The notes under the pieces are model-generated. The model was given only the letters and a program-made list of their open reading frames with translations. It did no database searches and was not told the origin of the DNA. Below are positions 1 through 64,000 of a stretch of 64,000 nucleotides of DNA, one piece after another (the stretch's first letter is position 1; the number at the start of each line of letters is the position of its first letter). The stretch lies in the NCBI RefSeq assembly GCF_041886205.1, contig NZ_CP169029.1; one strand, given 5' to 3'. The stretch comes from Escherichia coli. Its GTDB lineage: Bacteria; Pseudomonadota; Gammaproteobacteria; Enterobacterales; Enterobacteriaceae. The position numbers and the translations under genes were made by a program.

Positions 1-1516
1 TTTCCAGACAATCGCTGATAAACGATGAGAGCAGCGGTACAGGTGCCCAGTCGCGATGGCCGATATCACAAATATTGCTGCCCTCAACCATCAGGGTGAT
101 GTAGTGGCTGATCTTGGCGCGGATCTGCTCCAGTAAACCTTCATAAGTCAGCGCAGCATTGCCTTCATTTTCATGCAGGCAGATTTCCATCACTTTCAGC
201 AGATTAAACATCGCGATGTCATGCAAGCCGTAGGTTCTGCCGGGAATAGATAATTCCACACAGCCCACTACGGAATAGTCGCGCGCATCTTCCAGCGAAA
301 CGCCACGGTTGAGGAACGCTGGCACCACCACTTCATCGTTAAAGATTTGCGGAATACCGGTGCCGAAGCGAATGGTTTCGGCGGTTTTCATCAGGAACGG
401 CGTGTCGATCAAGGCGTTAGTGCGCACGCCGAGGTTCGGTTGCGGTAATTGCACGCTTTGATAGGCGTCAAGGCAAAGGAACGAAAGCACGTTCACCGCG
501 CTACGTCCGTTCTCGGTTAACCCGCCGAGCAGTGCGGTATAGCCGGTCGGGAAACCGGCGAAATAACGCGCGCTACTGGTGGAGCGCAACAGCACGATGT
601 CGTTGCATTTCACCCATAAAGATTCGAGCAGTTCTTTCAGGAACGCCGCATCTTCGCCCTGGGTTAATGATGTCTGATAGAACGGCAACATATACTGGTC
701 GAAGCGCCCCAACGATAGCGAACTGGCGTTGGATTCGTATTGCAGAATGATGTTCATGTACCAGAATAACTGGCACGCCTGCCAGAACGTCTGCGGCTTA
801 TGTTGCGCGTTATGGCGGGAGATCTCTGCAATAGTCAGCAGCTCTTCGCGACGCTGGGCATCTGTGCAGTTTGCCGCCATCGTTTCCGCCAGTTCGGCGT
901 AACGCAAAATGTGTTTCTGCGAGGCTTCCAGCAGTAACAACGCGGCCTGATAAAAGTGATTCTCCGGCTGTTGCTGACAATGTTGCTGCATCTGTGCCAC
1001 CAGCTCACCCAGCCCGTGATTCAACAGGCGTGGGTAATCAATAATAATGTGCCCCTGGCCTTTATCCGTCTGGTTGATGCTGAAAATCTGCGTGTTGGTC
1101 GCGGCTTTTACTTCATCTGTCATCTGCCCGTTGATGAAATCTTTCATCGAACGTTTTTCCCAGTACGGGAACAACTCTTCACGGTAGATACGTTTATCTT
1201 CTTCGCTGATAGCAAAGCGGTCCTGCGGACGCGTCGGGAATTGATCCAGCTCTTTCAGCAGCCAGTAAGGGTCCATTTCCGGCGACATAATCCCGGCGCG
1301 CGGTTTTACGGTGCGGTTACCGGCAATCAGTTCTTCATCACGAATCGAAATTTCAACATGTTCAAGGATATACGCTGTTGCTTTCGCCCGGCGCAATATC
1401 ACCGGTTCGCCTTCGGTTTGCCGATGGCTGGCGGTATAAAGCAGCGCCCGCTCCAGCGAGATTTCACGGGTATTGGCAAACAGTGCAGTTTTGAGGCGAG
1501 AGATACGATTCGTCAT
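1..1516 (-). CDS. pflD: Glycyl-radical enzyme / formate C-acetyltransferase 2 (PflD), N-terminal ~505 codons; 3' end runs off the window
   Basis: Minus-strand ATG at 1514-1516 preceded by GGAG; translation begins MTNRISRLKTALFANTREISLER and stays open to the window edge; recognised as PflD family from memory. Confidence 0.85.
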   Translation of the reverse strand, partial: MTNRISRLKTALFANTREISLERALLYTASHRQTEGEPVILRRAKATAYILEHVEISIRDEELIAGNRTVKPRAGIMSPEMDPYWLLKELDQFPTRPQDRFAISEEDKRIYREELFPYWEKRSMKDFINGQMTDEVKAATNTQIFSINQTDKGQGHIIIDYPRLLNHGLGELVAQMQQHCQQQPENHFYQAALLLLEASQKHILRYAELAETMAANCTDAQRREELLTIAEISRHNAQHKPQTFWQACQLFWYMNIILQYESNASSLSLGRFDQYMLPFYQTSLTQGEDAAFLKELLESLWVKCNDIVLLRSTSSARYFAGFPTGYTALLGGLTENGRSAVNVLSFLCLDAYQSVQLPQPNLGVRTNALIDTPFLMKTAETIRFGTGIPQIFNDEVVVPAFLNRGVSLEDARDYSVVGCVELSIPGRTYGLHDIAMFNLLKVMEICLHENEGNAALTYEGLLEQIRAKISHYITLMVEGSNICDIGHRDWAPVPLLSSFISDCLE

Positions 1517-1566
1517 GAGGAACTCCTGTGGGAAAGCGAACCCGCCCTTGCGAGCGGGAGAAGAAC

Positions 1567-1887
1567 TTAAGCGGTTTGCGCCAGGTGAGCTTCAATTTTG
1601 CTCATAATGGCGTCAGCACGTTTTACTGCATCGCTGATGTTGACGCGCACGATGGTCTTGCCAGCAAAACGCTCTTCAAACTTGATGCCGATATCTTTGG
1701 TCAGAATCACCATATCAGCGCTCGCCACATCTTCCGCAGTCAGTTCATTTTCCAGACCAATTGACCCCTGGGTTTCTACTTTCACTTCCCAGCCTTTCGC
1801 TTTCGCGGCACTTTCCAGCGCCTCTGCTGCCATATAGGTATGGGCAACACCTGAAGGACATGCGGTTACTGCAATAATTTTCGTCAT
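1567..1887 (-). CDS. frwB: PTS fructose-like EIIB component
   Basis: 106-aa ORF MTKIIAVTACPSGVAHTYMAAEALE with phospho-Cys motif; position next to frwC. Confidence 0.9.
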   Translation of the reverse strand: MTKIIAVTACPSGVAHTYMAAEALESAAKAKGWEVKVETQGSIGLENELTAEDVASADMVILTKDIGIKFEERFAGKTIVRVNISDAVKRADAIMSKIEAHLAQTA

Positions 1888-1901
1888 GGCTCGTTCCTCA
1901 A

Positions 1902-2981
1902 TTAATTAATTTCAAAATCCAAATCCAGGTCGTCTTCTTTTTCATCAGTCGAAGACCCATTTTTACGCGCCAGACTTTTCAGCACGTTCACACAAACAGC
2001 CGTCACCACTGCTCCGACAGCCACTGCTGCGATATAACCCAGCTTGCCTTCAACCACCGGCAGCACAATCAGACCACCCCAGCCTGCATAGCACTGCGCA
2101 CCGACCAGCGCCGCAGTTACTGCACCACAAACTGAACCGACCATGATGGAAGGAATGACACGCAGCGGATCGGCAGCGGCGAAAGGAATCGCCCCTTCAG
2201 TAACGCCAACACAGCCCATCACCAGTGCCGCTTTGCCGGTTTCGCGCTCTTCTGCGGAGAAATTTTTACGACCAATCAGCGTCGCCAGCCCCATCCCCAG
2301 CGGCGGGATACAAATACCCACGGCAGCGATGGCCACCACGGTATAAACACCCTGAGCAACGCAAATCAGCATGAAGGCATAGGCCACTTTGTTAACCGGA
2401 CCGCCCATATCGAACGCCAGCATCAGACCCATGATCACCGCCAGCATAACAATGCTGCCCTGCTGCATCCCCTGAAGCCACTGAGTCAGGCTGTTGGTCA
2501 ACGCCCCTACAGGCTCGCCCAAGCCCCACATCATGATGCCTGCGGTAATCAGTGTGCCGACGATAGGAATAATGAAGATAGGCATCACCGAGCGCAGAAC
2601 TTTATGCACCGGAATTTTCTTCAGGTAATGCACCACGATGCCGCCGATAATCCCGGCGATCAGTGCACCAAAGAAGCCCGCACCAAAGCTGTTACCAACC
2701 CAGGCACCGATAGCGCACGGAGCCAGCGCAGAACGCTCTGCAATGGAATAACCGATGTACGCTGCGAGGAAAGGCACCATCAGCGTCAAGCCCGCAACGC
2801 CGATATCAAACAGTTTTTTCAGATTTGGATCGGCTACGGCATCCGGCACTGCGCCTTTGCCATACAACATGACGGAAACCGCCAGCAAAATACCGCCCGA
2901 TACCACGAAGGGAATCATGTGTGAAACGCCCGTCATTAAATGCTGACGGGTATTTTTCAGGATCTGCACCAACTCATTCAT
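1902..2981 (-). CDS. frwC: PTS fructose-like EIIC permease
   Basis: 359-aa hydrophobic multi-TM ORF; synteny frwC-frwB-pflD. Confidence 0.9.
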   Translation of the reverse strand: MNELVQILKNTRQHLMTGVSHMIPFVVSGGILLAVSVMLYGKGAVPDAVADPNLKKLFDIGVAGLTLMVPFLAAYIGYSIAERSALAPCAIGAWVGNSFGAGFFGALIAGIIGGIVVHYLKKIPVHKVLRSVMPIFIIPIVGTLITAGIMMWGLGEPVGALTNSLTQWLQGMQQGSIVMLAVIMGLMLAFDMGGPVNKVAYAFMLICVAQGVYTVVAIAAVGICIPPLGMGLATLIGRKNFSAEERETGKAALVMGCVGVTEGAIPFAAADPLRVIPSIMVGSVCGAVTAALVGAQCYAGWGGLIVLPVVEGKLGYIAAVAVGAVVTAVCVNVLKSLARKNGSSTDEKEDDLDLDFEIN

Positions 2982-3289
2982 AAGCTGCTCCCGGGCTTGC
3001 GAAAGCCCATGTCCATATTTTTGATGGAGGAAACAATAGGCAATCGCAGGCGGAGCAAACAGTGGATAAAAAGGCCATTTACTGGACTTTTGTAATATCA
3101 GTACAAAAATGCGATCCGCCTCATAACTTGCGATAAACCGGAAGCATGCCGCAAAACAGCGTCTTGTGAGACGCGTCGCAAATTGACGGTTACATTACAT
3201 TTGTCCAGCTTTTGGCAGATTTGTCACATGGCAGGCCGTTGCCGTGCGCTCTTATCCTGTAAACAGAAAACCGTACCGGGAGAGAGGCA

Positions 3290-5791
3290 ATGGCCCTGAT
3301 TGTGGAATTTATTTGTGAGCTACCTAACGGCGTACATGCGCGTCCGGCAAGCCACGTTGAAACGCTGTGTAATACTTTTTCATCACAAATTGAGTGGCAT
3401 AACCTGCGCACTGACCGCAAGGGCAACGCCAAAAGCGCCCTTGCGCTGATTGGCACCGATACGCTGGCGGGCGATAACTGCCAGTTACTGATTTCCGGGG
3501 CCGACGAACAGGAAGCGCACCAGCGTTTAAGCCAATGGCTGCGCGATGAATTCCCCCACTGCGATGCGCCGCTGGCGGAAGTTAAATCTGACGAACTGGA
3601 ACCACTGCCGGTTTCACTGACCAATCTGAATCCGCAAATTATCCGCGCCCGCACCGTGTGCAGCGGTAGTGCAGGCGGCATTCTGACGCCGATCTCTTCT
3701 TTAGATCTCAATGCGCTGGGTAATCTTCCCGCAGCCAAAGGCGTTGACGCCGAGCAATCCGCACTGGAAAACGGCCTGACGCTGGTACTGAAAAACATTG
3801 AGTTTCGTCTGCTGGATAGCGACGGTGCTACCAGCGCGATTCTGGAAGCGCACCGATCCCTGGCTGGCGATACTTCCCTGCGCGAACATTTACTGGCAGG
3901 TGTCAGCGCCGGATTAAGCTGCGCCGAAGCAATTGTCGCCAGTGCGAATCACTTTTGCGAAGAGTTCGCCCGTTCCAGCAGCAGCTACCTGCAAGAACGT
4001 GCCCTGGACGTACGCGACGTCTGCTTCCAGTTACTCCAGCAAATCTACGGTGAGCAACGCTTCCCGGCACCGGGCAAACTGACGCAGCCCGCCATTTGTA
4101 TGGCTGATGAACTGACTCCCAGCCAGTTCCTCGAACTGGATAAAAATCACCTCAAAGGTCTGTTACTGAAAAGTGGCGGCACCACCTCACATACCGTAAT
4201 TCTTGCCCGTTCGTTCAACATTCCGACACTGGTTGGTGTAGATATTGATGCCCTTACTCCGTGGCAGCATCAAACGATTTATATCGACGGCAACGCCGGG
4301 GCGATTGTGGTTGAGCCAGGGGAAGCCGTGGCCCGTTATTATCAGCAAGAAGCCCGCGTACAGGACGCTCTGCGTGAGCAACAGCGTGTCTGGCTGACCC
4401 AACAAGCGCGTACCGCTGACGGTATCCGCATTGAAATTGCCGCTAACATCGCTCACTCCGTGGAAGCGCAGGCCGCATTCGGCAATGGTGCGGAAGGCGT
4501 TGGTTTGTTCCGCACTGAAATGCTCTATATGGATCGCACCAGTGCACCGGGTGAAAGCGAGCTGTACAACATTTTTTGTCAGGCGCTGGAGTCTGCAAAC
4601 GGACGCAGCATTATTGTGCGCACTATGGACATTGGCGGCGACAAACCCGTTGATTATCTAAACATTCCCGCAGAGGCAAACCCGTTCCTCGGTTATCGCG
4701 CCGTGCGTATTTATGAAGAATACGCGTCGTTATTTACCACACAACTACGCTCGATCCTGCGCGCCTCCGCTCACGGCAGCCTGAAAATCATGATCCCGAT
4801 GATCTCCTCAATGGAAGAGATCTTATGGGTGAAAGAAAAACTGGCAGAAGCCAAACAGCAACTACGTAACGAACACATTCCGTTTGATGAGAAGATCCAG
4901 CTCGGCATTATGCTGGAAGTGCCGTCGGTGATGTTCATCATCGATCAATGCTGTGAAGAGATTGATTTCTTTAGTATTGGTAGTAATGACCTGACGCAAT
5001 ATCTGCTGGCAGTGGATCGCGATAACGCTAAGGTTACTCGTCACTACAACAGCCTGAATCCGGCATTCTTGCGGGCGCTCGATTACGCCGTGCAAGCGGT
5101 GCATCGCCAGGGCAAATGGATTGGTCTGTGCGGTGAACTGGGAGCGAAAGGTTCCGTGCTGCCGTTGCTGGTCGGTTTAGGGCTGGATGAACTCAGCATG
5201 AGCGCACCATCAATTCCGGCGGCGAAAGCGCGGATGGCGCAACTTGATAGCCGCGAATGCCGCCAGTTGCTCAACCAGGCAATGGCCTGCCGTACTTCGC
5301 TGGAAGTGGAACACCTGCTGGCACAATTCCGCATGACACAACAGGACGCACCGCTGGTCACCGCCGAGTGCATCACGCTGGAAAGCGACTGGCGCAGCAA
5401 AGAAGAAGTACTGAAAGGCATGACCGATAACCTGCTACTGGCAGGCCGCTGCCGCTATCCGCGTAAACTGGAAGCCGACTTGTGGGCGCGCGAGGCCGTT
5501 TTCTCTACCGGTCTGGGCTTTAGTTTTGCCATTCCACACAGCAAATCAGAACACATTGAGCAATCCACCATCAGCGTGGCGCGTCTGCAAGCGCCGGTGC
5601 GCTGGGGCGATGATGAAGCGCAATTCATCATTATGTTAACCCTGAACAAACACGCTGCGGGCGATCAGCACATGCGCATTTTCTCGCGCCTCGCTCGCCG
5701 CATCATGCACGAAGAATTCCGTAACGCGCTGGTTAACGCCGCCTCTGCCGACGCTATCGCCAGCCTGCTGCAACATGAACTGGAACTGTAA
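3290..5791 (+). CDS. ptsA: Multiphosphoryl transfer protein (HPr-EI-EIIA fusion) of fructose-like PTS
   Basis: 833-aa ORF with an EI-like PEP-utilising core ([21 protein letters not shown]) and C-terminal EIIA-like domain; divergent from frwC. Confidence 0.9.
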
Positions 5792-5802
5792 AAGGAAACA
5801 TC

Positions 5803-6465
5803 ATGGAACTGTATCTGGACACCGCTAACGTCGCAGAAGTCGAACGTCTGGCACGCATATTCCCGATTGCCGGGGTGACAACTAACCCGAGCATTATCGC
5901 TGCCAGCAAGGAGTCCATCTGGGAAGTGCTGCCGCGTCTGCAAAAAGCGATTGGTGATGAGGGCATTCTGTTTGCTCAGACTATGAGTCGTGACGCGCAG
6001 GGTATGGTGGAAGAAGCGAAGCGCCTGCGCGACGCCATTCCGGGCATTGTGGTGAAAATCCCGGTGACTTCCGAAGGTCTGGCCGCCATTAAGATGCTGA
6101 AAAAAGAGGGTATTACTACGCTTGGCACCGCAGTGTACAGTGCTGCACAAGGGTTACTGGCCGCGCTGGCAGGGGCAAAATACGTTGCTCCGTATGTTAA
6201 CCGCGTAGATGCCCAGGGCGGAGACGGCATTCGTACGGTTCAGGAGCTGCAAGCGCTGTTAGAAATGCACGCGCCAGAAAGCATGGTGCTGGCAGCCAGC
6301 TTTAAAACGCCGCGTCAGGCGCTGGACTGTTTACTGGCAGGATGTGAATCCATCACCCTGCCCTTAGATGTAGCGCAACAAATGCTCAACACCCCTGCGG
6401 TAGAGTCAGCTATAGAGAAGTTCGAACACGACTGGAATGCCGCATTTGGCACTACTCATCTCTAA
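5803..6465 (+). CDS. fsaB: Fructose-6-phosphate aldolase 2 (transaldolase-like)
   Basis: 220-aa [36 protein letters not shown], transaldolase/FSA family. Confidence 0.9.
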
Positions 6466-6475
6466 AGGAGCAATT

Positions 6476-7579
6476 ATGGACCGCATTATTCAATCACCGG
6501 GTAAATACATCCAGGGCGCTGATGTGATTAATCGTCTGGGCGAATACCTGAAGCCGCTGGCAGAACGCTGGTTAGTGGTGGGTGACAAATTTGTTTTAGG
6601 TTTTGCTCAATCCACTGTCGAGAAAAGCTTTAAAGATGCTGGACTGGTAGTAGAAATTGCGCCGTTTGGCGGTGAATGTTCGCAAAATGAGATCGACCGT
6701 CTGCGTGGCATCGCGGAGACTGCGCAGTGTGGCGCAATTCTCGGTATCGGTGGCGGAAAAACCCTCGATACTGCCAAAGCGCTGGCACATTTCATGGGTG
6801 TTCCGGTAGCGATCGCACCGACTATCGCCTCTACCGACGCACCGTGCAGCGCATTGTCTGTTATCTACACCGATGAGGGTGAGTTTGACCGCTATCTGCT
6901 GTTGCCAAATAACCCGAATATGGTCATTGTCGACACCAAAATCGTCGCGGGCGCACCTGCACGTCTGTTAGCAGCGGGTATCGGCGATGCGCTGGCGACC
7001 TGGTTTGAAGCGCGTGCATGCTCTCGTAGCGGTGCGACCACCATGGCGGGCGGCAAGTGCACCCAGGCGGCGCTGGCACTGGCTGAACTGTGCTACAACA
7101 CCCTGCTGGAAGAAGGCGAAAAAGCGATGCTTGCCGCCGAACAGCATGTAGTGACTCCGGCGCTGGAGCGCGTGATTGAAGCGAACACCTATTTAAGCGG
7201 TGTAGGCTTTGAAAGTGGTGGTCTGGCTGCGGCGCACGCAGTGCATAACGGCCTGACCGCTATCCCGGACGCGCATCACTATTATCACGGTGAAAAAGTG
7301 GCATTTGGTACACTGACGCAGCTGGTTCTGGAAAACGCACCGGTTGAGGAAATCGAAACCGTAGCTGCACTTAGCCATGCGGTAGGTTTGCCAATAACTC
7401 TCGCTCAACTGGATATTAAAGAAGATGTCCCGGCGAAAATGCGAATTGTGGCAGAAGCGGCATGTGCAGAAGGTGAAACCATCCACAACATGCCTGGCGG
7501 CGCGACGCCAGATCAGGTTTACGCCGCTCTGCTGGTAGCCGACCAGTACGGTCAGCGTTTCCTGCAAGAGTGGGAATAA
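6476..7579 (+). CDS. gldA: Glycerol dehydrogenase
   Basis: ORF-track entry 6437..7579 trimmed to internal ATG 6476 ([17 protein letters not shown]); iron-containing ADH family; 367 aa. Confidence 0.9.
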
Positions 7580-7587
7580 GCTATGTC

Positions 7588-7612
7588 AAACTCCCGGCCT
7601 GTCCGGGAGTTT
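7588..7612 (+). terminator. Hairpin immediately after the gldA stop
   Basis: Perfect 10-bp inverted repeat aaactcccgg / ccgggagttt with 5-nt loop, 9 nt after the stop codon. Confidence 0.5.
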
Positions 7613-7624
7613 GAACGCAAAATA

Positions 7625-7722
7625 GCCTGATGCGCTACGCTTATCAGGCCTACGCAATCTCTGCAATATATTGAATTTGCGTACCTTTGTAGGCCGGATA
7701 AGGCGTTCACGCCGCATCCGGC
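7625..7722. repeat. RIP/BIME-type element: two inverted REP sequences flanking an AT-rich IHF-site-like spacer
   Basis: gcctgatgcgctacgcttatcaggcctac ... aatatattgaatttgc ... gtaggccggataaggcgttcacgccgcatccggc; same architecture recurs at 23051-23148 and 43868-43966. Confidence 0.8.
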
Positions 7723-7853
7723 ACTCTGTGCCAGTAATCTGAAACTCCCACGTTGTTCAGGAGTTTTTTATCCGCTTCTGGACATTTTCTCCACAGAACA
7801 ATAGTTAGTCCGGAAGGTCGAATCTGTGACTCTTATTTTCACGGACGAACCAG

Positions 7854-8471
7854 ATGAAAGCTTCACTGGCGCTGCTCAGCCTGCTAACGGCATTTACCAG
7901 CCACTCCTTAAAATCTCTTGCCGTTCCACCAACCGTGGTACAAATCCAGGCCAATACCAACCTTGCCATCGCAGACGGTGCCAGACTGCAAATTGGCAGC
8001 ACGCTATTTTACGATCCGGCGTATGTGCAGCTTACCTATCCTGGCGGTGATGTCCCGCAAGAACGCGGTGTTTGTTCTGATGTGGTGATCCGCGCATTGC
8101 GCAGCCAGAAGGTCGATTTGCAGAAACTGGTTCACGAAGATATGGCGAAGAATTTTGACGATTATCCGCAAAAGTGGAAGTTAAAGCGCCCGGACAGCAA
8201 CATCGATCACCGTCGGGTACCTAATCTGGAAACCTGGTTTACCCGCCACGATAAAACACGCCCCACCAGCAAGAACCCCAGTGACTATCAAGCGGGCGAT
8301 ATTGTCTCCTGGCGATTAGATAACGGGCTGGCACATATTGGGGTGGTTTCAGATGGCTTCGCCCGCGACGGTACGCCGCTGGTGATACATAACATTGGCG
8401 CAGGTGCGCAGGAAGAAGATGTGCTGTTTAGCTGGCGGATGGTGGGGCATTATCGTTATTTTGTTAAATAA
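7854..8471 (+). CDS. yijF: DUF1287-family secreted protein YijF
   Basis: 205-aa ORF with N-terminal signal peptide MKASLALLSLLTAFTSHS; synteny. Confidence 0.8.
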   Translation: MKASLALLSLLTAFTSHSLKSLAVPPTVVQIQANTNLAIADGARLQIGSTLFYDPAYVQLTYPGGDVPQERGVCSDVVIRALRSQKVDLQKLVHEDMAKNFDDYPQKWKLKRPDSNIDHRRVPNLETWFTRHDKTRPTSKNPSDYQAGDIVSWRLDNGLAHIGVVSDGFARDGTPLVIHNIGAGAQEEDVLFSWRMVGHYRYFVK

Positions 8472-8497
8472 GAGATCGCCCCACATGAAGAAAAAAT

Positions 8498-9403
8498 TCA
8501 GATCCTTTTTACACTGACGGCTTCTTTTTTCTTACGGCTCACCAGCGCCAGTGCCAGCACAATCAGCACAATACCGCTACCTTCAACGGCCCCCGGATTC
8601 TCGCCGAGCAGCCACCAGGAAAAGAGTACGCCGCAAACGGGAACGGCCAGTGTGCTTAAGCTGGCAATACTGGCAGGCAAGTTTTTCAATACAAACAACC
8701 ATAAGCTCCACGCCAGTGCCGTCGCCAGAATCGCACTGTAGGCCAGCGCCCAGAACACGGTGGGCTGCCAGTCAATTTCACGTTGCGGCACCAGTAAAGC
8801 GACCACACTCATCACCAGCGCCGCATAGAGCATCTGCCAGGATGTTAACGACAATAAATCCACGCGCGGATGACGGGCATACAGACGTTTAGCAACAATC
8901 GCGCTCGCCCCCCAACTAACACCGGAGAGGATTGCCAGCATGGCACTTTTCATCGAAGAGAAATCGAGTTGCCACGGCTGCAACACCAAAAATAAGCCGA
9001 AAGCGGCAATCAGAATCGCGAAATATTGCCCACGTCGCAGGCGTTCATCGAGAAACACCGCGGCGAAAATCACCACCCAGAACGGCATGGTATAGCTCAG
9101 GATCGCCACTTTCCCCGCTCCGCCGCTGACCAGCGCCCACTGCGCCAGGCCAACCATCCCGCAGGTTTGTAACAGCGCAATGGCTAAAGTGTATTTAAAC
9201 GGTGTCGGGCGCATTCCGCGGCCACGTAATAAAAGGACGATGAATAAAACGAGAGCGCCGAAAATGCAGCGTAAGGCGGTGAAGTCGAAGGCACCGATGT
9301 AGCTGGTGACTTGCTTCATGAAAATCCAGCTATAACTCCAGATAAGTGTGAGCACAACCAGGCCACTGATTGCCAGTGGGTTGCTCTTTCCTGCGGCAGA
9401 CAT
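8498..9403 (-). CDS. yijE: EamA/DMT-family inner-membrane exporter YijE
   Basis: ORF-track entry 8498..9436 trimmed to internal ATG ([17 protein letters not shown]); 10-TM EamA-like protein, 301 aa. Confidence 0.8.
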
Positions 9404-9496
9404 GAGAGATCCAGTGTGTAGTTTTCCTGTGGACACTATACGCCGGTAAAGAAACTTCAGCGACTGCCTGAAAGACAGTCGCTGAAGAAGGTCAGA

Positions 9497-11731
<2,235 letters not shown>

Positions 11732-12005
11732 TTATAATTGAATTAATCCACGGATGCGATAGTTGAGATCTTACATATTGTTGGTTAAAGAGATGTAGAT
11801 CAAATTGATCGTAATTAAGCTTTTTTGATTATGTCCGAATTCGGACAAATGCTTTATAAAAAAGGGTTTTAGCTTCATATCCTTCAAGTAATGAGGGAGA
11901 AAACAAGGCTGACAACCTTATTTTCCCGCCCTCATTTCGAGGCAGCATTTTGTGCTCTGTTTAAAATTTGTGATCACTGTGTGATTTTCACAAAAGCCAC
12001 ACTAT

Positions 12006-12899
<894 letters not shown>

Positions 12900-12945
12900 T
12901 TACCTCATCAATCGCTTGTTGTTATATGTTGTGTTGTGCACATCT

Positions 12946-12977
12946 ATCCATTTAGACGTCCAGATGTAAAGATGAAG
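12946..12977 (-). promoter_or_regulatory. Tandem met-box (MetJ operator) repeats upstream of metF
   Basis: agacgtcc agatgtaa agatgaag: three consecutive 8-mers resembling the AGACGTCT consensus, about 50-80 bp upstream of the metF start. Confidence 0.6.
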
Positions 12978-13307
12978 GAAAAGCCGCAGGGCGTCAACCG
13001 AAAAATGACCACTGATGGTGAGGAAAAATCAGGGAAGTTGAAATTTTTTCATCTGAAGAAAAAAACAGGGATACCAATGTTCAGTATGAGGTGAATATTG
13101 GGAAAATGCTGACGTTATTAATTTTATATTTATTTAAATGATGATTCATTCTGATTTATTTACTTAAAAAATGAATTATATTTTCAAATAAAACAAAAAG
13201 ATACTTTAAGCCTCTCCGGCCTCCTCGCTTTTAATTTTGAACCACTTCAAACAAATAATAAATTCCTAAGAATTAAGTTGCAGACAAATTATACATCCCT
13301 CACGATA

Positions 13308-13335
13308 AGTAGAACGTTCTAGTAGAACGTTCTAC
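13308..13335. promoter_or_regulatory. Tandem palindromic operator-like site upstream of the PTS gene
   Basis: aagtagaacgttctagtagaacgttctact: two abutting copies of a palindrome centred on CG (TAGAACGTTCTA); the second copy is a perfect 16-bp palindrome AGTAGAACGTTCTACT; lies about 55 bp upstream of the PTS start codon. Confidence 0.5.
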
Positions 13336-13389
13336 TTATATAAATAATCGTTCTTGCGCAGTCATCTGCGCTATTCGGGGGAAATCAGC

Positions 13390-14889
13390 ATGGGTCTGAT
13401 ATCGAGTGTCGTAAAATCACTTTCTAAACTGTCGATGATTGGTCGCGCGCTGATGCTGCCAATTTCGCTTCTGCCTGCCGCCGGGTTGTTACTGGCGTTC
13501 GGCGATAAATTCCACATGCCGTTGATGATGAATGCCGGCGGTATCATTTTTGATAACTTGCCGATGCTTTTTGCTATCGGTTCTGCCGTGGGACTGGCTT
13601 CAGAATCGGGTATTGCGGCGCTATCCGCAGCTGTATCCGTCTTTGTCACTAATATCACCATCGGTACTGTCCTTGGCATCACACCAGAGATGGCCGGGCA
13701 AGGCGGTAAATATGCGATGGTGGTGGGGATCCCAACGCTGCAAATGGGCGTCTTCGGCGGCCTGATATGCGGGGTTCTGGCGGCGTGGTGTTACAACCGT
13801 TTTCATACCATGCAATTACCAGAATTCCTTGGCTTTTTCTCCGGCAAACGCTTCGTGGCTATCGCGACGGCTTTTCTTTCCTTCATCCTTGGCTTGTTAC
13901 TGCCCTATGTCTGGCAACATATTCAGTCGGGAATCGATGCCCTATCAGTTATCGTCAATGGTGATAACCAGGCGGCATCGACCTTTATTTTTGGTGTGAC
14001 AGAACGTGCGCTCATTCCGCTTGGCCTGCACCACATCTGGTATCCATCGTTCTGGTACTCTTTTGGTGATTACACCACCCAGGCAGGCCAAATGATCCAC
14101 GGTGACCAAACAATTTGGTTCAAAATGCTGGAAGAAGGTGTGAAATCGTTCAGTAGCGACAGCTACCATAACGCGGGTAAGTTTTTACAGGGCGAGTTTC
14201 CGCTCATGCTGTTCGCGCTGCCTGCGGCGTGTCTGGCGATGTACCATGAAGCACACACCAAAAATAAGAAAATTGCCGCCGGTATTCTGTTCTCTGCCGC
14301 ATTAACCTGTTTCCTGACAGGTATTACAGAACCCGTTGAATTTACCTTTATTTTCGTGGCACCGGTACTGTACGTATTTAACGCGATAATGGCTGGCCTC
14401 TCCTATATGGCGATGTATCTGCTCCATGCCCACATTGCAAAATCCTTCTCGGCAGGGCTTATCGATTATATTTCGTTTGGCATCCTGCCATCATTTAACG
14501 GCTACGAAACCAACTTCCTGAGTGCCATTATTGTTGGCGTACCGATGGCGATTATCTATTACTTCACTTTCCGCTTTGTTATTCGCCGTTTTGATGTGAA
14601 AACACCGGGTCGAGCCGAAAGCACTGTATCCGCTAACGATAAAACCGATGATGAACTGGCTACGGAAATTATCAGTCTGCTGGGCGGCCAACAAAATATC
14701 TCTTCCGTCGCATCCTGCATAACGCGCCTGCGTCTGGAAGTGGCGGATAAAGATGTGGTTGATAAAGATGGACTGAACAATGTCGGTGCTCGTGGTGTGG
14801 TTTTCGTCGGCGAGAACGGCATTCAGGTGATTTTTGGCGCACGTGCACAATTTATCGCGCAAACCATGTCGACGATGATTGGCAAATAG
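13390..14889 (+). CDS. PTS glucose-family EIICB permease (substrate unknown)
   Basis: ORF-track entry 13354..14889; start placed at ATG 13390 (GGGGG 8 nt upstream). Multi-TM EIIC domain followed by an EIIB domain with the phospho-Cys motif SVASCITRLRLEV. Confidence 0.8.
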   Translation: MGLISSVVKSLSKLSMIGRALMLPISLLPAAGLLLAFGDKFHMPLMMNAGGIIFDNLPMLFAIGSAVGLASESGIAALSAAVSVFVTNITIGTVLGITPEMAGQGGKYAMVVGIPTLQMGVFGGLICGVLAAWCYNRFHTMQLPEFLGFFSGKRFVAIATAFLSFILGLLLPYVWQHIQSGIDALSVIVNGDNQAASTFIFGVTERALIPLGLHHIWYPSFWYSFGDYTTQAGQMIHGDQTIWFKMLEEGVKSFSSDSYHNAGKFLQGEFPLMLFALPAACLAMYHEAHTKNKKIAAGILFSAALTCFLTGITEPVEFTFIFVAPVLYVFNAIMAGLSYMAMYLLHAHIAKSFSAGLIDYISFGILPSFNGYETNFLSAIIVGVPMAIIYYFTFRFVIRRFDVKTPGRAESTVSANDKTDDELATEIISLLGGQQNISSVASCITRLRLEVADKDVVDKDGLNNVGARGVVFVGENGIQVIFGARAQFIAQTMSTMIGK

Positions 14890-14962
14890 TCATAAGATTA
14901 CGCTTTGTTGGAGGTTCTGGTCCCTGACTGGAACCTTCGTGCTTATTGTTCAGGGAGTGAAT

Positions 14963-15979
14963 TTGAAGAAAGTCAGCATAATTGATGTTGCCAAAAGCGC
15001 AGGAGTCTCAGTCTCTACTGTGTCGCTGGTCCTGCGCCAGAAAGGCAAAATTTCCGAGGCAACCATCGAGAAAGTTCATGCTGCCATTACTGAGCTTGGC
15101 TACGTGCATAATGTTGCCGCCGCCAATTTACGCTCCAACACTTCAAATCTTATCGGTCTGATTTTACGTGATTTTAGCGATAGCTTTTCCATCAAAGTGA
15201 TGGCAAGTATTGTTCAGGAACTGGAAGCACAAGGATATATGGTGTTCCTCGGGCAACCACAAAACGAGCATGAACATCTTGAACGCTGTTTGCTTTCCTT
15301 CAAGCAACAAGGTGTTGCCGGAGTGATTTATCTGGCTTCCGATGCGCAGCGTGAAACCTTACCTGGGCTGATTCGCCAGTGCCCTCTTCCTCTTGTCGTC
15401 ACCTCACAATCCCCCATCAAAGATGAATGCAATCTGGTATTGCGCGACAACCAGCAGGCGGCAAGCCTTGCCGCGCGTTATTTAATTGAGCGTGGACATC
15501 GTTACATTGCCTACCTCGGCGGCAGAGAAAGCGATCTTATCCGCCAACAGCGACTGGTGGGTTTTCGCCAGACCCTGGCAAAATTCGGTATTGCCAGTCG
15601 TGACGAGTTCACGCCAGCCTGTGACGATGATACATACGCCGCCAGCATGGCCACGCGCCAGTTGTTGGAGAATAACAATGCTATCACCGCCCTACTCTGC
15701 CATTCGCCCGAGGCCATGATTGGCAGCATCAACGGCATACATCAGGTGGGGCGCACCGTCGGGAGAGACATCTTTCTGACCCAGCAGGTGGCGCTAATTG
15801 GTTTTGAGGATATGCTGCACATCAACCTGACCTCTCCCGTTTTCACCTATGTCTCTTCCGCCAGTGAAGAAACCGGACGCCAGGCCGCTAATCTGATAAT
15901 CCGCAAATTAAAAGACCCGGAGCTGCAAATTCAAAGAATTGCGCTTTCGGGGCAACTGGTAGTGCGGGAATCGGCGTAA
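14963..15979 (+). CDS. LacI/GalR-family transcriptional regulator
   Basis: ORF-track entry 14879..15979; N-terminal HTH KKVSIIDVAKSAGVSVSTVSLVL followed by a periplasmic-binding-protein-like effector domain; start tentatively TTG 14963 (AGGGAG 5 nt upstream), start codon uncertain. Confidence 0.75.
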   Translation: MKKVSIIDVAKSAGVSVSTVSLVLRQKGKISEATIEKVHAAITELGYVHNVAAANLRSNTSNLIGLILRDFSDSFSIKVMASIVQELEAQGYMVFLGQPQNEHEHLERCLLSFKQQGVAGVIYLASDAQRETLPGLIRQCPLPLVVTSQSPIKDECNLVLRDNQQAASLAARYLIERGHRYIAYLGGRESDLIRQQRLVGFRQTLAKFGIASRDEFTPACDDDTYAASMATRQLLENNNAITALLCHSPEAMIGSINGIHQVGRTVGRDIFLTQQVALIGFEDMLHINLTSPVFTYVSSASEETGRQAANLIIRKLKDPELQIQRIALSGQLVVRESA

Positions 15980-16052
15980 TACAAATGCCGAATGAGATGT
16001 ACGTCGATATCGTCATCCGGCAATAAGGTGTAAACCAACTTAATGCGTATGA

Positions 16053-17606
16053 TTACTTGATATCCTTCACGCGCATACCGTTGAGCTGTTCATCCGTGAT
16101 GGTGTTACCCGCTTTGAAGTAATCAACCACGGCGTGATAAACATAATAACCGCCGGTTGTGTTGCGCGCCTGACCCTCGGTAAATGCGGTAAAACCATCT
16201 CCACCATCAGCAAGGAAACTCTGGGTGGCAATAGAATAAACTGTCGCATCTTCAATGGGTTTGCCATTCAGAGTCAGTGTGATTACCCGCTGACCAACCA
16301 GTTTGCTGCTGTCGTACTTCATTTCCAGGCCTTTCGATACCTGTAAAACGCCATTACTTAAACTTGCGCCGTGTTCCATCAAACTGCGTAATTGTTTACC
16401 CGTGAGTTCCATCGTCACCAGTTCGTTGGGGAACGGGAAGGTACTGATGACGCCGCCCATCGTAATCGCCCCTGCGGGGATCTCATTGCGAATACCACCA
16501 GAGTTGGTTAACGCCAATTGGGTGTTTTTACCCGCCGCTACCAGTAAAGCGTCCGCCGCCAGGTTCCCGAGGGAAGCCGATTCACCATAGGCACGTTTTA
16601 ATTCAACCGGCGACTGCGCCACCGTTTGTTGCACCACTTCATCAAGCTTTTTATTCCAGCCGTCGATTACCTGTTTCGTTTGCGGATCGGGCTTCCACTC
16701 GTCGGCGTAAATGGTTTTAAGCTCGAAGTTTTTCACCGTAAAATCATGCGGCTTCTCTTTGTAGTCGAGAACCAGTTTGCCCACATCAATCCCGCCGCTG
16801 TCAGTGGAAAGGATGAGTGTATTGCCGACTTTAATCGGTTCCGGCGTACCCACATGTGCATGTCCGGTGATCAAAATATCCAGCCCTTTCACCTGACTTG
16901 CCGTCTGGATATCTTTATCCAACGCGCGACGCACATCCGTGCCTCCCATACTGGACTGGCGGGCCGGAACACCTTCGTGGATCAGGGCGACGGTTAGATC
17001 AACCTTGCCTTTGAGTTCATCGATATAACGTTGTAGCCATTTAATTTCATCGCGCGCTTCAATACCCACGCGCGTGGCAGCAGATACCGTATCGTTGAAG
17101 GCAAATACGCCGTGCAAACCTATAACGCCAATTTTCACGCCGTCTTTTTCGATGATGGTATATGGCTTATCCCAGAATGATTTACTGCTGTTCTGATAAA
17201 AAACATTGCCCTGCACAATAGGGAATTTTGCCTGACTCAACTGTAATAATGTGTTGTCCCAGCCGTGGTCAAATTCATGGTTGCCTATCGTGACGGCATC
17301 AAACGGCATAGTATTCATAATATCGATAATAGCCTTACCTTTGGTCAGGCTGCTGATATAGGGCCCGGTAAAATAATCACCCGCATCAAAAAACCATGTC
17401 GCTTTATTTTTTGCTTTTTCTTGCTTAACCAGCGTAGTGATATTTGCCCAGCCGCCAATATCCCGTTTACCGTCAGCGATCCACGGCACTTTATAAGGCT
17501 CGACATGCGCATGGAGGTCGTTGGTATAAATGATGGTGACATCTTTGGCGCAAGCCCAGAACGGCAATGTTAATGCGATACCCGCAGCAAGTATTTTAAT
17601 TTTCAT
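16053..17606 (-). CDS. Secreted bifunctional metallophosphoesterase / 5'-nucleotidase (UshA-like)
   Basis: 517-aa ORF with signal peptide [20 protein letters not shown]; calcineurin-like motifs DLHAH, GDYF, GNHEFD, GHAH, then a 5'-nucleotidase C-terminal-type domain. Confidence 0.75.
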
Positions 17607-17738
17607 AAATAGTCCCTTTCAGTGATTTAAAGGATTGCTACATTACGTTCTGAAAGAGTTATTTATGTGAGAGTAATCACATCCGCAGGGGATAGTTGCC
17701 GGACAAAATCAACGACCTTGTGAAATCGTTGGTGATAT

Positions 17739-18869
17739 ATGTCGACTCTGTTTACGATTAATGCCTGCAAGTCGTTTGGTTGCCGTAATTTAGGGCAACC
17801 AACATCGACAGATTACAGCTGGCCAGACTATCGACTGGGTTATCCGGCACTGCACTGTCGGGCATGTGGAAGTTACCCGCCTTTGTTTGACGAACAGCAA
17901 TTTCGTGACTGGCTGTCAGTTCACTTATCTACTTTTGCAACTGAGAAAGGTCATTTCTGCCCGGTATGTTATGGCACAAAGACGATTTGTTATGGCCACA
18001 ATCCACAGGGGTCGCAACGCATTCAATGTCGTAACTGCAAAAAAGTCTGGACACCTAAACAATATCAGAAAGAAATAACGCCTCCTGAAATAATCGAAAC
18101 GGTTGCTCTTCTGGTGCCATTTCAGGGAGCCAGCAATGGGCAGAAACTGTATGTTTTAATCAGTTTTGATGCTCTTCGCGGTAATATTCTTCATCTTTCT
18201 ACTAATTACACGCAGCATCAGGCTGGAGAAAGTCTGCATTATCGATACAGAGGAAATGCAGAACCAGAGTTACACGAGAGTAATATTGTACAACGCGTTG
18301 ATATGCGCGAAGCACAATTTCTACGCCGCAGTCAGTTTGATGAAATTCAGTATGGCAGCGCAGCGCTCAAACGCAATGCTAAAGGTGTTATTCTGCGTCC
18401 GGTTATCACTGCACACGGGCATTTCAGAGTACTGAATATTTTATTCCCTACAGTAAAAACACATGTAATTTCACACGAGTGTTTTTTAAGAGGTGCCATT
18501 ATTACGGCATGGGCTGATCTTTTTCGCCAACAGCAAGGTGAGATTTGGTTTATTGAAGAGGAAATAGCTGACTATACCGATAATATGCCCTGGAGTTTTC
18601 AGGGAACAACTTATCACGGCTGGTGGAAAAATCAGTGGCAACTTTGGGTTCAGGGCAAAAATCGTAAAATGGTATGTGCATTAACAGGCGGAAATAACAG
18701 CAAAGCTGAAATGCTCTCTTTCGCAACCAGCAGACATTTTATCGACTGGCTACATAAACAAGCAGTATTTACTCACAGCACCCCGCTTTCCGCAGGGCGC
18801 GTTACGCAAATACTGCTTTCTCTGGCTCAGGATTACAACAACTGCGCCAGCCGGTTGATATCCGACTGA
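17739..18869 (+). CDS. Hypothetical protein with N-terminal Cys-rich zinc-ribbon-like motifs; function unknown
   Basis: 376-aa ORF; four CxxC pairs in the first ~100 aa (HCRACGS, CPVCYG, CRNCKK); lower GC than neighbours; 3' end overlaps the metL 3' end by 37 bp on the opposite strand. Confidence 0.5.
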   Translation: MSTLFTINACKSFGCRNLGQPTSTDYSWPDYRLGYPALHCRACGSYPPLFDEQQFRDWLSVHLSTFATEKGHFCPVCYGTKTICYGHNPQGSQRIQCRNCKKVWTPKQYQKEITPPEIIETVALLVPFQGASNGQKLYVLISFDALRGNILHLSTNYTQHQAGESLHYRYRGNAEPELHESNIVQRVDMREAQFLRRSQFDEIQYGSAALKRNAKGVILRPVITAHGHFRVLNILFPTVKTHVISHECFLRGAIITAWADLFRQQQGEIWFIEEEIADYTDNMPWSFQGTTYHGWWKNQWQLWVQGKNRKMVCALTGGNNSKAEMLSFATSRHFIDWLHKQAVFTHSTPLSAGRVTQILLSLAQDYNNCASRLISD

Positions 18870-21265
18870 ATCGCCCCGGCGGTGACATCGCGCCCTGCGC
18901 CTGGTCCGCGGATCACCAGCGGGTTATCGCGATACCAGCGGCTTTCGATGGCAAAGACGTTATCGCACGGCAGCAGTGATGCCAGCGGATGGTCTTCACG
19001 CACCGCTTCCACGCCCACACGCGCTTTGCCATTGGCATCGAAACGCGCCACGTAGCGCAGCACCAGCCCCATTTCGCGGGCCGCTTCCAGCCGTTGCACC
19101 ATCTGCTCGTTCAGTTCATCGCCATTTTCAAAGAAATGGTCGATGCTGCCGCCTTCGCAATGGGCAGGCACCAGCGATTCAACGCGCACCTGATCCGGTT
19201 CGATGTCGTAACCCGCTTCACGCGCCAGAATCACCAGCTTGCGCATCACGTCTTTGCCGGAAAGGTCATCACGCGGGTCAGGTTCGGTTAAGCCCTGCTG
19301 CCACGCCTGATCCACCAGCTCGGTAAACGGCACGCTACCGTCGAATTGCAGGAACAGCCAGGAGAGCGTGCCAGAGAAGATCCCGCTGATCGACAAAATA
19401 GTATCGCCGCTATCGATCAGATCGCGCACGGTATGGTTGATCGGCAAGCCCGCACCGACGGTGGCATTGTACAGCCAGTGACGCCCGGTTTTTTCGAAGG
19501 CGTCGTGGATCTGGCGATATTTATTGCTGTCGCTGGCTCCTGCCAGTTTGTTGGCGCTAATGACGTGGAAACCGTGGCTGGCGAAATCGAGATACTGGTC
19601 AGCAAGCTGCTGGCTGGCGGTAACGTCCAGCACCACTAAATCATCATACGGATGGGCGCGCATCCACAGGAACAGCGACTCTTCATCCTGCTCGACCGCT
19701 TCATCGTTGAAGAAGGCTAACGCGCGGCTGGCGTCCAGCCCGTCATAACTCAACAGGCTACGGCGGCTGTCCACCACACCTGCCAGCACAAATTCAAAGC
19801 CGGTACGCGCCGAAAGCGTGCTCTGCTCACGGGCGAACAGTTCCAGCCAGCGGGAACCGATATTGCCCTTGCCGAACAATACCAGGCCGATGCGTTTTTC
19901 CGCGCGGAAGACGGACTGATGCAGCCCCTGAATCAGGCTTTCGGTCGGGCCGGTGCGCAGTACTGCCACCAGGCTGATGCCGTCATCGGACTGCCAGGTA
20001 AACTCGACCGGCTGGCCTTTCAGTTGCTGCCAGAAGCGGTGGCAATGCAGCGGGTTACGGGTGACACCCGCCCCGACCATCGCCACTAGCGCCAGCCCCT
20101 GACGCAGGCGCAGTTCGCCAGGTAATCCCGCTTCGTCGAGAATTTTCAGCGCACTGTCAGCGACTTCTGAGGTGTAGCAAAATTGCAGCAACTGGCGATC
20201 GTTATGCACGCCAACCGCCAGTGGGCGCACCTGAGCACGTTTCAGGATCTGGTCGATCTCTTTATGCGCCAGTTTGAAATCCTGGCTGGCGGGCACCTGA
20301 AACTCAATCAAGCAGACATCATCGTGGCTGGTGACAATACGCGCTCCAGTACCGGAGGCCAGCACGCGTTCAATGCGCGTGGAACCTTGATCCGGCGTGT
20401 AGCTACAGCGCAGCTGCAGGTCGATTTCGCTGCCAGAAACCGGCTGTAAAGTACGGGCGTGAAGAACGGGAGCCGCCAGACGCGCCAGTTCGCTGGCTTC
20501 ATCCAGACGCAGCAACGGTAGCAGGCAGGCATCTTTCACTTTACGCGGGTCGGCACTGTATACCCCGGCGACGTCGCTCCAGATGGTTACACGAGAAACA
20601 CCCGCCAGCGCACCGATTTGTGTCGCGGAATAGTCGGAACCGTTACGCCCCAGCAGCACCGTTTCACCGGCGTTGTTACGGCTGATAAACCCGGTCACCA
20701 CCAGACGTTTGCCCGGATGTTGCACCAGTAGCTGTTGCAGCAACGGGTAAGAAAGCCCTTCATCAACCTGCGGTTGCGCAGCGCGTTCAGCGCGTAAAAA
20801 CTCGCGGGCATCAAGCCAGGCCGCTGACAGCCCTTGTTGATTAAGCACCGCAGACATCAGGCGTGCCGACCATACTTCCCCGTGGCCCACCACTTCCGCA
20901 TACACCGCGTCGTTAATACCGCTGTCGAGCAGCGCCGCCAGGCGCTCAAGATCGCTGACAAAAGCGCTAATGAGGCTATCGGCTTCTTCAGCGGGTAACA
21001 GACCGCTAATCAGATCGCACTGATAGCGACGCAGCGTTTGTTGAACCTGATGCGCAGAGAGACGATCGGTCTGGCTTAGTTTCAACCAGTTAATCAACTG
21101 GTTAGTGGTGCTACCGGCGGCGGAAACCACCATCATATCGTCAGGCTGAGAGTACTCCGCCATAATGCCCGCGACACGCAAATAACACTTCACATCAGCC
21201 AGACTACTGCCACCAAATTTATGCAGTTGACGACCTTTCGCCCCTGCCTGCGCAATCACACTCAT
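18833..21265 (-). CDS. metL: Bifunctional aspartokinase II / homoserine dehydrogenase II
   Basis: 810-aa ORF MSVIAQAGAKGRQLHKFGGSSLADVKCYLRVAGIMAEY. Confidence 0.95.
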   Translation of the reverse strand: MSVIAQAGAKGRQLHKFGGSSLADVKCYLRVAGIMAEYSQPDDMMVVSAAGSTTNQLINWLKLSQTDRLSAHQVQQTLRRYQCDLISGLLPAEEADSLISAFVSDLERLAALLDSGINDAVYAEVVGHGEVWSARLMSAVLNQQGLSAAWLDAREFLRAERAAQPQVDEGLSYPLLQQLLVQHPGKRLVVTGFISRNNAGETVLLGRNGSDYSATQIGALAGVSRVTIWSDVAGVYSADPRKVKDACLLPLLRLDEASELARLAAPVLHARTLQPVSGSEIDLQLRCSYTPDQGSTRIERVLASGTGARIVTSHDDVCLIEFQVPASQDFKLAHKEIDQILKRAQVRPLAVGVHNDRQLLQFCYTSEVADSALKILDEAGLPGELRLRQGLALVAMVGAGVTRNPLHCHRFWQQLKGQPVEFTWQSDDGISLVAVLRTGPTESLIQGLHQSVFRAEKRIGLVLFGKGNIGSRWLELFAREQSTLSARTGFEFVLAGVVDSRRSLLSYDGLDASRALAFFNDEAVEQDEESLFLWMRAHPYDDLVVLDVTASQQLADQYLDFASHGFHVISANKLAGASDSNKYRQIHDAFEKTGRHWLYNATVGAGLPINHTVRDLIDSGDTILSISGIFSGTLSWLFLQFDGSVPFTELVDQAWQQGLTEPDPRDDLSGKDVMRKLVILAREAGYDIEPDQVRVESLVPAHCEGGSIDHFFENGDELNEQMVQRLEAAREMGLVLRYVARFDANGKARVGVEAVREDHPLASLLPCDNVFAIESRWYRDNPLVIRGPGAGRDVTAGAIQSDINRLAQLL

Positions 21266-21267
21266 TT

Positions 21268-22428
21268 TTACCCCTTGTTTGCAGCCCGGAAGCCATTTTC
21301 CAGGTCGGCAATTAAATCTTCGCCATCTTCAATACCGGTGGAGATACGCAGCAGCGTCTCGGAGATCCCGGCGGCAGCACGCGCTTCTGGTGCCATGCCT
21401 GCATGTGTCATGGTTGCGGCGTGAGAGATTAAACTTTCCACTCCCCCTAATGATTCCGCCAGCGTAAACAACGACAGCCCGCCCAGGAAACGACGCAGCG
21501 TCTGCTCATCGCCATCCAGTTCAAAACTCAACATTGCGCCAAAGCCTTTTTGCTGGCGCGCGGCAATTTCATGCCCCTGATTTTCTGGCAACGACGGGTG
21601 ATACAGTTTTTTCACCAACGGCTGGGTTTGCAGGTATTTCACAATCGCCTGCGCGTTGCGCTGCGCCAGCTCCATACGCGGCACCAGCGTTCGCAACCCA
21701 CGTAGCAGCAGATAGCTGTCAAACGCGCCACCCGTCACGCCAATATTGTTTGCCCACCAGGCAAGTTCAGTGACAACGTCCGGGTCTTTAGCAATCACCA
21801 CGCCGGCCACCACGTCTGAGTGACCGTTCAGATATTTCGTGCATGAATGCAACACCAGATCGGCACCTAATGCCAGCGGATTTTGTAATGCCGGGCTTAA
21901 GAAGGTGTTATCCACCACGCTCACCGCCCCGACTTCCCTTGCCAGATGGCAGATTTTCGCAATATCCACGACGCGTAACAATGGATTACTTGGGCTTTCT
22001 ACCAGTACCAGTTTGGGTTTTTCTGCCAGCGCTGCCCGTAATGCCTGTTCATCGCCTTGATCAACAAACAACACGCGATAGCAACCACGTTTCGCCAGGC
22101 TGTCGAACAGACGATAGCTACCGCCGTAGCAGTCGTGTGGCGCAACCAGCAGATCGCCAGGTTTCAAAAAGACGGTCGTTACCAGGTGAATCGCGGACAT
22201 GCCGGTATTAGTAAGTACTGCACCAGCACCGCCTTCCAGTTCTGCCAGCGCACGCTGAACCACATCGCGCGTTGGGTTGCCGCGACGCGAGTAATCATGC
22301 GCGCGCGGTTCATTAAATCCGGTAAAGTTATAGGTACTGGAAAGATGGATGGGTGGGACAACGCAACCATACTGTTCGTCGTCATTTAACCCGCTACGCA
22401 CTGCGATGGTGGCCTGTTTTCGCGTCAT
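21268..22428 (-). CDS. metB: Cystathionine gamma-synthase
   Basis: ORF-track entry 21268..22605 trimmed to MTRKQATIAVRSGLNDDEQYG (386 aa); PLP-dependent family. Confidence 0.95.
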   Translation of the reverse strand: MTRKQATIAVRSGLNDDEQYGCVVPPIHLSSTYNFTGFNEPRAHDYSRRGNPTRDVVQRALAELEGGAGAVLTNTGMSAIHLVTTVFLKPGDLLVAPHDCYGGSYRLFDSLAKRGCYRVLFVDQGDEQALRAALAEKPKLVLVESPSNPLLRVVDIAKICHLAREVGAVSVVDNTFLSPALQNPLALGADLVLHSCTKYLNGHSDVVAGVVIAKDPDVVTELAWWANNIGVTGGAFDSYLLLRGLRTLVPRMELAQRNAQAIVKYLQTQPLVKKLYHPSLPENQGHEIAARQQKGFGAMLSFELDGDEQTLRRFLGGLSLFTLAESLGGVESLISHAATMTHAGMAPEARAAAGISETLLRISTGIEDGEDLIADLENGFRAANKG

Positions 22429-22491
22429 GTGATGAAGTTCCCTGGGCTTTGTCGGTGAAATGTCAGGCACCAGAGTAAACATTGTGTTAAT

Positions 22492-22523
22492 GGACGTCAA
22501 TACATCTGGACATCTAAACTTCT
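22492..22523. promoter_or_regulatory. Met-box repeats in the metB/metJ divergent control region
   Basis: Minus-strand reading AGATGTCC AGATGTAT TGACGTCC: tandem 8-mers close to the AGACGTCT consensus. Confidence 0.55.
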
Positions 22524-22704
22524 TTGCGTATAGATTGAGCAAATCCCAAATAGCCGTTAAAATTATATGCATTATCACGCCGACAGGTGCATTACACGAT
22601 GTCACGGTAGCGCCTGTACGGTAAACTATGCGGGTTTACAGCCAGTGCCCACATTCACTGTGTGGTCTGGTCTCAATTTATTGACGAAGAGGATTAAGTA
22701 TCTC

Positions 22705-23022
22705 ATGGCTGAATGGAGCGGCGAATATATCAGCCCATACGCTGAGCACGGCAAGAAGAGTGAACAAGTCAAAAAGATTACGGTTTCCATTCCTCTTAAG
22801 GTGTTAAAAATCCTCACCGATGAACGCACGCGTCGTCAGGTGAACAACCTGCGTCACGCGACTAACAGCGAGCTGCTGTGCGAAGCGTTTCTGCATGCCT
22901 TTACCGGGCAACCTTTGCCGGATGATGCCGATCTGCGTAAAGAGCGCAGCGACGAAATCCCGGAAGCGGCAAAAGAGATCATGCGTGAGATGGGGATTAA
23001 CCCGGAGACGTGGGAATACTAA
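22705..23022 (+). CDS. metJ: Methionine repressor MetJ
   Basis: ORF-track entry 22567..23022 trimmed to [37 protein letters not shown] (105 aa). Confidence 0.95.
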
Positions 23023-23050
23023 AGCGGAAAAGAGCGGCGCGGAGTGGAAT

Positions 23051-23148
23051 CGCCTGATGCGCTACGCTTATCAGGCCTACGTCATATTGCAATTTATTGA
23101 ATTTGCACGAACTTGTAGGCCGGATAAGGCGTTCACGCCGCATCCGGC
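23051..23148. repeat. RIP/BIME-type element (inverted REP pair with IHF-site-like spacer)
   Basis: gcctgatgcgctacgcttatcaggcctac ... tgcaatttattgaatttgca ... gtaggccggataaggcgttcacgccgcatccggc. Confidence 0.8.
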
Positions 23149-23205
23149 ATAAACAACGAGCACGTTGTCTGCGACCCACCGCTTTTTATACATGGACGTT
23201 TAACT

Positions 23206-23814
23206 ATGAAAAACAGGCTGCTGATCCTCAGCCTGCTGGTTTCTGTACCTGCCTTTGCCTGGCAGCCGCAAACCGGCGACATCATCTTTCAAATCTCTCG
23301 CTCATCGCAAAGTAAAGCGATCCAACTGGCGACCCATTCCGATTACAGCCACACCGGTATGCTGGTGATACGCAACAAAAAGCCCTACGTTTTTGAAGCG
23401 GTCGGCCCGGTGAAATACACCCCGCTCAAGCAGTGGATCGCCCATGGTGAAAAGGGCAAATACGTCGTTCGCCGCGTTGAAGGCGGACTGAGTGTTGAAC
23501 AACAGCAAAAACTGGCGCAAACGGCAAAACGTTATCTCGGTAAACCGTATGATTTCAGCTTCTCATGGAGCGACGATCGCCAGTACTGTTCGGAAGTGGT
23601 GTGGAAGGTTTACCAGAATGCGCTGGGAATGCGCGTGGGCGAACAGCAAAAGTTGAAAGAGTTCGACCTTAGTTACCCGCTGGTTCAGGCAAAGCTCAAA
23701 GAACGCTACGGCAAAAATATTCCGCTTGAGGAAACGGTGGTTTCACCACAAGCCGTTTTCGACGCGCCACAACTCACCACGGTTGCCAAAGAGTGGCCGC
23801 TGTTTTCCTGGTGA
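23206..23814 (+). CDS. yiiX: YiiX (DUF830, predicted permuted papain-like amidase), secreted
   Basis: 202-aa ORF with signal peptide MKNRLLILSLLVSVPAFA. Confidence 0.8.
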   Translation: MKNRLLILSLLVSVPAFAWQPQTGDIIFQISRSSQSKAIQLATHSDYSHTGMLVIRNKKPYVFEAVGPVKYTPLKQWIAHGEKGKYVVRRVEGGLSVEQQQKLAQTAKRYLGKPYDFSFSWSDDRQYCSEVVWKVYQNALGMRVGEQQKLKEFDLSYPLVQAKLKERYGKNIPLEETVVSPQAVFDAPQLTTVAKEWPLFSW

Positions 23815-23834
23815 TACGACCAAAATTCAGGCAC

Positions 23835-23862
23835 AAAAAAAGCGCCGTGCGGCGCTTTTTTC
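23835..23862. terminator. Bidirectional intrinsic terminator between yiiX and rpmE
   Basis: agcgcc-gtgc-ggcgct hairpin flanked by an A-run upstream and a T-run downstream. Confidence 0.6.
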
Positions 23863-23874
23863 GGAAATCCGGTC

Positions 23875-24126
<252 letters not shown>

Positions 24127-24130
24127 CTAA

Positions 24131-26488
<2,358 letters not shown>

Positions 26489-26643
26489 ACCGCTCACGAT
26501 GCGAGGCGGATCGAAAAATTCAATATTCATCACACTTTTCATGAAAATTCTGTAACCGTTTTCACGCGCTATCTGCTAAAAATGTTGCCGATGTGAAGTA
26601 AACATGGATGTAGTACGCCTGACGTGCCAGGCGAGGAGTGAGT

Positions 26644-27669
26644 GTGAAAGCGAAGAAGCAGGAAACTGCCGCGACCATGAAAGACGTTGCCCTCAAGGCA
26701 AAAGTCTCTACAGCGACCGTCTCCCGAGCATTAATGAATCCCGATAAAGTCTCCCAGGCCACCCGTAATCGGGTTGAAAAAGCGGCCCGGGAAGTGGGTT
26801 ATTTACCGCAGCCTATGGGGCGCAACGTCAAGCGTAATGAATCCCGCACCATTCTGGTGATTGTCCCGGATATCTGCGATCCCTTCTTTAGCGAAATTAT
26901 TCGCGGTATCGAAGTTACGGCGGCAAATCACGGATATCTGGTGCTGATTGGCGACTGTGCGCATCAAAATCAGCAGGAAAAAACCTTTATCGATTTGATC
27001 ATCACCAAGCAAATTGATGGCATGTTGCTGCTGGGTTCAAGGCTGCCGTTTGATGCCAGCATTGAGGAACAGCGTAATCTGCCGCCGATGGTGATGGCGA
27101 ACGAATTTGCACCGGAACTGGAGCTGCCTACCGTTCATATCGACAATCTAACCGCCGCATTTGATGCAGTAAATTATCTATATGAGCAAGGGCATAAACG
27201 GATTGGCTGTATAGCCGGTCCCGAAGAGATGCCGCTGTGTCACTACCGCCTGCAAGGTTACGTTCAGGCGCTGCGTCGCTGCGGCATTATGGTTGATCCG
27301 CAATACATCGCCCGTGGCGACTTCACCTTCGAAGCCGGAAGCAGAGCAATGCAGCAGCTACTTGATCTTCCACAACCGCCTACTGCTGTCTTCTGCCATA
27401 GCGATGTGATGGCGCTCGGCGCACTTTCTCAGGCAAAACGTCAGGGGCTGAAAGTCCCGGAAGACCTTTCCATAATCGGTTTTGATAACATTGACCTGAC
27501 GCAATTTTGTGATCCGCCGCTGACAACCATCGCGCAGCCACGTTACGAAATCGGTCGGGAAGCTATGCTGTTATTGCTTGATCAAATGCAGGGGCAACAC
27601 GTTGGCAGTGGCTCTCGTTTAATGGACTGCGAACTTATCATCCGGGGATCAACACGCGCGTTACCTTAA
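26644..27669 (+). CDS. cytR: LacI-family repressor CytR
   Basis: ORF-track entry 26638..27669; start placed at GTG 26644 (GAGGAG 5 nt upstream) giving MKAKKQETAATMKDVALKAKVSTATVSRAL (341 aa). Confidence 0.9.
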   Translation: MKAKKQETAATMKDVALKAKVSTATVSRALMNPDKVSQATRNRVEKAAREVGYLPQPMGRNVKRNESRTILVIVPDICDPFFSEIIRGIEVTAANHGYLVLIGDCAHQNQQEKTFIDLIITKQIDGMLLLGSRLPFDASIEEQRNLPPMVMANEFAPELELPTVHIDNLTAAFDAVNYLYEQGHKRIGCIAGPEEMPLCHYRLQGYVQALRRCGIMVDPQYIARGDFTFEAGSRAMQQLLDLPQPPTAVFCHSDVMALGALSQAKRQGLKVPEDLSIIGFDNIDLTQFCDPPLTTIAQPRYEIGREAMLLLLDQMQGQHVGSGSRLMDCELIIRGSTRALP

Positions 27670-27760
27670 AGTAAACCTTTAAGACTGCCGTGACTGGTCA
27701 AAGGCCCGCCGCTTAAGTAACATGGCGGGCTGACGAACGAATAAATACAGCGAAACGATA

Positions 27761-28720
27761 GTGGCACAACGAGATTATGTACGCCGCAGCCAACCGGCAC
27801 CTTCGCGGCGAAAAAAGAGCACCTCACGGAAAAAGCAACGAAATCTGCCTGCGGTTTCTCCCGCTATGGTCGCTATTGCTGCCGCCGTTCTTGTGACCTT
27901 TATCGGTGGTCTGTACTTCATTACGCATCACAAGAAAGAAGAGTCCGAGACGCTGCAAAGCCAGAAAGTGACCGGAAACGGACTACCACCAAAACCAGAA
28001 GAACGCTGGCGCTACATTAAAGAGCTGGAAAGTCGCCAGCCGGGTGTGCGTGCGCCCACAGAACCTTCTGCCGGTGGTGAAGTGAAAACGCCGGAGCAAC
28101 TGACACCAGAACAACGTCAGCTTCTTGAACAAATGCAGGCTGATATGCGCCAGCAGCCAACGCAGCTGGTTGAAGTTCCGTGGAATGAACAGACGCCGGA
28201 ACAGCGTCAGCAAACGCTACAGCGCCAACGTCAGGCGCAGCAATTAGCGGAACAGCAACGCCTGGCTCAGCAGTCGCGTACGGCTGAACAAAGCTGGCAG
28301 CAGCAGACGCGTACGTCGCAAGCCGCGCCGGTACAGGCGCAACCGCGCCAGTCTAAACCGGCTTCTACTCAGCAGCCGTACCAGGATCTGCTGCAAACTC
28401 CTGCGCACACGACTGCGCAGTCGAAGCCGCAGCAAGCTGCGCCAGTTGCTCGTGCCGCTGACGCGCCAAAACCGACGGCGGAGAAAAAAGACGAACGCCG
28501 CTGGATGGTGCAGTGCGGTTCGTTCAGAGGCGCGGAACAGGCAGAGACGGTACGTGCTCAGCTGGCGTTCGAAGGCTTTGACTCGAAAATCACCACCAAC
28601 AATGGCTGGAATCGTGTGGTCATTGGCCCGGTGAAAGGCAAAGAGAACGCAGACAGCACCCTCAATCGGTTGAAGATGGCGGGTCATACAAACTGCATTC
28701 GGCTCGCCGCCAGGGGTTGA
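27761..28720 (+). CDS. ftsN: Cell division protein FtsN (SPOR domain)
   Basis: 319-aa ORF MAQRDYVRRSQPAPSRRKKSTSRKKQRNLP; Q-rich linker, C-terminal SPOR. Confidence 0.9.
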   Translation: MAQRDYVRRSQPAPSRRKKSTSRKKQRNLPAVSPAMVAIAAAVLVTFIGGLYFITHHKKEESETLQSQKVTGNGLPPKPEERWRYIKELESRQPGVRAPTEPSAGGEVKTPEQLTPEQRQLLEQMQADMRQQPTQLVEVPWNEQTPEQRQQTLQRQRQAQQLAEQQRLAQQSRTAEQSWQQQTRTSQAAPVQAQPRQSKPASTQQPYQDLLQTPAHTTAQSKPQQAAPVARAADAPKPTAEKKDERRWMVQCGSFRGAEQAETVRAQLAFEGFDSKITTNNGWNRVVIGPVKGKENADSTLNRLKMAGHTNCIRLAARG

Positions 28721-28744
28721 AACCCTCAAAATCCCCCCCATCTA
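28717..28744 (+). promoter_or_regulatory. Sigma-32-type heat-shock promoter of hslVU
   Basis: TTGAAA (28717-28722), 13-nt spacer, CCCCATCTA (28736-28744); followed by a 5'-UTR hairpin ccccgtac-tttt-gtacgggg at 28758-28777. Confidence 0.65.
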
Positions 28745-28812
28745 TAATTGCATTATGCCCCGTACTTTTGTACGGGGTTTGTACTCTGTATTCGTAACCA
28801 AGGGGTCAGCTC

Positions 28813-29343
28813 GTGACAACTATAGTAAGCGTACGCCGTAACGGCCATGTGGTCATCGCTGGTGATGGTCAGGCCACGTTGGGCAATACCGTAATGAAAG
28901 GCAACGTGAAAAAGGTCCGCCGTCTGTACAACGACAAAGTCATCGCGGGCTTTGCGGGCGGTACTGCGGATGCTTTTACGCTGTTCGAACTGTTTGAACG
29001 TAAACTGGAAATGCATCAGGGCCATCTGGTCAAAGCCGCCGTTGAGCTGGCAAAAGACTGGCGTACCGATCGCATGCTGCGCAAACTTGAAGCACTGCTG
29101 GCAGTCGCGGATGAAACTGCATCGCTTATCATCACCGGTAACGGTGACGTGGTGCAGCCAGAAAACGATCTTATTGCTATCGGCTCCGGCGGCCCTTACG
29201 CCCAGGCTGCGGCGCGCGCGCTGTTAGAAAACACTGAACTTAGCGCCCGTGAAATTGCTGAAAAGGCGTTGGATATTGCAGGCGACATTTGCATCTATAC
29301 CAACCATTTCCACACCATCGAAGAATTAAGCTACAAAGCGTAA
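28813..29343 (+). CDS. hslV: ATP-dependent protease subunit HslV
   Basis: 176-aa [34 protein letters not shown]. Confidence 0.95.
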
Positions 29344-29352
29344 GGATCTCCC

Positions 29353-30684
29353 ATGTCTGAAATGACCCCACGCGAAATCGTTAGCGAACTGGATAAGCAC
29401 ATCATCGGCCAGGACAACGCCAAGCGTTCTGTGGCGATTGCTCTGCGTAACCGCTGGCGTCGCATGCAGCTCAACGAAGAGCTGCGCCATGAAGTGACCC
29501 CGAAAAATATCCTGATGATCGGCCCGACCGGTGTCGGTAAAACTGAAATCGCCCGTCGTCTGGCGAAGCTGGCAAACGCACCGTTCATCAAAGTTGAAGC
29601 CACCAAATTCACTGAAGTCGGTTATGTTGGTAAGGAAGTGGATTCTATTATCCGCGATCTGACCGATGCCGCCGTGAAAATGGTACGCGTCCAGGCTATC
29701 GAGAAAAACCGTTATCGCGCTGAAGAACTGGCAGAAGAACGTATTCTCGACGTGCTGATCCCACCTGCTAAAAACAACTGGGGACAGACCGAACAGCAGC
29801 AGGAACCGTCCGCTGCTCGTCAGGCATTCCGCAAAAAACTGCGTGAAGGCCAGCTTGATGACAAAGAAATCGAGATCGATCTTGCCGCAGCACCGATGGG
29901 CGTTGAAATTATGGCTCCTCCGGGCATGGAAGAGATGACCAGCCAGCTGCAGTCCATGTTCCAGAACCTGGGCGGCCAGAAGCAAAAAGCGCGTAAGCTG
30001 AAAATCAAAGACGCCATGAAGCTGCTGATTGAAGAAGAAGCGGCGAAACTGGTGAACCCGGAAGAGCTGAAGCAAGACGCTATCGACGCTGTTGAGCAGC
30101 ACGGGATCGTGTTTATCGACGAAATCGACAAAATCTGTAAGCGCGGCGAGTCTTCCGGTCCGGATGTTTCTCGTGAAGGCGTTCAGCGTGACCTGCTGCC
30201 GCTGGTAGAAGGTTGCACCGTTTCCACCAAACACGGGATGGTCAAAACTGACCACATTCTGTTTATCGCTTCTGGCGCGTTCCAGATTGCGAAACCGTCT
30301 GACCTGATCCCGGAACTGCAAGGTCGTCTGCCAATCCGCGTTGAACTGCAGGCGCTGACCACCAGCGACTTCGAGCGTATTCTGACCGAGCCGAATGCCT
30401 CTATCACCGTGCAGTACAAAGCACTGATGGCGACTGAAGGCGTAAATATCGAGTTTACCGACTCCGGTATTAAACGCATCGCGGAAGCGGCATGGCAGGT
30501 GAACGAATCTACCGAAAACATCGGTGCTCGTCGTTTACACACTGTTCTGGAGCGTTTAATGGAAGAGATTTCCTACGACGCCAGCGATTTAAGCGGTCAA
30601 AATATCACTATTGACGCAGATTATGTGAGCAAACATCTGGATGCGTTGGTGGCAGATGAAGATCTGAGCCGTTTTATCCTATAA
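29353..30684 (+). CDS. hslU: ATP-dependent protease ATPase subunit HslU
   Basis: 443-aa ORF with Walker [16 protein letters not shown]. Confidence 0.95.
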
Positions 30685-30708
30685 TCGCGTTCAATCATTT
30701 TCATCATT

Positions 30709-30734
30709 GTTTGATGGGGCTGAAAGGCCCCATT
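30709..30734 (+). terminator. Intrinsic terminator after hslU
   Basis: tggggc-tgaaag-gcccca hairpin followed by ttttta. Confidence 0.6.
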
Positions 30735-30750
30735 TTTATTGGCGCGTATT

Positions 30751-31677
30751 ATGACTGAACAACAAATTAGCCGAACTCAGGCGTGGCTGGAAAGTTTACG
30801 ACCTAAAACCCTCCCCCTCGCCTTTGCTGCAATTATCGTCGGGACAGCGCTGGCATGGTGGCAAGGTCACTTCGATCCGCTGGTCGCCCTGCTGGCACTA
30901 ATTACCGCCGGGCTATTACAGATCCTTTCTAACCTCGCCAATGATTACGGCGATGCGGTAAAAGGCAGCGATAAACCTGACCGCATTGGGCCGCTACGCG
31001 GCATGCAAAAAGGGGTCATTACCCAGCAAGAGATGAAACGGGCGCTCATTATTACCGTCGTGCTCATCTGTCTCTCCGGGCTGGCACTGGTTGCAGTGGC
31101 ATGCCATACGCTGGCCGATTTTGTCGGTTTCCTGATTCTTGGCGGGTTGTCGATCATTGCCGCTATCACCTACACCGTGGGCAATCGTCCTTATGGTTAT
31201 ATCGGTCTGGGTGATATTTCCGTACTGGTTTTCTTTGGCTGGTTGAGTGTCATGGGGAGCTGGTATTTACAGGCTCATACATTGATTCCGGCACTGATCC
31301 TTCCGGCGACCGCATGCGGCCTGCTGGCAACGGCAGTACTGAATATTAATAACCTGCGTGATATCAATAGCGACCGCGAAAATGGCAAAAACACGCTGGT
31401 GGTGCGCTTAGGTGAAGTGAACGCGCGTCGTTATCATGCCTGCCTGCTGATGGGCTCGCTGGTGTGTCTGGCGCTGTTTAATCTCTTTTCGCTGCATAGC
31501 CTGTGGGGCTGGCTGTTCCTGCTGGCGGCACCATTACTGGTGAAGCAAGCCCGTTATGTGATGCGGGAAATGGACCCGGTGGCGATGCGACCAATGCTGG
31601 AACGTACTGTCAAGGGAGCGTTACTGACTAACCTGCTGTTTGTTTTAGGGATATTCCTAAGCCAGTGGGCAGCATAA
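30751..31677 (+). CDS. menA: 1,4-dihydroxy-2-naphthoate octaprenyltransferase
   Basis: ORF-track entry 30739..31677 trimmed in frame to MTEQQISRTQAWLESLRPKT; UbiA-family polytopic membrane protein. Confidence 0.9.
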   Translation: MTEQQISRTQAWLESLRPKTLPLAFAAIIVGTALAWWQGHFDPLVALLALITAGLLQILSNLANDYGDAVKGSDKPDRIGPLRGMQKGVITQQEMKRALIITVVLICLSGLALVAVACHTLADFVGFLILGGLSIIAAITYTVGNRPYGYIGLGDISVLVFFGWLSVMGSWYLQAHTLIPALILPATACGLLATAVLNINNLRDINSDRENGKNTLVVRLGEVNARRYHACLLMGSLVCLALFNLFSLHSLWGWLFLLAAPLLVKQARYVMREMDPVAMRPMLERTVKGALLTNLLFVLGIFLSQWAA

Positions 31678-31769
31678 CTGACAAATATCAATTAACAATT
31701 GATGATTTTGCCAACAGCCCACATAGCGCGATATACTGAAAATTCTCGCAGCAACTGAATGTTAAGCCT

Positions 31770-32255
31770 ATGAAATACGATACTTCCGAGCTTTGTGACA
31801 TCTATCAAGAAGATGTTAACGTCGTGGAACCGCTGTTCTCCAACTTTGGCGGACGGGCGTCGTTTGGCGGACAAATAATCACGGTAAAATGTTTCGAGGA
31901 CAACGGGTTGCTGTACGATCTGCTCGAACAGAATGGCCGTGGTCGTGTTCTTGTCGTCGATGGCGGTGGTTCTGTTCGTCGCGCACTGGTCGATGCTGAA
32001 CTGGCGCGTCTGGCAGTACAAAATGAATGGGAAGGTCTGGTCATTTACGGCGCGGTGCGTCAGGTAGATGACCTGGAAGAGTTGGATATCGGCATCCAGG
32101 CGATGGCGGCAATTCCGGTTGGTGCCGCTGGCGAAAGCATTGGCGAAAGCGATGTCCGCGTCAACTTTGGCGGTGTCACTTTCTTCTCTGGCGACCATCT
32201 CTATGCCGACAATACCGGGATTATTCTTTCTGAAGATCCGTTGGATATTGAATAA
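31770..32255 (+). CDS. rraA: Regulator of RNase E activity A
   Basis: 161-aa [38 protein letters not shown]. Confidence 0.9.
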
Positions 32256-32272
32256 GTATCTGCCATGCGTTA

Positions 32273-32300
32273 AAAGGGGAATTAAATTCCCCTTTTTTAT
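32273..32300 (+). terminator. Intrinsic terminator after rraA
   Basis: aaagggga-attaaat-tccccttt hairpin followed by a T-run. Confidence 0.6.
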
Positions 32301-32302
32301 AC

Positions 32303-32989
32303 ATGGACGTATTCATGCAGAATATTATTCTTTTATTTATATATTTATTGCTTATAGCCGTTAACCATTTCCGCTACAAATTTCTTTTATCTGGCAACGC
32401 GGGTGAAATGATTTTATATTTTGCTAACGTATTTTTTAACCCCCTTGCCTTATCATTTATTATCGCCACAATCATCTGTATAACGATAAAAAAAAGAAGC
32501 AGCCGCAGCTTTATTCGCGGCACTTGTTGGTTAATGGGATTATTTCTTATCTATAGCAGCTATATGGTGTGGGAACGACACAGCACATGGGATTATACTT
32601 TCCCGGGGCCAGGTATCACCGTCACGGTTCCGAGCAAACAGTGGGTTGCCAATATAGTAAAACAAGGACCAACCCTGGTGACTCGGGATGCCCATGCTAT
32701 TTTAGCTATTGTTGCCTTCTCACAAAATGAAGTCGGTGTGCATTCAATCGAGGAACTTACCGCGACTCAAAACGGAACTGCAGAAATGCATGTTTGTGAT
32801 GTTCAGGGATTTGCCTGCGCTTATCAGGAAGGAGTGCAAACAATGAGTGATGGCAAAGTAAGACATGCTATTTTCATGACTCTACTGGATAACACTAATT
32901 TGATACAACTGGTCGCAGCCATCGACCCAGATTATTTGGACGAATATCAAGAAGAAGTAATGAAAATGATGCTTTCTGCCCGTCCATGA
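32303..32989 (+). CDS. Hypothetical membrane-anchored protein, paralog A of a tandem pair
   Basis: 228-aa ORF in an AT-rich segment; hydrophobic N-terminal helices then a ~150-aa soluble domain; start may be the second ATG at 32315. Confidence 0.6.
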   Translation: MDVFMQNIILLFIYLLLIAVNHFRYKFLLSGNAGEMILYFANVFFNPLALSFIIATIICITIKKRSSRSFIRGTCWLMGLFLIYSSYMVWERHSTWDYTFPGPGITVTVPSKQWVANIVKQGPTLVTRDAHAILAIVAFSQNEVGVHSIEELTATQNGTAEMHVCDVQGFACAYQEGVQTMSDGKVRHAIFMTLLDNTNLIQLVAAIDPDYLDEYQEEVMKMMLSARP

Positions 32990-33021
32990 TCTGATGTGCA
33001 TGTTAATAATAAGGGATTGAT

Positions 33022-33738
33022 ATGAGATACGTTATCTTATTAATACTATGGATAATAACTGCTTTTCTTAGTCATCTTCAGCACAGCAACCTACTGTCTG
33101 GAGATCCTGGCATGGTTGGCGAGTATATCGGTTCAGTATTTCTGGGGCCGTTATTACTTCCCGTGCTTGTGTCAGGTATTCTGTGTGCATTCGCTAAAAA
33201 AACGCGTAACTTCGCCAGTTTTACTCGCGGGTGCTGCTGGGTATTGGGAGTCCTGCTTTTATCCAACGTCGGCAATACGTTTCGTATGTTCACCCCGTGG
33301 CACTATACGTTTGAGAAGGCAGCTATTTCCGTGACTATCCCAAACCGACACTGGAATACGGTTTCCATTCGTACAGATAAAACCATTGATATAAGAAGTG
33401 AAGATAATAGCGTCTTTATTTCTGCTTTCCGCCTGCCCGCAGGACGTAGCGCCGATGACTCGCTGGAAGAGTTAAAGAAGATGCAGCGAGACAATCTCAA
33501 GGATCAATACAATGAAGAAACCTTCCAGTTTCATGATTGTAATGCCAAACATTTCACCTGTAAGTATCAGGATGTGTTGATAAATTTTGATGGTCAGCAG
33601 AAAAGAACCATCAGTGTTTATCTTGAAGACACCCCCAGGGCTGTGGGGATCATTGCATTAATGGAGCCAGATACGGCAGATGAATATCGCCTACAGGCGA
33701 TGGAGATTATGTTGTCTGCTAAAAATGCAGCTAAGTAA
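33022..33738 (+). CDS. Hypothetical membrane-anchored protein, paralog B of a tandem pair
   Basis: 238-aa ORF with AAGGGA 6 nt upstream of the ATG; shares motifs with paralog A (LLSG, RGxCW, W-YTF, SVTIP, DEY---MLSA). Confidence 0.6.
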   Translation: MRYVILLILWIITAFLSHLQHSNLLSGDPGMVGEYIGSVFLGPLLLPVLVSGILCAFAKKTRNFASFTRGCCWVLGVLLLSNVGNTFRMFTPWHYTFEKAAISVTIPNRHWNTVSIRTDKTIDIRSEDNSVFISAFRLPAGRSADDSLEELKKMQRDNLKDQYNEETFQFHDCNAKHFTCKYQDVLINFDGQQKRTISVYLEDTPRAVGIIALMEPDTADEYRLQAMEIMLSAKNAAK

Positions 33739-33744
33739 AAAATA

Positions 33745-33762
33745 AGGCGCCTTGCGGCGCCT
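33745..33762. terminator. Hairpin between paralog B and convergent zapB
   Basis: aggcgcc-ttgc-ggcgcct, preceded by an A-run (T-run on the zapB strand). Confidence 0.55.
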
Positions 33763-33776
33763 CTGCATGGAAGAGA

Positions 33777-34070
<294 letters not shown>

Positions 34071-34327
34071 TTACCGGTGACGCCTTAATAAATACGAGCG
34101 CACTTTAGTTAGCTCCGATTGTATGAAGCCGCGCCATCGCTGTCCAGCGGCACGCCTTGCAGATTACGGTTTGCCACACTTTTCATCCTTCTCCTGGTGA
34201 CATAATCCACACCAATCGAAAATGTTAATAAATTTGTTGCGCGAATGATCTAACAAACATGCATCATGTACAATCAGATGGAATAAATGGCGCGATAACG
34301 CTCATTTTATGACGAAGCACACACATT

Positions 34328-34370
34328 TTAAGTTCGATATTTCTCGTTTTTGCTCGTTAACGATAAGTTA
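34328..34370 (+). promoter_or_regulatory. Putative GlpR operator repeats in the glpFKX promoter
   Basis: aagttcgatatttctcgtttttgctcgttaacgataag: repeated TTCGAT / CGTTAACGA half-sites, consistent with my recollection of GlpR operators; not mapped here. Confidence 0.4.
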
Positions 34371-34445
34371 CAGCATGCCTACAAGCATCGTGGAGGTCCG
34401 TGACTTTCACGCATACAACAAACATTAACTCTTCAGGATCCGATT

Positions 34446-36822
<2,377 letters not shown>

Positions 36823-36956
36823 TGTAAATGCCGAATGAAGCGTTTATGCCGCATCCGGTAGTCCCGAAACGTGCGGGGGCAACCCCGCACACATCAATAA
36901 TCCCTCCCTTCCCCTGTGCTACACTTCGCGCCATTCCTTACTGCTTAGAGTTTGCT

Positions 36957-37967
36957 ATGAGACGAGAACTTGCCATCGAATTTTCCCGCGTCACCGAATC
37001 AGCGGCGCTGGCTGGCTACAAATGGTTAGGACGCGGCGATAAAAACACCGCGGACGGCGCGGCGGTAAACGCCATGCGTATTATGCTCAACCAGGTCAAC
37101 ATTGACGGCACCATCGTCATTGGTGAAGGTGAAATCGACGAAGCACCGATGCTCTACATTGGTGAAAAAGTCGGTACTGGTCGCGGCGACGCGGTAGATA
37201 TTGCTGTTGATCCGATTGAAGGCACGCGCATGACGGCGATGGGCCAGGCTAACGCGCTGGCGGTGCTGGCAGTAGGCGATAAAGGCTGCTTCCTCAATGC
37301 GCCGGATATGTATATGGAGAAGCTGATTGTCGGGCCGGGAGCCAAAGGCACCATTGATCTGAACCTGCCGCTGGCGGATAACCTGCGCAATGTAGCGGCG
37401 GCGCTCGGCAAACCGTTGAGCGAACTGACGGTAACGATTCTGGCTAAACCACGCCACGATGCCGTTATCGCTGAAATGCAGCAACTCGGCGTACGCGTAT
37501 TTGCTATTCCGGACGGCGACGTTGCGGCCTCAATTCTCACCTGTATGCCAGACAGCGAAGTTGACGTGCTGTACGGTATTGGTGGCGCGCCGGAAGGCGT
37601 AGTTTCTGCGGCGGTGATCCGCGCATTAGATGGCGACATGAACGGTCGTCTGCTGGCGCGTCATGACGTCAAAGGCGACAACGAAGAGAATCGTCGCATT
37701 GGCGAGCAGGAGCTGGCACGCTGCAAAGCGATGGGCATCGAAGCCGGTAAAGTATTGCGCCTGGGCGATATGGCGCGCAGCGATAACGTCATCTTCTCTG
37801 CCACCGGTATTACCAAAGGCGATCTGCTGGAAGGCATTAGCCGCAAAGGCAATATCGCGACTACCGAAACGCTGCTGATCCGCGGCAAGTCACGCACCAT
37901 TCGCCGCATTCAGTCCATCCACTATCTGGATCGCAAAGACCCGGAAATGCAGGTGCACATCCTCTGA
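36957..37967 (+). CDS. glpX: Fructose-1,6-bisphosphatase class II
   Basis: ORF-track entry 36828..37967 trimmed to MRRELAIEFSRVTESAALAGYKWLGRGDK (336 aa). Confidence 0.9.
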   Translation: MRRELAIEFSRVTESAALAGYKWLGRGDKNTADGAAVNAMRIMLNQVNIDGTIVIGEGEIDEAPMLYIGEKVGTGRGDAVDIAVDPIEGTRMTAMGQANALAVLAVGDKGCFLNAPDMYMEKLIVGPGAKGTIDLNLPLADNLRNVAAALGKPLSELTVTILAKPRHDAVIAEMQQLGVRVFAIPDGDVAASILTCMPDSEVDVLYGIGGAPEGVVSAAVIRALDGDMNGRLLARHDVKGDNEENRRIGEQELARCKAMGIEAGKVLRLGDMARSDNVIFSATGITKGDLLEGISRKGNIATTETLLIRGKSRTIRRIQSIHYLDRKDPEMQVHIL

Positions 37968-37989
37968 TTGATTTGATCGATTGAGCCTT

Positions 37990-38016
37990 CCAGTCCTTCG
38001 GGACTGGAATTTTTTT
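37990..38016 (+). terminator. Intrinsic terminator after glpX
   Basis: ccagtcc-ttcg-ggactgg hairpin followed by aattttttt. Confidence 0.65.
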
Positions 38017-38063
38017 GTTCGGAGAACGAAGATAAGGCAAGTCAATCAAAACAGGAGAAAAAC

Positions 38064-38810
38064 ATGGCTGATTGGGTAACAGGCAAAGTCACTAAAGTGC
38101 AGAACTGGACCGACGCCCTGTTTAGTCTCACCGTTCACGCCCCCGTGCTTCCGTTTACCGCCGGGCAATTTACCAAGCTTGGCCTTGAAATCGACGGCGA
38201 ACGCGTCCAGCGCGCCTACTCCTATGTAAACTCGCCCGATAATCCCGATCTGGAGTTTTACCTGGTCACCGTCCCCGATGGCAAATTAAGCCCACGACTG
38301 GCGGCACTGAAACCAGGCGATGAAGTGCAGGTGGTTAGCGAAGCAGCTGGCTTCTTTGTTCTGGATGAAGTACCAGATTGCGAAACGCTATGGATGCTGG
38401 CAACCGGTACAGCGATTGGCCCTTATTTATCGATTCTGCAACTAGGCAAAGATTTAGATCGCTTCAAAAATCTGGTCCTGGTTCACGCCGCACGTTATGC
38501 CGCCGACTTAAGCTATTTGCCACTGATGCAAGAACTGGAAACACGCTACGAAGGGAAACTGCGCATTCAGACGGTGGTCAGTCGGGAAACGGCAGCGGGG
38601 TCGCTCACCGGACGGATACCGGCATTAATTGAAAGTGGGGAACTGGAAAGCGCGATTGGCCTGCCGATGAATAAAGAAACCAGCCATGTGATGCTGTGCG
38701 GCAATCCACAGATGGTGCGCGATACACAACAGTTGCTGAAAGAGACCCGGCAGATGACGAAACATTTACGTCGCCGACCGGGCCATATGACAGCGGAGCA
38801 TTACTGGTAA
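38064..38810 (+). CDS. fpr: Ferredoxin/flavodoxin-NADP+ reductase
   Basis: 248-aa ORF MADWVTGKVTKVQNWTDALFSLTVHAPVLPFTAGQF. Confidence 0.9.
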   Translation: MADWVTGKVTKVQNWTDALFSLTVHAPVLPFTAGQFTKLGLEIDGERVQRAYSYVNSPDNPDLEFYLVTVPDGKLSPRLAALKPGDEVQVVSEAAGFFVLDEVPDCETLWMLATGTAIGPYLSILQLGKDLDRFKNLVLVHAARYAADLSYLPLMQELETRYEGKLRIQTVVSRETAAGSLTGRIPALIESGELESAIGLPMNKETSHVMLCGNPQMVRDTQQLLKETRQMTKHLRRRPGHMTAEHYW

Positions 38811-38814
38811 GCGG

Positions 38815-39243
38815 TTACTTATCGATAAACGGCACGATGAGCAAATCCGCACTCATCTTATTGATCATCCCGCGATATGCCGGCATCAAACGGTTGATAA
38901 ATGAGTGATGATGACCACAGACAAGGAGGTCGCACTGCTCTTTTTGCATAATTTCCAGCAGTGTTTCCGGCATTTCTCCGCGTTCAATACGCAGTTTTGT
39001 CTTCGGCCATTGAATATTTTTCGTCAGTTTATACAGCTTGTTATCCGACTTATTCTTCAACAATTGAAGAATATCTTCTGTTGCAGGGAAGTAGATACCC
39101 GGATACAACTCGCTTAAGCCATCATCAATATGAATTAACGTCAGGTGAGCGTCATTATGTCTGGCGAGCTCCAGGGCTTTATTCACCAGTAAGGCATCTT
39201 CTTCATTCCCGGAAATTGCCACGCCAATGTGTTTATAAGCCAT
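38815..39243 (-). CDS. uspD: Universal stress protein D
   Basis: 142-aa [30 protein letters not shown]; Usp fold. Confidence 0.85.
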
Positions 39244-39269
39244 GTTTAACTCCTTCTAAAGCAACTCCA

Positions 39270-39569
39270 TCAAGCTAACGAACGCAGTGATAACTCAAAA
39301 ATAATCATCTCGGCCTGGCATGAGAAAGTGAAGGCCGCATCAAGCTCAACTTGCCCCTCCAAATCCTTAATCTTATAGGCCACGCTGGCCCCTTCATCTG
39401 CAGAGGATGCAGCGGCGGCAAGCTCTTTCAGTTTGGTCATAAAAGACTCTGCTTCTTCGCGGGTGGCAAAAAAGCGCGAAAACTTACTGGTACAGTTGTC
39501 GTTATCAATCACCGTACCGATATCAATCGCACATCCTTTAGTACTGCATTTATCTACGACATCTTTCAT
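39270..39569 (-). CDS. yiiS: DUF406-family protein YiiS
   Basis: ORF-track entry 39270..39590 trimmed to [20 protein letters not shown] (99 aa). Confidence 0.75.
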
Positions 39570-39780
39570 AGGGCACCTCTGTATATTCACCTCTCTGTCG
39601 ATTACGACTTAAGAATAATGCGCCGTTAAGGGAAGAACAAACAAGTAATGATCTTATGGATTACCATTTTTTTTGATATTGCTTAAGGTGAAGAGTTCAG
39701 AAGGATTTTCCGGGCATTGTCATTTTCATCGTGGAAATAACAATCCCGGAAAAAAATAGCAGTAAGAGATATATTAAAGG

Positions 39781-40221
39781 TTAATTACTTGATTTATTGT
39801 CGGCTTTATACTTCACATCCTGGGTATCTTTACCATATTTATTTTCGCCTTGTGTGCCAACAAACGCACCAAGATCGATAAGCATCATCACCAAAATCAA
39901 CGTCGGGACAAAACGCCCCACCGCCCATTGCCAGACACCCGGTAAAATCGCCCAGTTACCCGCCAGCAGCATCCACGCCACAATCATCAAAAATGCCCAT
40001 GCGCCGGAACGCCCGCGATCATGCAAGCGCTTAACGGTTACTGCCGCTGTTGGCCAAAGCAAGCACACCAGGCAAAACGCCGCGGTCTGAATATCGAGTA
40101 AATTTTTACCCGCCAGTGAGAAAAGCACCAGCATGCCTGCTAACCACAGGCCTATCCAAATCCAGAAATCACGGCGTCCAATACGCCCTTTAAATGAGAA
40201 TAACCATTGCTGTATGGTCAT
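39781..40221 (-). CDS. yiiR: DUF805 inner-membrane protein YiiR
   Basis: 146-aa ORF with three hydrophobic helices. Confidence 0.75.
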   Translation of the reverse strand: MTIQQWLFSFKGRIGRRDFWIWIGLWLAGMLVLFSLAGKNLLDIQTAAFCLVCLLWPTAAVTVKRLHDRGRSGAWAFLMIVAWMLLAGNWAILPGVWQWAVGRFVPTLILVMMLIDLGAFVGTQGENKYGKDTQDVKYKADNKSSN

Positions 40222-40321
40222 GTAAGTTCCTTGATGGTTGTCTTTTCCAGGATTCTACCCTTTTGACAAGGGCGACAGATATCGTTTTAATCGGAGCCAG
40301 TCATAACAAAAGGTACTGTCA

Positions 40322-40921
40322 ATGAAGCCAGGGTGTACGCTGTTTTTTCTCTTATGTTCTGCATTAACCGTTACAACAACGGCGCATGCACAAACACCAG
40401 ATACGGCAACGACCGCGCCTTATCTGCTGGCTGGAGCCCCTACTTTCGATCTCTCCATCAGCCAGTTTCGAGAAGACTTTAACAGCCAGAATCCTAGCCT
40501 GCCACTGAACGAATTTCGTGCCATCGACAGCAGTCCCGACAAAGCCAATCTCACTCGTGCTGCAAGTAAAATTAACGAGAACTTGTATGCTTCTACAGCG
40601 CTGGAGCGCGGTACCTTAAAAATCAAAAGCATTCAAATGACCTGGCTACCCATCCAGGGGCCAGAGCAAAAAGCAGCGAAAGCGAAAGCTCAGGAATACA
40701 TGGCAGCAGTGATCCGCACACTCACCCCATTAATGACCAAAACACAAAGCCAGAAAAAACTGCAGTCGCTGCTAACGGCGGGGAAAAACAAACGTTATTA
40801 CACCGAGACAGAAGGTGCACTGCGTTATGTTGTCGCGGACAACGGCGAAAAGGGGCTGACCTTCGCTGTTGAACCGATTAAGCTGGCGCTATCTGAATCG
40901 CTTGAAGGTTTGAATAAATGA
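40322..40921 (+). CDS. yiiQ: DUF1454 secreted protein YiiQ
   Basis: 199-aa ORF with signal peptide MKPGCTLFFLLCSALTVTTTAHA. Confidence 0.75.
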   Translation: MKPGCTLFFLLCSALTVTTTAHAQTPDTATTAPYLLAGAPTFDLSISQFREDFNSQNPSLPLNEFRAIDSSPDKANLTRAASKINENLYASTALERGTLKIKSIQMTWLPIQGPEQKAAKAKAQEYMAAVIRTLTPLMTKTQSQKKLQSLLTAGKNKRYYTETEGALRYVVADNGEKGLTFAVEPIKLALSESLEGLNK

Positions 40922-41028
40922 CAAAAAGCAAAGCCTTTGTGCCGATGAATCTCTATACTGTTTCACAGACCTGCTGCCCTGCGGGGCGGCCATCTTCCTT
41001 TATTCGCTTATAAGCGTGGAGAATTAAA

Positions 41029-41796
41029 ATGCGACATCCTTTAGTGATGGGTAACTGGAAACTGAACGGCAGCCGCCACATGGTTCACGAGCTGGTTTCT
41101 AACCTGCGTAAAGAGCTGGCAGGTGTTGCTGGCTGTGCGGTTGCAATCGCACCACCGGAAATGTACATCGATATGGCGAAGCGCGAAGCTGAAGGCAGCC
41201 ACATCATGCTGGGTGCGCAAAACGTGGACCTGAACCTGTCCGGCGCATTCACCGGTGAAACTTCTGCCGCTATGCTGAAAGACATCGGCGCACAGTACAT
41301 CATCATCGGCCACTCTGAACGTCGTACTTACCACAAAGAGTCTGACGAACTGATCGCGAAAAAATTCGCGGTGCTGAAAGAGCAGGGTCTGACTCCGGTT
41401 CTGTGCATCGGTGAAACCGAAGCTGAAAACGAAGCGGGAAAAACTGAAGAAGTTTGCGCACGTCAGATCGACGCGGTACTGAAAACTCAGGGTGCTGCGG
41501 CATTCGAAGGTGCGGTTATCGCTTACGAACCTGTATGGGCAATCGGTACTGGCAAATCTGCAACTCCGGCTCAGGCACAGGCTGTTCACAAATTCATCCG
41601 TGACCACATCGCTAAAGTTGACGCTAACATCGCTGAACAAGTGATCATTCAGTACGGCGGCTCTGTAAACGCGTCTAACGCTGCAGAACTGTTTGCTCAG
41701 CCAGATATCGACGGCGCGCTGGTTGGCGGTGCTTCTCTGAAAGCTGACGCTTTCGCAGTGATCGTTAAAGCTGCAGAAGCGGCTAAACAAGCTTAA
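41029..41796 (+). CDS. tpiA: Triosephosphate isomerase
   Basis: 255-aa [26 protein letters not shown]; active-site [11 protein letters not shown]. Confidence 0.95.
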
Positions 41797-41805
41797 GTCT
41801 GACAG

Positions 41806-41828
41806 GTGCCGGATTTCATATCCGGCAC
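41806..41828. terminator. Bidirectional terminator between tpiA and cdh
   Basis: gtgccggat-ttcat-atccggcac perfect 9-bp stem. Confidence 0.6.
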
Positions 41829-41850
41829 TTACTTTCCTTAACTCTTCGCC

Positions 41851-42606
41851 TTAACGCAAAATCTCACACTGATGATCCTGAATTTCCTCGGCTGAAGCAC
41901 GGTTAAGCGTCAGTAGATTTCGTTGTGTCGCCAGCAATACAAATGAGTTATCACTCTGCCGTACCATCGCCAGCCCGTAGCTTCCCATATGTTCCCGCGC
42001 CTCAGGTACTTCTTCTGCCAGCATCATAAATGGGCTGCGTTGTACCAGTTCGCTTTCCGTTACCCGACGCGCCAGGTATTCATGCCCGCGCAAACCACCT
42101 GGCAGTGGCAACCAGCGGCTGCTGATGTTCGCCAGATTGTTATCCAGTTGTTCGCGCACATCAGGACGAATACAAGAGATATGAATATGAAAATGGTTTT
42201 GCGTACGCCCGGTGCGGGAGTTGATCGCCAAAGAAACCGCGCGATCGGGAACCGGCTGGCCGTATTTTTTGCTCATAAAATCACGCGCCTGCCAGGCCAA
42301 CCAAAAGAAGTTCGGCGTTGAAGGATCGGTCAACAAAGGACTTTCAGTACCGTTAATATGATACGTTGGCATCAACAGATATTGCAGTGGACCATTAAGA
42401 TCTTTTAAAACCACGTATCCGGCATTGGGTTTGACTTCCGCACATGGCGAAGGATTTTGATTTTGCTGCTGATTGGGCAAACATTCCTCAAGGACAATCT
42501 TACGTAATGTATCCGACTCTTCACCGGTTAATTTCCAGTAACCAATACCGGCAGCCACAACGGCGATAACTATCATCACCAAAAAAAGAAGACCCGCTTT
42601 TTTCAT
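41851..42606 (-). CDS. cdh: CDP-diacylglycerol pyrophosphatase
   Basis: ORF-track entry 41851..42798 trimmed to [26 protein letters not shown] (251 aa). Confidence 0.85.
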
Positions 42607-42661
42607 CTTTTTTTCCCTGTACCTCAAAGAGATGCAAGGGTAACGCAAAATCGTGACAAAT

Positions 42662-42693
42662 AAAAAACCCGGTCGCGAGAAACCACCGGGTTT
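42662..42693 (-). terminator. Intrinsic terminator after sbp
   Basis: Minus-strand reading cccggtggtttctcgcgaccggg followed by tttttta. Confidence 0.6.
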
Positions 42694-42712
42694 GATAATT
42701 ATCCTGGGGAAA

Positions 42713-43702
42713 TCAGCGTTTGCTGATCTGATCGAACGTACCGCCGTTAGCAAAATGCTCTTTTTGCGCTTTCGTCCAGCCGCCGAACTCTTCATCAATG
42801 GTGAATAACTTCAGCTTTGGAAACGCATTTTCGTACTTTTTCGCCACCTCAGCGTCGCGCGGACGGTAGTAGTTTTTCGCGGCAATTTCCTGACCTTCTG
42901 GCGAGTAGAGATATTTCAGGTAGGCTTCCGCCACCTCTTTAGTACCTTTTTTCTCGACCACTTTATCGACCACCGACACGGTTGGCTCTGCGAGGATAGA
43001 CTCACTCGGCGTGACGATTTCGAATTTATCTTTCCCCAGTTCATTCGCTGCCAGCAGAGCTTCGTTTTCCCAGGCAATCAGTACATCGCCAATTCCGCGC
43101 TCGACAAAAGTGTTAGTGGAGCCACGCGCGCCAGAATCCAGAACTTCGACGTTTTTATACAGTGCCCGAACAAAATCCTGTGCTTTTGCCTGATCGTTGT
43201 TGTTGTGATGCAGCGCGTAGCCCCAGGCTGCCAGGTAGTTCCAGCGCGCGCCACCAGAGCTTTTCGGATTAGGCGTGATCACCGAAACACCCGGTTTAAT
43301 CAGATCGTTCCAGTCATGGATCTGCTTCGGATTTCCCTTACGTACCAGGAAAACAATGGTGGAAGTGTACGGTGCGGAGTTATCCGGCAGACGTTTGATC
43401 CACTCTTTATCAATCCGCCCGCGTTCCGCAATTGCGTCCACGTCATAGGCCAGAGCCAGCGTGACAACATCAGCTTCAATACCGTTGATTACCGACGTCG
43501 CTTGTTTACCTGAGCCACCGTGTGACTGACGAATCACCACGTTATCACCAGTTTGCTGTTTCCAGTGGGCGATGAATGCCTTGTTGTACTGTTCGTACAA
43601 TTCGCGCGTTGGATCATATGAAACGTTAAGAAGCTGAATATCCTTTGCCATAACGCTGGTTGCCGCCAGCAAAAATGTTAACCCTACGCCCCACTTGTTC
43701 AT
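42713..43702 (-). CDS. sbp: Periplasmic sulfate-binding protein
   Basis: 329-aa ORF with signal peptide [19 protein letters not shown]. Confidence 0.9.
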
Positions 43703-43867
43703 CGCCCGACTCTCTTATGTTGTGTTGTGATGAGCAAAGCGTGCCAGAAGGTTAACCAAACATTAAAGAATAAAAAAAGATTGGCTATAACTTGCGGGTA
43801 TATGTTGGGGGATTAAAAAGGCGGAAGAAATCCGCCTCATATTGCTGACAAAGTGCGCTTTGTCCAT

Positions 43868-43966
43868 GCCGGATGCGGCGCGAACGCCTTATCCGGCCTA
43901 CAAAAGTTTGCAAATTCAATAAATTGCAGAATTCATGTAGACCTGATAAGCGAAGCGCATCAGGCC
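43868..43966. repeat. RIP/BIME-type element (inverted REP pair with IHF-site-like spacer)
   Basis: gccggatgcggcgcgaacgccttatccggcctac ... tgcaaattcaataaattgca ... gtagacctgataagcgaagcgcatcaggcc. Confidence 0.8.
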
Positions 43967-44021
43967 TTTTTGCTTCTGTCATCGGTTTCAGGCTAAAGGA
44001 ATCTGCCTTTTTCCGAAATCA

Positions 44022-44984
44022 TTAATACAGTTTTTTCGCGCAGTCCAGCCAGTCGCCTTTGAACGGACGCTTCATGTTTTCGATAGCGTCGATGATGTCG
44101 TGGTGAACCAACTGTTCGTTCTGGATACCTACGCAACGACCGCCGTAACCTGCCAGCAGCAGATCGATAGCGTAAGCGCCCATACGGGAAGCCAGAATAC
44201 GGTCGTAAGGCACCGGAGAACCACCGCGCTGGATGTGGCCCAGCACAGTTGCGCGGGTTTCACGACCGGTTTCTTTCTCGATGAAATGCGCCAGTTCGTC
44301 AACATCACACATATGTTCGGTAATCGCCACGATCGCGTGTTTTTTACCTTTCGCGATACCCGCTTTGATTTCGTTTACCAGGTCTTCACGGCTGAATTCA
44401 ACTTCCGGAACCACAACGAATTCACAGCCACCGGCAATGGCCGCAGCCAACGTCAGATCGCCACAATAACGGCCCATCACTTCCACCACGGAAATACGCT
44501 GGTGAGAAGAAGAGGTGTCACGCAGACGGTCGATCGCTTCTACAACGGTGCTCAGCGCAGTGAAGAAACCGATAGTGTAGTCAGTGCCTTTGATGTCGTT
44601 GTCGATAGTGCCCGGCAGACCGATGCACGGGAAGCCCATTTCGGTCAGACGCATTGCACCCATGTAGGAACCGTCACCGCCGATAACCACCAGCGCGTCG
44701 ATACCACGTTTTTTCAGGTTTTCGATAGCCACGGCGCGGATGTTCTCGTCGCGGAATTCCGGGAAACGCGCAGAACCGAGGAACGTACCGCCACGGTTGA
44801 TCATGTCAGACACGCTGTAACGGTCTAGCTGTACCATACGGTCTTCATACAGACCCAAATAGCCGTCATAAATACCCATTACTTCCAGACCTTCTGTCAG
44901 CGCAGAACGAACAACCCCGCGAATTGCGGCGTTCATGCCTGGCGCATCACCGCCGCTTGTCAACACACCGATTTTCTTAATCAT
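44022..44984 (-). CDS. pfkA: ATP-dependent 6-phosphofructokinase I
   Basis: ORF-track entry 44022..45080 trimmed to [25 protein letters not shown] (320 aa). Confidence 0.95.
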
Positions 44985-45164
44985 GACTACCTCTGAACTT
45001 TGGAATGCAAAATGAAATCTGTTGCCGGAAGTCTTCTTGCACATCGAAGTGATCCAACGAATGTGCAAATAGTATAACAATCACTTCCTGCTGAATTGAT
45101 TCAGGTCAGGCCAAATGGCGGTATTTTATACACAAAATGCGGGTCTGGCTCTCTTTTATACTGA

Positions 45165-46067
45165 TTATGAAAGCATAGACCGTTTACCCTCCCTGGGTAC
45201 GACGGAACAGGGGTCCTGATGGATAATCACATCCGATCCCGGAAAACGCCGTAAAATAGCCTGCTCTACCTGATCCGCCACCATATGTGCCTGAACCAAA
45301 GGCAGAGAGTCTTCCATTTCCAAATGAATCTGAATAAAGCGGGTCGGCCCTGACTGCCGCGTGCGAAGATCGTGAGCGCCGCTAACACCCGGCCAGGAAG
45401 TCACGATATCAATAATTTCTTGCCGTTCCTCATCAGGTAATGCGCGATCCAGTAATGACTGTACCGCCTCATATCCCATGCGTAACGCGCTATATAAAAT
45501 ATAGATGCCGATTCCCAATGCAAACAGAGCATCGGCGCGATGCCAGCCGTACCAGGACAACCCCAGCGCCAGCAGAATTGCGCCGTTCATCATAACATCA
45601 GACTGGTAATGTAGCATATCAGCCCGCACCGCCTGGCTTTGCGTCCGGCGCACCACCCAACGCTGAAACGAGACAAGGATAATCGTACAAATTAGCGCCA
45701 CAATTGTCACGATAACCCCGACGCCTGGATCTGTCATCGGTGTTGGAGATATCAGATGTTGAATACCCGTCAAAAACAGGAATAGTGCTGAACCGGAGAT
45801 AAACATACTTTGCGCCAGCGCCGCGAGGGACTCAGCTTTACCGTGACCAAACGAGTGATTATCGTCGGCAGGTTGCAGGGAATATCGCACCACCAATAAA
45901 TTCGTCAACGACGCGCCTATATCCACCAGCGAATCCACCAGCGCGGCGAGAATACTCACCGACCCGGTATACCACCATGCAAAAATTTTAATCAGCAATA
46001 GCAGCGAAGCCATCGCCGTCGCAGCAATCGCCGCCCGACTGACCAGCCGTCCATAAGATTGATTCAT
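45165..46067 (-). CDS. fieF: Cation-diffusion-facilitator Fe/Zn efflux transporter
   Basis: ORF-track entry 45165..46085 trimmed to [23 protein letters not shown] (300 aa). Confidence 0.9.
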
Positions 46068-46148
46068 AAATACTCCCGCTATCAACTGACGCTAGTATAA
46101 CGGAAGCAAATCATCTGCAATGCATTAAGCAGCAGGCAAGTTGAGGAT

Positions 46149-46207
46149 AAAAAAAACCCCCACATCATGTGGGGGAAGACAGGGATGGTGTCTATGGCAA
46201 GGAAAAC
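46149..46207 (-). ncRNA. cpxQ: Probable CpxQ sRNA region (3' end of cpxP mRNA, including the cpxP terminator)
   Basis: Intrinsic terminator cccccaca-tca-tgtggggg plus U-run (46149-46175) directly after the cpxP stop; CpxQ is known to be processed from the cpxP 3' UTR; boundaries here are approximate. Confidence 0.4.
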
Positions 46208-46215
46208 AGGGTTTA

Positions 46216-46716
46216 CTACTGGGAACGTGAGTTGCTACTACTCAATAGCTTCAACGATGAACTTTTTTGCCATTGCGTCACGTCGCGCAACTGCTCCATT
46301 CGTTGTTGATGTTTCTCGTTTAAAACCGCTTGCTGCTCCGGCGTTAACAGGCGATACATTTGGTTGCGGACTTTTGCCATCTCAACCTGACGAGCAATTT
46401 GCTCATTCGCCATTTTTTCTGCCTGTGCGCGCACAGCGTTTTCATCAAAATTTTCTGCGGTGACAAGGCGATGCATTGTCTCCAGTTCGCTAACATTAAC
46501 AGGAGGCTGTTCGTGCCGGGCCTGTTGCATAAGATCTCGCATCTGCTGACGCTGATGTTCGGTTAAACTTATGCCGTCGAACATATGGCTCTGCGTACTG
46601 CGCTGCGTAAGTTCTTCACCCGGATGCCAGTTATCGCCTGAACCGACTTCAGCAGCGTGGCTTAATGAACTGACTGCCAGCGTTGAGGCCATGACGGCAG
46701 CGGTAACTATGCGCAT
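46216..46716 (-). CDS. cpxP: Periplasmic Cpx pathway inhibitor/chaperone
   Basis: ORF-track entry 46216..46719 trimmed to [21 protein letters not shown] (166 aa); LTxxQ motifs. Confidence 0.9.
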
Positions 46717-46795
46717 CATTTGCTCCCAAAATCTTTCTGTCGCGATTCAACGATAGAGAGTTTACGATTCAGGCTGCAAACATGCGTCAGGGGGT

Positions 46796-46810
46796 GTAAA
46801 ACAACGTAAA
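46796..46810. promoter_or_regulatory. CpxR-P binding box in the cpxP/cpxRA divergent region
   Basis: GTAAA-acaac-GTAAA, exact match to the GTAAA(N5)GTAAA consensus. Confidence 0.7.
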
Positions 46811-46865
46811 GTCATGGATTAGCGACGTCTGATGACGTAATTTCTGCCTCGGAGGTATTTAAACA

Positions 46866-47564
46866 ATGAATAAAATCCTGTTAGTTGATGATGACCGAGA
46901 GCTGACTTCCCTATTAAAGGAGCTGCTCGAGATGGAAGGCTTCAACGTGATTGTTGCCCACGATGGGGAACAGGCGCTTGATCTTCTGGACGACAGCATT
47001 GATTTACTTTTGCTTGATGTAATGATGCCTAAGAAAAATGGTATCGACACATTAAAAGCACTTCGCCAGACACACCAGACGCCTGTCATTATGTTGACGG
47101 CGCGCGGCAGCGAACTTGATCGCGTTCTCGGCCTTGAGCTGGGCGCAGATGACTATCTCCCGAAACCGTTTAATGATCGTGAGCTGGTGGCACGTATTCG
47201 CGCGATCCTGCGCCGTTCGCACTGGAGCGAGCAACAGCAAAACAACGACAACGGTTCACCGACACTGGAAGTTGATGCCTTAGTGCTGAATCCAGGCCGT
47301 CAGGAAGCCAGCTTCGACGGGCAAACGCTGGAGTTAACCGGTACTGAGTTTACCCTGCTCTATTTGCTGGCACAGCATCTGGGTCAGGTGGTTTCCCGTG
47401 AACATTTAAGCCAGGAAGTGCTGGGCAAACGCCTGACGCCTTTCGACCGCGCTATTGATATGCACATTTCCAACCTGCGTCGTAAACTGCCGGATCGTAA
47501 AGATGGTCACCCGTGGTTTAAAACCTTGCGTGGTCGCGGCTATCTGATGGTTTCTGCTTCATGA
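46866..47564 (+). CDS. cpxR: Envelope-stress response regulator (OmpR family)
   Basis: 232-aa ORF MNKILLVDDDRELTSLLKELLEMEGFNV. Confidence 0.95.
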   Translation: MNKILLVDDDRELTSLLKELLEMEGFNVIVAHDGEQALDLLDDSIDLLLLDVMMPKKNGIDTLKALRQTHQTPVIMLTARGSELDRVLGLELGADDYLPKPFNDRELVARIRAILRRSHWSEQQQNNDNGSPTLEVDALVLNPGRQEASFDGQTLELTGTEFTLLYLLAQHLGQVVSREHLSQEVLGKRLTPFDRAIDMHISNLRRKLPDRKDGHPWFKTLRGRGYLMVSAS

Positions 47565-48934
47565 TAGGCAGCTTAACCGCGCGCATCTTCGCCATCTTCT
47601 GGCTGACGCTGGCGCTGGTGTTGATGTTGGTTTTGATGTTACCCAAGCTCGATTCACGCCAGATGACCGAGCTTCTGGATAGCGAACAGCGTCAGGGGCT
47701 GATGATTGAGCAGCATGTTGAAGCGGAGCTGGCGAACGATCCGCCCAACGATTTAATGTGGTGGCGGCGTCTGTTCCGGGCGATTGATAAGTGGGCACCG
47801 CCAGGACAGCGTTTGTTATTGGTGACCACCGAAGGCCGCGTGATCGGCGCTGAACGCAGCGAAATGCAGATCATTCGTAACTTTATTGGTCAGGCCGATA
47901 ACGCCGATCATCCGCAGAAGAAAAAGTATGGCCGCGTGGAACTGGTCGGTCCGTTCTCCGTACGTGATGGCGAAGATAATTACCAACTTTATCTGATTCG
48001 TCCGGCCAGCAGTTCTCAATCCGATTTCATTAACTTACTGTTTGACCGCCCGCTATTACTGCTGATTGTCACCATGTTGGTCAGTACGCCGCTGCTGTTG
48101 TGGTTGGCCTGGAGTCTGGCAAAACCGGCGCGTAAGCTGAAAAACGCTGCCGATGAAGTTGCCCAGGGAAACTTACGCCAGCACCCGGAACTGGAAGCGG
48201 GGCCACAGGAATTCCTTGCCGCAGGTGCCAGTTTTAACCAGATGGTCACCGCGCTGGAGCGTATGATGACCTCCCAGCAGCGTCTGCTCTCTGATATCTC
48301 TCACGAGCTGCGCACCCCACTGACGCGTCTGCAACTGGGTACGGCGTTACTGCGCCGTCGTAGCGGTGAAAGCAAGGAACTGGAGCGTATTGAAACCGAA
48401 GCGCAACGTCTGGACAGCATGATCAACGATCTGTTGGTGATGTCACGTAATCAGCAAAAAAACGCGCTGGTAAGCGAAACCATCAAAGCCAACCAGTTGT
48501 GGAGTGAAGTGCTGGATAACGCGGCGTTCGAAGCCGAGCAAATGGGCAAGTCGTTGACAGTTAACTTCCCGCCTGGGCCGTGGCCGCTGTACGGCAATCC
48601 GAACGCCCTGGAAAGTGCGCTGGAAAACATTGTTCGTAATGCTCTGCGTTATTCCCATACGAAGATTGAAGTGGGCTTTGCGGTAGATAAAGACGGTATC
48701 ACCATTACGGTGGACGACGATGGTCCTGGCGTTAGCCCGGAAGATCGCGAACAGATTTTCCGTCCGTTCTATCGGACCGATGAAGCACGCGATCGTGAAT
48801 CTGGCGGTACAGGATTGGGGCTGGCGATTGTTGAAACCGCCATTCAGCAGCATCGTGGCTGGGTGAAGGCAGAAGACAGCCCGCTGGGCGGTTTACGGCT
48901 GGTGATTTGGTTGCCGCTGTATAAGCGGAGTTAA
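47561..48934 (+). CDS. cpxA: Envelope-stress sensor histidine kinase
   Basis: 457-aa ORF with H-box SHELRTPLTRL; 4-bp overlap with cpxR. Confidence 0.95.
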   Translation: MIGSLTARIFAIFWLTLALVLMLVLMLPKLDSRQMTELLDSEQRQGLMIEQHVEAELANDPPNDLMWWRRLFRAIDKWAPPGQRLLLVTTEGRVIGAERSEMQIIRNFIGQADNADHPQKKKYGRVELVGPFSVRDGEDNYQLYLIRPASSSQSDFINLLFDRPLLLLIVTMLVSTPLLLWLAWSLAKPARKLKNAADEVAQGNLRQHPELEAGPQEFLAAGASFNQMVTALERMMTSQQRLLSDISHELRTPLTRLQLGTALLRRRSGESKELERIETEAQRLDSMINDLLVMSRNQQKNALVSETIKANQLWSEVLDNAAFEAEQMGKSLTVNFPPGPWPLYGNPNALESALENIVRNALRYSHTKIEVGFAVDKDGITITVDDDGPGVSPEDREQIFRPFYRTDEARDRESGGTGLGLAIVETAIQQHRGWVKAEDSPLGGLRLVIWLPLYKRS

Positions 48935-48945
48935 ACTCCGCATTT
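48925..48945 (+). terminator. Hairpin at the end of cpxA
   Basis: gcggag-ttaaa-ctccgc overlapping the stop codon, followed by attt. Confidence 0.5.
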
Positions 48946-49029
48946 GTAGGCAGGATAAGGCGTTTACGCCGCATCCGGCATTTGAGCAGGATGCCTGATG
49001 CGACGCTGATAGCGTCTTATCAGGCCTAC
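48946..49029. repeat. REP pair (BIME)
   Basis: gtaggcaggataaggcgtttacgccgcatccggca ... gcctgatgcgacgctgatagcgtcttatcaggcctac. Confidence 0.8.
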
Positions 49030-49039
49030 ACTCCGGGGG

Positions 49040-49714
49040 TTATTTTCCCCACAACCGCCGGGAAAAATCTTCGATCTTGCCGCTCAGTCGGCGCTTTTGC
49101 ATCGTTCGCGTCCAGCTTTTCGATAACCCGGCAGCGGAGAGTAAACGGTGATACTGATCGTCATCAAACGGCATATGCCATGCGATGGCGGCAGCCTCCT
49201 GCACGGTTACATCGCTGACACGGGAAACCAACTCCAGCGGCGCGTCCGCAGACACTTTCCCTGGCGCTATCACGCTATACAACCATCCCACTTTACCCGT
49301 GTTTTGCATCAACTGCGCTATATCGCTGATATCAAAATGGTAATTGAGTTTATAGCAAGGCGAGCGCGGCTGGCTGACCTGAATTAATGCCTCTCCCCAG
49401 CGGAAAATATCGCCCATATAAACATTACTTTCCGTCAGGCCGTCGGTTGAGAGGTTTTCACCAAACGCAGGCGCAACAAACAACTCCGCCTGTTCCGGAA
49501 ATTCCCGCGCCCAGTAGAGATAATGCTCACGAGGATAATGACACAGCGCTCTGTCTGGCCCGCCGTGAACCTTTTTCTCCGCCTGCTCGTCACCTTCCAG
49601 CCCCAGCTCCGTCAGCATCAACTCACCATCAACCTGGATTTTAGCAATTGCGCTGGGTTTGCCTTCGGGATAAGCCTGAATCTTGCCTGTGTATACATCA
49701 ACCGGATATCGCAT
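49040..49714 (-). CDS. yiiM: MOSC-domain protein YiiM
   Basis: ORF-track entry 49040..49744 trimmed to MRYPVDVYTGKIQAYPEGKP (224 aa). Confidence 0.8.
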   Translation of the reverse strand: MRYPVDVYTGKIQAYPEGKPSAIAKIQVDGELMLTELGLEGDEQAEKKVHGGPDRALCHYPREHYLYWAREFPEQAELFVAPAFGENLSTDGLTESNVYMGDIFRWGEALIQVSQPRSPCYKLNYHFDISDIAQLMQNTGKVGWLYSVIAPGKVSADAPLELVSRVSDVTVQEAAAIAWHMPFDDDQYHRLLSAAGLSKSWTRTMQKRRLSGKIEDFSRRLWGK

Positions 49715-49862
49715 CTGTTCCCTCTCCACGAGAAATTTCCCCATTAGACCATATTTATTTTATGTCAGGCGTGCTGTTTTCGCGGTAAGTATCCAGGCAG
49801 GAACTCAATAGCAAACCGGACGAACGTTAGTTCATCCGGCTGTGGGGATTAAGGAAGCAGGT

Positions 49863-50854
49863 TTATTTCACCGTACCTAAAATTTCGATTTTCGCTGCTC
49901 TGGCTTTGACTTTACGTGACCAAATAGAGGTAAGAATTGGCACCAGAATCGAAGTCACAATGACCGCCGTCGCTACCAGCGAAGTTGCTGCCGGAGCCAT
50001 CGGTTTAAACGCAGGCACCATTTCTGCAATCAGCACAGGTGTCGCTACCGCGGCCCCTGCGGAACTGGAAGCGGCAATTCCGGCAGTGCCATCGCCACCG
50101 CCAATCAATTTATCGGCGATAATCAACGGAATACCGGTCACGATAATTACTGCCACACCCAACAGGATCCCCAGCAAACCAGTCTGGGCAATCACAGTCA
50201 AATCAATGGTATTGCCCAGCGCGAAGGCAAAGAATGGAATCAGCGTTTGCACCGCTTTGCTGAAAAATTCTCGTAATTCAGGGTCAAGGTTCCCCAGGGC
50301 AAAGCCCACCAGGAACGGTAATACTGCGCCGACGAAAACATGCGGTTCAAACGAGGCAATCCCTGCAGTGCCCAGAATAATCATCGTCATGAGCGGCCGG
50401 ACTCCAACGACATCAACACAAATGCCCCAGCTTCTTCTTTTGTGCCGTACTGCTGCATGATGGAAGCGTAAAGTCCGCCATTGGTCATATCCATCGCCGC
50501 CACCAGCGCCAGCGTTGAAAGTCCGGCAAAGAATCCAACTTCAACACCATGTTCCGGAATAATGCGCGAGGCAATTGCCGCAACCACCCACGCGACGGCA
50601 ATTTTTGTTACCACCAGCGTACCGGATTTACGCAATACCGTTCCCGTCGCGCTTAATTTTATTGACGCCCCCATGCAAAAAAACCACACCGCCAGAATGG
50701 GCACCGTACCGGTAATCATCCCGTTGGTGAATGATCCAAAATATTTCCCCGCCCCCGGCGAGAAGGTGTGGCACAGTGCGCCAAGGAATAGCGGGACGAG
50801 CATCATCCCCCCCGGGATTTTCTCAATCGAGCGTTTTATCTGCATTTCCATCAC
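49863..50854 (-). pseudogene. kdgT: 2-keto-3-deoxygluconate permease, split into two frames by an apparent 1-bp deletion
   Basis: N-terminal ORF 50387..50854 (155 aa) and C-terminal ORF 49863..50390 (175 aa) are contiguous KdgT-family halves in different frames; total about 330 aa as expected for KdgT. Confidence 0.75.
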
Positions 50855-50964
50855 CTGTCGGCATATTTTTAAGGGCTGATGCGTAATTCCTCAATGGAGC
50901 ATCAGTGTTGATGGAAACGAAGATAGACATTCATTTAATCAATAAAAGTGATCAAAACCACATC

Positions 50965-50985
50965 AATTGAAACACTGTTTTATTT
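50965..50985. promoter_or_regulatory. Putative KdgR operator upstream of kdgT
   Basis: aattGAAACActgTTTTAttt, close to the KdgR palindrome (TGAAACA-N-TGTTTCA); about 110 bp upstream of the kdgT start. Confidence 0.5.
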
Positions 50986-51030
50986 TTATTGGATCATTGT
51001 TTTTATTTTGAAATTGATCACAAAAAAACC

Positions 51031-51066
51031 ACCGCCGTTGGCGATGGTTCATTTTTTAAGCTGATA
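51031..51066 (-). terminator. Intrinsic terminator after sodA
   Basis: Minus-strand reading accatcgcc-aacg-gcggtggt followed by ttttttt. Confidence 0.6.
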
Positions 51067-51104
51067 TGCGGCGTAAACGCCTCATTGCAGCAGGCGGCAA
51101 ATGA

Positions 51105-51725
51105 TTATTTTTTCGCCGCGAAACGTGCCGCTGCTTCATCCCAGTTCACCACGTTCCAGAACTCTTTGATGTAGTCCGGACGGCGGTTCTGGAATTTCAG
51201 GTAGTAAGCATGTTCCCACACATCCAGGCCCAGAATCGGGAAGCCGGAAGCGCCAGAAATAGCTTCACCCATCAGCGGGGAATCCTGGTTAGCAGTAGAA
51301 ACCACCGCCAGTTTATCGCCTTTCAGCACCAGCCATGCCCAGCCGGAACCAAAGCGGGAAGCTGCCGCTTTCTCAAATTCTGCTTTGAAGTTATCAACGG
51401 AGCCGAAGTCACGTTCGATAGCCGCTTTCAGGTCACCCTGTAAGGTGGTGCCTTTTTTCAGACCTTTCCAGAACAGGCTGTGGTTAGCGTGACCGCCAGC
51501 GTTGTTGCGCAGTACGGTTTTCTTGTCTGCTGGCAGCTGGTCCAGTTTGGTGATCAGCTCTTCAACCGGCAGGTTGGCAAATTCTGGCAGGCTTTCCAGC
51601 GCCGCGTTGGCGTTGTTGACGTAGGTCTGATGGTGTTTGGTATGGTGGATTTCCATGGTCTGCTTATCGAAGTGCGGTTCCAGGGCATCGTAAGCATACG
51701 GCAGGGATGGCAGGGTATAGCTCAT
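51105..51725 (-). CDS. sodA: Manganese superoxide dismutase
   Basis: ORF-track entry 51105..51731 trimmed to [38 protein letters not shown] (206 aa). Confidence 0.95.
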
Positions 51726-51772
51726 ATTCATCTCCAGTATTGTCGGGCGGCCGATTGTTAATGCCGCGTAAG

Positions 51773-51812
51773 CAGTTGGTTCATTATAGTTAATTAAATG
51801 ATATTGAAAATG
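51773..51812 (-). promoter_or_regulatory. sodA promoter with Fur-box-like site
   Basis: Minus-strand reading CATTGATAATCATTTTCAATATCATT (Fur-box-like) then TATAAT at 51773-51778, about 45 bp upstream of the start codon. Confidence 0.55.
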
Positions 51813-52009
51813 ATTATCAATGCCGTACTTTTCGTAAGGGTATGGTTTTGCAGGAAAATGCCCGAGATGTGAAGCAAATCACCCACTTAATGCCGTGATT
51901 GCCAGTAAATCGACAACGGCGGCAACAGGCGAAAGGTTAATCGACAGCACGATTTTTACACTCATCTCGTCGGAGATGTGACGCGACGAAAAATGATGAG
52001 GATAAGAAG

Positions 52010-53044
52010 ATGAGTAACGCGATTACGATGGGGATATTTTGGCATTTGATCGGCGCGGCCAGTGCAGCCTGTTTTTACGCTCCGTTCAAAAAAGTAAAAA
52101 AATGGTCATGGGAAACCATGTGGTCAGTTGGTGGGATTGTTTCGTGGATTATTCTGCCGTGGGCCATCAGCGCCCTGTTACTGCCGAATTTCTGGGCGTA
52201 TTACAGCTCGTTTAGTCTCTCTACGCTGCTGCCTGTTTTTCTGTTCGGCGCTATGTGGGGGATCGGTAATATCAACTACGGCCTGACCATGCGTTATCTC
52301 GGCATGTCGATGGGAATTGGCATCGCCATTGGCATTACGTTGATTGTCGGTACGCTGATGACGCCAATTATCAACGGCAATTTCGATGTTCTGCTTAATA
52401 CCGAAGGCGGACACATGACGTTGCTCGGCGTTCTGGTGGCGCTGATTGGTGTAGGGATTGTGACTCGCGCCGGGCAGTTGAAAGAGCGCAAGATGGGCAT
52501 TAAAGCCGAAGAGTTCAATCTGAAAAAAGGGCTGGTGCTGGCGGTGATGTGCGGCATTTTCTCTGCCGGGATGTCCTTTGCGATGAACGCCGCAAAACCG
52601 ATGCATGAAGCCGCTGCCGCACTGGGCGTCGATCCACTGTATGTCGCTCTGCCAAGCTATGTCATCATCATGGGCGGCGGCGCGATCATCAACCTCGGTT
52701 TCTGCTTCATTCGTCTGGCAAAAGTGAAGGATTTGTCGCTAAAAGCCGACTTCTCGCTGGCAAAAACGCTGATCATTCACAATGTGTTACTCTCAGCACT
52801 GGGCGGGTTGATGTGGTATCTGCAATTCTTTTTCTATGCCTGGGGCCACGCCCGCATTCCGGCGCAGTATGACTACATCAGTTGGATGCTGCATATGAGT
52901 TTCTATGTATTGTGCGGCGGTATCGTCGGGCTGGTGCTGAAAGAGTGGAACAATGCAGGTCGCCGTCCGGTAACGGTGTTGAGCCTCGGTTGTGTGGTGA
53001 TTATTGTCGCCGCCAACATCGTCGGCATCGGCATGGCGAATTAA
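52010..53044 (+). CDS. rhaT: L-rhamnose:proton symporter
   Basis: 344-aa polytopic [29 protein letters not shown]. Confidence 0.9.
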
Positions 53045-53889
53045 TCTTTCTGCGAATTGAGATGACGCCACTGGCTGGGCGTCATCCCGGTTTCCCGGGT
53101 AAACACCACCGAAAAATAGTTACTATCTTCAAAGCCACATTCGGTCGAAATATCACTGATTAACAGGCGGCTATGCTGGAGAAGATATTGCGCATGACAC
53201 ACTCTGACCTGCCGCAGATATTGATTGATGGTCATTCCAGTCTGCTGGCGAAATTGCTGACGCAAAACGCGCTCACTGCACGATGCCTCATCACAAAATT
53301 TATCCAGCGCAAAGGGACTTTTCAGGCTAGCCGCCAGCCGGGTAATCAGCTTATCCAGCAACGTTTCGCTGGATGTTGGCGGCAACGAATCACTGGTGTA
53401 ACGATGGCGATTCAGCAACATCACCAACTGCCCGAACAGCAACTCAGCCATTTCGTTAGCAAACGGCACATGCTGACTACTTTCATGCTCAAGCTGACCG
53501 ATAATCTGCCGCGCCTGCGCCATCCCAACGCTACCTAAGCGCCAGTGTGGTTGCCCTGCGCTGGCGCTAAATCCCGGAATCGCCCCCTGCCAGTCAAGAT
53601 TCAGCTTCAGCCGCTCTGGGCAATAAATAATATTCTGCAAAACCAGATCGTTAACGGAAGCGTAGGAGTGTTTATCGTCAGCATGAATGTAAAAGAGATC
53701 GCCACGGGTAATGCGATAAGGACGATCGTTGAGTACATGCAGACCATTACCGCGCCAGACAATCACCAGCTCACAAAAATCATGTGTATGTTCGGCAAAG
53801 ACATCTTGCGGATAACGGTCAGCCACAGCGACTGCCTGCTGGTCGCTGGCAAAAAAATCATCTTTGAGAAGTTTTAACTGATGCGCCAC
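53041..53889 (-). CDS. rhaR: AraC-family activator RhaR
   Basis: ORF-track entry 53041..54096; 282-aa form starting at GTG 53889 ([13 protein letters not shown]); a longer 312-aa form from ATG 53979 would overlap the rhaS 3' end; start is uncertain. Confidence 0.85.
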
Positions 53890-53962
53890 CGTGGCTACCT
53901 CGGCCAGAGAACGAAGTTGATTATTCGCAATATGGCGTACAAATACGTTGAGAAGATTCGCG

Positions 53963-54799
53963 TTATTGCAGAAAACCATCCCGTCCCTGGCGAATATCAC
54001 GCGGTGACCAGTTAAACTCTCGGCGAAAAAGCGTCGAAAAGTGGTTACTGTCGCTGAATCCGCAGCGATAGGCGATGTCAGTAACGCTGGCCTCACTGTG
54101 ACGTAGCAGATGTCGGGCTTTCATCAGTCGCAGGCGGTTCAGGTAACGCTGAGGCGTCAGTCCCGTTTGCTGCTTAAGCTGCCGATGTAGCGTACGCAGT
54201 GAAAGAGAAAATTGATCCGCCACGGCATCCCAATTCACCTCATCGGCAAAATGGTCCTCCAGCCAGGCCAGAAGCAAGTTGAGACGTGATGCGCTGTTTT
54301 CCAGGTTCTCCTGCAAACTGCTTTTACGCAGCAAGAGCAGTAATTGCATAAACAAGATCTCGCGACTGGCGGTCGAGGGTAAATCATTTTCCCCTTCCTG
54401 CTGTTCCATCTGTGCAACCAGCTGTCGCACCTGCTGCAATACGCTGTGGTTAACGCGCCAGTGAGACGGATACTGCCCATCCAGCTCTTGTGGCAGCAAC
54501 TGATTCAGCCCGGCGAGAAACTGAAATCGATCCGGCGAGCGATACAGCACATTGGTCAGACACAGATTATCGGTATGTTCATACAGATGCCGATCATGAT
54601 CGCGTACGAAACAGACCGTGCCACCGGTGATGGTATAGGGCTGCCCATTAAACACATGAATACCCGTGCCATGTTCGACAATCACAATTTCATGAAAATC
54701 ATGATGATGTTCAGGAAAATCCGCCTGCGGGAGCCGGGGTTCTATCGCCACGGACGCGTTACCAGACGGAAAAAAATCCACACTATGTAATACGGTCAT
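53963..54799 (-). CDS. rhaS: AraC-family activator RhaS
   Basis: 278-aa [40 protein letters not shown]. Confidence 0.9.
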
Positions 54800-54958
54800 A
54801 CTGGCCTCCTGATGTCGTCAACACGGCGAAATAGTAATCACGAGGTCAGGTTCTTACCTTAAATTTTCGACGGAAAACCACGTAAAAAACGTCGATTTTT
54901 CAAGATACAGCGTGAATTTTCAGGAAATGCGGTGAGCATCACATCACCACAATGAAGC

Positions 54959-55030
54959 AAATTGTGAACATCATCACGTTCATCTTTCCCTGGTTGCCAA
55001 TGGCCCATTTTCCTGTCAGTAACGAGAAGG
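54959..55030 (+). promoter_or_regulatory. rhaBAD promoter control region: CRP site followed by RhaS binding half-sites
   Basis: attGTGAAcatcaTCACGttc (CRP-like) then tctttccctggttgccaatggcccattttcctgtcagtaacgagaagg, matching the rhaB promoter as I recall it. Confidence 0.7.
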
Positions 55031-55053
55031 TCACGAATTCAGGCGCTTTTTAG

Positions 55054-57812
<2,759 letters not shown>

Positions 57813-57816
57813 ACAC

Positions 57817-58038
57817 TGCCGGATGCGGCGCGAGCGCCTTATCCGGCCTACAGGTCGGCAACAGTTGTAGGCCTGATAAGACGCGACAGCGTCGCATCAG
57901 GCATTGATTGCCGGATGCGGCACGAGTGCCTTATCCGGCCTACAGGTCGGCAATAGTTGTAGGCCTGATAAGACGCGACAGCGTCGCATCAGGCATTGAT
58001 TGCCGGATGCGGCACGAGCGCCTTATCCGGCCTACGGG
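57817..58038. repeat. Tandemly repeated BIME unit (~92 bp x ~2.4) between rhaA and rhaD
   Basis: Unit tgccggatgcggcgcgagcgccttatccggcctacaggtcggcaacagttgtaggcctgataagacgcgacagcgtcgcatcaggcattgat repeated at 57817-57908 and 57909-58000 with 3 substitutions; partial third copy to about 58038. Confidence 0.85.
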
Positions 58039-58078
58039 TCGTGCATCTGACAACACCGAATTTACAGGAACACAGAAC

Positions 58079-58903
58079 ATGCAAAACATTACCCAGTCCT
58101 GGTTTGTCCAGGGAATGATCAAAGCCACCACCGATGCCTGGCTGAAAGGCTGGGACGAGCGCAACGGCGGCAACCTGACGCTGCGCCTGGATGACGCCGA
58201 TATCGCGCCTTATAAAGACAACTTCCATGCACAACCGCGCTATATCCCGCTCAGCCAGCCCATGCCTTTACTGGCAAATACACCGTTTATTGTCACCGGC
58301 TCCGGCAAATTCTTCCGTAACGTCCAGCTTGATCCTGCAGCTAACTTAGGCGTCGTAAAAATCGACAGCGACGGCGCGGGCTACCATATTCTCTGGGGGT
58401 TAACCAACGAAGCCGTTCCCACTTCCGAACTTCCGGCTCACTTCCTTTCCCACTGCGAGCGCATTAAAGCCACCAACGGTAAAGATCGGGTGATCATGCA
58501 CTGCCACGCCACCAACCTGATCGCCCTCACCTATGTACTGGAAAACGACACCGCGGTCTTTACTCGCCAACTGTGGGAAGGCAGCACCGAGTGTCTGGTA
58601 GTGTTCCCGGATGGCGTTGGCATTTTGCCGTGGATGGTGCCCGGCACGGACAAAATCGGCCAGGCGACCGCACAAGAGATGCAAAAACATTCGCTGGTGT
58701 TGTGGCCCTTCCACGGCGTCTTCGGCAGCGGTCCGACACTGGATGAAACATTCGGTTTAATCGACACTGCAGAAAAATCAGCACAAGTATTAGTGAAGGT
58801 TTATTCGATGGGCGGCATGAAACAGACCATCAGCCGTGAAGAGCTGATTGCACTCGGTGAGCGTTTTGGCGTTACGCCACTATCCAGTGCGCTGGCGCTG
58901 TAA
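58079..58903 (+). CDS. rhaD: Rhamnulose-1-phosphate aldolase
   Basis: ORF-track entry 57908..58903 has its 5' part inside the BIME repeats; trimmed to [24 protein letters not shown] (274 aa). Confidence 0.9.
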
Positions 58904-58912
58904 GGAGCAAAC

Positions 58913-59227
58913 ATGATCCGCAAAGCCTTTGTCATGCAGGTTAACCCCGACGCCCACGAAGAGTATCAGCGTCGGCATAACCCCATCTGGCCGGAACTGG
59001 AAGCAGTGTTGAAATCTCACGGTGCGCATAACTACGCCATTTACCTCGACAAAGCGCGTAATCTGCTGTTTGCCATGGTAGAGATTGAATCTGAAGAACG
59101 GTGGAATGCGGTAGCCAGCACTGAAATCTGCCAACGTTGGTGGAAATATATGACCGACGTTATGCCAGCTAACCCGGATAACAGCCCGGTGAGTAGCGAG
59201 CTGCAAGAAGTGTTTTACCTGCCTTAA
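58913..59227 (+). CDS. rhaM: L-rhamnose mutarotase
   Basis: 104-aa [33 protein letters not shown]. Confidence 0.9.
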
Positions 59228-59267
59228 TGAGTTGCGGTGCCGGAAAATATCCAGCACCGCGACTTCA

Positions 59268-60661
59268 TCAGAAGAAGTATTTAAAGCGAACGCGTGCGCC
59301 GTAACGGTCATCAGTATCATCACCGTGTTTTTTATCACCGTCGCTATCCAGAATGGAGTAATACGTCCCGAGGTAAATATTAAAGTTCTCCATATCCATC
59401 ACATTAGCGAACTGATAAGACGCATGAATGGTGTGAATGGTGTACGTCCCTTCATCATCAATCCAGCAGTCGTTATCACAAACTACACCGCTGAATTCAT
59501 CAATCTTATTGTGCGCGTAGATATAACCGAGCTCGAAACGTTTCCACAGCGCGTTAATCCCGGCAGTGAAATCTTTCTCATTATTAGCATCTAAATAGGC
59601 GGTATTAAGATTAACCACAATGCCATTGTCCGGATCCATTTTCAGGCCGTTCCAGGTCATGCTCATACCATAGCCGGTACGATCGGACTGATCGACAAAA
59701 TTACCCTTGCTATCGGTATAACCATAAGCATTATTTACCACGTTAGCTTCCATCGCTGCGGAAACGGTGAATTCTTCCGTCGGCGACCAGGCAATTACCG
59801 GACGCAGATAAGCAACATTTTTCTGCTGCTCCATATCGCGTCCATGATAATTACCGTCATTATATAAAGATGTTCCGTCTTCAAGTAACGTGTTTAATTC
59901 AAAATACCAGTTATCAAGTTGTTTGCTGACGAGGAAATTACCGCCAGCGTTAGAACGCCCGCGGCCCTCTTTCATCATATAGATATAACCGCTGCCATCG
60001 TCATAAAGATCGTTCGCAGTATTACCGGAATGTTCAACAAAGGTATCCTGATTCAACGGGAACATATCGTAGGCTTCAAAACGGCCTACTTTGACCTCCA
60101 GTCGTTTTCTTTGCCAAAGAAGAATACCGCATCATCGATATTTACTGAACCGTACATATCTCCCAGCGGTTGTGCGGAGAACCCGGCGAAATAACCATTA
60201 TCCAGTTTTCGCATACCATCAAAACCTAACAGAATACGACCATTGAGATTCCACTGTTCATTAGTGGGATCGCTATTCACATCAGCGTTGGTCATTGCCA
60301 GCAGGCCATGATTACTTTCCGCATCCATATTAAATTCTACGTCACCGTAGATTTTTAAATCGCCATAACCTGAAAGCAAAAGATTAGGTGAGGTGGCATT
60401 TTTCTTTGCAGATTCCGCCGTTGTCTGTCCATTTACCGGCGTATTGCCCTGGGCAGCCTTAATTTCGCGGATCTCAGCGGCTTGTTGTATCTGCAGCTGT
60501 TTAACCTGGCTCTCTGCTTTTGCCGCCCGCATTTCTGCCGCTTCCAGGCGTTCTTCCAGCAATGCCATGCGTTGTTCCAGCGTTAAATGCTGTGTTTTTG
60601 CCATACCGGTACTACATGCCAATAATAAACCGATGGCTAAAGATAATGTCGATTTTTTCAT
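59268..60661 (-). pseudogene. Outer-membrane porin-like gene (signal peptide + coiled coil + beta-barrel), split by a frameshift
   Basis: ORF 60086..60661 encodes signal peptide MKKSTLSLAIGLLLACSTGMA and a heptad coiled coil; ORF 59268..60065 encodes a Gly/Tyr/Asn/Asp-rich barrel-like domain ending ...RVRFKYFF; the frames overlap between about 60088 and 60134. Confidence 0.55.
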
Positions 60662-61137
60662 TATTTACGTTCCCTGAAATAAAGGAGGCCCTACGCTTTC
60701 CAAAAGGAATACGTATATAGAGAAATATAAAGTGTGCACTTTCGAATTTTTAATCCAACTTCAGCAGGCCGATGGATAGTATCCCGCCGCATAATATGAG
60801 TAAATCCGCTGATTTCCTGGAACGTGAGGAATATAACAATAGTGCCGTTTTTAACTAAATATCGTAAAAAATATGAGATATGATTCACGCTGACACATAA
60901 GCCAAAAATATAAATAACGTTTAGACAAATTATCCGAGACATTTAAACATTTACAAAATCATTAAATAATGATTTTTTATTCACAACATTTATTTAACCC
61001 ATCAATATGTGCCTTACACCGCAAAATTTATCCTTCACTCTGCCTTATATTGTCACGACTTCACGACATATCCGCGCTCATCACAAAACCGCCCCACCGT
61101 TACAATTAACAATAATATTTTTTCATGGAGTCCAATA

Positions 61138-61584
61138 ATGGCAGCTCTTACTGCAAACTGTATTGACCTGAATATTCAGGGCAATGGCGCTTATTCCGTT
61201 CTGAAGCAGTTGGCGACAATAGCGTTACAAAACGGTTTTATCACCGACTCACACCAGTTCCTGCAAATTCTGCTGCTGCGCGAAAAAATGCACTCCACCG
61301 GTTTTGGTTCCGGCATCGCCGTGCCGCACGGTAAAAGCGCCTGCGTTAAACAACCGTTCGTGTTATTCGCCCGCAAAGCGCAGGCCATTGACTGGAAAGC
61401 CAGTGACGGCGAAGACGTCAATTGCTGGATCTGCCTCGGCGTGCCGCAAAGCGGCGAAGAGGATCAGGTCAAAATCATCGGCACACTGTGTCGCAAAATT
61501 ATCCACCAGGATTTTATCAACCAACTGCAACAGGGCGACGCCGACCAGGTGCTTGCCTTGTTAAATCAAACCCTCAGCTCATAA
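61138..61584 (+). CDS. frvA: PTS fructose-like EIIA component
   Basis: ORF-track entry 61009..61584 trimmed to MAALTANCIDLNIQGNGAYSVLKQ (148 aa). Confidence 0.85.
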   Translation: MAALTANCIDLNIQGNGAYSVLKQLATIALQNGFITDSHQFLQILLLREKMHSTGFGSGIAVPHGKSACVKQPFVLFARKAQAIDWKASDGEDVNCWICLGVPQSGEEDQVKIIGTLCRKIIHQDFINQLQQGDADQVLALLNQTLSS

Positions 61585-61594
61585 GGAAGTGGCG

Positions 61595-63046
61595 ATGGAG
61601 TCATCCTTACGTATTGTCGCGATCACCAACTGCCCCGCCGGGATCGCTCACACCTACATGGTGGCGGAAGCCCTGGAACAGAAAGCCCGTTCTCTCGACC
61701 ATACCATAAAAGTGGAAACTCAAGGGTCCAGCGGCGTTGAAAACCGCTTATCCAGCGAAGAGATTGCCGCCGCCGATTACGTGATTCTCGCCACCGGGCG
61801 TGGCTTGAGCGGCGATGACCGGGCGCGGTTTGCCGGGAAGAAAGTTTATGAGATTGCCATCTCCCAGGCGTTGAAAAATATCGACCAGATTTTCAGCGAA
61901 TTACCGACAAACTCGCAGCTTTTTGCCGCAGATAGCGGCGTGAAGCTTGGCAAACAGGAAGTGCAAAGCGGCAGCGTGATGAGCCACCTGATGGCGGGCG
62001 TCTCTGCGGCGCTGCCGTTTGTCATCGGCGGTGGTATCCTGGTAGCGCTTGCCAACATGCTGGTGCAGTTCGGTTTGCCGTATACCGATATGTCGAAAGG
62101 CGCGCCGTCGTTTACCTGGGTAGTTGAATCCATCGGTTACCTTGGCTTCACCTTTATGATCCCCATCATGGGCGCTTATATTGCCTCGTCGATTGCCGAT
62201 AAACCGGCTTTCGCTCCGGCGTTTCTGGTTTGCTATCTGGCGAACGACAAAGCGCTGCTCGGCACCCAGTCGGGTGCGGGATTCCTCGGCGCGGTGGTGC
62301 TGGGGCTGGCGATTGGCTATTTCGTCTTCTGGTTCCGCAAAGTGCGCCTTGGCAAAGCATTACAACCGCTGCTCGGTTCAATGCTGATCCCGTTCGTTAC
62401 TCTGCTGGTTTTCGGCGTGCTCACTTACTACGTTATCGGGCCGGTGATGTCCGACCTCATGGGCGGGCTGCTCCACTTCCTGAATACCATTCCTCCATCA
62501 ATGAAGTTTGCGGCAGCGTTTCTGGTCGGTGCGATGCTGGCGTTCGATATGGGCGGCCCCATCAATAAAACCGCCTGGTTCTTCTGCTTCTCACTGCTGG
62601 AAAAACACATTTATGACTGGTACGCCATCGTCGGCGTTGTCGCGTTGATGCCGCCCGTTGCGGCGGGTCTTGCGACGTTCATTGCGCCCAAACTGTTTAC
62701 CCGACAGGAAAAAGAGGCTGTCAGTAGTGCCATTGTGGTCGGTGCCACAGTCGCAACCGAACCGGCTATACCTTACGCTCTGGCAGCTCCGTTGCCGATG
62801 ATTACCGCCAATACGCTGGCGGGCGGCATTACCGGCGTGCTGGTGATCGCTTTCGGAATCAAACGTCTGGCACCTGGTTTGGGTATCTTTGACCCGCTGA
62901 TCGGCCTGATGTCGCCGGTAGATTCGTTTTATCTGGTGCTGGCGATTGGCCTCGCGCTGAACATTTCATTCATTATCGTCCTGAAAGGATTGTGGTTACG
63001 CCGCAAAGCGAAAGCCGCGCAACAGGAGCTTGTCCATGAACATTGA
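61595..63046 (+). CDS. frvB: PTS fructose-like EIIBC component
   Basis: ORF-track entry 61589..63046; ATG 61595 with AAGGAAG upstream; EIIB motif ITNCPAGIAHTYM then polytopic EIIC. Confidence 0.85.
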   Translation: MESSLRIVAITNCPAGIAHTYMVAEALEQKARSLDHTIKVETQGSSGVENRLSSEEIAAADYVILATGRGLSGDDRARFAGKKVYEIAISQALKNIDQIFSELPTNSQLFAADSGVKLGKQEVQSGSVMSHLMAGVSAALPFVIGGGILVALANMLVQFGLPYTDMSKGAPSFTWVVESIGYLGFTFMIPIMGAYIASSIADKPAFAPAFLVCYLANDKALLGTQSGAGFLGAVVLGLAIGYFVFWFRKVRLGKALQPLLGSMLIPFVTLLVFGVLTYYVIGPVMSDLMGGLLHFLNTIPPSMKFAAAFLVGAMLAFDMGGPINKTAWFFCFSLLEKHIYDWYAIVGVVALMPPVAAGLATFIAPKLFTRQEKEAVSSAIVVGATVATEPAIPYALAAPLPMITANTLAGGITGVLVIAFGIKRLAPGLGIFDPLIGLMSPVDSFYLVLAIGLALNISFIIVLKGLWLRRKAKAAQQELVHEH

Positions 63047-64000
63047 GTTACTGCAACAGTTGTGCGAAGCCAGCGCCGTCAGCGGCGATGAACAGGAAGT
63101 TCGCGACATTCTGATAAACACGCTGGAACCTTGCGTTAATGAGATCACCTTTGATGGTCTGGGCAGCTTTGTTGCCCGTAAGGGGAATAAAGGTCCAAAA
63201 GTTGCCGTTGTCGGGCATATGGATGAAGTCGGCTTTATGGTCACCCACATCGACGAGAGCGGTTTTCTGCGTTTCACCACCATTGGTGGCTGGTGGAATC
63301 AGTCGATGCTCAACCACCGGGTAACCATACGCACACACAAGGGATTTAAAATCCCTGGTGTGATTGGTTCCGTCGCGCCTCATGCGTTAACGGAAAAGCA
63401 AAAGCAACAACCGCTGTCATTTGATGAGATGTTCATTGATATTGGCGCGAACAGTCGCGAAGAGGTGGAAAAGCGCGGCGTGGAAATTGGTAATTTTATT
63501 AGCCCGGAAGCCAATTTTGCCTGCTGGGGCGAAGATAAAGTGGTCGGCAAGGCGTTGGATAACCGCATCGGCTGCGCAATGATGGCTGAACTATTGCAGA
63601 CGGTGAATAATCCCGAAATTACGCTGTATGGCGTTGGCAGTGTGGAAGAAGAAGTTGGGCTACGCGGGGCGCAAACCTCGGCGGAACACATTAAACCGGA
63701 CGTCGTGATCGTGTTGGATACCGCCGTAGCGGGCGATGTTCCGGGCATTGATAACATTAAATACCCGCTGAAACTGGGCCAGGGGCCGGGGCTGATGCTG
63801 TTTGACAAGCGCTACTTCCCCAACCAGAAACTGGTAGCAGCGTTAAAAAGCTGTGCCGCACATAACGATTTACCGCTGCAATTTTCCACCATGAAAACCG
63901 GTGCGACGGATGGCGGGCGCTACAACGTGATGGGCGGCGGGCGTCCGGTTGTCGCGCTGTGTCTGCCAACTCGTTATCTGCACGCCAACAGCGGTATGAT
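63036..64000 (+). CDS. frvX: M42-family aminopeptidase/endoglucanase-like protein FrvX, 5' part; runs off the window end
   Basis: ATG 63036 overlaps the frvB stop; translation MNIELLQQLCEASAVSGDEQEVRDIL... stays open to position 64000. Confidence 0.8.
   Translation, partial: MNIELLQQLCEASAVSGDEQEVRDILINTLEPCVNEITFDGLGSFVARKGNKGPKVAVVGHMDEVGFMVTHIDESGFLRFTTIGGWWNQSMLNHRVTIRTHKGFKIPGVIGSVAPHALTEKQKQQPLSFDEMFIDIGANSREEVEKRGVEIGNFISPEANFACWGEDKVVGKALDNRIGCAMMAELLQTVNNPEITLYGVGSVEEEVGLRGAQTSAEHIKPDVVIVLDTAVAGDVPGIDNIKYPLKLGQGPGLMLFDKRYFPNQKLVAALKSCAAHNDLPLQFSTMKTGATDGGRYNVMGGGRPVVALCLPTRYLHANSGM

Follow-up and report, generated by a model that had tools for sequence, protein, structure and literature searches.

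Taken as a whole, our analysis leaves us almost certain that the three short composite repeats found in the gldA-yijF, metJ-yiiX and sbp-pfkA intergenic regions of the Escherichia coli DNA studied here are ordinary members of the BIME-1 family. They represent an already known kind of E. coli repeat, and there is nothing new in the elements themselves. BIME-1 was described between 1991 and 1993 and has been listed among E. coli repeats from the early 1990s onwards; the work of Gilson and colleagues in 1991 and of Bachellier and colleagues in 1994 is said to be the source. RIP (repetitive IHF-binding palindromic element, a term of Oppenheim and colleagues from 1993) we take to be another name for the same element. 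According to the definition given by Ton-Hoang et al. (2012), a BIME-1 combines one z1 and one y REP in inverse orientation, occurs singly, and has a long, well-conserved L linker with a frequent IHF site. The same definition is given by Nunvar et al. (2010), who credit the IHF binding to Boccard and Prentki (1993), and the title of the latter paper gives RIB as a further name for BIME-1.

The DNA analysed, a stretch of 64 kb referred to here as the window, corresponds to the argH to rhaA region of the E. coli chromosome, reversed relative to K-12, as judged from the RefSeq annotation of strain wlxctx60 and of K-12 MG1655. A 701-nt piece around the gldA-yijF copy is 100% identical to strain wlxctx60, and the same piece was matched in 5,425 of 5,426 complete E. 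coli genomes. Between metF and metL, the window has ~5.5 kb of genes that K-12 lacks (window ~13390-18870; L002 26091-31570), encoding a PTS EIIC component, a MalI-like regulator, a bifunctional 5'-nucleotidase and a hypothetical protein. The feature table of NC_000913.3 (4095000-4140000) contains only CDS and ncRNA entries, and no repeat_region features for RIP or REP. On this K-12 MG1655 record, the corresponding linker sites are 4137831-4137849 (yijF-gldA), 4127994-4128012 (yiiX-metJ) and 4108608-4108626 (pfkA-sbp). A preliminary description of this DNA had named the gene pairs that flank the elements, correctly by RefSeq annotation, and had placed all three elements to within 1 nt of the coordinates determined here:

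7625-7723, plus strand: BIME-1 copy 1, between gldA and yijF
23052-23149, plus strand: BIME-1 copy 2, between metJ and yiiX
43867-43965, minus strand (reverse orientation): BIME-1 copy 3, between sbp and pfkA

Each of them consists of a Z1-type REP, an L linker of 34-35 nt with the core TGCAAATTCAATAWATTGCA, and an inverted Y-type REP:

7625-7653, plus strand: copy 1 Z1-type REP, identical to GCCTGATGCGCTACGCTTATCAGGCCTAC, with the exact IS621 target ATCAGGCCTAC inside
7654-7688, plus strand: copy 1 L linker, 35 nt, with the IHF-consensus match ATTCAATATATTG on the minus strand at 7664-7676
7689-7723, minus strand: copy 1 Y-type REP, inverted relative to Z1, with GTAG and CTAC towards the linker
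23052-23080, plus strand: copy 2 Z1-type REP, with the exact IS621 target inside
23081-23114, plus strand: copy 2 L linker, 34 nt, with the IHF-consensus match ATTCAATAAATTG on the minus strand at 23090-23102
23115-23149, minus strand: copy 2 Y-type REP, inverted
43867-43901, plus strand: copy 3 Y-type REP, with 1 mismatch to copies 1 and 2
43902-43936, minus strand: copy 3 L linker, 35 nt, with the IHF-consensus match ATTCAATAAATTG on the plus strand at 43914-43926
43937-43965, minus strand: copy 3 Z1-type REP, with 2 mismatches, one of which spoils the IS621 target (ATCAGGTCTAC)

The 29-nt Z1 REP GCCTGATGCGCTACGCTTATCAGGCCTAC occurs at three sites in the window when up to 2 mismatches are allowed (0, 0 and 2 in copies 1, 2 and 3, respectively), with none expected by chance. 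The inverted 35-nt Y REP, GTAGGCCGGATAAGGCGTTCACGCCGCATCCGGCA, is present in all three copies (0, 0 and 1 mismatches among copies 1, 2 and 3) as well as at three further sites in BIME-2-type clusters, again with 0 expected. At all three sites, the REPs stand head to head with CTAC/GTAG towards the linker (CTTATCAGGCCTAC on one strand and CTTATCCGGCCTAC on the other) and 34-35 nt between them, and each site comprises exactly two REPs in a single unit, with no tandem array. The inverted REPs that had been described as flanking each spacer are a Z1 and a Y REP throughout. Furthermore, the Z1 REP is identical to the Z1 REP printed in Durrant et al. (2024), and the Y REP differs by one base from the Y REP printed there. 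With these REP types, their orientation, the linker and the published REP match, every sequence-level feature of a BIME-1 is in place.

The copies are 87-95% identical to each other over ~98 bp. In an alignment of all three, the mean column identity is 87%, with almost invariant REP arms, and within the linker 21 central bases are kept, while 4-8 nt on either side of the core vary. The motif AATTTATTGAATTTGC, earlier put forward as the shared center of the elements, is found unchanged in copies 2 and 3, and copy 1 deviates from it at one base (AATATATTGAATTTGC). The preliminary description had considered the elements to be of the RIP type (REP, IHF-type spacer, inverted REP) and had named poor conservation of the central spacers as the result that would speak against this. 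The alignment shows the spacers to be conserved between the copies, the same holds for ~120 family members of other Escherichia and Pseudocitrobacter genomes, and the RIP-type identity is right. As single strands, all three copies fold far better than shuffled sequence (z -4.6 to -5.4); the minimum-energy DNA fold is one long hairpin for copy 2 and three separate hairpins for copies 1 and 3. There is no fourth copy in the 64-kb window, since weak matches to the motif at 15925 and 38083 lack adjoining REPs. Local enrichment was considered as well; by our own Poisson estimate, based on a median of at least 26 detectable L linkers per genome, three copies in 64 kb are a mild excess, which we do not regard as meaningful.

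The repeat unit extends beyond the arrangement of REP, linker and REP. A 154-nt consensus of 60 family copies shows that conservation continues into outer flanks, for ~28 nt beyond the Y REP (CAGATTGCTGACAAAGTGCGCTTTGTTCA) and for ~25 nt beyond the Z1 REP (AATTTTGCGTTTGTCATCAGTCTCA). These outer flanks read as inverted repeats of each other and presumably represent the motifs named 'A' and 'B' when BIMEs were first described. Copy 3 has both outer flanks, copy 2 has the Y-side flank only, and copy 1 retains remnants of both, so that the units conserved in the family reach as far as the following approximate boundaries:

7615-7741, plus strand: full variable slot of copy 1, consisting of the BIME-1 core and outer-flank remnants at 7615-7624 and 7724-7741
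23046-23178, plus strand: presence/absence segment of copy 2, consisting of 6 nt, the BIME-1 and a 29-nt Y-side flank with a small hairpin
43838-43991, minus strand: full-length family unit of copy 3, with the Y-side flank at 43838-43866 and the Z1-side flank at 43966-43991, as delimited by the 60-copy consensus and the E. albertii orthologue

With respect to the neighboring genes, all three copies lie in a 3' UTR, at a distance of 46 nt from the stop codon of gldA (copy 1), 29 nt from that of metJ (copy 2) and 57 nt from that of pfkA (copy 3), and RNA folding places a terminator-like hairpin after each of them. At the metJ locus, the arms of the intrinsic terminator are located at ~23026-23045 and 23179-23189, with copy 2 in its loop. 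The hairpins at the other two loci are as follows:

7588-7614, plus strand: strong hairpin lacking a U tract, -20.4 kcal/mol, immediately behind the stop codon of gldA at 7579
7741-7771, plus strand: weak terminator-like hairpin with a U tract, GAAACUCC...GGAGUUUUUUAU, -7.5 kcal/mol, z -1.5, before the yijF start at 7854
43813-43838, minus strand: terminator-like hairpin with a U tract, GAGGCGGAUUUCUUCCGCCUUUUUAAU, -13.7 kcal/mol, z -3.3, downstream of copy 3 along pfkA transcription

A simple terminator scan reported no terminator beside any of the copies, only two chance-like matches inside yiiX, and the hairpin at 7741-7771, which has an 11-nt loop, was among those that it missed; the terminator hairpins are therefore predictions from RNA folding. 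The two hairpins at gldA-yijF (7588-7614 and 7741-7771) have related stems (AAACTCCC...GGGAGTTT and AAACTCC...GGAGTTTT), which bracket the slot occupied by copy 1. A rough survey covered 39 family copies whose neighboring ORFs could be called: 19 were located in convergent, 15 in tandem and 2 in divergent regions, and one of the 2 divergent calls is a miscall of the short metJ gene. The BIME-1 family, as far as this survey goes, avoids divergent intergenic regions, in agreement with the title of Boccard and Prentki (1993). The location of the copies between a stop codon and a terminator-like hairpin, together with this avoidance, supports the earlier suggestion that the elements help to delimit transcription units. 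A rule of orientation was examined too and rejected: although Z1 comes first along transcription in all three window copies, the copies in a tandem context split 8 to 7 (n=15), and the agreement within the window is a coincidence.

Presence of the elements in the E. coli population was determined using queries of ~180 nt that included 40-nt unique flanks. The element is in place with both flanks in 4591 (copy 1, 85%), 2713 (copy 2, 50%) and 5311 (copy 3, 98%) of 5425 E. coli genomes. At metJ-yiiX, about half of the E. coli genomes carry an empty allele with clean boundaries (e.g., O157:H7 FRIK944 and Ecol_732; L003 and L004 at 270-335). This empty allele, AAAAGAGCGGC GCGGAGTTAACCA GCCGCTTTTTT, is a textbook terminator (-21.6 kcal/mol) with the 7 nt TAACCAG in its loop, in place of which the window has 133 nt (23046-23178). 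At gldA-yijF, ~15% of genomes have a different GC-rich palindromic repeat of ~180 nt (CCCTCTCCCCAAAGGGGAGAGGG...), which exactly replaces 7615-7738/7741 (L006 190-540); no empty allele of this slot was seen among the genomes, which hold either the BIME-1 (~85%) or the other repeat (~15%). Orthologous copies were found in E. albertii, E. whittamii and Escherichia sp. E1V33 for gldA-yijF, in E. whittamii for metJ-yiiX (filled allele) and in E. albertii for pfkA-sbp. Since the copies have orthologues in other Escherichia species and are polymorphic within E. coli, the insertions are old, lost or replaced in some lineages, and not recently mobile. In the E. albertii gldA-yijF orthologue, the Y REP is decaying (GGCAAGAT...ATTTGGC compared to GGCCGGAT...ATCCGGC), with substitutions that comprise one compensatory pair, one G-U wobble and one broken pair, a pattern that hints at weak selection on the Y REP stem.

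The gldA-yijF slot resembles the metJ site in that it lies between two related hairpins and is filled by different repeats depending on the strain. It is tempting to speculate that BIME-1 elements insert preferentially into the single-stranded loops of terminator hairpins and that the filled and empty alleles lead to strain-specific 3'-end formation of metJ and read-through into yiiX; we consider this rather unlikely on the present evidence. If it were true, the preference for terminator loops would be a clue to the mechanism of TnpA-REP integration. The polymorphic occurrence of BIME-1 within or between terminator hairpins is a mildly interesting residue of our analysis, which might bear on integration.

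That the elements themselves serve as the transcription terminators of gldA, metJ and pfkA is improbable. They are indeed located at 3' ends and form stable GC-rich hairpins, and REPs have been reported in the literature to assist Rho-dependent termination and attenuation. However, neither REP hairpin is followed by a U tract, while a separate hairpin with a U tract lies downstream at each locus, and the canonical metJ terminator is present without the element in half of the strains and accommodates it within its loop in the others. Given the terminator of the empty allele and the placement of copy 2 in the loop, the element is dispensable for metJ termination and could even interfere with it.

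The conserved linker allows for two readings, as a binding site of IHF or as part of an RNA. The sequence ATTCAATAWATTG agrees with the IHF consensus WATCAANNNNTTR at 12 of 13 positions. A match to this consensus was not accepted as evidence by itself, as 65 matches were found in the window compared to 53 expected, which is no better than chance. More informative is the comparison of 24 distinct linker cores, drawn from loci that had been selected by the presence of one or more exact cores: TTCAATA and ATTGC show no variation, one position varies between A and T only and corresponds to the W of WATCAANNNNTTR, one position takes all four bases and corresponds to an N, and the rest of the variation is found at the outer bases. 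In the 5-bp stem TGCAA/TTGCA that these cores could form, there are 0 compensatory double changes and 10 broken pairs. This pattern of conservation points to a protein-binding (IHF) site and not to a structured RNA. IHF binding to the linker has been reported for the BIME-1 family, according to Ton-Hoang et al. (2012), Nunvar et al. (2010) and Boccard and Prentki (1993), and it is on the conservation within the family and this published biochemistry that the IHF-site reading is based. The text of the IHF paper by Prieto et al. (2012) does not mention REP or BIME, and none of the genes at these loci is named in the supplementary data of Kasho et al. (2021).

The RNA reading would take the linkers as genes of the Rfam sRNA ES036/CssrF, antisense to the flanking genes, with the REPs being incidental. 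Rfam ES036 (RF02751; gathering score 37.6 bits) has a match in each of the three linkers, always antisense to the adjacent genes and twice above its gathering score:

7646-7688, minus strand: ES036 match in copy 1, 36.9 bits, just under the gathering score
23073-23114, minus strand: ES036 match in copy 2, 39.6 bits
43903-43944, plus strand: ES036 match in copy 3, 43.6 bits

In addition, a northern blot of CssrF detected an RNA of ~290 nt from the Shigella dacB/yhbZ intergenic region. However, the 43-nt ES036 model corresponds to the L linker with its CTAC/GTAGGCC edge, so that any BIME-1 will match it, and a simple scan revealed no sigma-70-like promoter on either strand around any of the three copies. 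Moreover, the ES036 stem is the one with 10 broken pairs and no compensatory changes, while it is the loop, the site of the IHF consensus, that holds the conserved bases, and the ~290-nt band is far longer than the model and may correspond to a 3'-UTR fragment containing a BIME. An sRNA gene at these loci is thus very improbable, and a match to ES036 in an E. coli-like genome signals a repeat but need not signal an sRNA gene, as the sequence of the model indicates.

A distance of 15 kb separates copies 1 and 2, which are in direct orientation, and copy 3 follows after another 21 kb in inverted orientation. It is hardly credible that the copies are active substrates of homologous recombination that rearrange this 36-kb region: while their similarity over ~98 bp, in direct and inverted arrangement, and the rearranged flanks seen at two loci in single strains each (L005 and L007) would be in line with it, neither the deletion junction of copies 1 and 2 nor the inversion junction of copies 2 and 3 (one of the two possible junctions searched) occurs in any of 5,425 complete E. 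coli genomes, gene order at the sampled loci is kept out to E. albertii, and all three sampled genomes with broken flanks carry IS621 exactly at the CT of the Z1 CTAC, which is a site-specific and not a homologous event. Homologous recombination between the copies in natural isolates is thereby largely refuted.

IS621 is an IS110-family bridge-RNA recombinase element, and its insertion point in the Z1 REP is the CT of ...ATCAGGC-CT-AC. Strains bearing it were found at gldA-yijF (L008 at 1180-1210 and 2480-2500, and L007) and at metJ-yiiX (L005 at 1480-1510), at sites orthologous to 7640-7653 and 23067-23080 of the window. In L007 and L005, the far flank beside IS621 is rearranged. In strains OkiPb01677 and ST130, the opposite flank consists of sodA/rhaT or a hypothetical gene and no longer of gldA or metJ, which suggests that these flanks are IS621-associated rearrangements. 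The sequence ATCAGGCCTAC is the natural target of IS621 (Durrant et al. 2024); copies 1 and 2 contain it unaltered, and copy 3 deviates from it at one position. The exact target was also observed in Z2 REPs of the window, at 49016-49029, 57867-57880 and 57959-57972. Of the earlier proposal that the elements are recombination substrates, the homologous part is thus not borne out, as no chimeric junction was found in 5,425 genomes, whereas they do hold as site-specific targets of IS621.

The functional properties of the three copies are inherited from the BIME-1 family, from which they are inferred for these loci. At the DNA level, IHF would bind and bend the linker, as described for the family, and the REP arms may be bound weakly by gyrase and Pol I and may be extruded in the form of hairpins or of a cruciform. 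At the mRNA level, the two REP stem-loops would block 3'-to-5' exonucleases and partly attenuate transcription, so that the upstream gldA, metJ and pfkA messages may be stabilized and read-through limited. High gyrase affinity and in vivo cleavage are properties of BIME-2, with a lower affinity for BIME-1 (Nunvar et al. 2010, among others). The previous designation of the elements as candidate gyrase sites is qualified by this lower affinity. It is worth noting that effects of REPs on expression are context dependent and not uniform, as stated in a 2026 preprint. The elements, being non-autonomous units, probably owe their spread to the REP-associated Y1 transposase (TnpA-REP/RAYT), and the three window copies would now be essentially immobile residents.

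Beyond the window, a scan of one genome per bacterial species revealed the exact core GCAAATTCAATAWATTGCA at 114 loci. In Escherichia and in three Pseudocitrobacter species, it is almost always located between a Y and a Z1 REP; within Escherichia, a REP context was found in E. coli-like species, E. albertii, E. whittamii, sp. E1V33 and sp. MOD1-EC7003. Approximately 18 singleton matches in unrelated taxa are devoid of REPs and look like chance matches. Complete E. coli-type units were also identified on five tiny or low-coverage contigs of Bacteroides, Collinsella, Desulfosporosinus, Alkalicoccobacillus and Methylobacterium assemblies, which most likely represent Escherichia contamination or mis-binning. 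Apart from these, no core in a REP context was found outside Escherichia and Pseudocitrobacter among exact 19-mer matches, a search from which absence in Salmonella does not follow. When pairs of Y and Z1 were sought without requiring the core, the linker measured 34-35 nt in 191 of 198 detections (every element being counted on both strands), all of the L type. The Pseudocitrobacter genomes contain many BIME-1 units close to the E. coli consensus, with the same Y, Z1, L and outer flanks. In Escherichia sp. MOD1-EC7003, tandem arrays of 5-7 Y-L-Z1 units were observed (L112 2690-3460; L117 40-760; L118 250-1000; L114), in which the unit recurs every 107-115 nt, or every 162 nt in the case of L114. 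These are either amplified BIME-1-like arrays or L-linker 'atypical BIMEs', BIME-1 having been described as single-copy in K-12.

As conserved, ordinary examples of BIME-1, the three elements carry little weight as a discovery. For annotation, they mark three 3' UTRs, explain two Rfam ES036 sRNA matches as repeat-derived, and flag exact targets of the IS621 bridge recombinase in copies 1 and 2. Furthermore, two of the three sites are polymorphic between strains, which can confuse alignments and may add to strain-level differences in 3'-UTR regulation.

Compared to known systems, the three elements share with ES036 (CssrF) the sequence match to the L linker; however, ES036 is annotated as an sRNA gene, and at the window copies there is neither a promoter-like signal nor covariation. 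REPINs, which are REP doublets that form hairpins and are mobilized by RAYTs in Pseudomonas and others, resemble the window copies in having two inverted REPs with a spacer, a long-hairpin fold (the minimum for copy 2 only) and a polymorphism with discrete ends, and the analogy between BIME-1 and REPINs has been drawn by Nunvar et al. (2010). Unlike in REPINs, the arms of the window copies are of two REP types (Y and Z1), and their spacer is a conserved, putative protein-binding site. BIME-2 elements are composed of Y and Z2 REPs with a short linker and form tandem arrays with strong gyrase sites (REP325/naRNA4 type). Like the window copies, they contain the Y REP and lie extragenically in 3' UTRs, but the window copies have Z1 (29 nt, without the Z2 insert), a linker of 34-35 nt and single units; with Z1 in place of Z2, a long linker and no tandem repetition, membership in BIME-2 is ruled out. 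The window does contain BIME-2-type clusters elsewhere, at 48946-49029 (a pair of Y and Z2) and 57817-58035 (an array of five REPs), with three Rfam naRNA4 (CssrE) matches of 73-79 bits; by coordinate transfer to K-12, these are putatively located between yiiM and cpxA and beside rhaA, respectively. With BIME-1, finally, the window copies agree in the head-to-head arrangement of Y and Z1, in the 34-35-bp L linker with an IHF consensus, in their single, extragenic occurrence at the 3' ends of transcription units and in the conserved outer flanks, and they depart from it only in minor respects, namely 3 point changes in the REPs of copy 3 and the truncated outer flanks of copies 1 and 2.

Follow-up and report, generated by a model that had tools for sequence, protein, structure and literature searches.

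The perfect 16-bp palindrome in the spacer between metF and katG of this Escherichia coli chromosome maps to the middle of a stretch protected by the repressor YgaV, and the chances appear evenly balanced that in K-12-type E. coli it forms the dyad at the core of a weak YgaV site restricted to some lineages. Binding of this region by YgaV is already known in vitro; the placement of the palindrome at its centre is a mapping made here. In favour of the YgaV reading are the published gel shift and DNase I footprint, the central position of the 16-mer, its 4-N8-4 layout and its lack of terminator features. Against it stand the roughly 20 times weaker binding, the lack of a SqrR-type box and of TGTCC/GGACA in the ygaVP promoter, the absence of the palindrome from 44 other species, its degenerate alleles, its variability in a species where ygaV itself is core, and a palindrome count at chance level. 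The palindrome is at most a minor, recent regulator site, since it is expected by chance, is found in some lineages only and lies amid a stretch that YgaV binds weakly.

The palindrome and its surroundings

The earlier note had placed the palindrome between katG and metF from the letters alone, and this layout is right, with both genes on the minus strand. The palindrome that it described exists, although at 11832-11847 and not at 11833-11848, an error of one base. Its distance from the katG start, which had been put at about 155 bp, agrees with the 155-170 bp that we find to the ATG on the upstream side; on the other side, the metF stop codon lies about 159 nt before the palindrome, which is downstream of metF. 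Positions are those of the window, that is, the whole 64-kb stretch that was analysed.

9497-11677, minus strand: katG coding sequence
11832-11847, no strand assigned: perfect 16-bp palindrome TGTCCGAATTCGGACA, layout TGTC-N8-GACA, with an EcoRI site inside
12006-12896, minus strand: metF coding sequence

The metF-katG spacer is 100% identical to that of strain GF4-3 and 99.4% identical to that of many other E. coli strains. The 16-mer occurs once in the window, which contains two perfect 16-bp palindromes in all. This count is no rarer than chance: 100 dinucleotide-preserving shuffles gave 1.51 +/- 1.15, with at least one such palindrome in 81 of the 100, a reminder that chance alone yields a perfect 16-bp palindrome about once per 64 kb. 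A literature text search for the literal 16-mer returned a single match, an unrelated cloning oligo.

The other perfect 16-bp palindrome, AGTAGAACGTTCTACT at 13321-13336, belongs to two 12-bp dyads in tandem, TAGAACGTTCTA-G-TAGAACGTTCTA (13309-13336), each with a central CG. About 55 bp downstream of this pair begins a PTS EIIC gene (ATG at 13390), and after it comes the gene of a MalI-like LacI-family regulator. The pair looks like a classic, putative double LacI-family operator; it is a far better candidate for a transcription-factor site than the katG palindrome. These genes belong to an accessory cluster upstream of metF (12897 to about 21000 in the window) in the place where K-12 has metL. 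Besides the PTS EIIC and the MalI-like regulator, the cluster encodes a PLP-dependent (MocR-type) regulator or aminotransferase, an alanine racemase, a serine hydroxymethyltransferase pseudogene and a 5'-nucleotidase. The Met-box region of metF, AGACGTCCAGATGT at about 12955-12970, is kept despite the cluster.

Position relative to the OxyR and YgaV footprints

Two published footprints were placed on the window by way of the katG transcription start.

11713-11708, minus strand: katG -10 hexamer TATCGT, read from the sequence
about 11701, minus strand: katG transcription start, deduced from the position of the hexamer and from consistency with the published OxyR coordinates
11733-11777, minus strand: OxyR footprint TATGTAAGATCTCAACTATCGCATCCGTGGATTAATTCAATTATA, -32 to -76 in PMC9774250, quoted there from Tartaglia et al.
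11814-11858, minus strand: YgaV DNase I footprint TATAAAGCATTTGTCCGAATTCGGACATAATCAAAAAAGCTTAAT, position deduced from the published -113 to -157 and a start at about 11701

The placement of the YgaV footprint is derived from the published numbers, with the cross-check that the OxyR footprint falls on the known OxyR site. The block at 11733-11777 is the familiar OxyR site of katG. Relative to a start at 11701 the palindrome spans -131 to -146, with its centre at -138.5, and it is therefore outside the OxyR site, whose footprint lies about 60 bp downstream and does not overlap it. Moreover, the OxyR block is conserved across enterobacterial genera (44 species) and the palindrome is not. The palindrome is not part of the core OxyR/RpoS control of katG. 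The earlier note had proposed a dimeric transcription-factor site and had pointed to OxyR and RpoS; the first half of this was a reasonable reading, as the palindrome is centred in the mapped YgaV footprint of the K-12 katG upstream region, but the link to OxyR or RpoS finds no support.

Between the YgaV footprint and the OxyR site lies a block, GATCAATTTGATCTACATCTCTTTAACCAACAA (11778-11812), with two GATC Dam sites and the proposed LsrR AACAAT box. No E. coli-type sequence varies in it and E. albertii hardly does; in Citrobacter, Salmonella and Pseudocitrobacter, though not in Enterobacter or Leclercia, it can be recognised right after the metF terminator.

YgaV is an ArsR/SmtB-family, SqrR/BigR-like sulfide-responsive repressor (Balasubramanian et al. 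2022, PMC9774250). In that work, purified reduced apo-YgaV shifted a probe covering the entire metF-katG spacer in EMSA, protected 45 bp of K-12 DNA from DNase I (-113 to -157 of katG), and required about 20 times higher concentrations for the katG upstream region than for the ygaVP promoter; katG mRNA was raised in a ygaV mutant. The authors state that there is no SqrR-type ATTC-N8-GAAT box at katG, and neither "palindrome" nor "inverted repeat" appears in the text of the paper (PMC9774250). Later papers on YgaV give no binding motif, and katG is absent from them.

The mapped footprint is centred at -135, close to the palindrome centre at -138.5, and the 16-mer lies 11-18 bp within both of its edges; for a 45-bp footprint placed at random on a 330-bp probe, the probability of covering a given 16-mer is only about 10%. 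Dimers of the ArsR family bind inverted repeats. The palindrome, TGTC-N8-GACA, has the same 4-N8-4 geometry as the SqrR box, with only the inner TC/GA in common, a limited likeness that fits the roughly 20-fold weaker binding of YgaV. The match amounts to four of the eight specified positions, which about 11% of random 16-mers equal. Within the ygaVP promoter itself, TGTCC/GGACA was sought and is not present; the best SqrR-like box there is ATTT-N8-GAGT, next to the start site.

Set against what is expected of an ArsR/SmtB operator, the region as a whole is bound by the purified regulator, through the mapped published footprint. The palindrome, centred at -138.5, overlaps none of the -35 element, the -10 element and the start; it does not match ATTC-N8-GAAT; and it is not conserved wherever the regulator is.

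Comparison with other enterobacteria

With MetF as query, we collected 80 loci from distinct enterobacterial species, 46 of which have metF followed by katG. E. coli, E. albertii and L002, a sister species labelled E. coli, have spacers of 328-340 bp. Those of the nearest genera (Salmonella, Citrobacter, Leclercia and several Enterobacter) are 144-175 bp long, and farther out, for example in Kluyvera, Pluralibacter and Buttiauxella, the length rises to a variable 179-364 bp. Nearly all of the other species have a canonical terminator directly after the metF stop, in most of them GCCCTC-loop-GAGGGC followed by a T run, and in Citrobacter, Salmonella and Pseudocitrobacter the terminator is followed by the block GATC..TTGATCTACATCTC. 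The OxyR site is conserved in all of them. The palindrome therefore lies within a segment found in Escherichia only.

11813-12005, minus strand: Escherichia-only spacer segment of about 190 bp, from the metF stop to the conserved katG upstream block, with the palindrome inside

In the 44 spacers from other species no 16-mer comparable to the palindrome was found, the best match having at least 6 mismatches in 16. Lack of conservation across related genomes was the outcome that the earlier note had itself named as counting against a regulatory role, and this is what we observe: outside Escherichia the palindrome does not occur, and many E. coli carry it in degenerate form.

The first ~65 bp past the metF stop (11939-12005, GTGTGGCTTTTGTGAAAATCACACAGTGATCACAAATTTTAAACAGAGCACAAAATGCTGCC) are likewise specific to Escherichia yet vary little (7 variable columns in 67), and E. 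albertii retains most of them. TGTGA/TCACA repeats abound in this stretch, among them TGTGA-AAA-TCACA and GTGATCAC.

Variation within Escherichia

The palindrome is perfect in the window and in three of the genomes compared with it, and the following alleles were found:

K-12, window, str144 and 2013C-4225: TGTCCGAATTCGGACA
L002: TGTCCGAAATCGGACA
p4A: TGTCCTAAATCGGACA
UTI89: TATCCTAAATCGGACA
JNE21-003: TGTCCGAAATCAGACA
LF82: CTGCCGAAATCAGACA
E. albertii: TGTCCGTATTCGGATA

In E. albertii, UTI89, LF82, p4A and JNE21-003 it is degenerate without compensatory changes, and degenerate forms are found in roughly one fifth to one third of complete E. coli genomes. Variable columns were counted among nine E. 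coli-type sequences that had been picked for divergence, so that only the contrast between segments is meaningful:

Palindrome: 6/16 columns variable
YgaV footprint: 15/45
Remaining Escherichia-only segment: 31/158
135 bp from 11812 to the katG ATG: 1/135

Of 5426 complete genomes, 3717 carry the exact 36-mer centred on the palindrome. In the 101 bp around it, identity is 90-95% in 1004 genomes and 80-90% in 164, about 1170 in all falling below 95%. In contrast, ygaV with its promoter is found in 5418 of the 5426, at 95% identity or more in all but two; the regulator is thus core and the palindrome polymorphic. The conservation pattern argues against strong selection on the palindrome, and there is no detectable purifying selection on the site, so that it is best seen as a minor or fortuitous regulatory input.

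The intergenic region as a whole, as well as the 101-bp and 36-bp queries, has a median of one place per genome, and there are not the multiple copies per genome that a dispersed repeat (REP, ERIC or MITE) would have; a dispersed repeat or mobile-element relic was therefore rejected for this single-copy region. One record, ETEC4090 (NZ_CP122620.1), matches the spacer in two places, the match ending at the equivalent of about 11818/11819 and resuming elsewhere, which hints at an insertion that separates the palindrome from the conserved block upstream of katG.

The main rival of the YgaV reading is that the palindrome arose by pure chance, that the protection by YgaV reflects non-specific binding or binding to AT-rich flanks at high protein concentration, and that the change of katG in the ygaV mutant is indirect. 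We regard this as somewhat unlikely. In its favour, the number of such palindromes equals the chance expectation, no part of the intergenic region varies more than the one that holds this palindrome, every substitution in it is disruptive, and it is absent outside Escherichia. It also bears no similarity to the ygaVP operator, and the affinity of YgaV for the region is low, with no box that the authors could recognise (PMC9774250). What speaks for a specific site is that YgaV protects a discrete 45 bp of a 330-bp probe, with a centre within about 4 bp of that of the palindrome, and that such dyads are what ArsR-family proteins typically recognise.

A proposal for the site

If YgaV does recognise the palindrome, a rough sequence of events can be proposed. 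The palindrome would be an inverted repeat of recent origin, confined to certain lineages, in a spacer segment that evolves fast and is particular to Escherichia. In K-12-type E. coli it would serve as the symmetric core of a low-affinity site for homodimeric YgaV, the two winged-helix domains of one dimer probably contacting the TGTC and GACA half-sites, and persulfidation of YgaV would release the protein from the site. Since polymerase and OxyR bind far downstream of it, any effect of the site on katG would be indirect and modest. A more specific version holds that a single substitution at the centre, AAAT to AATT, perfected the repeat in the E. coli lineages to which K-12 and O157:H7 belong and so created a new YgaV input that wired sulfide/persulfide sensing to the catalase-peroxidase, with the degenerate alleles of the UTI89 and LF82 type lacking it; this we consider decidedly unlikely. 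If true, AAAT to AATT would be the naturally polymorphic birth of a transcription-factor site.

More broadly, were the palindrome the recognition core, it would be the first non-canonical YgaV half-site (TGTC-N8-GACA), and its alleles would form a natural series for the modulation of katG by sulfide sensing; otherwise the palindrome matters little.

Other regulators

That the palindrome is an operator of another dimeric transcription factor, far upstream of katG, appears quite improbable. Its perfect dyad symmetry and intergenic location would suit such a role, and LsrR is a further protein that shifts DNA of the katG promoter, but the box proposed for it is another one (11782-11777) and could be mutated without effect. 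However, the palindrome is poorly conserved and outside the OxyR site, and no known consensus fits it. GlrR/QseF and PpsR recognise TGTC-N10-GACA and the palindrome has N8; as a GlrR/QseF upstream activating site it would moreover be a single copy, about 290 bp downstream of the sigma-54 site. Only 6 of the 10 half-site positions of the CRP box TGTGA-N6-TCACA are matched, and MetJ and MetR boxes are absent from the 16-mer.

A 39-codon open reading frame on the sense strand, with its ATG in AAAATGCTGCC and its TAA overlapping the 3' end of the palindrome, was rejected because 1-bp indels shift the frame in JNE21-003 and L002 and it is disrupted in E. albertii.

Improbable roles as RNA hairpin or sigma-54 enhancer

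Transcribed into RNA, the palindrome folds into a 6-bp stem with a 4-nt loop (-8.6 kcal/mol, z = -3.9). On the sense strand (that of metF and katG) the stem is followed by UAAUCAAAAAAG, without a U-tract. The promoter and terminator scan gave a single terminator-like match, a marginal one on the antisense (plus) strand with a poor tail, AATGCTTTAT, and no sigma-70-like promoter in the region. In the curated Term-seq table of Adams et al. 2021, which covers three growth conditions, there is no entry for metF or katG and none at 41335xx or 41336xx. The palindrome is not a terminator, because it has neither a U-tract nor an RNA 3' end mapped in that data set, nor is its stem maintained in evolution; the opinion of the earlier note that it was no obvious intrinsic terminator of metF is borne out by the sense-strand tail and by the 3' ends of that table.

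That the palindrome acts at the RNA level, as a hairpin in a long 3' UTR of metF or in transcripts reading through into katG, be it as a terminator component or as a stem protecting the 3' end, seems very unlikely. The fold itself (with its low z-score) and the terminator-like match would speak for it, but the match is on the opposite strand and the sense-strand stem has no U-tract. In E. albertii a G-U pair preserves the pairing despite the change, though solely on the sense strand, and the change in L002 falls in the loop, whereas in UTI89, JNE21-003 and LF82 the predicted hairpin is destroyed, dropping from -8.6 to between -1.3 and -2.5 kcal/mol with no compensation; nor does the table of Adams et al. 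2021 hold a curated 3' end between metF and katG. By contrast, a long hairpin upstream of the palindrome is kept in every lineage.

11890-11938, minus strand: long RNA hairpin in the 3' region of metF, stable (-24 to -32 kcal/mol) in each of the 10 Escherichia sequences

Re-pairing keeps this hairpin in 2013C-4225, and E. albertii has a different hairpin in the same place. It has no following U-tract, and other genera have their canonical terminator at that position. This hairpin, and not the palindrome, is the likelier RNA element. An Rfam scan of 11500-12200 at permissive E-values returned only sub-threshold eukaryotic families, microRNA precursors and U12 snRNA, all of them at this neighbouring hairpin. 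Conservation is in this region the more informative guide, and by that measure a function seems more probable for the invariant block downstream and for the long hairpin that is retained upstream.

It is extremely improbable that the palindrome is an enhancer, or activator-binding site, for the sigma-54 promoter-like site that points to katG from the 3' end of metF (TTGGCGCGAATATTGCC, 12126-12142, minus strand). That motif has been reported as an intragenic sigma-54 ChIP-seq site (Bonocora 2015, PMC4591121), the metF/katG spacer holds a gSELEX peak (Shimada 2021, PMC8743547), and the TGTC/GACA half-sites resemble the GlrR box. Against this, the half-sites are spaced by N8 where that box has N10, the palindrome is not conserved and is found about 290 bp past the sigma-54 site on its downstream side instead of upstream, and Bonocora et al. 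observed no effect of the sigma-54 site on transcription (PMC4591121).

Comparison with known systems

Several known elements resemble the palindrome in part. The OxyR site of the katG promoter shares its intergenic region and target gene, but is at -32 to -76 and conserved across genera, whereas the palindrome is centred at -138.5 and has no such conservation. The GlrR/QseF (and PpsR) box has identical inverted TGTC/GACA half-sites; in the GlrR/QseF case these have a 10-bp spacer and stand at several sites upstream of a sigma-54 promoter, unlike the single copy with an 8-bp spacer at katG. The metF terminator of other Enterobacteriaceae (GCCCTC-loop-GAGGGC-T6-8 right after the stop) is also a stem-loop downstream of metF, replaced in Escherichia by the segment of about 190 bp; unlike it, the palindrome has an AT-rich loop, only four G-C pairs and a sense strand without a U-tract. 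The site of YgaV at its own ygaVP promoter overlaps that promoter, whereas the katG palindrome is far upstream of its promoter, in a region of about 20 times lower affinity. The closest likeness is to the YgaV-bound region of katG itself (PMC9774250): it is the same DNA, bound by a dimeric winged-helix repressor, with the palindrome, a 16-bp dyad-symmetric site, in its central part.

Follow-up and report, generated by a model that had tools for sequence, protein, structure and literature searches.

The four genes lying between metF and metL on this Escherichia coli chromosome are, with a probability of roughly 0.78, best explained as the occupants of an old hypervariable locus that combines two independent two-gene modules, namely a sugar-uptake cassette and a nucleotidase paired with a 376-aa protein, one or both of which have been lost in most E. 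coli. Regarded as a genomic island, the region is ordinary, a variable place in the chromosome at which genes have been lost and recombination has been at work.

Layout and Distribution of the metF-metL Locus

In the window (the whole 64-kb stretch of DNA that was analysed), ~5.8 kb at 13046-18832 carry four intact genes that are absent from K-12, without flanking repeats, between metF (12006-12896, minus strand) and metL (18833-21265, minus strand), whereas only ~350 bp separate the two flanking genes in an empty K-12-type site. The original prediction of four extra genes at this position was right in both content and coordinates. In an alignment of locus states, homology on the metF side stops at ~13044-13056; on the metL side, the junction alignment has it picking up again at ~18832, one base beyond the metL stop codon, which the island directly abuts. 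The metF-proximal edge is formed by a spacer (13046-13309) whose start is the end of homology with the empty and two-gene states, and which is indeed as AT-rich as had been noted (GC 0.287 over 13000-13299). At the opposite edge, ORF coordinates and the junction alignment show that the 376-aa ORF runs convergently into the 3' end of metL, with an overlap of 37 nt (18833-18869), unlike in the long form of the locus (see below) and in Citrobacter, where this ORF terminates within its own sequence. Direct or inverted repeats flanking the island were looked for and not found, and neither the ORF list nor the repeat search revealed a tRNA, an integrase gene or attachment-site direct repeats at the locus, so that it does not classify as an integrative island. 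PADLOC defence models matched none of the four proteins. Consensus scans for sigma-70 promoters and terminators gave as many matches as expected from shuffled sequence, or fewer, and were left out of the evidence.

A census of 5,426 complete E. coli genomes found the metF-metL site empty in ~66%, so that these genes are missing not only from K-12, as stated earlier, but from the majority of E. coli. Another ~22% carry the nucleotidase and the 376-aa gene without further additions, and 659 genomes (12%) carry the long form, to which two further nucleotidases and a Tsx channel are added; additional mosaic states also occur. Taken over all forms, the nucleotidase/376-aa pair is present in 1,844 genomes (about one third), 1,836 of which (>99%) have it without the PTS gene, whereas the PTS-LacI pair was detected in only 8 of the 5,426. 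Nor is the proposed four-gene insertion a single unit, as half of it is present in one third of E. coli. Beyond E. coli, the PTS-LacI cassette was found in 80 enterobacterial species; in 60 of these it is flanked by folD and cysS and lacks a neighbouring nucleotidase gene, and the metF-metL position is confined to Escherichia, Kluyvera, and K. spallanzanii. Besides the window, E. whittamii, K. spallanzanii, and Kluyvera intermedia have PTS and nucleotidase genes side by side, the last with the order of the two modules reversed, while the nucleotidase/376-aa pair of Klebsiella sits at a different locus. Module A (PTS and LacI) spans ~13046-16025, and module B (nucleotidase and 376-aa gene) ~16026-18832.

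The PTS-LacI Cassette

The first gene of module A (13390-14889, plus strand; ATG at 13390, with the mechanical ORF beginning at TTG 13354) encodes a 499-aa PTS permease with EIIC-EIIB domain order, assigned to the glucose family by NCBIfam models and motifs and devoid of an EIIA domain. Its best model is NCBIfam TIGR02002 (glucose-specific IIBC) with 562.3 bits, under the cutoff of 591.8, and it likewise remains below the other equivalog cutoffs (NF008301 for PtsG, 415 vs 647; NagE, 439 vs 553; MalX, 320 vs 632); the EIIB_glc domain scores 62.4, above its cutoff of 45.75. The GITEP and CITRLR motifs align with the sugar-binding motif and the phosphorylatable Cys of K-12 PtsG, to which the protein is 39% identical. 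Judged by its sequence, it is a member of the glucose-family EIICB permeases (TC 4.A.1), although scores under the curated cutoffs do not make it a glucose-specific PtsG/GlcB equivalog. PtsG, the Firmicutes-type GlcB (glucose), and GamP (glucosamine) EIICB(A) proteins share its domain order and motifs; the window permease differs from them in falling under all equivalog cutoffs, in lacking EIIA, and in being placed under a LacI-type repressor instead of Mlc/GamR. A glucose- or glucosamine-like substrate is likely. Some sources call its orthologs, which are 87-97% identical across the 80 species, glucosamine- or GlcNAc-specific.

The accompanying regulator (338 aa; 14963-15979, plus strand) scores 319.5 with NCBIfam NF007449 (cutoff 310), which places it in the MalI subfamily of LacI-type repressors, and is 37% identical to K-12 MalI. 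Its gene always follows 80-90 bp 3' of the PTS gene, and the two are linked in every locus of sufficient extent. The spacer between them contains a 14-bp stem-loop (14909-14939, plus strand) that was picked up by a terminator-like scan whose regional match total did not exceed that of shuffled sequence. Upstream of the permease, a motif search identified tandem putative LacI-type operators (13310-13334, plus strand), consisting of the perfect 12-bp palindrome TAGAACGTTCTA in two copies spaced 13 bp from centre to centre, directly followed by a -10-like box (TATAAA/TACAAT). The motif occurs nowhere else in the 64-kb window (expected 0.01), resembles the K-12 MalI boxes GATAAAACGTTTTATC, and is kept across the 80 enterobacterial species; all 81 loci examined have two copies 56-91 nt 5' of the PTS start. 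RNAalifold found no consensus structure in the PTS leader, so that a short GC stem at the 5' end of the PTS mRNA, seen by eye, is a visual observation only.

The cassette invites comparison with malI-malX(-malY) of K-12, with which it shares a MalI-subfamily repressor, a glucose-family EIICB, and paired palindromic operators with an AACGTT core. However, the permease is nearer to PtsG than to MalX (33% identity), the genes are co-directional with the regulator 3' whereas those of K-12 are divergent, the operator half-sites read TAGAAC instead of TAAAAC, and the malI-malXY organisation is not reproduced, as a malY-like gene is absent. The window cassette is, moreover, conserved in 80 species and nearly absent from E. 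coli, which also sets it apart from the mal system. In the autoregulatory mechanism that we envisage, a promoter overlapped by the two operators would drive the EIICB gene and then that of its own MalI-type repressor, which would occlude the promoter until released by a sugar or sugar-phosphate. The permease would draw on the general IIA-Glc (Crr) and presumably feed hexose or hexosamine 6-phosphate straight to central metabolism, as no catabolic enzyme travels with the cassette. A literature search on the cassette returned nothing relevant. Tightly conserved in Enterobacteriaceae and missing from model E. coli, it offers an easy target for substrate assignment.

The Nucleotidase and Its Relation to GR 31

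Module B begins with a periplasmic metallophosphatase/5'-nucleotidase of 517 aa (16053-17606, minus strand), recognised by its motifs and a PDB match. The signal peptide ends in ...WACA, followed by KD, and the mature chain is ~98% identical to the protein deposited as 'Nucleotidase' in PDB 3IVD/3IVE. With the metallophosphatase motifs DLHAH, GDYF, and GNHEFD, an export signal, and a C-terminal domain as seen in its orthologs (Pfam Metallophos and 5_nucleotid_C), it belongs to the UshA-YfkN 5'-nucleotidase family. Within that family, it stays under every NCBIfam equivalog cutoff, including that for the UDP-sugar hydrolase UshA (NF007109, 151 bits vs 600). The nucleotidase recurrently has Tsx and nucleoside genes as its partners instead of sugar genes, and the enzyme would free nucleosides and phosphate from external nucleotides.

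The metL..metF region of extraintestinal pathogenic E. coli (ExPEC) has already been published as 'GR 31', with three UshA-like ORFs and Tsx predicted to serve nucleoside scavenging and transport; the 376-aa gene is missing from the table of GR 31 (PMC12928451). Locus and nucleotidase are the same in the window, which, however, lacks Tsx and two of the three nucleotidases and contains the PTS-LacI pair that GR 31 lacks. Searching the literature for the locus tags c4897-c4899 yielded nothing relevant beyond this paper. Half of the island, the nucleotidase pair, is already known from the literature (PMC12928451) and the PDB (3IVD).

Halfway along the spacer from which the nucleotidase and 376-aa genes diverge, a motif search located a perfect CRP-consensus core TGTGAGAGTAATCACA (17666-17681), a predicted site that is the sole match in the 64-kb window (expected 0.05) and has equivalents in Citrobacter, Klebsiella, and distant loci. 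An inverted repeat, CAACGA-N10-TCGTTG (17710-17731), abuts the RBS (GGTGAT) of the 376-aa gene; it was also matched by the stem-loop scan, is conserved in Citrobacter and Klebsiella, and has both arms altered together (CGACTGA...TCAGTTG) at one further locus (L091). A candidate binding motif for the 376-aa protein could not be defined.

A Protein Derived from an IS1-type Transposase

The 376-aa protein (Hyp; 17739-18869, plus strand) is a cytoplasmic protein in which two Cys4 zinc ribbons (C10/15/40/43 and C74/77/97/100) precede an RNase H-like, transposase-type domain. Its zinc ribbon is homologous to that of IS1 InsA (hhalign probability 96.4%, E 1.3e-9), the NCBIfam model of the IS1/IS1595 zinc domain reaches 21.3, short of its cutoff of 28, and Pfam, PHROGs, and PADLOC returned sub-threshold zinc-ribbon matches or none. 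A search of PDB sequences with the Hyp-family profile gave matches only to Cys-rich eukaryotic zinc-finger proteins, which we treated as compositional. Hyp descends from an IS1-type transposase: in InsAB'/InsA, too, a homologous zinc ribbon (joined by a helix-turn-helix, as in the long Hyp relatives) is followed by an RNase H-like domain. Unlike InsAB', however, Hyp is a single uninterrupted ORF without a programmed -1 frameshift and has an extra N-terminal zinc ribbon. The DDE triad appears to be lost, a conserved acidic residue being missing in strand 1 (118-127) and after strand 4 (217-221) with only E247 kept, as read from sequence and secondary structure and not from residue-level superposition. 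Further differences from IS1 are the lack of inverted repeats, the single copy, the fixed synteny with salvage genes, and the deletion of the InsA-type helix-turn-helix, which affects the enterobacterial subfamily of 371-403 aa including this copy and is not seen in any of the longer relatives. This loss weakens a simple DNA-binding model for the copy in the window.

Of 12 context classes, 10 have Hyp homologs, at identities as low as 25%, next to nucleotide or nucleoside salvage genes (5'-nucleotidase, Tsx, NupC/NupG, PNP, DeoB-like, or AphA-like and PDEase genes), whereas the neighbours in the other two classes are sulfatase and radical-SAM maturase genes. A metagenome locus scan with a narrow Hyp-family alignment contributed only four loci. 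Six residues (R197, H228, H246, E247, W296, and W300) are invariant or nearly so among relatives at 20-25% identity. We tentatively view Hyp as a member of an uncharacterised family in which IS1-like transposases of Gammaproteobacteria have been domesticated, with an InsA-type zinc ribbon, with or without helix-turn-helix, and a DDE-less RNase H-like domain. Its members may have come to serve the genes that scavenge extracellular nucleotides and nucleosides, either as regulators or as nucleoside/nucleotide sensors, the six residues possibly forming an effector pocket. Hyp itself would regulate nucleotide-salvage genes. A literature search on a domesticated IS1 regulator returned nothing relevant, and Pfam has no entry for the family, which accompanies nucleotide-salvage genes in both Enterobacteriaceae and Vibrio-like bacteria. 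Control of nucleoside scavenging is classically ascribed to CRP, CytR, and DeoR. Should Hyp be a regulator, this pathway, which is enriched in extraintestinal pathogenic E. coli, would have a further, so far unrecognised level of control, and Hyp would provide a bacterial example of a transposase converted to a host gene-control protein.

Age of the Locus and Alternative Explanations

Relative to E. whittamii, the island genes have dS values of 0.22-0.40 and the flanking metF/metL 0.27-0.37, a similarity that is consistent with an old locus eroded by loss and, together with the lack of repeats, bears out the original view of an old variable locus as opposed to a recent mobile element. All four island genes are under purifying selection with dN/dS not exceeding 0.17 (0.03-0.05 for the PTS gene, 0.06-0.08 for LacI, 0.02-0.04 for the nucleotidase, and 0.07-0.17 for Hyp). 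Relative to Kluyvera, the island dS of 1.5-1.9 lies above the 0.8-1.0 of the flanks, so that vertical descent to that depth is not established. A search for island remnants in the empty K-12-type site found none, and the direction, loss or gain, is consequently not readable from scars.

That the region is instead a recently acquired mobile island with Hyp as its active transposase might be argued from the transposase-type fold and InsA-like zinc ribbon, from the label 'IS1 family transposase' that some databases attach to relatives, and from the AT-rich left edge. We nevertheless regard this as highly improbable: each of the 1,844 E. coli genomes has one copy of the Hyp gene, at an unchanging site, a search for terminal inverted repeats or target duplications found none, two of three DDE positions lack a conserved acidic residue, the frameshift architecture is absent, and functionally similar but non-homologous neighbours recur across the family, to which the flank-like dS (vs E. 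whittamii) and the constraint on Hyp may be added. The earlier remark that integrases and flanking repeats are missing stands, while that on the missing transposase is only formally true because Hyp itself is transposase-derived. No more credible is a cooperation in which the secreted phosphoesterase hydrolyses nucleotide-linked or phosphorylated sugars in the periplasm and the PTS imports the released sugar. UshA-type enzymes can cleave UDP-sugars, as is generally known of the family, and the two genes adjoin in the four genomes named above; yet they form convergent, separate transcription units, the PTS-LacI pair has its own putative operators and repressor, the modules are swapped in Kluyvera intermedia, and the nucleotidase keeps company with nucleoside genes. 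Since the two pairs travel separately (PTS-LacI without nucleotidase in 60 of 80 species, nucleotidase pair without PTS in 1,836 of 1,844 carriers), the coupling once proposed finds no support.

A different question is whether Hyp could be a cytoplasmic enzyme or nucleic-acid-processing factor with a new active site, which the six residues listed above would form within the RNase H-like scaffold. Their near-invariance would fit, as would the persistence of purifying selection in the enterobacterial subfamily after loss of the helix-turn-helix and the operon-member-like position of the Hyp gene immediately 3' of the nucleotidase in Vibrio-type loci. Still, we consider this unlikely, as the neighbouring genes encode periplasmic or membrane proteins from several families without relation to one another, among which one can hardly place a common catalytic step in the cytoplasm, as the N-terminal region shares homology with the DNA-binding repressor domain of InsA, and as divergence from a partner gene around a shared CRP-site region is an arrangement typically seen with regulators. 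The locus state of the window also recurs in E. coli wlxctx60 (NZ_AP045833.1), to which positions 12800-19000 are 100% identical.

Structure and variability of the metF–metL locus

Reading frames across 12006–21265 place metF (12006–12896, minus strand), followed by a 264 bp AT-rich spacer, ahead of a PTS EIICB gene (ATG 13390–14889, plus strand), a LacI-family gene (14963–15979, plus strand), a convergent nucleotidase gene with signal peptide (16053–17606, minus strand), a Cys-rich 376-aa ORF divergent from the nucleotidase (17739–18869, plus strand) and metL (18833–21265, minus strand). GC content dips to 0.287 over 13000–13299, and 12800–19000 matches E. coli wlxctx60, an isolate from Asian black bear faeces, at 100 % identity. 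Layout, GC dip and this match thus show that the original prediction, which had described a ∼5.7 kb four-gene insertion between metF and metL, was correct in its observation and coordinates.

In an alignment with a two-gene state (L002), an empty K-12-like site (L003) and a longer form (L004), homology in the metF promoter stops at ∼13044–13056 and restarts one base past the metL stop codon. Because shared sequence resumes next to that stop, the 376-aa ORF takes its final 12 codons from the antisense strand of metL; its counterparts in Citrobacter and in the longer E. coli form stop within sequence of their own. With the two-gene state as reference, the PTS–LacI segment spans ∼13056–16025. A repeat search detected neither direct nor inverted repeats flanking the island, and no remnant of island sequence was found in the empty site. 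The metL 3′ end and the convergent 376-aa ORF overlap by 37 nt (18833–18869). In island-bearing strains, the metL stop abuts the island, leaving no space for a terminator of its own, and the REP-like sequence found after metL in strains of the K-12 type is missing.

Among 5,426 complete E. coli genomes, the PTS–LacI segment occurs in eight, six of which show exactly the four-gene layout. The nucleotidase and 376-aa pair is found in 1,844 genomes (34 %), and 659 of these pair carriers (12 % of all genomes) additionally encode two further nucleotidases and a Tsx-type channel; the site is empty in the remaining ∼66 %. In the GF4-3 mosaic (L006, 11044–14811), three extra genes separate the LacI gene from the nucleotidase: a PLP-dependent aminotransferase-family gene that may encode a MocR-type regulator, an alanine racemase gene and a pseudogene for serine hydroxymethyltransferase with an internal stop. 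Two further strains represent decay in progress: in 2018-05-2CC (L007, 8163–11370), the PTS gene is shortened and the nucleotidase and 376-aa genes survive only as fragments, and in strain E06 (L106, 2902–3599) the nucleotidase gene is interrupted by IS1. Taken as an island, the region is unremarkable, and part of it was known before. The long ExPEC form has been published as "GR 31 metL..metF" and interpreted as nucleoside scavenging by three UshA-like enzymes and Tsx, with the 376-aa gene not listed (PMC12928451).

Evolution of the locus

E. whittamii, which has the identical four-gene order, served as reference for synonymous divergence (dS). Values for the island genes (PTS 0.40, LacI 0.33, nucleotidase 0.22, 376-aa gene 0.25) resemble those of the flanking metF (0.37) and metL (0.27), and nucleotide identities agree with this pattern. 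Judged by these comparisons, the island would have descended with its flanks and then been lost repeatedly; a recent transfer does not fit the same data. The suggestion that this is an old variable locus is supported by the similar divergence of island and flanks, the lack of flanking repeats and the many locus states. Relative to Kluyvera, divergence is higher in the island genes than in the flanks, and vertical descent is therefore claimed no deeper than the E. whittamii comparison.

Within E. coli, the 376-aa gene exists as two deeply diverged alleles. Between the long form and the window (17739–18832 versus L005, 3665–4789), this gene shows a dS of 1.15 and 77 % nucleotide identity, compared to a dS of 0.155 and 96 % identity for the neighbouring nucleotidase. 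This difference marks a sharp recombination breakpoint inside the nucleotidase–376-aa module, near the shared intergenic region.

The PTS–LacI cassette

The permease comprises glucose-family EIIC and EIIB domains and shares 39 % identity with K-12 PtsG and 33 % with MalX. It scores below all curated equivalog cutoffs (best TIGR02002, 562 vs. 592), and source annotations range from "glucose-like" to "glucosamine-specific". The regulator exceeds the MalI subfamily cutoff (319.5 vs. 310) and shares 37 % identity with K-12 MalI. Scanning one genome per species, PTS orthologs were found in 80 Enterobacteriaceae species at 87–97 % protein identity, with the regulator 80–90 bp downstream in every locus of sufficient contig reach. 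At 60 of these loci, the cassette is flanked by folD and ybcI/cysS/ppiB/lpxH/purEK, and none of the 60 has a nucleotidase nearby. The proposed pathway coupling PTS uptake to the secreted phosphoesterase is accordingly not supported. Outside E. coli, the same scan placed the cassette at metF–metL only in E. whittamii, Kluyvera species and K. spallanzanii. In Kluyvera intermedia (L014, 4986–10602), the modules are swapped (metF–nucleotidase–376-aa gene–PTS–LacI–…–metL); in other Kluyvera species, a LysR-type regulator and a carboxymuconolactone-decarboxylase-like gene separate LacI from metL.

In most genera, the cassette lies directly downstream of folD (L018–L090, e. g., L026, 7049–9691), and in Escherichia and Kluyvera it adjoins metF (window 12006–15979). 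The products of folD and metF are both folate one-carbon enzymes, to which GF4-3 adds its serine hydroxymethyltransferase pseudogene; this placement may be a coincidence or a functional link.

Two perfect palindromes, TAGAACGTTCTA, lie upstream of the PTS start codon (13310–13321 and 13323–13334). The motif is absent elsewhere in the 64 kb window (0.01 expected) and shares an AACGTT core with the K-12 MalI boxes. Paired sites 13 bp apart, located 56–91 nt before the ATG, were present in 81/81 loci examined, and a −10-like box directly follows them, an arrangement in which the cassette repressor would occlude its own promoter. Since the cassette travels without a catabolic enzyme, the phosphorylated PTS product would probably enter central metabolism directly. 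The PTS ribosome-binding site, GGGGGAAATCAGCATG, is conserved. Between it and the −10 box lies an apparent short GC-rich stem (GCGC…GCGC, 13357–13372), with a stem at the equivalent position in L011–L090, including variants such as GGGCA…GCCC and CGCG…CGCG; RNAalifold returned no consensus structure for the PTS leader.

The nucleotidase and its shared intergenic region

The mature nucleotidase shares ∼98 % identity with the crystallised E. coli "Nucleotidase" 3IVD/3IVE, which we take to be structural-genomics depositions of CFT073 c4898 in complex with uridine and cytidine. Its metallophosphatase motifs are intact, and it scores far under the UshA equivalog cutoff. The 132 bp shared with the divergent 376-aa gene contain the sole perfect TGTGA-N6-TCACA of the 64 kb window (0.05 expected), and counterparts of this site are present in Citrobacter, Klebsiella and distant loci. 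This points to CRP control of the kind known from other nucleoside-catabolism genes. By synteny with L005 (17074–18099), cytR, the gene for the repressor that classically governs the nucleoside-scavenging regulon, would be expected a few kilobases from the nucleotidase locus (beyond ∼26000, downstream of metJ).

A transposase-derived family with a proposed link to nucleotide salvage

The most interesting component of the locus is the 376-aa protein, as a member of a transposase-derived family tied to nucleotide salvage, a testable lead rather than an established finding. It contains no Pfam domain, and matches to IS1/IS1595 zinc ribbons are all sub-threshold. Homologs are named "cytoplasmic protein" across Enterobacteriaceae, and an exhaustive search of 1.84 billion proteins yielded 117 representatives at 50 % clustering. 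Foldseek shows the family in Enterobacteriaceae, Vibrio, Photobacterium, Proteus and Serratia, with relatives auto-labelled variously "cytoplasmic protein" or "IS1 family transposase"; it also lists relatives from Salmonella and E. coli at ∼23–25 % identity. The gene is single-copy, has no terminal repeats around it and is under purifying selection (dN/dS 0.07–0.17).

A survey of twelve context classes of the family (25–100 % identity) revealed nucleotide or nucleoside scavenging genes immediately adjacent in ten. These neighbours include a divergent 5′-nucleotidase in Escherichia, Citrobacter, Kluyvera and K. spallanzanii, a nucleotidase–Tsx–nucleotidase set at another locus in Klebsiella, and a divergent nucleotidase beside relatives at 40 % and 25 % identity. 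Further contexts are a DeoB-like mutase with a nucleoside phosphorylase and a NupG-like symporter, NupC with a phosphorylase, a porin with a class-B acid phosphatase and a class-II cyclic-nucleotide phosphodiesterase, and a co-directional nucleotidase gene directly upstream (two subfamilies and four further metagenomic loci). The neighbours are similar in function and mutually non-homologous, which argues for functional coupling over hitch-hiking.

Together with an ancestry of the InsA type (the DNA-binding IS1 repressor with zinc ribbon and helix-turn-helix), this pattern favours a regulatory or sensing role, to which we assign a probability of about 0.45–0.55. Confidence is only moderate because the helix-turn-helix is lost in the window copy and no candidate binding motif emerged for the protein. 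A catalytic function on a re-purposed RNase H scaffold is a real alternative. The family has no conserved acidic residue on strand 1 or after strand 4, the seats of two catalytic Asp in DDE enzymes; conserved instead are R197, H228, H246, E247, W296 and W300.

In the remaining two of the twelve classes, the neighbour is a radical-SAM/SPASM maturase gene, accompanied in one class by a Tsx-like channel and a sulfatase. In L104 (3519–8263), L105 and L102, a paralogous subfamily (∼28 % identity) directly follows the maturase gene. The channel and sulfatase genes precede it in L104, which lies in a yccA–mgsA neighbourhood typical of enterics.

Follow-up and report, generated by a model that had tools for sequence, protein, structure and literature searches.

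Here, we have analysed a 64-kb stretch of Escherichia coli DNA, called the window below, and argue that two abutting palindromes in front of a PTS gene are very likely a double operator, at which the MalI-like LacI-family repressor encoded in the same cassette would repress the PTS gene. That a candidate operator of the adjacent LacI-family regulator lies at this place was the original prediction, and comparative genomics is what now supports it. The pair of palindromes accompanies the cassette in 28 of 28 loci, in about 12 genera and in several chromosomal contexts. It is one half-site position away from the MalI operators of E. coli K-12, and the recognition helix of the putative repressor is common to MalI. 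Moreover, the pair follows directly on a predicted promoter that is positionally conserved. Read from the sequence in this way, a rare accessory cassette gains a probable operator, a probable promoter and a probable autoregulatory logic.

Sequence and geometry of the palindrome pair

The region 13307-13337 of the window reads aagTAGAACGTTCTAgTAGAACGTTCTActt. As predicted, it holds two abutting and exact copies, here called O1 and O2, of one 12-mer (Table 1). Each copy reads TAGAAC|GTTCTA, an even palindrome with a CG centre and within the range of about 12-20 bp that characterizes operators of the LacI/GalR type. The second copy does extend to a perfect 16-bp palindrome, AGTAGAACGTTCTACT, at 13321-13336; when both sites are taken in their 16-bp forms they have 13321-13323 in common, and their 12-bp cores do not overlap. 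What had been overlooked is that the two cores and the single base pair between them lie within a perfect palindrome of 35 bp (17+1+17, 13305-13339), which is the longest palindrome of the 64-kb window. The centres of the two sites, at 13315.5 and 13328.5, are 13 bp apart, a spacing for which we computed a rotation of about 86 degrees and a rise of about 44 angstroms on B-DNA. Two further statements of the original prediction, namely that the site lies about 55 bp before the PTS start codon and that a LacI-family regulator is encoded directly downstream in the same orientation, agree with the 55 nt that we count from the end of O2 (13334) to the ATG (13390) and with the open reading frame at 14963-15979 on the same strand.

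Table 1. Features of the cassette and of its surroundings in the window
Feature	Position	Strand	Remark
katG	9497-11716	-	
metF	12006-12896	-	
Predicted -35 hexamer TTGCAG	13278-13283	+	A/T tract before it at 13267-13275
Predicted -10 hexamer CACGAT (pattern nAnnAT)	13301-13306	+	17 bp after the -35 hexamer
Perfect 35-bp palindrome ATAAGTAGAACGTTCTA-G-TAGAACGTTCTACTTAT	13305-13339	.	contains O1, the 1-bp spacer (13322) and O2
O1, CG-centred 12-bp palindrome core TAGAACGTTCTA	13310-13321; as 16-mer 13308-13323	.	putative operator
O2, core identical to O1 (TAGAACGTTCTA)	13323-13334	.	putative operator
Leader hairpin GCGCAG-tcat-CTGCGC	13355-13370	+	about 7 nt before the Shine-Dalgarno sequence
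Shine-Dalgarno sequence GGGGGAAA	13377-13384	+	
PTS EIICB gene, glucose family, 499 aa, without IIA domain	13390-14889	+	presumed regulated gene
GC-rich hairpin (14-bp stem), then T-rich tail	14909-14939	+	between PTS stop and regulator start
LacI-family repressor gene, MalI paralogue, 338 aa	14963-15979	+	TTG start here, ATG in other genera
5'-nucleotidase gene	16053-17606	-	
Hypothetical gene, 376 aa	17739-18869	+	
metL	18833-21265	-	

The pair might in principle be a chance palindrome, or a recent and neutral tandem duplication of 13 bp without any function. Single perfect 12-bp palindromes are indeed as common in the window as in shuffled sequence (15, against 4-25 across 20 shuffles), so that one of them is unremarkable, and slippage can multiply a unit of 13 bp, the triple copies of the loci L058 and L054 described below being examples. 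The expected numbers per window are nevertheless only about 0.003 for exact copies of the core and about 2e-10 for identical tandem pairs at 13 bp, and the pair has been retained over about 12 genera in which the regulators are down to 65% identity and the flanking non-coding DNA has diverged. The chance reading is already contradicted by these conservation data, and we give it practically no credence.

We found no further exact copy of TAGAACGTTCTA in the 64-kb window, and no other good operator-like site. A 12-mer with two mismatches to the core, TATAACGTTGTA, is present at 17024-17035 within the nucleotidase gene and also in the loci L004 and L005; since 1.3 such matches are expected per window by chance, it is probably no site. 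A literature search on the exact string TAGAACGTTCTA returned only eukaryotic heat-shock-element oligonucleotides, which are irrelevant here.

The cassette and its distribution

Over the 4.1 kb compared (12000-16100), the window is 100% identical to E. coli strain wlxctx60. Among 5,426 complete E. coli genomes, just 8 carry the gene pair of PTS protein and regulator. In strain S10 the cassette is absent and metF adjoins the nucleotidase gene, and a MAFFT alignment of the window with this strain, in which the sequences diverge after about 13056 and rejoin near 16040, gives the boundaries of the cassette. The gap between metF and metL is also where the cassette lies in most Kluyvera loci and in the other Escherichia species that were sampled. 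Elsewhere its flanks are folD/cysS, in two other genera, or cca, an SDR dehydrogenase or an MFS transporter, in others. As the flanking genes differ between genera, the site belongs to a self-contained two-gene cassette, the distribution of which points either to an old inheritance followed by losses or to a transfer through homology of the flanks.

The PTS protein, which RefSeq names 'PTS transporter subunit EIIC', scores 562 bits on TIGR02002 (cutoff 592), 415 bits on the E. coli PtsG model and 312-320 bits on the MalX models (cutoffs 632-665). Judged by these scores, it is nearer to the glucose-type models than to MalX. At the loci examined, we found no linked catabolic genes that could serve as a clue to the substrate, the flanks being unrelated housekeeping genes.

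Several side observations were made at these loci. In Kluyvera genomosp. 3 YDC799 (L013) the PTS frame is broken and both operator copies carry changes of the TATAAC type, and the cassette may be decaying in that strain. A contig labelled Chryseobacterium sp. 18061 (L015) carries a cassette of the Enterobacterales type, with a regulator 79% and a PTS protein 91% identical to those of the window; its closest match is a Citrobacter contig of the same study, and the assembly is probably mislabelled or contaminated. In the window itself, the hypothetical open reading frame before metL weakly matches (E ~2e-4) a zinc-binding N-terminal domain of the IS1 type, and its 3' end and that of metL overlap by 37 bp. 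Upstream of metF, at 12945-12975, the sequence tttAGACGTCCAGATGTaaag is similar to MetJ boxes in tandem (consensus AGACGTCT), which is in keeping with a metF promoter.

The regulator is a paralogue of MalI

The regulator of the cassette scores 319.5 bits on the NCBIfam MalI 'subfamily' model, slightly above the cutoff of 310, and NF047341 is its second-best NCBIfam model. It is 37% identical to K-12 MalI and has an identical recognition helix, GVSVSTVSLVL. This level of identity and the separate malI locus of K-12 speak against orthology with MalI, and since K-12 malI lies at another locus, the cassette regulator is a MalI paralogue in E. coli. The targets of a MalI regulon, malX together with malY, are likewise missing from the cassette, where the PTS protein scores below the MalX cutoffs and no malY-like gene was found.

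The DNA-reading head and the hinge of the regulator, GVSVSTVSLVLRQKGKIS...LVLRQKGKIS...YVHNVAAANLR, hardly vary among 29 orthologs. With 338 residues, the protein aligns to the LacI model only as far as position 330 of 358, which indicates that it is without the C-terminal tetramerisation segment of LacI.

The pair is conserved and co-inherited with the regulator

The orthologous loci were collected with the regulator protein, taking one genome per species and making no use of the DNA motif. This search gave 28 loci, with regulators of 65-96% identity, from about 12 genera: Escherichia, Kluyvera, Silvania, Citrobacter, Kosakonia, Mixta, Franconibacter, Siccibacter, Atlantibacter, Buttiauxella, Erwinia and Serratia. 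In all 28 the PTS gene is directly upstream of the regulator gene and is preceded, at a distance of 32-64 nt from its ATG, by two sites of the form TA[G/A/T]AACGTT[C/A/T]TA exactly 13 bp apart. Site and cognate regulator are thus inherited together, and both the 13-bp layout and the length of the 1-bp spacer persist throughout this independently ascertained set (28/28). From this count of layout conservation we left out 44 metagenome orthologs, which had been found by the pattern itself.

Information content was calculated from 20 sequences thinned to <80% identity. Every position of the O1 core holds at least 1.71 of 2 bits, and all core positions of the whole pair save one hold 1.7-2.0 bits, against 0-0.7 bits in the surrounding spacer, that is, in the columns between the promoter elements. 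The outer flanks TAAG/CTTA are also symmetric, with 2.0/2.0 bits at G/C, 1.5/1.4 and 1.0/0.8 at the two A/T positions and 1.7/1.7 at T/A. Among 50 distinct operator sequences from orthologs, the half-sites of O1 are TAGAAC in 45, and variation is confined to position 3 of the half-site. At this position three of the half-sites have G in 41-45 of the 50, and the left half of O2 has A in 28, G in 14, T in 8 and never C. One ortholog, L058 (718-755), has three 12-bp copies in the 13-bp register, TAGAACGTTCTA-G-TAAAACGTTCTA-G-TAAAACGTTCTA. As a separate observation, L054 (5304-5341) has TATAACGTTGTA three times in the same register.

The operators of MalI in K-12 read TAAAACGTTTTA. Aligning the MalI operator in the form GATAAAACGTTTTATC with the window leaves the common frame TAnAACGTTnTA; here G stands at position 3 in three of four half-sites, and the MalI half-site TAAAAC is accepted at the left half of O2. 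It is therefore worth asking whether the MalI of the host (the b1620 orthologue) binds the pair mainly or additionally, which would tie the PTS gene into the host MalI regulon. The identical recognition helices of the two proteins are consistent with such binding, and so is the presence of TAAAAC in O2-left in 28 of the 50 distinct orthologous sequences. Against it, the sites and the cassette regulator are found together in every genome and in any context, the preference for G at position 3 of three half-sites (41-45/50) is unlike the K-12 MalI sites, and the residues adjacent to the helix, which could set specificity, are LVLRQKGK here and LVLSGKGR in MalI, the hinge differing too. We consider a main or additional role of host MalI improbable and favour the cassette repressor as the cognate protein. 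MalI and its paralogue, having the same recognition helix and near-identical operators, offer a natural system for studying how cross-talk between paralogous repressors is avoided or put to use.

Predicted promoter, transcript and proposed mechanism

In all 29 sequences, a scan with a sigma-70 weight matrix placed TTGCnn and nAnnAT, separated by 17-18 bp, at one and the same position, and the TTGC (13278-13281 in the window) keeps a fixed distance from O1 in each of them. In the thinned set, A13302, A13305 and T13306 of the -10 element hold 1.71 bits each, and the positions between them vary; the conserved positions are the very ones on which a -10 element depends. The consensus match of TTGCAG-17-CACGAT is weak (3/6 plus 3/6), and a generic promoter scan of the + strand upstream of the PTS gene returned nothing at its threshold. 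We infer from the conserved elements that transcription would start near 13313, inside O1. A start at this position centres O1 near +3 and O2 near +16 and places the pair at about -3 to +22, within the footprint of RNA polymerase, which fits repression by a polymerase block at a conserved weak promoter. Part of the '-10' conservation (T13306, AAG) may belong to the operator flanks instead.

Upstream of the operator, the DNA is very AT-rich (GC ~0.32 over 13080-13300) and holds a higher-scoring promoter-like sequence, TTGAAC-16-TAAATT at 13237-13264, which is conserved only within Escherichia. If this were a real promoter, the operators would act on it as a roadblock at about +40 to +65. Other promoter arrangements were considered and rejected. 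A downstream promoter with TATAAA (13339-13344) as its -10, in which the sites would lie over the -35 and the spacer, is outscored by the upstream promoter in 28 of 29 sequences; its hexamer is not conserved, position 6 being A in all orthologs and some species having only an A-run there. A class II CRP site (TGTGA-N6-TCACA) over the -35 is matched by the window copy at 2/5 and 0/5 positions, and in the 29 orthologs the full TGTGA occurs in 3 and the second half in none. A sigma-54 promoter, as suggested by TTGCA, lacks the GG 10 nt upstream when inspected by eye.

Two hairpins are predicted in the transcript. At the place of the leader hairpin most other genera have hairpins of different sequence (e.g. 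CAGGGC..GCCTGG or GCGC..GCGC). Likewise, a hairpin of other sequence with a T-rich tail is found at the place of 14909-14939 in nearly all 28 orthologous loci; this second hairpin is probably a partial terminator or attenuator that lowers expression of the regulator relative to the transporter. The stretch that follows it is too short to hold a promoter of the regulator's own.

That hairpins are conserved elsewhere in the same transcript, and that the palindrome of 17+1+17 bp is perfect and the longest in the window, could also be taken to mean that the 35 bp act as a nucleic-acid structure, as an RNA leader hairpin or a DNA cruciform. The pattern of substitutions argues otherwise. The inner arm pair formed by O1 position 10 and O2 position 3 is C-A in 27 and C-T in 8 of the 50 distinct sequences, and the pair within O2 (positions 3 and 10) is A-C in 24 of 50. 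Substitutions in the arms are thus uncompensated, which makes a hairpin role unlikely, and the restriction of variation to one half-site position is what one expects of readout by a protein. Furthermore, the left arm would not be transcribed, because the conserved promoter puts the start inside O1, and an Rfam search of the operator and leader region gave no relevant family match at E<=1. A structural role of this kind is, in our view, highly improbable.

Taking the pair as an operator, we propose the following mechanism. One dimer of the cassette repressor would bind each CG-centred site through the half-site 5'-(A)AG-TA[G>A,T]AAC-3', immediately downstream of the weak conserved sigma-70 promoter. 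Bound repressor would block either the formation of the open complex by RNA polymerase or the escape from it, and the PTS gene would be off. The gene of the repressor itself, expressed by read-through of the intergenic hairpin, would also be shut off, amounting to autoregulation. An inducer, most likely a sugar-phosphate made by the transporter of the cassette, would release the repressor.

The 13-bp register and occupancy of the two sites

Distances between sites of LacI-family regulators are reported to peak at 13, 22 and 32 bp, and 110 operons have overlapping sites with a spacing of about 13 bp in front of them (Ravcheev et al. 2014, PMC4052901). The arrangement was reported to be functional for E. 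coli GntR at gntKU and to be hard to reconcile with the crystal structures of repressor-DNA complexes (PMC4052901). The tandem layout itself is accordingly already known, and the present locus is, as we read its sequence, a MalI-paralogue operator in that layout; under MalI, the text and supplements of PMC4052901 that we examined do not contain sites of the cassette regulator. The idea of cooperative or dual-dimer binding in the original prediction would correspond, by analogy, to this documented arrangement (PMC4052901).

To see the layout outside the cassette, we scanned metagenome contigs for two TAnAACGTTnTA cores in the 13-bp register and obtained at least 120 stretches. Among the matches listed, 44 are orthologs of the cassette, 47 adjoin LacI-family genes 22-35% identical to the window regulator, and 29 are without a LacI-family gene in the stretch examined. 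The layout is thereby found beside RbsR of Lactobacillales and beside at least four other distant LacI lineages. The RbsR proteins score 473-487 bits on NF047341 (cutoff 382), and the tandem site stands between rbsR and rbsK-rbsD-rbsU: in L033, L043, L060 and about 25 other metagenome loci, TAAAACGTTTTA-N-TAAAACGTTTTA follows the rbsR stop by 34-39 bp and is itself followed by rbsK, rbsD and rbsU. These RbsR sites are an observation on metagenome contigs, for which we found no published experiment. A second group, from soil contigs of high GC content (~0.69), has exactly TAGAACGTTCTA-N-TAGAACGTTCTA, located 26-72 bp before the start of a distant LacI-family gene whose head reads GVSTALVSIVFRG (L068, L082, L087, L101, L105, L109, L121, L125, L126 and L143). 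The core motif of this group is that of the window despite a different recognition helix; in L068, the one member inspected, the site is divergent from an open reading frame without NCBIfam match. In a further distant group the tandem site is divergent from a mannonate dehydratase gene.

How, then, could the two sites be occupied? The operator may be correct as described, with O1 and O2 serving as alternative, mutually exclusive positions of a single dimer and the duplication only raising occupancy. Ravcheev et al. argue from crystal structures that such repressors make specific contacts with about 7 bp on each side of the centre, so that at a spacing of 13 bp the contact zones overlap, and that the dimers cannot interact (PMC4052901). 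At the present locus, the 16-bp versions of O1 and O2 overlap at 13321-13323, and the regulator is without the tetramerisation tail of LacI. These points are countered by the separate 12-bp cores and the strong conservation of all four half-sites, by the invariant length of the 1-bp spacer in the 28 independently ascertained loci, and by the ortholog L058 with its three copies in the same register. In addition, unrelated LacI lineages show the same preference for 13 bp (PMC4052901), an indication that selection acts on the geometry as such. We judge mutual exclusion to be unlikely on balance. The conserved half-sites and spacer, together with the triple copy in L058, make us lean towards simultaneous occupancy.

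With simultaneous occupancy of both sites in mind, we would raise, tentatively, the possibility that the 13-bp register represents an obligate higher-order mode, in which dimers sit at once on abutting cores (three of them in L058) and which unrelated LacI lineages share. The dimers would occupy adjacent helix faces, rotated by about 86 degrees against each other, perhaps with a local distortion of the DNA, and the mode would be common to MalI-like regulators, GntR, RbsR of Lactobacillales and actinobacterial regulators. If this is true, the present locus, having two identical and perfect sites, would be the cleanest natural substrate for solving it.

Comparison with known systems

Among characterized repressors, K-12 MalI is the one that the cassette regulator resembles in several respects. 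Both are LacI-family proteins with the helix GVSVSTVSLVL, and the operator of both is a CG-centred 16-bp palindrome, TAAAACGTTTTA in K-12 against TAGAACGTTCTA here, with one half-site position different (TAAAAC in K-12, TAGAAC here). MalI is reported to repress both the malX and the malI promoters via a 16-bp target (PMC5543585, which cites Lloyd et al. 2008 and 2010). The target in both systems is the gene of a glucose-family PTS EIICB, and the repressor here, like MalI, probably represses its own gene (PMC5543585). The differences are also clear. The regulator is only 37% identical to MalI, and E. coli has a malI gene of its own at another locus; the PTS protein of the cassette is closer to glucose-type models, and malY is absent from the cassette. 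Whereas malX and malI are divergent in K-12, the PTS gene and the regulator gene are co-directional here, in this order. The two abutting sites of the cassette lie at one promoter, whereas K-12 has two single sites about 70 bp apart, each with its own promoter. Work by Lloyd from 2010 is reported to have located the K-12 sites at -24 to -9 of malX and at +3 to +18 of malI. The promoter of K-12 malX is, moreover, reported to be a class II CRP promoter, whereas a CRP site was undetected in the window copy.

The lac operator O1 provides a second comparison. In both cases the operator, predicted here, overlaps the transcription start or early transcribed region, and a LacI-family repressor would block RNA polymerase. 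The cassette differs from lac in its two abutting sites and in a protein without tetramerisation tail; LacI forms tetramers and reaches distant auxiliary operators by DNA looping.

As to the layout, a close known counterpart is that of GntR at gntKU. The upstream region of K-12 gntK reads GTTACCGATAAC-A-GTTACCCGTAAC, with exactly the same geometry of a 12-bp core, 1 bp and a 12-bp core, likewise conserved among orthologs, although the regulator subfamily and the motif are other ones. RbsR of Lactobacillales has the tandem TAAAACGTTTTA-N-TAAAACGTTTTA in the same 13-bp register and adjoining the regulator gene, yet that regulator is about 25% identical to the one in the window, its host is Gram-positive, and the site is located downstream of the regulator gene, between it and the genes of ribose catabolism. 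Compared with the sites collected by Ravcheev et al., both copies at the present locus are perfect and identical and together form a perfect palindrome of 35 bp. The locus adds a very clean, symmetric and strictly conserved example to the class of LacI-family sites spaced by 13 bp.

Follow-up and report, generated by a model that had tools for sequence, protein, structure and literature searches.

We show here that the spacer between two genes of an accessory sugar-uptake cassette of Escherichia coli encodes a hairpin (14910-14938, + strand) which, judging from its pattern of change across species, is a real structure of the sense mRNA, kept by selection between a permease gene and a repressor gene. 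The hairpin was found in a window of 64,000 nucleotides, this being the whole stretch of DNA analysed (contig NZ_CP169029.1 of assembly GCF_041886205.1). The reading that we favour, with modest confidence, is that of an attenuator within an operon, i.e. a leaky intrinsic terminator that may also protect the 3' end of the permease transcript. As we detail below, it is the comparison between species, rather than the copy in the window, that makes this case.

The upstream gene of the cassette (13390-14889, + strand, RefSeq annotation) encodes a PTS EIICB protein of the glucose family, of 499 amino acids, whose best NCBIfam match is TIGR02002 (E 9e-169, under the cut-off of that model). The downstream gene (14963-15979, + strand, RefSeq annotation) starts with TTG and encodes a regulator of 338 amino acids, of the LacI family and MalI subfamily (NCBIfam NF007449, 319.5 bits for a cut-off of 310). 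Its Shine-Dalgarno region, as read from the sequence, is CAGGGAG at 14951-14957; of the 29 distinct orthologous sequences, about half have this same motif and the others a purine-rich variant of it. Both genes are intact in the window. The pair sits in an accessory segment between metF and metL, and it is complete in 8 of 5426 complete E. coli genomes. This location is shared only by Escherichia and Kluyvera, which identifies the two-gene cassette as the conserved unit. An EIICB permease and a LacI-type repressor are all that it encodes. The cassette (13390-15979 in the window, and also loci L003-L030) is self-contained: no gene for a catabolic enzyme is conserved beside it.

The surroundings of the cassette have features of their own. 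A metallophosphatase/5'-nucleotidase gene (16053-17606, - strand) is intact in the window and a truncated pseudogene in L002. In about 1860 other E. coli genomes the match covers only about 7% of a 3.2-kb query, under features annotated as the metallophosphatase/5'-nucleotidase gene. Such partial matches suggest that in most of the species the island has been eroding. Between the convergent regulator and nucleotidase genes lies an imperfect hairpin (15987-16021, GCCGAAUGA...UCAUCCGGC) that is flanked by T-rich sequence on the - strand alone (AUUUGUAUU). This hairpin is probably the terminator of the nucleotidase gene, and no canonical terminator of the regulator gene was found on the + strand at 15987-16021. 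Further on, a hypothetical ORF of 376 amino acids (17739-18869, + strand) and metL (18833-21265, - strand) overlap by 37 nt at their 3' ends. The only hints on the family of this ORF are weak matches to the N-terminal zinc-binding domain of IS1/IS1595, with E of about 2e-4, below the cut-off.

A hairpin between the two genes had been proposed from the DNA of the window, and its sequence, aggttctggtc-cct-gactggaacct (14912-14936, + strand), is exactly where it was expected. The announced stem of 11 pairs, including two G-U, around a 3-nt loop does form. The helix extends outward beyond this core to 13 pairs (14910-14938), which adds a third G-U; there are 6 G-C pairs and the loop is CCU. A scan for terminator patterns counts one pair more, i.e. 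14 pairs between 14909 and 14939. The distances to the flanking genes needed slight correction. The core begins 22 nt after the PTS stop codon (from TAG at 14887-14889 to 14912), not 23, and it ends 26 nt before the regulator start (from 14936 to the TTG at 14963 in the RefSeq annotation), not 27. As in intrinsic terminators, the hairpin of the sense strand is stable (-16.8 to -18.6 kcal/mol), with a stem only moderately rich in G+C, since just 6 of its 13-14 pairs are G-C. In a context of 46 nt the + strand folds at -18.6 kcal/mol, with a z-score of -4.79 and none of 200 shuffles being equal; in a context of 91 nt the z-score is only -1.78. The + strand of the whole window contains 37 hairpins of -16.8 kcal/mol or less within 35 nt, for 25.3 +/- 4.5 in dinucleotide shuffles. 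Hairpins of this stability are thus common across the window, and the single sequence is weak evidence for a function.

Much stronger evidence comes from orthologous loci. We searched one genome per species with the regulator protein and obtained 28 loci, with 65-96% identity in the regulator, from about 12 genera: clades of Escherichia, Kluyvera, Silvania, Citrobacter, Kosakonia, Mixta, Franconibacter, Siccibacter, Atlantibacter, Buttiauxella, Erwinia and Serratia. In all 28 the PTS EIICB gene is followed by the adjacent LacI/MalI-type regulator gene on the same strand, with a spacer of 59-98 nt, and every one of these spacers has a strong hairpin (-14.7 to -23 kcal/mol) that starts 4-22 nt past the PTS stop. 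The stem sequences are highly divergent, as illustrated by those of Kluyvera (GGAGGUUCCCGU/AUGGGAGCCUCC), Erwinia rhapontici (CGUCUCCUGUA/UACGGGAGACG) and Kosakonia (GGCCUGGCAUGC/GCAUGUCAGGCC). Between the window and its closest variant, of L002-type Escherichia, there are exactly two differences, both in the 3' arm. Where the window has two G-U pairs this variant has a G-C and a U-A, and pairing is kept.

Pairing was also put to the test of covariation. A MAFFT alignment, made with no structural input, comprised 29 distinct spacers extended by 20 nt of coding flank each. RNAalifold predicted a single helix in the 145 columns. This helix is the intercistronic hairpin, and 8 of its 9 pairs show double compensatory changes. 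On this structure 96.3% of the cells are paired, for 77.0 +/- 1.8% when the 3' partners are shuffled, and double changes are found in 52 cells for 15.2 in shuffles. The covariation score is 0.618, for 0.284 in the shuffled alignments (none of 500 reaches the observed score), and it falls to 0.07-0.21 when the partner is slid by 1-3 columns. Compensatory covariation across orthologs indicates that the structure of the hairpin is under selection. Since it is pairing that is conserved and not sequence, the hairpin is expected to work as a folded single strand and not as a DNA site bound by a protein.

Two of the loci call for a comment. In L012 (Kluyvera genomosp. 3, 2416-3909) the PTS gene is split over several frames and the operator boxes are mutated, while the hairpin and the regulator gene are retained; the split gene is probably a pseudogene, or else the result of sequencing errors. 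L014, whose record bears the title Chryseobacterium sp. 18061, closely resembles the locus of Citrobacter sp. 18056, and its PTS protein has 90% identity with that of the window. This assembly is probably mislabelled or contaminated with a genome of Enterobacterales.

Which strand carries the structure can be told from the folds. Of 30 hairpins, 27 contain G-U pairs. In 26 of the 30 sequences the + strand folds more stably than the - strand, with a mean of -19.8 kcal/mol for -16.1, and in the window itself the values of this comparison are -16.8 and -9.2 kcal/mol. The more stable + strand fold and the widespread G-U pairs point to a hairpin acting in the sense transcript. A function on the - strand was considered on its own and rejected: that strand of the window folds at just -9.3 kcal/mol and has no T-run.

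How would such a transcript arise? Some 55 nt upstream of the PTS start lies a perfect palindrome of 35 bp (13305-13339), with arms 100% complementary, made of two TAGAACGTTCTA boxes (13310-13321 and 13323-13334). The box, or the pair of boxes, is kept upstream of the PTS gene in 28 out of 28 loci. As is typical of operators of the LacI family, the palindrome has sequence-conserved adjacent half-sites around a central CG. The MalI-like regulator probably has its operator here, which would overlap the promoter of the operon. A possible -35 hexamer of this promoter is TTGCAG (13278-13283, + strand). It was proposed because TTGC(A/G/C) is conserved 25-35 nt upstream of the operator in orthologs, and a consensus promoter scan did not call it. 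The same scan found no sigma-70-like promoter on the + strand between 12800 and 16300. Neither the scan nor a reading of 14900-14962 revealed in the spacer a promoter for the regulator gene alone. A promoter within the PTS coding region might escape a consensus scan. Some Escherichia variants (L002, at 6535-6556, as well as L004 and L005) have an insertion of 14 nt between the hairpin and the Shine-Dalgarno region of the regulator gene. It contains ATCAACGTTGTT, with the same AACGTT core as the operator boxes; this could be a fortuitous resemblance or an additional, degenerate operator.

The operator pair upstream of the PTS gene is the sole conserved control region. In the absence of a promoter between hairpin and regulator start, transcription of the regulator gene probably passes through the hairpin. 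Hence the arrangement resembles that of internal terminators, where co-directional genes have no promoter between the hairpin and the downstream gene, the two genes being presumably co-transcribed. If expression of the regulator indeed depends on polymerases that get past the hairpin, complete termination at this site would preclude it. With a hairpin inside an apparent two-gene operon that has one upstream control region, lowering the regulator relative to the permease is the natural reading.

We thus propose the following scheme. The operon would consist, in this order, of a promoter with a double operator, the PTS EIICB permease gene, the hairpin and the LacI/MalI-type repressor gene. The hairpin would form in the transcript about 20 nt past the permease stop codon and, with its imperfect U-rich tail, would stop a fraction of the polymerases. 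Only those reading through would provide message for the repressor. The same hairpin would shield the short permease transcript from 3' exonucleases by capping its 3' end. The net result would be more permease message than repressor message from one promoter under control of the repressor. The weak TTG start of the regulator gene might push the same way, and TTG or GTG starts are found in many lineages. Between stem and regulator start there are from 24 nt, in the window, to 42 nt, in orthologs, Shine-Dalgarno region included. We infer co-transcription of both genes, formation of 3' ends at the hairpin and an effect on the ratio of expression. There are precedents for such a scheme. In E. coli K-12, 264 candidate terminators inside operons apparently allow partial read-through (PMC4161252), and in ABC importer operons internal terminators with low-U tails set the stoichiometry of transcripts (PMC9045158). 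We found no relevant literature on this specific operon junction.

The strength of termination should depend on the tail. In orthologs, T makes up 59% of the 8 nt that follow the last consensus pair, for 31% between stop and stem and 20% further downstream, and it is nearly fixed at positions +3 and +6 after the stem. T-richness directly after the stem is found in 27 of 29 sequences, the exceptions being Kosakonia and Mixta, where the hairpin is present and the T-rich tail absent. Judged on this average of 59% T, the tail is of the kind described for internal terminators, i.e. U-rich with a lowered U content (PMC9045158). Some tails are those of canonical terminators (L014 UUUUUUAUC, L015 UUUUUAUC, L023 UUUUUUAC), and that of Kluyvera, UUGUUUU, is nearly so. 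Studies made mainly with the RNA polymerase of E. coli suggest that three or more U next to the hairpin are necessary (PMC3993855). A U-tract of 7-9 nt with at least three adjacent U is found in L014, L015 and L023, and nearly so in Kluyvera. The window is less well endowed. The original prediction pointed to a U-rich stretch after the hairpin. The cuuauuguu in question does exist (14942-14950), yet it does not abut the stem, from which it is separated by 'gug' or 'ucgug'. What follows the stem is a T-rich but interrupted tail, GTGCTTATTGTT (14939-14950, + strand), a poor U-tract. There are 4 T in the 8 nt after the stem, or 3 depending on the boundary of the alignment column. The tail GUGCUUAUUGUU (UCGUGCUU when counted from the 11-bp core) passes the loose terminator-like pattern of the scan, and it lacks the three or more U abutting the stem of a canonical U-tract. 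A score of the d'Aubenton-Carafa type, only indicative, is -17 for the window, negative in about half of the orthologs and positive in about half.

Given this poor U-tract, termination at the hairpin of the window is probably weak, and its efficiency in this strain would be low. A partial terminator is better supported by these features for Kluyvera, Citrobacter sp. 18056 and Erwinia rhapontici than for the copy in the window. Hence the prediction of a partial terminator or processing site that uncouples permease and regulator fares well in part: the structure is selected on the sense strand, the T-rich flank is conserved and the position is that expected in a two-gene operon, but the tail of the window lacks three or more U beside the stem.

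This leads to the main alternative, namely that there is no termination at all and that the hairpin is purely a barrier to decay or a processing element. The bicistronic mRNA would either be cleaved, e.g. in the AU-rich stretch downstream of the hairpin by RNase E, or undergo degradation from the 3' end; with the hairpin blocking 3' exonucleases, the permease segment would outlive the regulator segment. No lineage lacks the hairpin, whereas Kosakonia and Mixta have no U-tract and the window only a poor one. A hairpin more conserved than the U-tract fits a role as decay barrier at least as well. Such roles are known: conserved protective structures shape the stoichiometry of E. coli operons by differential decay (PMC5927463), and a study on the gal operon (PMC11925234) describes 3' ends produced by RNase E cleavage as protected by hairpins. 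Against this alternative stands the T-rich flank of 27 out of 29 sequences, among them some canonical tails, because a plain barrier to exonucleases needs none. We regard it as possible and lean against it in this pure form. Termination and protection from decay are not mutually exclusive, and the attenuator that we favour may combine both.

One might also speculate that the element is a relic in this strain, i.e. an ancestral terminator that has lost its U-tract, whose stem is weakened to three G-U pairs and which has no measurable effect. The window and L003 share the second-weakest hairpin (-16.8 kcal/mol; only that of L008 is weaker, with -14.7), with three G-U pairs and a low tail score, and the cassette is seldom found in E. 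coli (8 complete genomes of 5426) and lies beside genes that erode in other strains. But this is at odds with the two differences from the L002-type hairpin, which preserve pairing (G-C to G-U and U-A to U-G), with a stem that is still an uninterrupted 13 bp and with the integrity of both flanking genes. A relic is thus unlikely.

Even less probable, in our opinion, is a regulated element. This could be a conditional attenuator, with read-through varying with the supply of sugar or with an RNA-binding factor like Hfq or ProQ, or the terminator of a small RNA made from the 3' end of the permease mRNA. The evidence is circumstantial: the coding sequence is immediately followed by a conserved structured 3' end, and about half of the orthologs share a short motif, TAAGAT, between the stop codon and the stem. 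If this were true, the permease-to-repressor ratio would be tunable after the start of transcription. However, there is neither a conserved alternative (antiterminator) pairing nor an Rfam match, none of the four neighbouring proteins scanned is an antiterminator of the BglG/SacY type, and the spacer before the stem has only 4-22 nt, with little conservation otherwise. The more specific identity of a terminator controlled by a BglG/SacY antiterminator was rejected, the cassette having no gene for a PRD antiterminator and no conserved pairing upstream of the stem.

Control of translation deserves even less credit. The 5' arm and loop could in principle mask the Shine-Dalgarno region of the regulator gene, since UCCCUGA in the window (14921-14927) is complementary to UCAGGGA (14950-14956), and the corresponding duplexes of Atlantibacter and Mixta have z-scores of about -2 to -2.6. 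Yet over 30 sequences such duplexes do not outperform shuffles of matched composition (mean z -0.49), that of the window has a z-score of -1.3 with 10% of the shuffles being equal, and the hairpin (-17 to -23 kcal/mol) far outcompetes this pairing (-7 to -17 kcal/mol). An anti-Shine-Dalgarno element was hence rejected, duplex energies being no better than with shuffled arms in the 30 sequences. Finally, it is barely credible that the hairpin is a DNA palindrome bound by a protein, e.g. a second operator of the regulator: the arms of Escherichia and Kluyvera do hold GTTCT and (A/G)GAAC, resembling the half-sites TAGAAC and GTTCTA, but these are everted, 13 nt apart and without a central CG, only pairing is conserved in the stem, G-U pairs spoil the DNA palindrome, and the true operator pair, strongly conserved in sequence, lies elsewhere. 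In the window the palindrome is indeed imperfect, with arms only 82% complementary because of the G-U pairs. As an identity for the hairpin, a regulator operator was discarded, the arms varying freely and the likeness to half-sites being confined to Escherichia and Kluyvera.

We also asked if the hairpin belongs to a known class of elements. A scan of 12800-16200 against Rfam 15, at E up to 10, gave no match in 14890-14962. The hairpin is not a REP, BIME or MITE repeat: it is single-copy in the window, allowing up to 3 mismatches, and its spacer is found once per genome in 8 E. coli genomes of 5426. True REPs found elsewhere in the window differ from it in sequence. These repeats of the REP/BIME type (GCCGGATGCGGCG... 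and GCCTGATAAGACGCG..., at 57818-58032, 7691-7726, 23119-23149, 43868-43898 and 48993-49026) make up many of the strongest hairpins of the window and are ordinary features of E. coli.

These results mark an unannotated and conserved regulatory RNA structure in an uncharacterised accessory cassette for sugar uptake, present in some twelve genera of Enterobacterales. Combined with the double operator, this structure suggests a full and testable wiring: a repressible promoter, the permease first, an attenuating hairpin and a weakly translated repressor. A high permease-to-repressor ratio under negative autoregulation is a textbook device, and our results would add an example to it rather than a new principle. 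They might be of practical use for the annotation of operons. They also provide a natural series of hairpins and tails of graded predicted strength for the study of leaky terminators.

The attenuator that we favour has its closest counterparts among internal partial terminators, such as that of sdhCDAB-sucABCD and the 264 candidates of K-12 (PMC4161252), or those that follow the genes for substrate-binding proteins in ABC importer operons of Clostridia (PMC9045158). In all of them a stem-loop lies between co-directional genes with no promoter between. The tail has fewer U than in terminators at the end of operons and an excess of the upstream cistron is expected, as would be the case here. One difference is that the tail of the window is poorer than that of typical leaky terminators. 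Besides, the gene that would be attenuated here is the operon's own repressor, in an uncharacterised accessory permease-repressor cassette.

Protective hairpins between cistrons are the second natural comparison. They include the REP between malE and malF and the hairpin of the puf operon of Rhodobacter. Our hairpin is like these, and like the protective structures described in E. coli operons (PMC5927463), in being stable, conserved in structure and located at the 3' end of the cistron expected to be more abundant. Unlike them, it is not a REP, is single-copy, lies in the spacer and not inside a coding sequence, and has a conserved T-rich tail.

Operons for PTS sugars offer two further parallels. 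In the bgl operon of E. coli, terminators flank bglG and are under the control of an antiterminator of the BglG/SacY type. Operons of this type share with ours a terminator-like hairpin between the genes of a PTS sugar operon that includes its regulator. Yet the regulator is here a DNA-binding repressor of the LacI/MalI type, no PRD antiterminator is found among the four neighbouring proteins scanned and we saw no RAT-like sequence. The other parallel is with malI/malXY of K-12, which associates a repressor of the MalI subfamily with a PTS EIICB of the glucose family and has a palindromic operator with a central ACGT core, as here. In E. coli K-12, malI is transcribed divergently from malXY. 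In the cassette, by contrast, the regulator gene is downstream of the permease gene on the same strand, the hairpin lies at their junction, there is no malY-like gene, and the permease is nearer the models of PtsG/GlcB than MalX.

Follow-up and report, generated by a model that had tools for sequence, protein, structure and literature searches.

The REP and BIME elements of Escherichia coli (types y, z1 and z2) are associated with the transposase TnpA_REP, to which the GTAG motif is essential, with no substitution tolerated (PMC8266576). When a REP lies at a distance of less than 16 nt from a stop codon, it is reported to lower the translation of the gene that precedes it (Liang, Rudd and Deutscher 2015, as summarised in PMC12306157). 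Hairpins at gene ends may also be compared with the intrinsic terminators that stand between convergent genes. We used these three kinds of element as references for two hairpins of the E. coli chromosome.

The analysed DNA (the window) is a stretch of 64,000 nt of contig NZ_CP169029.1, to which strain wlxctx60 is identical at 100%. The sequence-only reading of this stretch had drawn attention to two similar sequences located behind stop codons and sharing a 13-mer, AAATGCCGAATGA. Both are present, within 1-2 nt of the coordinates that it quoted (Table 1). The one behind glpK, designated here el2, genuinely belongs to the REP repeats of E. coli, though in a drifted (degenerate) form. The other, el1, which follows a gene for a LacI-family regulator, is REP-like, and a REP ancestry is plausible for it.

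Table 1. Coordinates of the features discussed, numbered from the first letter of the window
Feature	Position	Strand	Remarks
Insert in the metF-metL spacer	13044-18831		5.8 kb; K-12 has 200 bp of metL-metF spacer in its place
Module A: PTS EIIC and regulator	13044-15980		homology with strain GF4-3 stops at 15980
Perfect palindrome ATAAGTAGAACGTTCTAGTAGAACGTTCTACTTAT	13305-13339		35 nt; precedes the PTS EIIC gene by ~50 nt
LacI-family regulator gene	14963-15979	+	MalI per PGAP; TAA stop at 15977-15979
13-mer AAATGCCGAATGA, copy at el1	15983-15995		
el1, 37-nt imperfect palindrome	15986-16022		fold prediction; right arm ends at ~16022
Module B: 5'-nucleotidase and hypothetical protein	16033-18831		homology with the IAI39-type arrangement from 16033
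5'-nucleotidase gene	16053-17606	-	convergent with the regulator gene; el1 lies 30 nt past its stop on the - strand
Hypothetical gene	17739-18869	+	
metL	18833-21265	-	convergent with the hypothetical gene; 3' ends overlap by 37 nt (18833-18869)
Canonical BIME	23073-23114		naRNA4/ES036 match
glpK stop codon	36820-36822		TAA
13-mer AAATGCCGAATGA, copy at el2	36826-36838		
el2, degenerate single REP	36826-36861		between glpK and glpX; hairpin 36829-36860
GC-rich hairpin GTGCGGGGGCAACCCCGCAC	36871-36890		directly 3' of the glpK REP
Canonical BIME	43903-43944		naRNA4/ES036 match
Canonical BIME	48949-49026		naRNA4/ES036 match
Partial REP-model match	51066-51085		17.5 bits, model positions 10-29; outside the canonical REPs
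Array of five REPs	57814-58038		
Canonical BIME	57870-58032		naRNA4/ES036 match

The shared 13-mer and its alleles

Both copies of AAATGCCGAATGA begin 3 nt past a TAA stop, and there is no further exact match in the window. When up to two mismatches were allowed, four sites matched the 13-mer, while 2.8 were expected in the window. Since simple arithmetic predicts about 60 chance pairs of 13-mers in 64 kb (both strands), a 13-mer common to two sites is unremarkable by itself. The in-register agreement after the stop codons is nevertheless an outlier: the 20 nt that follow the two stops are identical at 15/20 positions, the top score among 1770 pairs (post-stop 20-mers of 60 long ORFs), and the runner-up reached 12/20. 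Moreover, both sequences fold into hairpins that begin 7 nt past the stop.

The exact identity of the two 13-mers depends on the alleles compared and is partly a coincidence. At glpK, three E. coli strains of other allele classes have the canonical G and read GCCGGATGA, which indicates that the GAAT common to el2 and el1 is a lineage-specific substitution in el2. In turn, the copies of el1 in E. whittamii, Escherichia sp. E1V33 and one E. coli strain read ACATGCC. A special GCCGAATGA subfamily of REPs joining the two elements was also considered, and is ruled out by the GCCGGATGA of the other el2 alleles.

The glpK-glpX element is a degenerate REP

The hairpin of el2 lies inside the glpFKX operon and has predicted fold energies of -10.3 (+ strand) and -13.2 kcal/mol (- strand). 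The spacer that bears it belongs to the core genome (found in 5425 of 5426 genomes). A 57-nt query containing el2 matched a median of nine places per E. coli genome (BLAST, 5424 genomes), mostly in unannotated spacers. Two of these further places, in the djlC-hscC and yddE-nhoA spacers, were inspected and proved to be canonical single REPs, the former being the closest paralogue (29/32 positions identical to el2, i.e. three differences).

To score the two elements, 16 canonical REPs of the window, K-12 and two other loci were assembled into a covariance model. Canonical REPs scored 44-64 bits, and el2, the top non-canonical full-length match, 15.5 bits (E 0.044 over 64 kb). The score of el1 was 4.9 bits, which is background: more than 42 background matches in the window lie above it. 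The description of both sequences as decayed REPs holds for el2, in view of its paralogues, of its agreement with the djlC-hscC REP and of its rank among the non-canonical matches to the model; in el1 only the two outer arms are REP-like, and a REP ancestry is plausible.

The E. coli REPs are imperfect palindromes whose conserved arms read GCC(G/T)GAT...ATC(C/A)GGC. Element el2 resembles them in its stem arms, in its GCGTTTA.GCCGCATCCGG core, in its extragenic position and in having dispersed paralogues. It differs from the canonical copies by several stem substitutions and by its foot, which reads GTAAAT-GCCG in place of the canonical GTAG-GCCG (GTAA plus two extra bases). The canonical GCCGGATG is present in other E. 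coli alleles of el2. The absence of GTAG marks the allele of the window as a decayed copy, which is probably immobile. No paper on a REP between glpK and glpX was found in a literature search. The GC-rich hairpin GTGCGGGGGCAACCCCGCAC, directly downstream, is not followed by a T run; it is kept in four aligned E. coli alleles.

An Rfam scan of the whole window returned no family at el1 or el2, and its matches (naRNA4 and ES036) fell only on canonical BIMEs. In the RefSeq record of K-12 no REP features are annotated at all, so a missing annotation says nothing about the nature of an element.

Anatomy of el1 and its place in the metF-metL spacer

Element el1 occupies most of the 73-bp gap that separates the convergent genes for the MalI-like regulator and the 5'-nucleotidase. 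It consists of a left arm (TGCCGAATGAGATGT), the loop ACGTCG and a right arm (ATATCGTCATCCGGCA), which are predicted to form 14 pairs with one A.C mismatch and one bulge (-16.8 kcal/mol; z about -2.9 on both strands). The five Escherichia copies of el1 give the same consensus fold; among them we found no compensatory changes in the stem, and one variant breaks a pair.

The likeness of el1 to the E. coli REPs and BIMEs lies in its outer arms, in its form of an imperfect palindrome and in its site between convergent genes. The arms, TGCCGAATG (TGCCGaATG) and CATCCGGCA, fit REP heads at 8/9 and 9/9 positions, respectively. The window holds a single match to the head-head pattern GCCGRATG..CATCCGGC, and shuffled sequences gave 0 matches; nor was the arm pattern found in another 566 kb of comparison sequence. 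The AAAT flank of el1 also occurs at a canonical REP head.

The 17-nt core of el1 fails to align with REPs, and its length and flanks are also of a non-REP kind. GTAG was sought on both strands of el1 and not found, the model alignment deleting the CUAC positions. Given the strict requirement for this motif (PMC8266576), el1, if derived from a REP, would be an immobile relic, and binding and cleavage by TnpA_REP would not be expected of it. Variants of el1 from other Escherichia scored 10.8-11.3 bits on the REP model (E about 0.8). A blastn search (E up to 10) revealed no dispersed copies, i.e. no paralogues: el1 was found in one place each in 7 of the 5426 E. coli genomes.

Two other origins were considered for el1 and rejected. 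Inheritance from the true malI is ruled out, as MalI of K-12 is only 37% identical to the MalI-like regulator and its gene is flanked on the 3' side by an unrelated terminator. An integron attC-like site is also improbable, judging by the sequence, since el1 lacks a GTTRRRY core and has no integrase in its vicinity.

The insert that contains el1 has a GC content of 0.47 (0.53-0.55 in the flanks). Strain GF4-3 carries the PTS and regulator genes of module A followed by other genes, and the IAI39-type arrangement, with 5'-nucleotidases, is present in 1843 genomes. In addition, Escherichia sp. MOD1-EC7003 (comparison locus L007) has a 2.4-kb insert between the positions corresponding to 16019 and 16039 of the window. 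Together with the limits of homology at 15980 and 16033, these breakpoints make el1 exactly the place where the two modules of the variable metF-metL spacer meet.

Several observations were made on the neighbouring sequences. Four Escherichia loci keep the perfect palindrome ATAAGTAGAACGTTCTAGTAGAACGTTCTACTTAT of module A at 100% identity, compared with 87-96% in the flanks, and the MalI-like repressor probably uses it as its operator. The insert of MOD1-EC7003 (L007 7017-9540), which interrupts the right arm of el1, contains two ORFs, one GNAT-like and one of 324 aa, as well as a fragment of SHMT; it ends with a short REP (25 bits; L007 9467-9498) beside the 5'-nucleotidase stop. In strain IAI39 the metF-metL spacer holds three 5'-nucleotidase genes that are paralogues (L003 6021-12267), and REP-like relics with GCCGAAT adjoin the stop of the first of them (L003 5908-5972). 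Finally, the metL-metF spacer of K-12 has a degenerate REP of its own, GGCCGGATTAAGCGTTTACGACGAATCCGGCA (L005 34350-34385), within the 200 bp that the insert replaces.

Eight Kluyvera loci likewise have the PTS and regulator genes as a pair between their metF and metL. The amino-acid identity of the pair (85-93%) is comparable to that of the flanking genes (86-96%). Within Escherichia, el1 accompanies the module in E. whittamii and in two other species of the genus. In K. sichuanensis a Kluyvera-type REP hairpin, TGCCGGACGGCGCAGCGCCATCCGGCA (L014 7022-7050), lies 6 nt past the stop of the orthologous regulator gene. It shares with el1 the outer arms (TGCCGGA..CATCCGGCA), the distance of 6 nt that separates TGCCG from the stop, and the metF-metL locus, but it is 27 nt long, has a GC core typical of Kluyvera REPs and directly abuts metL; it is at most a putative ortholog of el1.

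Host-type BIMEs follow the stop of the orthologous regulator gene in two further enterobacterial loci (L018 and L019). The record of L018 is labelled Chryseobacterium sp. 18061, and its PTS and regulator genes are enterobacterial (79-91% amino-acid identity); the assembly is probably mislabelled or contaminated. The REPs of this locus are of a non-E. coli type, presumably Klebsiella/Enterobacter-like. In Kluyvera genomosp. 3 an unrelated GC hairpin is located after the 5'-nucleotidase gene, which suggests that a plain hairpin without any REP history could serve the same role. Taken together, the loci of these relatives show that gene-end hairpins, often REPs, recur at this place, and that the segment cannot be regarded as a simple foreign island of recent date.

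Origin and possible role of the hairpins

To the observed anatomy, copy number, distribution and breakpoints of el1 we add, by inference, a REP ancestry and functions at the RNA level. The reading to which we give somewhat better than even chances is that el2 is a true drifted REP and el1 a REP-like relic of a different kind, with a 3'-end role exerted on RNA. The relic would come from a REP or BIME that belonged to the spacer or to the module, and would have lost what the REP transposase needs. Its most likely function would be that of a 3'-end hairpin.

On the transcript of the 5'-nucleotidase gene, el1 would read as an intrinsic terminator. The - strand forms a predicted 13-bp stem with a 10-nt loop (-16.7 kcal/mol), followed by UUUGUAUU, and the strand, on which UUUGUAUUAC follows the stem, carries a U-rich tail. 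In this stem and tail, and in its distance from the 5'-nucleotidase stop, el1 is like the intrinsic terminators found between convergent genes; it differs from them in the 10-nt loop, in the interrupted U run and in the lack of a U tract on the regulator strand. A consensus promoter and terminator scan of positions 15800-16250 returned nothing, with a loop range (3-8 nt) below the 10-nt loop of the el1 - strand.

On the regulator transcript, the hairpin may block 3' exonucleases and so protect the 3' end of the mRNA. Both el1 and el2 start 7 nt past a TAA, which is within the distance (less than 16 nt) given for translation-lowering REPs in PMC12306157. Unlike the REPs described there, el1 is not a demonstrable REP, and the link to tmRNA and expression is drawn here by analogy. 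By this analogy, el1 may hinder termination and lower the output of the regulator, and the same effects on the 3' end and on translation are proposed for el2 in the glpFKX operon.

It is possible, though we consider it doubtful, that el1 has no REP ancestry and is a hairpin or terminator of the kind that ordinarily closes a gene, its likeness to REP arms and to el2 stemming from GC-rich stems and chance. This would agree with its background score on the REP model, its single copy, the lack of GTAG and the U-rich tail of the - strand, as well as with the unrelated hairpins that Kluyvera genomosp. 3 and other genera have in this position and with the recent origin of GAAT in el2. Such a hairpin would not be expected to carry arms that fit REP heads at 8/9 and 9/9 positions, together with a flank (AAAT) known from a canonical REP head, or to match a true REP in register better than any other of the 1770 pairs; REP-type elements, moreover, recur at the locus in K-12, IAI39, MOD1-EC7003 and Kluyvera. 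A very unlikely explanation is that REP-like palindromes are the recombination joints at which Escherichia and Kluyvera swap modules (the PTS-regulator and 5'-nucleotidase sets and others) in their metF-metL spacer, el1 being a hybrid joint. The breakpoints against three arrangements do fall at both edges of el1 and within its right arm, REP-like relics occur at other joints (those of L003 and L007), and el1 matches the IAI39 relic and the flank of the K-12 spacer REP at 12/13 positions. However, gene ends are where breakpoints are to be expected in any case, since genes that are cut do not survive; the matches are short (shuffle p of about 0.01 each, with several comparisons made), and no hybrid REP was demonstrated.

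The least probable reading, and a highly improbable one, is that of the sequence-only reading, in which a host REP was inserted after the arrival of a foreign island, so that el1 would date a long residence in E. coli. The low GC content of the insert, its rarity in E. coli (7/5426 genomes) and the REP-like arms of el1 speak for such a history. They are countered by the Kluyvera loci, in which the PTS and regulator genes occupy the same position and are about as conserved as their flanks, and by the finding that E. whittamii and two other Escherichia species have both the module and el1, so that el1 need not have been gained in E. coli. Furthermore, el1 is devoid of the GTAG demanded by the E. 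coli REP transposase (PMC8266576), and belongs to no multi-copy family. The claim that a long-resident island had acquired a host repeat is thus unsupported, the more so as the GAAT that seemed to tie el1 to a host REP is lineage-specific in el2. With a module that is syntenic across genera and a hairpin that moves with it, the REP-like hairpin is no clock for residence time.

The interpretation that we favour remains that of a drifted REP at glpK and a REP-like relic of another kind behind the regulator gene. Beyond annotation its significance is slight, since el2 is a standard degenerate REP, and el1 an unannotated REP-like hairpin of a rare accessory segment. The case also illustrates that point mutations confined to one lineage can be what makes two elements agree exactly over a short stretch. 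The position of both hairpins, 7 nt past the stop, lies in the range reported to damp translation in PMC12306157, and may be of relevance to the expression of glpK and of the regulator.

Follow-up and report, generated by a model that had tools for sequence, protein, structure and literature searches.

NUC, a 517-residue protein encoded within the window (the whole 64-kb stretch of DNA analysed here), is most likely an enzyme of catabolite-controlled periplasmic nucleotide-to-nucleoside scavenging, which is an ordinary and largely known role. We consider it likely that NUC is a Sec-exported periplasmic dimetal 5'-nucleotidase which forms a two-gene module for CRP-controlled nucleotide scavenging together with its neighbour HYP, and that the PTS/LacI gene pair on its other side is independent of this module. 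The protein itself is already known: its structure has been public since 2009 and its locus has been described. The substrate range and physiological purpose given below are those that we infer.

In the mechanism that we propose, the functional unit would be NUC plus the divergently transcribed HYP, and this module would have long resided between metL and metF in many Enterobacteriaceae and have been lost from K-12-like E. coli. Under cAMP-CRP control, NUC would hydrolyse those nucleotides that reach the periplasm, yielding nucleoside and phosphate. The freed nucleosides would then be taken up. In ~660 E. coli genomes the module is extended by two more nucleotidases and a Tsx-like channel. The PTS EIICB and MalI-like pair has inserted into this variable slot in a few genomes. 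The features on which this proposal is built are listed in Table 1.

Table 1 Features of the NUC locus and of the neighbouring cassette, in positions of the window.
Feature	Position	Strand	Basis or remark
12-bp palindrome TAGAACGTTCTA, present twice in tandem, 56-80 bp before the PTS ATG	13310..13334		Presumed operator for the LacI-type repressor
Rare PTS+LacI insertion, as compared with strain C4 (common short form)	13044..16032		blastn break-points against C4 and K-12
PTS EIICB permease, glucose family, 499 aa (RefSeq start); separate module	13390..14889	+	Pfam PTS_EIIC + PTS_EIIB
MalI-subfamily LacI-type repressor, 338 aa (RefSeq start); separate module	14963..15979	+	NF007449, 319.7 bits against a cut-off of 310
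NUC+HYP module, common to ~1840 E. coli genomes, absent from K-12	16033..18831
NUC, periplasmic two-domain 5'-nucleotidase, 517 aa	16053..17606	-	Ortholog of E. coli CFT073 c4898 (PDB 3IVD/3IVE)
NUC signal peptide, residues 1-20, predicted cleavage between ACA and KD	17547..17606	-	Read from sequence; PDB construct start; orthologs
Divergent control region common to NUC and HYP, 132 bp	17607..17738		Alignment of 14 loci from several genera shows strongly conserved blocks
Perfect CRP consensus core TGTGA-N6-TCACA	17666..17681		Centre 67.5 bp from NUC ATG and 65.5 bp from HYP ATG
Inverted repeat CAACGA-N10-TCGTTG (invariant ACCAACGATTT ... GGTCG) beside the HYP start	17710..17731		Invariant alignment columns; flagged as hairpin
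HYP, conserved divergent partner, 376 aa, annotated 'cytoplasmic protein'	17739..18869	+	Putative: two Cys4 Zn ribbons (IS1 InsA type) + RNase H-like/DDE-transposase-like fold

NUC has the domains and motifs of a 5'-nucleotidase

The NUC ORF starts with ATG and spans exactly 16053-17606 on the minus strand, and the RefSeq annotation of the 100%-identical strain wlxctx60 contains the same gene. Pfam assigned a Metallophos domain (PF00149, E 2.4e-12) to residues 24-252 and a 5_nucleotid_C domain (PF02872, E 4.3e-38) to residues 334-477. The metallophosphatase motifs are NDLHAH (29-34), DAGDYF (74-79), GNHEFD (108-113), IHEG (209-212, with H210) and GHAH (248-251), and those of the C-terminal domain are R338, NSGGIR (368-373), FPFPN (390-394) and a 10-residue stretch (463-472, F464...GGDGF). 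All of these are unvarying across the 14-sequence family alignment and align with their counterparts in vertebrate ecto-5'-nucleotidases (snake-venom and CD73 enzymes), including R338, NSGGIR373, FPF392 and F464...GGDGF. The aligned residues comprise the His-Asp dyad of GNHEFD, the arginine of NSGGIR and two phenylalanines, one from FPF and one from the 463-472 motif. We take the arginines (R338 and that of NSGGIR) to bind phosphate and the phenylalanine pair to clamp the base, as assigned from published UshA and CD73 structures.

The AF2 model of NUC (pLDDT 83.5) was matched by Foldseek to 3IVD with a TM score of 0.90, to 2Z1A with an E of 1e-44 and to CD73 and UshA with an E of ~1e-40. Dimetal domain, C-terminal substrate-binding domain and overall fold all place NUC in the 5'-nucleotidase / UshA-CD73 superfamily, and its dN/dS of 0.03-0.05 indicates purifying selection. 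The initial annotation had described a secreted UshA-like metallophosphoesterase with a 5'-nucleotidase C-terminal domain; signal peptide, dimetal motifs and 5_nucleotid_C are indeed all present.

Judged by profile scores, NUC is a distinct paralog of UshA and not its ortholog. We used the curated equivalog cut-off of 600 bits for the bifunctional UDP-sugar hydrolase/5'-nucleotidase (NF007109) as the threshold for UshA orthologs, and NUC reached 151.2 bits, in two stretches. Like UshA (E. coli b0480), NUC has a two-domain architecture, the metal ligands, the His-Asp dyad and a (predicted) periplasmic location (Foldseek E 4e-40 to 1USH), but it is only ~20-22% identical, is ~30 residues shorter and differs in locus and regulation. 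Some RefSeq records label NUC 'bifunctional UDP-sugar hydrolase/5'-nucleotidase' despite the sub-cut-off score. The RefSeq names 'UDP-sugar hydrolase' for NUC and 'Mal regulon regulator MalI' for its LacI-type neighbour are over-specific.

Across residues 19-517, NUC is 98% identical to the protein of PDB entries 3IVD and 3IVE, with eight substitutions in the mature part. These structural-genomics deposits of 2009, entitled 'Putative 5'-Nucleotidase (c4898) ... in complex with Uridine / Cytidine', contain uridine (3IVD) and cytidine (3IVE), ligands that reveal nucleoside binding and do not tell which phosphoester is cleaved. The c4898 protein of CFT073 is in practice the same protein as NUC, from the same type of locus in the metL-metF region of ExPEC, although its allele differs at a few residues. 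The initial annotation had named close identity to a characterised enzyme of unrelated role as something that would refute its reading, and the 98% match to a protein already solved and named comes near to such an identity. Our literature search on c4898, 3IVD and 3IVE returned irrelevant papers and none on these structures; it likewise found no published biochemistry or enzymatic data for the NUC paralog, and for nucleotidase, tsx and UshA in uropathogenic strains it returned only the BEN2908 paper discussed below and canonical UshA reviews. The nearest solved relatives after 3IVD are the 5'-nucleotidase precursor of Thermus thermophilus HB8 (2Z1A, 28% identity) and vertebrate CD73 (24-26%), both of which have the NSGGIR, FPF and GGDGF substrate-binding motifs of NUC in otherwise distant sequences. 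Unlike NUC, CD73 is a GPI-anchored dimer with a role in purine/AMP signalling.

NUC would hydrolyse 5'-nucleotides to nucleoside and inorganic phosphate, to which the uridine and cytidine in the solved structure are an indirect pointer. It seems unlikely that NUC acts on another phosphoester, be it 3'-nucleotides or 2',3'-cyclic nucleotides (CpdB-like), NAD (NadN-like), cyclic dinucleotides, or sulfonucleotides such as APS, PAPS or PAP in concert with an arylsulfotransferase neighbour. The family is catalytically versatile, and the three paralogs of the long form of the locus (see below) imply divergent specificities; however, the 5'-nucleotidase-type C-terminal residues of NUC are intact, and among NCBIfam models it aligns best with the YfkN-type trifunctional enzyme, over the 5'-nucleotidase half (positions 629-1097 of 1174) and not the cyclic-phosphodiesterase half. 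The NCBIfam models of CpdB, NadN and SoxB do match NUC at similar sub-threshold scores, but the CpdB-type matches (NF006938, 102 bits against a cut-off of 486; TIGR01390, 100.5 bits against 883) are limited to the N-terminal metallophosphatase domain, that of NF006938 to residues 19-256. An arylsulfotransferase gene (PF05935) is adjacent in Enterobacter, Cronobacter, Pluralibacter, Silvania and Siccibacter, whereas the window and the metL-metF loci have none.

NUC is predicted to be exported to the periplasm

The N-terminus of NUC consists of a basic n-region (MKIK), a hydrophobic core and an A-x-A site (ACA before KD), and the PDB construct of the 98%-identical protein begins at residue 19/20, omitting residues 1-18/19. 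The Citrobacter ortholog reads WASA before KD; Cys19 of NUC is thus not conserved, which argues for a peptide of the signal-peptidase-I type and not for a lipoprotein. A lipoprotein reading of 'FWAC' was rejected, the residues at -2/-3 also being atypical for one. We predict that NUC is exported through Sec, processed by SPase I and released as a periplasmic protein.

NUC is common in E. coli and occurs in environmental genera

NUC is present in 1843 of 5426 complete E. coli genomes, about one third, including ExPEC lineages and Nissle 1917. A long form of the locus, which adds two paralogous nucleotidases and a Tsx-like nucleoside channel, was found in 659-761 E. coli genomes (~660), Nissle among them; with its three paralogs and channel, it suggests an expanded nucleotide scavenging that K-12 lacks. 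The locus of the CFT073/BEN2908 type is this long form, whereas the window holds the short form together with the PTS/LacI cassette.

The same chromosomal slot has been described as GR31 (metL..metF) of APEC BEN2908 and other ExPEC (PMC12928451, PLoS One 2026), where ORF 431 (1554 bp) is the counterpart of NUC. The ORFs tabulated for GR31 include Tsx and three UshA-like proteins, for which its authors propose, on purely bioinformatic grounds, nucleotide/nucleoside processing and transport; the 376-aa partner, the CRP site and the PTS/LacI variant are not mentioned in the parts of that report that deal with GR31 (PMC12928451).

The enrichment of NUC in ExPEC/B2 and Nissle-type strains would be accounted for if NUC were a host-interaction enzyme, which turns the extracellular ATP/AMP of the host into adenosine (or depletes eATP) and so modulates inflammation, as do Staphylococcus AdsA, streptococcal S5nA/Nt5e and mammalian CD73. 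NUC belongs to the same superfamily, has the conserved CD73-type substrate clamp and occurs in Nissle and in many human and avian isolates, and the module is reported, in the GR31 part of that study, as a region common to ExPEC model strains (PMC12928451). Nevertheless, we regard such a role as very unlikely. NUC is predicted to be periplasmic and carries no surface anchor, the ligands of the solved structures are pyrimidine nucleosides, and the predicted CRP site suggests nutritional control. Moreover, the module is kept in the environmental and plant-associated genera Kosakonia, Phytobacter, Rahnella and Superficieibacter, which favours a general metabolic role over host interaction.

The periplasmic arylsulfotransferase (PF05935) recurs beside NUC in six loci, and simple nucleoside scavenging leaves this neighbour unexplained. 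Two other possibilities were considered and rejected. The NUC+HYP module does not appear to be a transposon: 16033-18831 is bordered by neither inverted nor direct terminal repeats, and the junctions of the K-12, C4 and window forms are not homologous to one another. Neither NUC nor HYP had a PADLOC match that would indicate a defence role.

HYP is the conserved partner of NUC

HYP adjoins NUC divergently, at a distance of ~133 bp, in all 29 close ortholog loci (~13 genera), and the order metL-HYP/NUC-...-metF recurs in 18 of these, from eight genera. In the window, the final 37 nt of HYP overlap the 3' end of metL. Remote HYP relatives (24-28% identity) also adjoin nucleotidase paralogs in Providencia, Serratia, Salmonella arizonae and Enterovibrio. 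From gene neighbourhood, the conserved partner of NUC is HYP and not PTS/LacI, and a dN/dS of 0.08-0.17 indicates that HYP, too, is under purifying selection.

The intergenic region contains a CRP core that is the sole exact match in the 64-kb window (0.05 expected), and more than 20 ortholog loci, from many genera, have an exact core in the corresponding place. CRP would activate the NUC module via this predicted site. The inverted repeat next to the HYP start is a candidate operator or 5'-UTR hairpin. A promoter scan stayed below the level expected from shuffled sequence and revealed no credible promoter for NUC, and a search of the region for riboswitches and sRNAs gave no Rfam match at E <=1.

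In hhalign, HYP residues 71-106 matched residues 5-41 of InsAB' with a probability of 90% (E 1.4e-6). PF03811 was matched by 13 of 22 members of the HYP family (best E 1.5e-6), the HYP of the window itself lying below the cut-offs. The HYP profile gave nothing significant against PDB sequences; the leads on its nature come from fold comparison and hhalign only. The hallmarks of a mobile IS1 element were absent from HYP: it has no flanking inverted repeats, occurs at a single, fixed locus in each E. coli genome and is syntenic across genera.

We infer from this arrangement that HYP may regulate NUC, although it could be irrelevant to expression. More specifically, and only tentatively, HYP could be a domesticated IS1-like transposase, which keeps Zn ribbons and an RNase H-like core, is present in single copy, does not move and evolves under purifying selection. 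It could have been co-opted to serve the genes of periplasmic nucleotidases as their dedicated DNA-binding regulator or in some other obligate capacity. Its site of action would be the CAACGA...TCGTTG repeat beside the CRP site, in a partnership that extends from Escherichia to Providencia, Serratia and Enterovibrio. A strictly conserved partner of apparent transposase descent and a conserved CRP site would together offer a concrete handle on the regulation of NUC.

The PTS and LacI-type genes form a separate cassette

NUC, initially annotated as convergent, faces a LacI-family gene that ends at 15979, leaving a gap of 73 bp. The initial annotation saw no standard operon in this linkage, and NUC is indeed not in an operon with PTS/LacI: since the genes are convergent, the two share no transcript. 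No convincing intrinsic terminator was found between them. The PTS permease scored 562 bits against TIGR02002 (cut-off 591.8), and the LacI-type gene was always downstream of the PTS gene in the loci seen. Exact TAGAACGTTCTA occurred only in cassette-bearing loci, including those of Atlantibacter, Pantoea and Enterobacter, always ~60-70 bp upstream of the PTS gene, and no copy was found near NUC.

The PTS+LacI pair was found in 8 of the 5426 complete E. coli genomes. In all eight the cassette sits in the slot of NUC, and only comparison with other genera rules out linkage in that direction: Atlantibacter, Enterobacter and Pantoea have the cassette at unrelated loci (folD/cysS or exbBD) without a nucleotidase. 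Among the NUC-selected loci, drawn from 100,044 species genomes, the pair shares the metL-metF slot with NUC in three (Escherichia sp., E. whittamii and Klebsiella spallanzanii). Variable cargo lies between PTS/LacI and NUC in GF4-3, Escherichia sp. MOD1 and K. spallanzanii, and one strain has intact PTS/LacI genes beside mere remnants of NUC and HYP. Census, lone cassettes, operator position and convergent orientation thus all speak against NUC belonging to an operon or regulon with PTS+LacI. By these comparisons the pair is an autonomous cassette with its own inferred operator and is not functionally tied to NUC, and its adjacency to NUC is a rare chance product of the variable slot between metF and metL, in which cargo is swapped.

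The placing of NUC in a 'sugar-uptake island', as had been done initially, does not stand, and the conserved CRP core of NUC and the restriction of TAGAACGTTCTA to the PTS gene argue against the co-regulation with the PTS genes that this framing entailed. Of the suggestion that NUC releases a sugar or nucleoside in the periplasm for uptake, the nucleoside part fits the linkage to a Tsx channel in the long form, whereas distribution and operator position contradict the feeding of the PTS permease. That NUC is a periplasmic UDP-sugar/nucleotide-sugar hydrolase whose freed sugar enters via the adjacent EIICB, both under the LacI-type repressor, is already largely refuted by distribution (1843 against 8 genomes) and has very little probability left, even though UshA-family enzymes are able to hydrolyse UDP-sugars, uridine is the ligand of 3IVD, and the genes are close together in the window and share a slot in the three loci above: NUC scores below the UshA equivalog cut-off, and cargo, NUC remnants, lone cassettes, gene orientation and operator position count against it as well.

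The cassette resembles malI-malXY of E. coli K-12 in combining a glucose-family EIICB, a MalI-subfamily repressor and a palindromic operator. It differs in that its genes are co-directional (PTS, then repressor), in having no MalY, and in that its PTS protein matches the GlcB/PtsG models more closely than MalX.

NUC is a structurally known paralog of UshA

The window comes from an E. coli chromosome. Its segment 12000-19000 matches strain wlxctx60 at 100% identity, in which the gene order is katG, metF, PTS EIIC, 'malI', metallophosphatase/5'-nucleotidase, hypothetical protein, metL, metB and metJ. The initial annotation had placed the nucleotidase gene (NUC; 517 aa, ATG-initiated, minus strand) exactly. 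It had also claimed calcineurin-like metal motifs and a 5'-nucleotidase C-terminal domain, and we indeed found both (Pfam Metallophos, E 2.4e-12; 5_nucleotid_C, E 4.3e-38). The phosphoesterase motifs (NDLHAH 29-34, DAGDYF 74-79, GNHEFD 108-113, IHEG 209-212 and GHAH 248-251) and the substrate-binding motifs (R338, NSGGIR 368-373, FPFPN 390-394 and one at 463-472) are unchanged across a 14-member family alignment and line up with those of ecto-5'-nucleotidases. The claimed signal peptide is borne out as well: the N-terminus reads as a classical Sec type with a predicted cut before KD. It is unlikely that NUC is a lipoprotein, because the Cys at the cleavage site is not conserved among orthologs (in Citrobacter, WASA precedes the cut and KD follows it). 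NUC is under purifying selection (dN/dS 0.03-0.05).

Residues 19-517 are 98% identical to PDB 3IVD/3IVE, released in 2009; 3IVD is titled 'Putative 5'-Nucleotidase (c4898) from Escherichia coli in complex with Uridine' and 3IVE is the Cytidine counterpart. An AlphaFold model of NUC (pLDDT 83.5) superposes on 3IVD with a TM of 0.90, and its next nearest structures are Thermus 5'-nucleotidase 2Z1A (28% identity), CD73 and UshA. The UshA-like enzyme class proposed at the outset is right. NUC reaches 151 bits against UshA, below the 600-bit equivalog cut-off, which indicates a paralog and not an ortholog; scores against the CpdB, NadN and SoxB models fall far under each cut-off. Among NCBIfam models, NUC aligns best with the YfkN-type trifunctional enzyme, in its 5'-nucleotidase half (positions 629-1097 of 1174).

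We found no paper on the biochemistry of c4898/NUC in the literature searched. The part of the 2026 genome paper on APEC BEN2908 that covers the metL..metF region (GR31) lists a Tsx-like ORF and three UshA-like ORFs, for which its authors suggest nucleoside processing and transport by bioinformatics alone (PMC12928451). The novelty of NUC is therefore low, since the protein is structurally known and the locus already described.

NUC and HYP form a conserved divergent pair

Synteny was compared over 75 loci from one-genome-per-species contigs. In all 29 loci with a nucleotidase of 71% identity or more, the partner gene HYP lies on the opposite strand ~133 bp upstream. The genera represented include Escherichia, Citrobacter, Klebsiella, Kosakonia, Phytobacter, Pseudocitrobacter, Pluralibacter, Rahnella, Silvania, Superficieibacter, Atlantibacter, Enterobacter and Kluyvera. 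Because the pair occupies the metL-metF slot in 18 of the 29, across 8 genera, it is an old resident there, lost from K-12-like lineages, and not an island specific to E. coli. More distant HYP relatives (24-28% identity) adjoin nucleotidase paralogs in Providencia, Serratia, Salmonella arizonae and Enterovibrio.

Features of the NUC locus and the neighbouring cassette
Feature	Position	Strand	Remarks
NUC	16053-17606	-	ORF from ATG; Pfam Metallophos + 5_nucleotid_C
HYP	17739-18869	+	376 aa; always divergent from NUC
Predicted CRP core TGTGAGAGTAATCACA (TGTGA-N6-TCACA)	17666-17681		midway between the NUC and HYP ATGs
Invariant inverted repeat ACCAACGATTT-N5-GGTCGTTG (CAACGA...TCGTTG)	17710-17731		directly 5' of HYP start codon
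Two tandem 12-bp palindromes TAGAACGTTCTA	13310-13334		56-80 bp upstream of PTS start

Conservation across genera is strong in the 132 bp between NUC and HYP. Its predicted CRP core is the sole exact match in the 64-kb window (0.05 expected by chance). Its centre lies 67.5 bp from the start codon of NUC and 65.5 bp from that of HYP, and more than 20 ortholog loci of many genera have an exact core in the corresponding place. The inverted repeat has no known match and may be an operator or a hairpin in the leader. A simple promoter scan of the region was uninformative.

HYP is annotated only as 'cytoplasmic protein', and no Pfam family scores over threshold. The protein has two Cys4 ribbons, built from eight invariant Cys, and the second ribbon aligns with the zinc ribbon of IS1 InsA (hhalign probability 90%); PF03811 matches 13 of 22 family members, and the predicted fold is RNase H/DDE-transposase-like. 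The gene is single-copy and syntenic, shares its last 37 nt with the stop region of metL, is under purifying selection (dN/dS 0.08-0.17), and has neither terminal repeats around it nor a defence-system match. HYP is read here as a transposase-derived protein that has taken on another role, plausibly in DNA binding and regulation. Such a strictly conserved protein, with its CRP-containing control region, is the one mildly interesting by-product here.

HYP identity to the window copy falls into classes in E. coli (at least 95% in ~1170 genomes, 80-90% in 570, 60-80% in 97), unlike NUC, which exceeds 90% everywhere. HYP of the long-form locus (L009), a form present in ~660 genomes, is 76% identical in protein, and the divergent class may correspond to this locus. 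In ET201 (L086 6240-8147), IS1 has created a natural HYP knock-out with NUC intact.

The PTS/LacI cassette is independent of NUC

The initial annotation had set NUC in a 'sugar-uptake island'. This setting is wrong. Among 5426 complete E. coli genomes, NUC occurs in 1843 and HYP in 1841, versus 8 for the PTS+LacI pair and 6 for all four genes in the arrangement of the window. (Two of the ~1840 matches to NUC and HYP are plasmid-borne, not chromosomal.) The PTS/LacI insertion is delimited to 13044-16032 by strain C4, which has metF, NUC, HYP and metL without PTS/LacI. Aminotransferase, alanine racemase and pseudo-SHMT genes separate the LacI gene from NUC in GF4-3; an internal deletion fuses NUC and HYP remnants in 2018-05-2CC (L005 7527-8231), with PTS/LacI intact; and in Escherichia sp. 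MOD1-EC7003 and Klebsiella spallanzanii the cassette adjoins metF, with other cargo before NUC. PTS orthologs (86-89% identity) with a LacI gene lie at folD/cysS in Atlantibacter and Enterobacter and near exbBD in Pantoea, with no nucleotidase close by. Exact TAGAACGTTCTA is confined to cassette-bearing loci, always ~60-70 bp 5' of the PTS gene, and travels with the cassette in one or two copies in every genus examined; none occurs near NUC at any locus searched. Taken together, the loci without nucleotidase and the TAGAACGTTCTA distribution indicate that the cassette is self-contained and self-regulated. This autonomy and the convergent orientation argue against co-regulation with NUC. The closeness of the two is incidental, and a supply of sugar by NUC to the PTS permease is strongly disfavoured.

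NUC likely acts in nucleoside scavenging

The intact 5'-nucleotidase active site, nucleoside-bound crystal structures, predicted export and predicted CRP site point to a scavenging role: NUC would be exported to the periplasm and there hydrolyse nucleotides, under catabolite control, to nucleosides that are then taken up. Modulation of host purinergic signals or action on other phosphoester substrates is possible, with less support. The long form, which 659-761 E. coli genomes carry, Nissle 1917 among them, adds two further nucleotidase paralogs of 516 and 539 aa together with a Tsx-like nucleoside channel of the outer membrane. E. albertii, Citrobacter and Enterobacter have related clusters.

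An arylsulfotransferase of periplasmic type (508 aa, PF05935) is repeatedly the neighbour, in varied arrangements, of a NUC paralog or of NUC/HYP at six loci (L006 4043-5569, L007 8615-10141, L014, L026, L035 and L054) of Enterobacter, Cronobacter, Pluralibacter, Silvania and Siccibacter. Nucleoside scavenging fails to account for this neighbour.

The metF-metL slot is a cargo hot spot

Some genomes carry two HYP/NUC modules on separate contigs: E. coli SCPM-O-B-8794 (L010/L032), Escherichia sp. MOD1-EC7003 (L011/L013) and Citrobacter sp. wls619 (L016/L033). One module is a short form in the metL-metF slot; in the other, nucleotidase paralogs and the Tsx-like gene lie 3' of NUC, a gene order different from that of the CFT073/BEN2908-type long form.

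K-12 has 200 bp in place of the 5788 bp at 13044-18831. The metF-metL gap (12897-18832) is a cargo hot spot (L002, L003, L004, L005, L009, L011, L017 and L022), and its left junction, after ...CAGGGAAGTTGAAA at 13043, is identical in all forms. There are at least seven fillings: the 200 bp of K-12; NUC+HYP; NUC+HYP with two paralogs and the Tsx-like gene; and ones with PTS/LacI added, with aminotransferase/alr/SHMT added, with a CMD-like gene and LysR, or with other ORFs (Escherichia sp. MOD1). The cargo between NUC and metF varies; in Citrobacter, for example, it includes a carboxymuconolactone-decarboxylase-like gene and a LysR gene.
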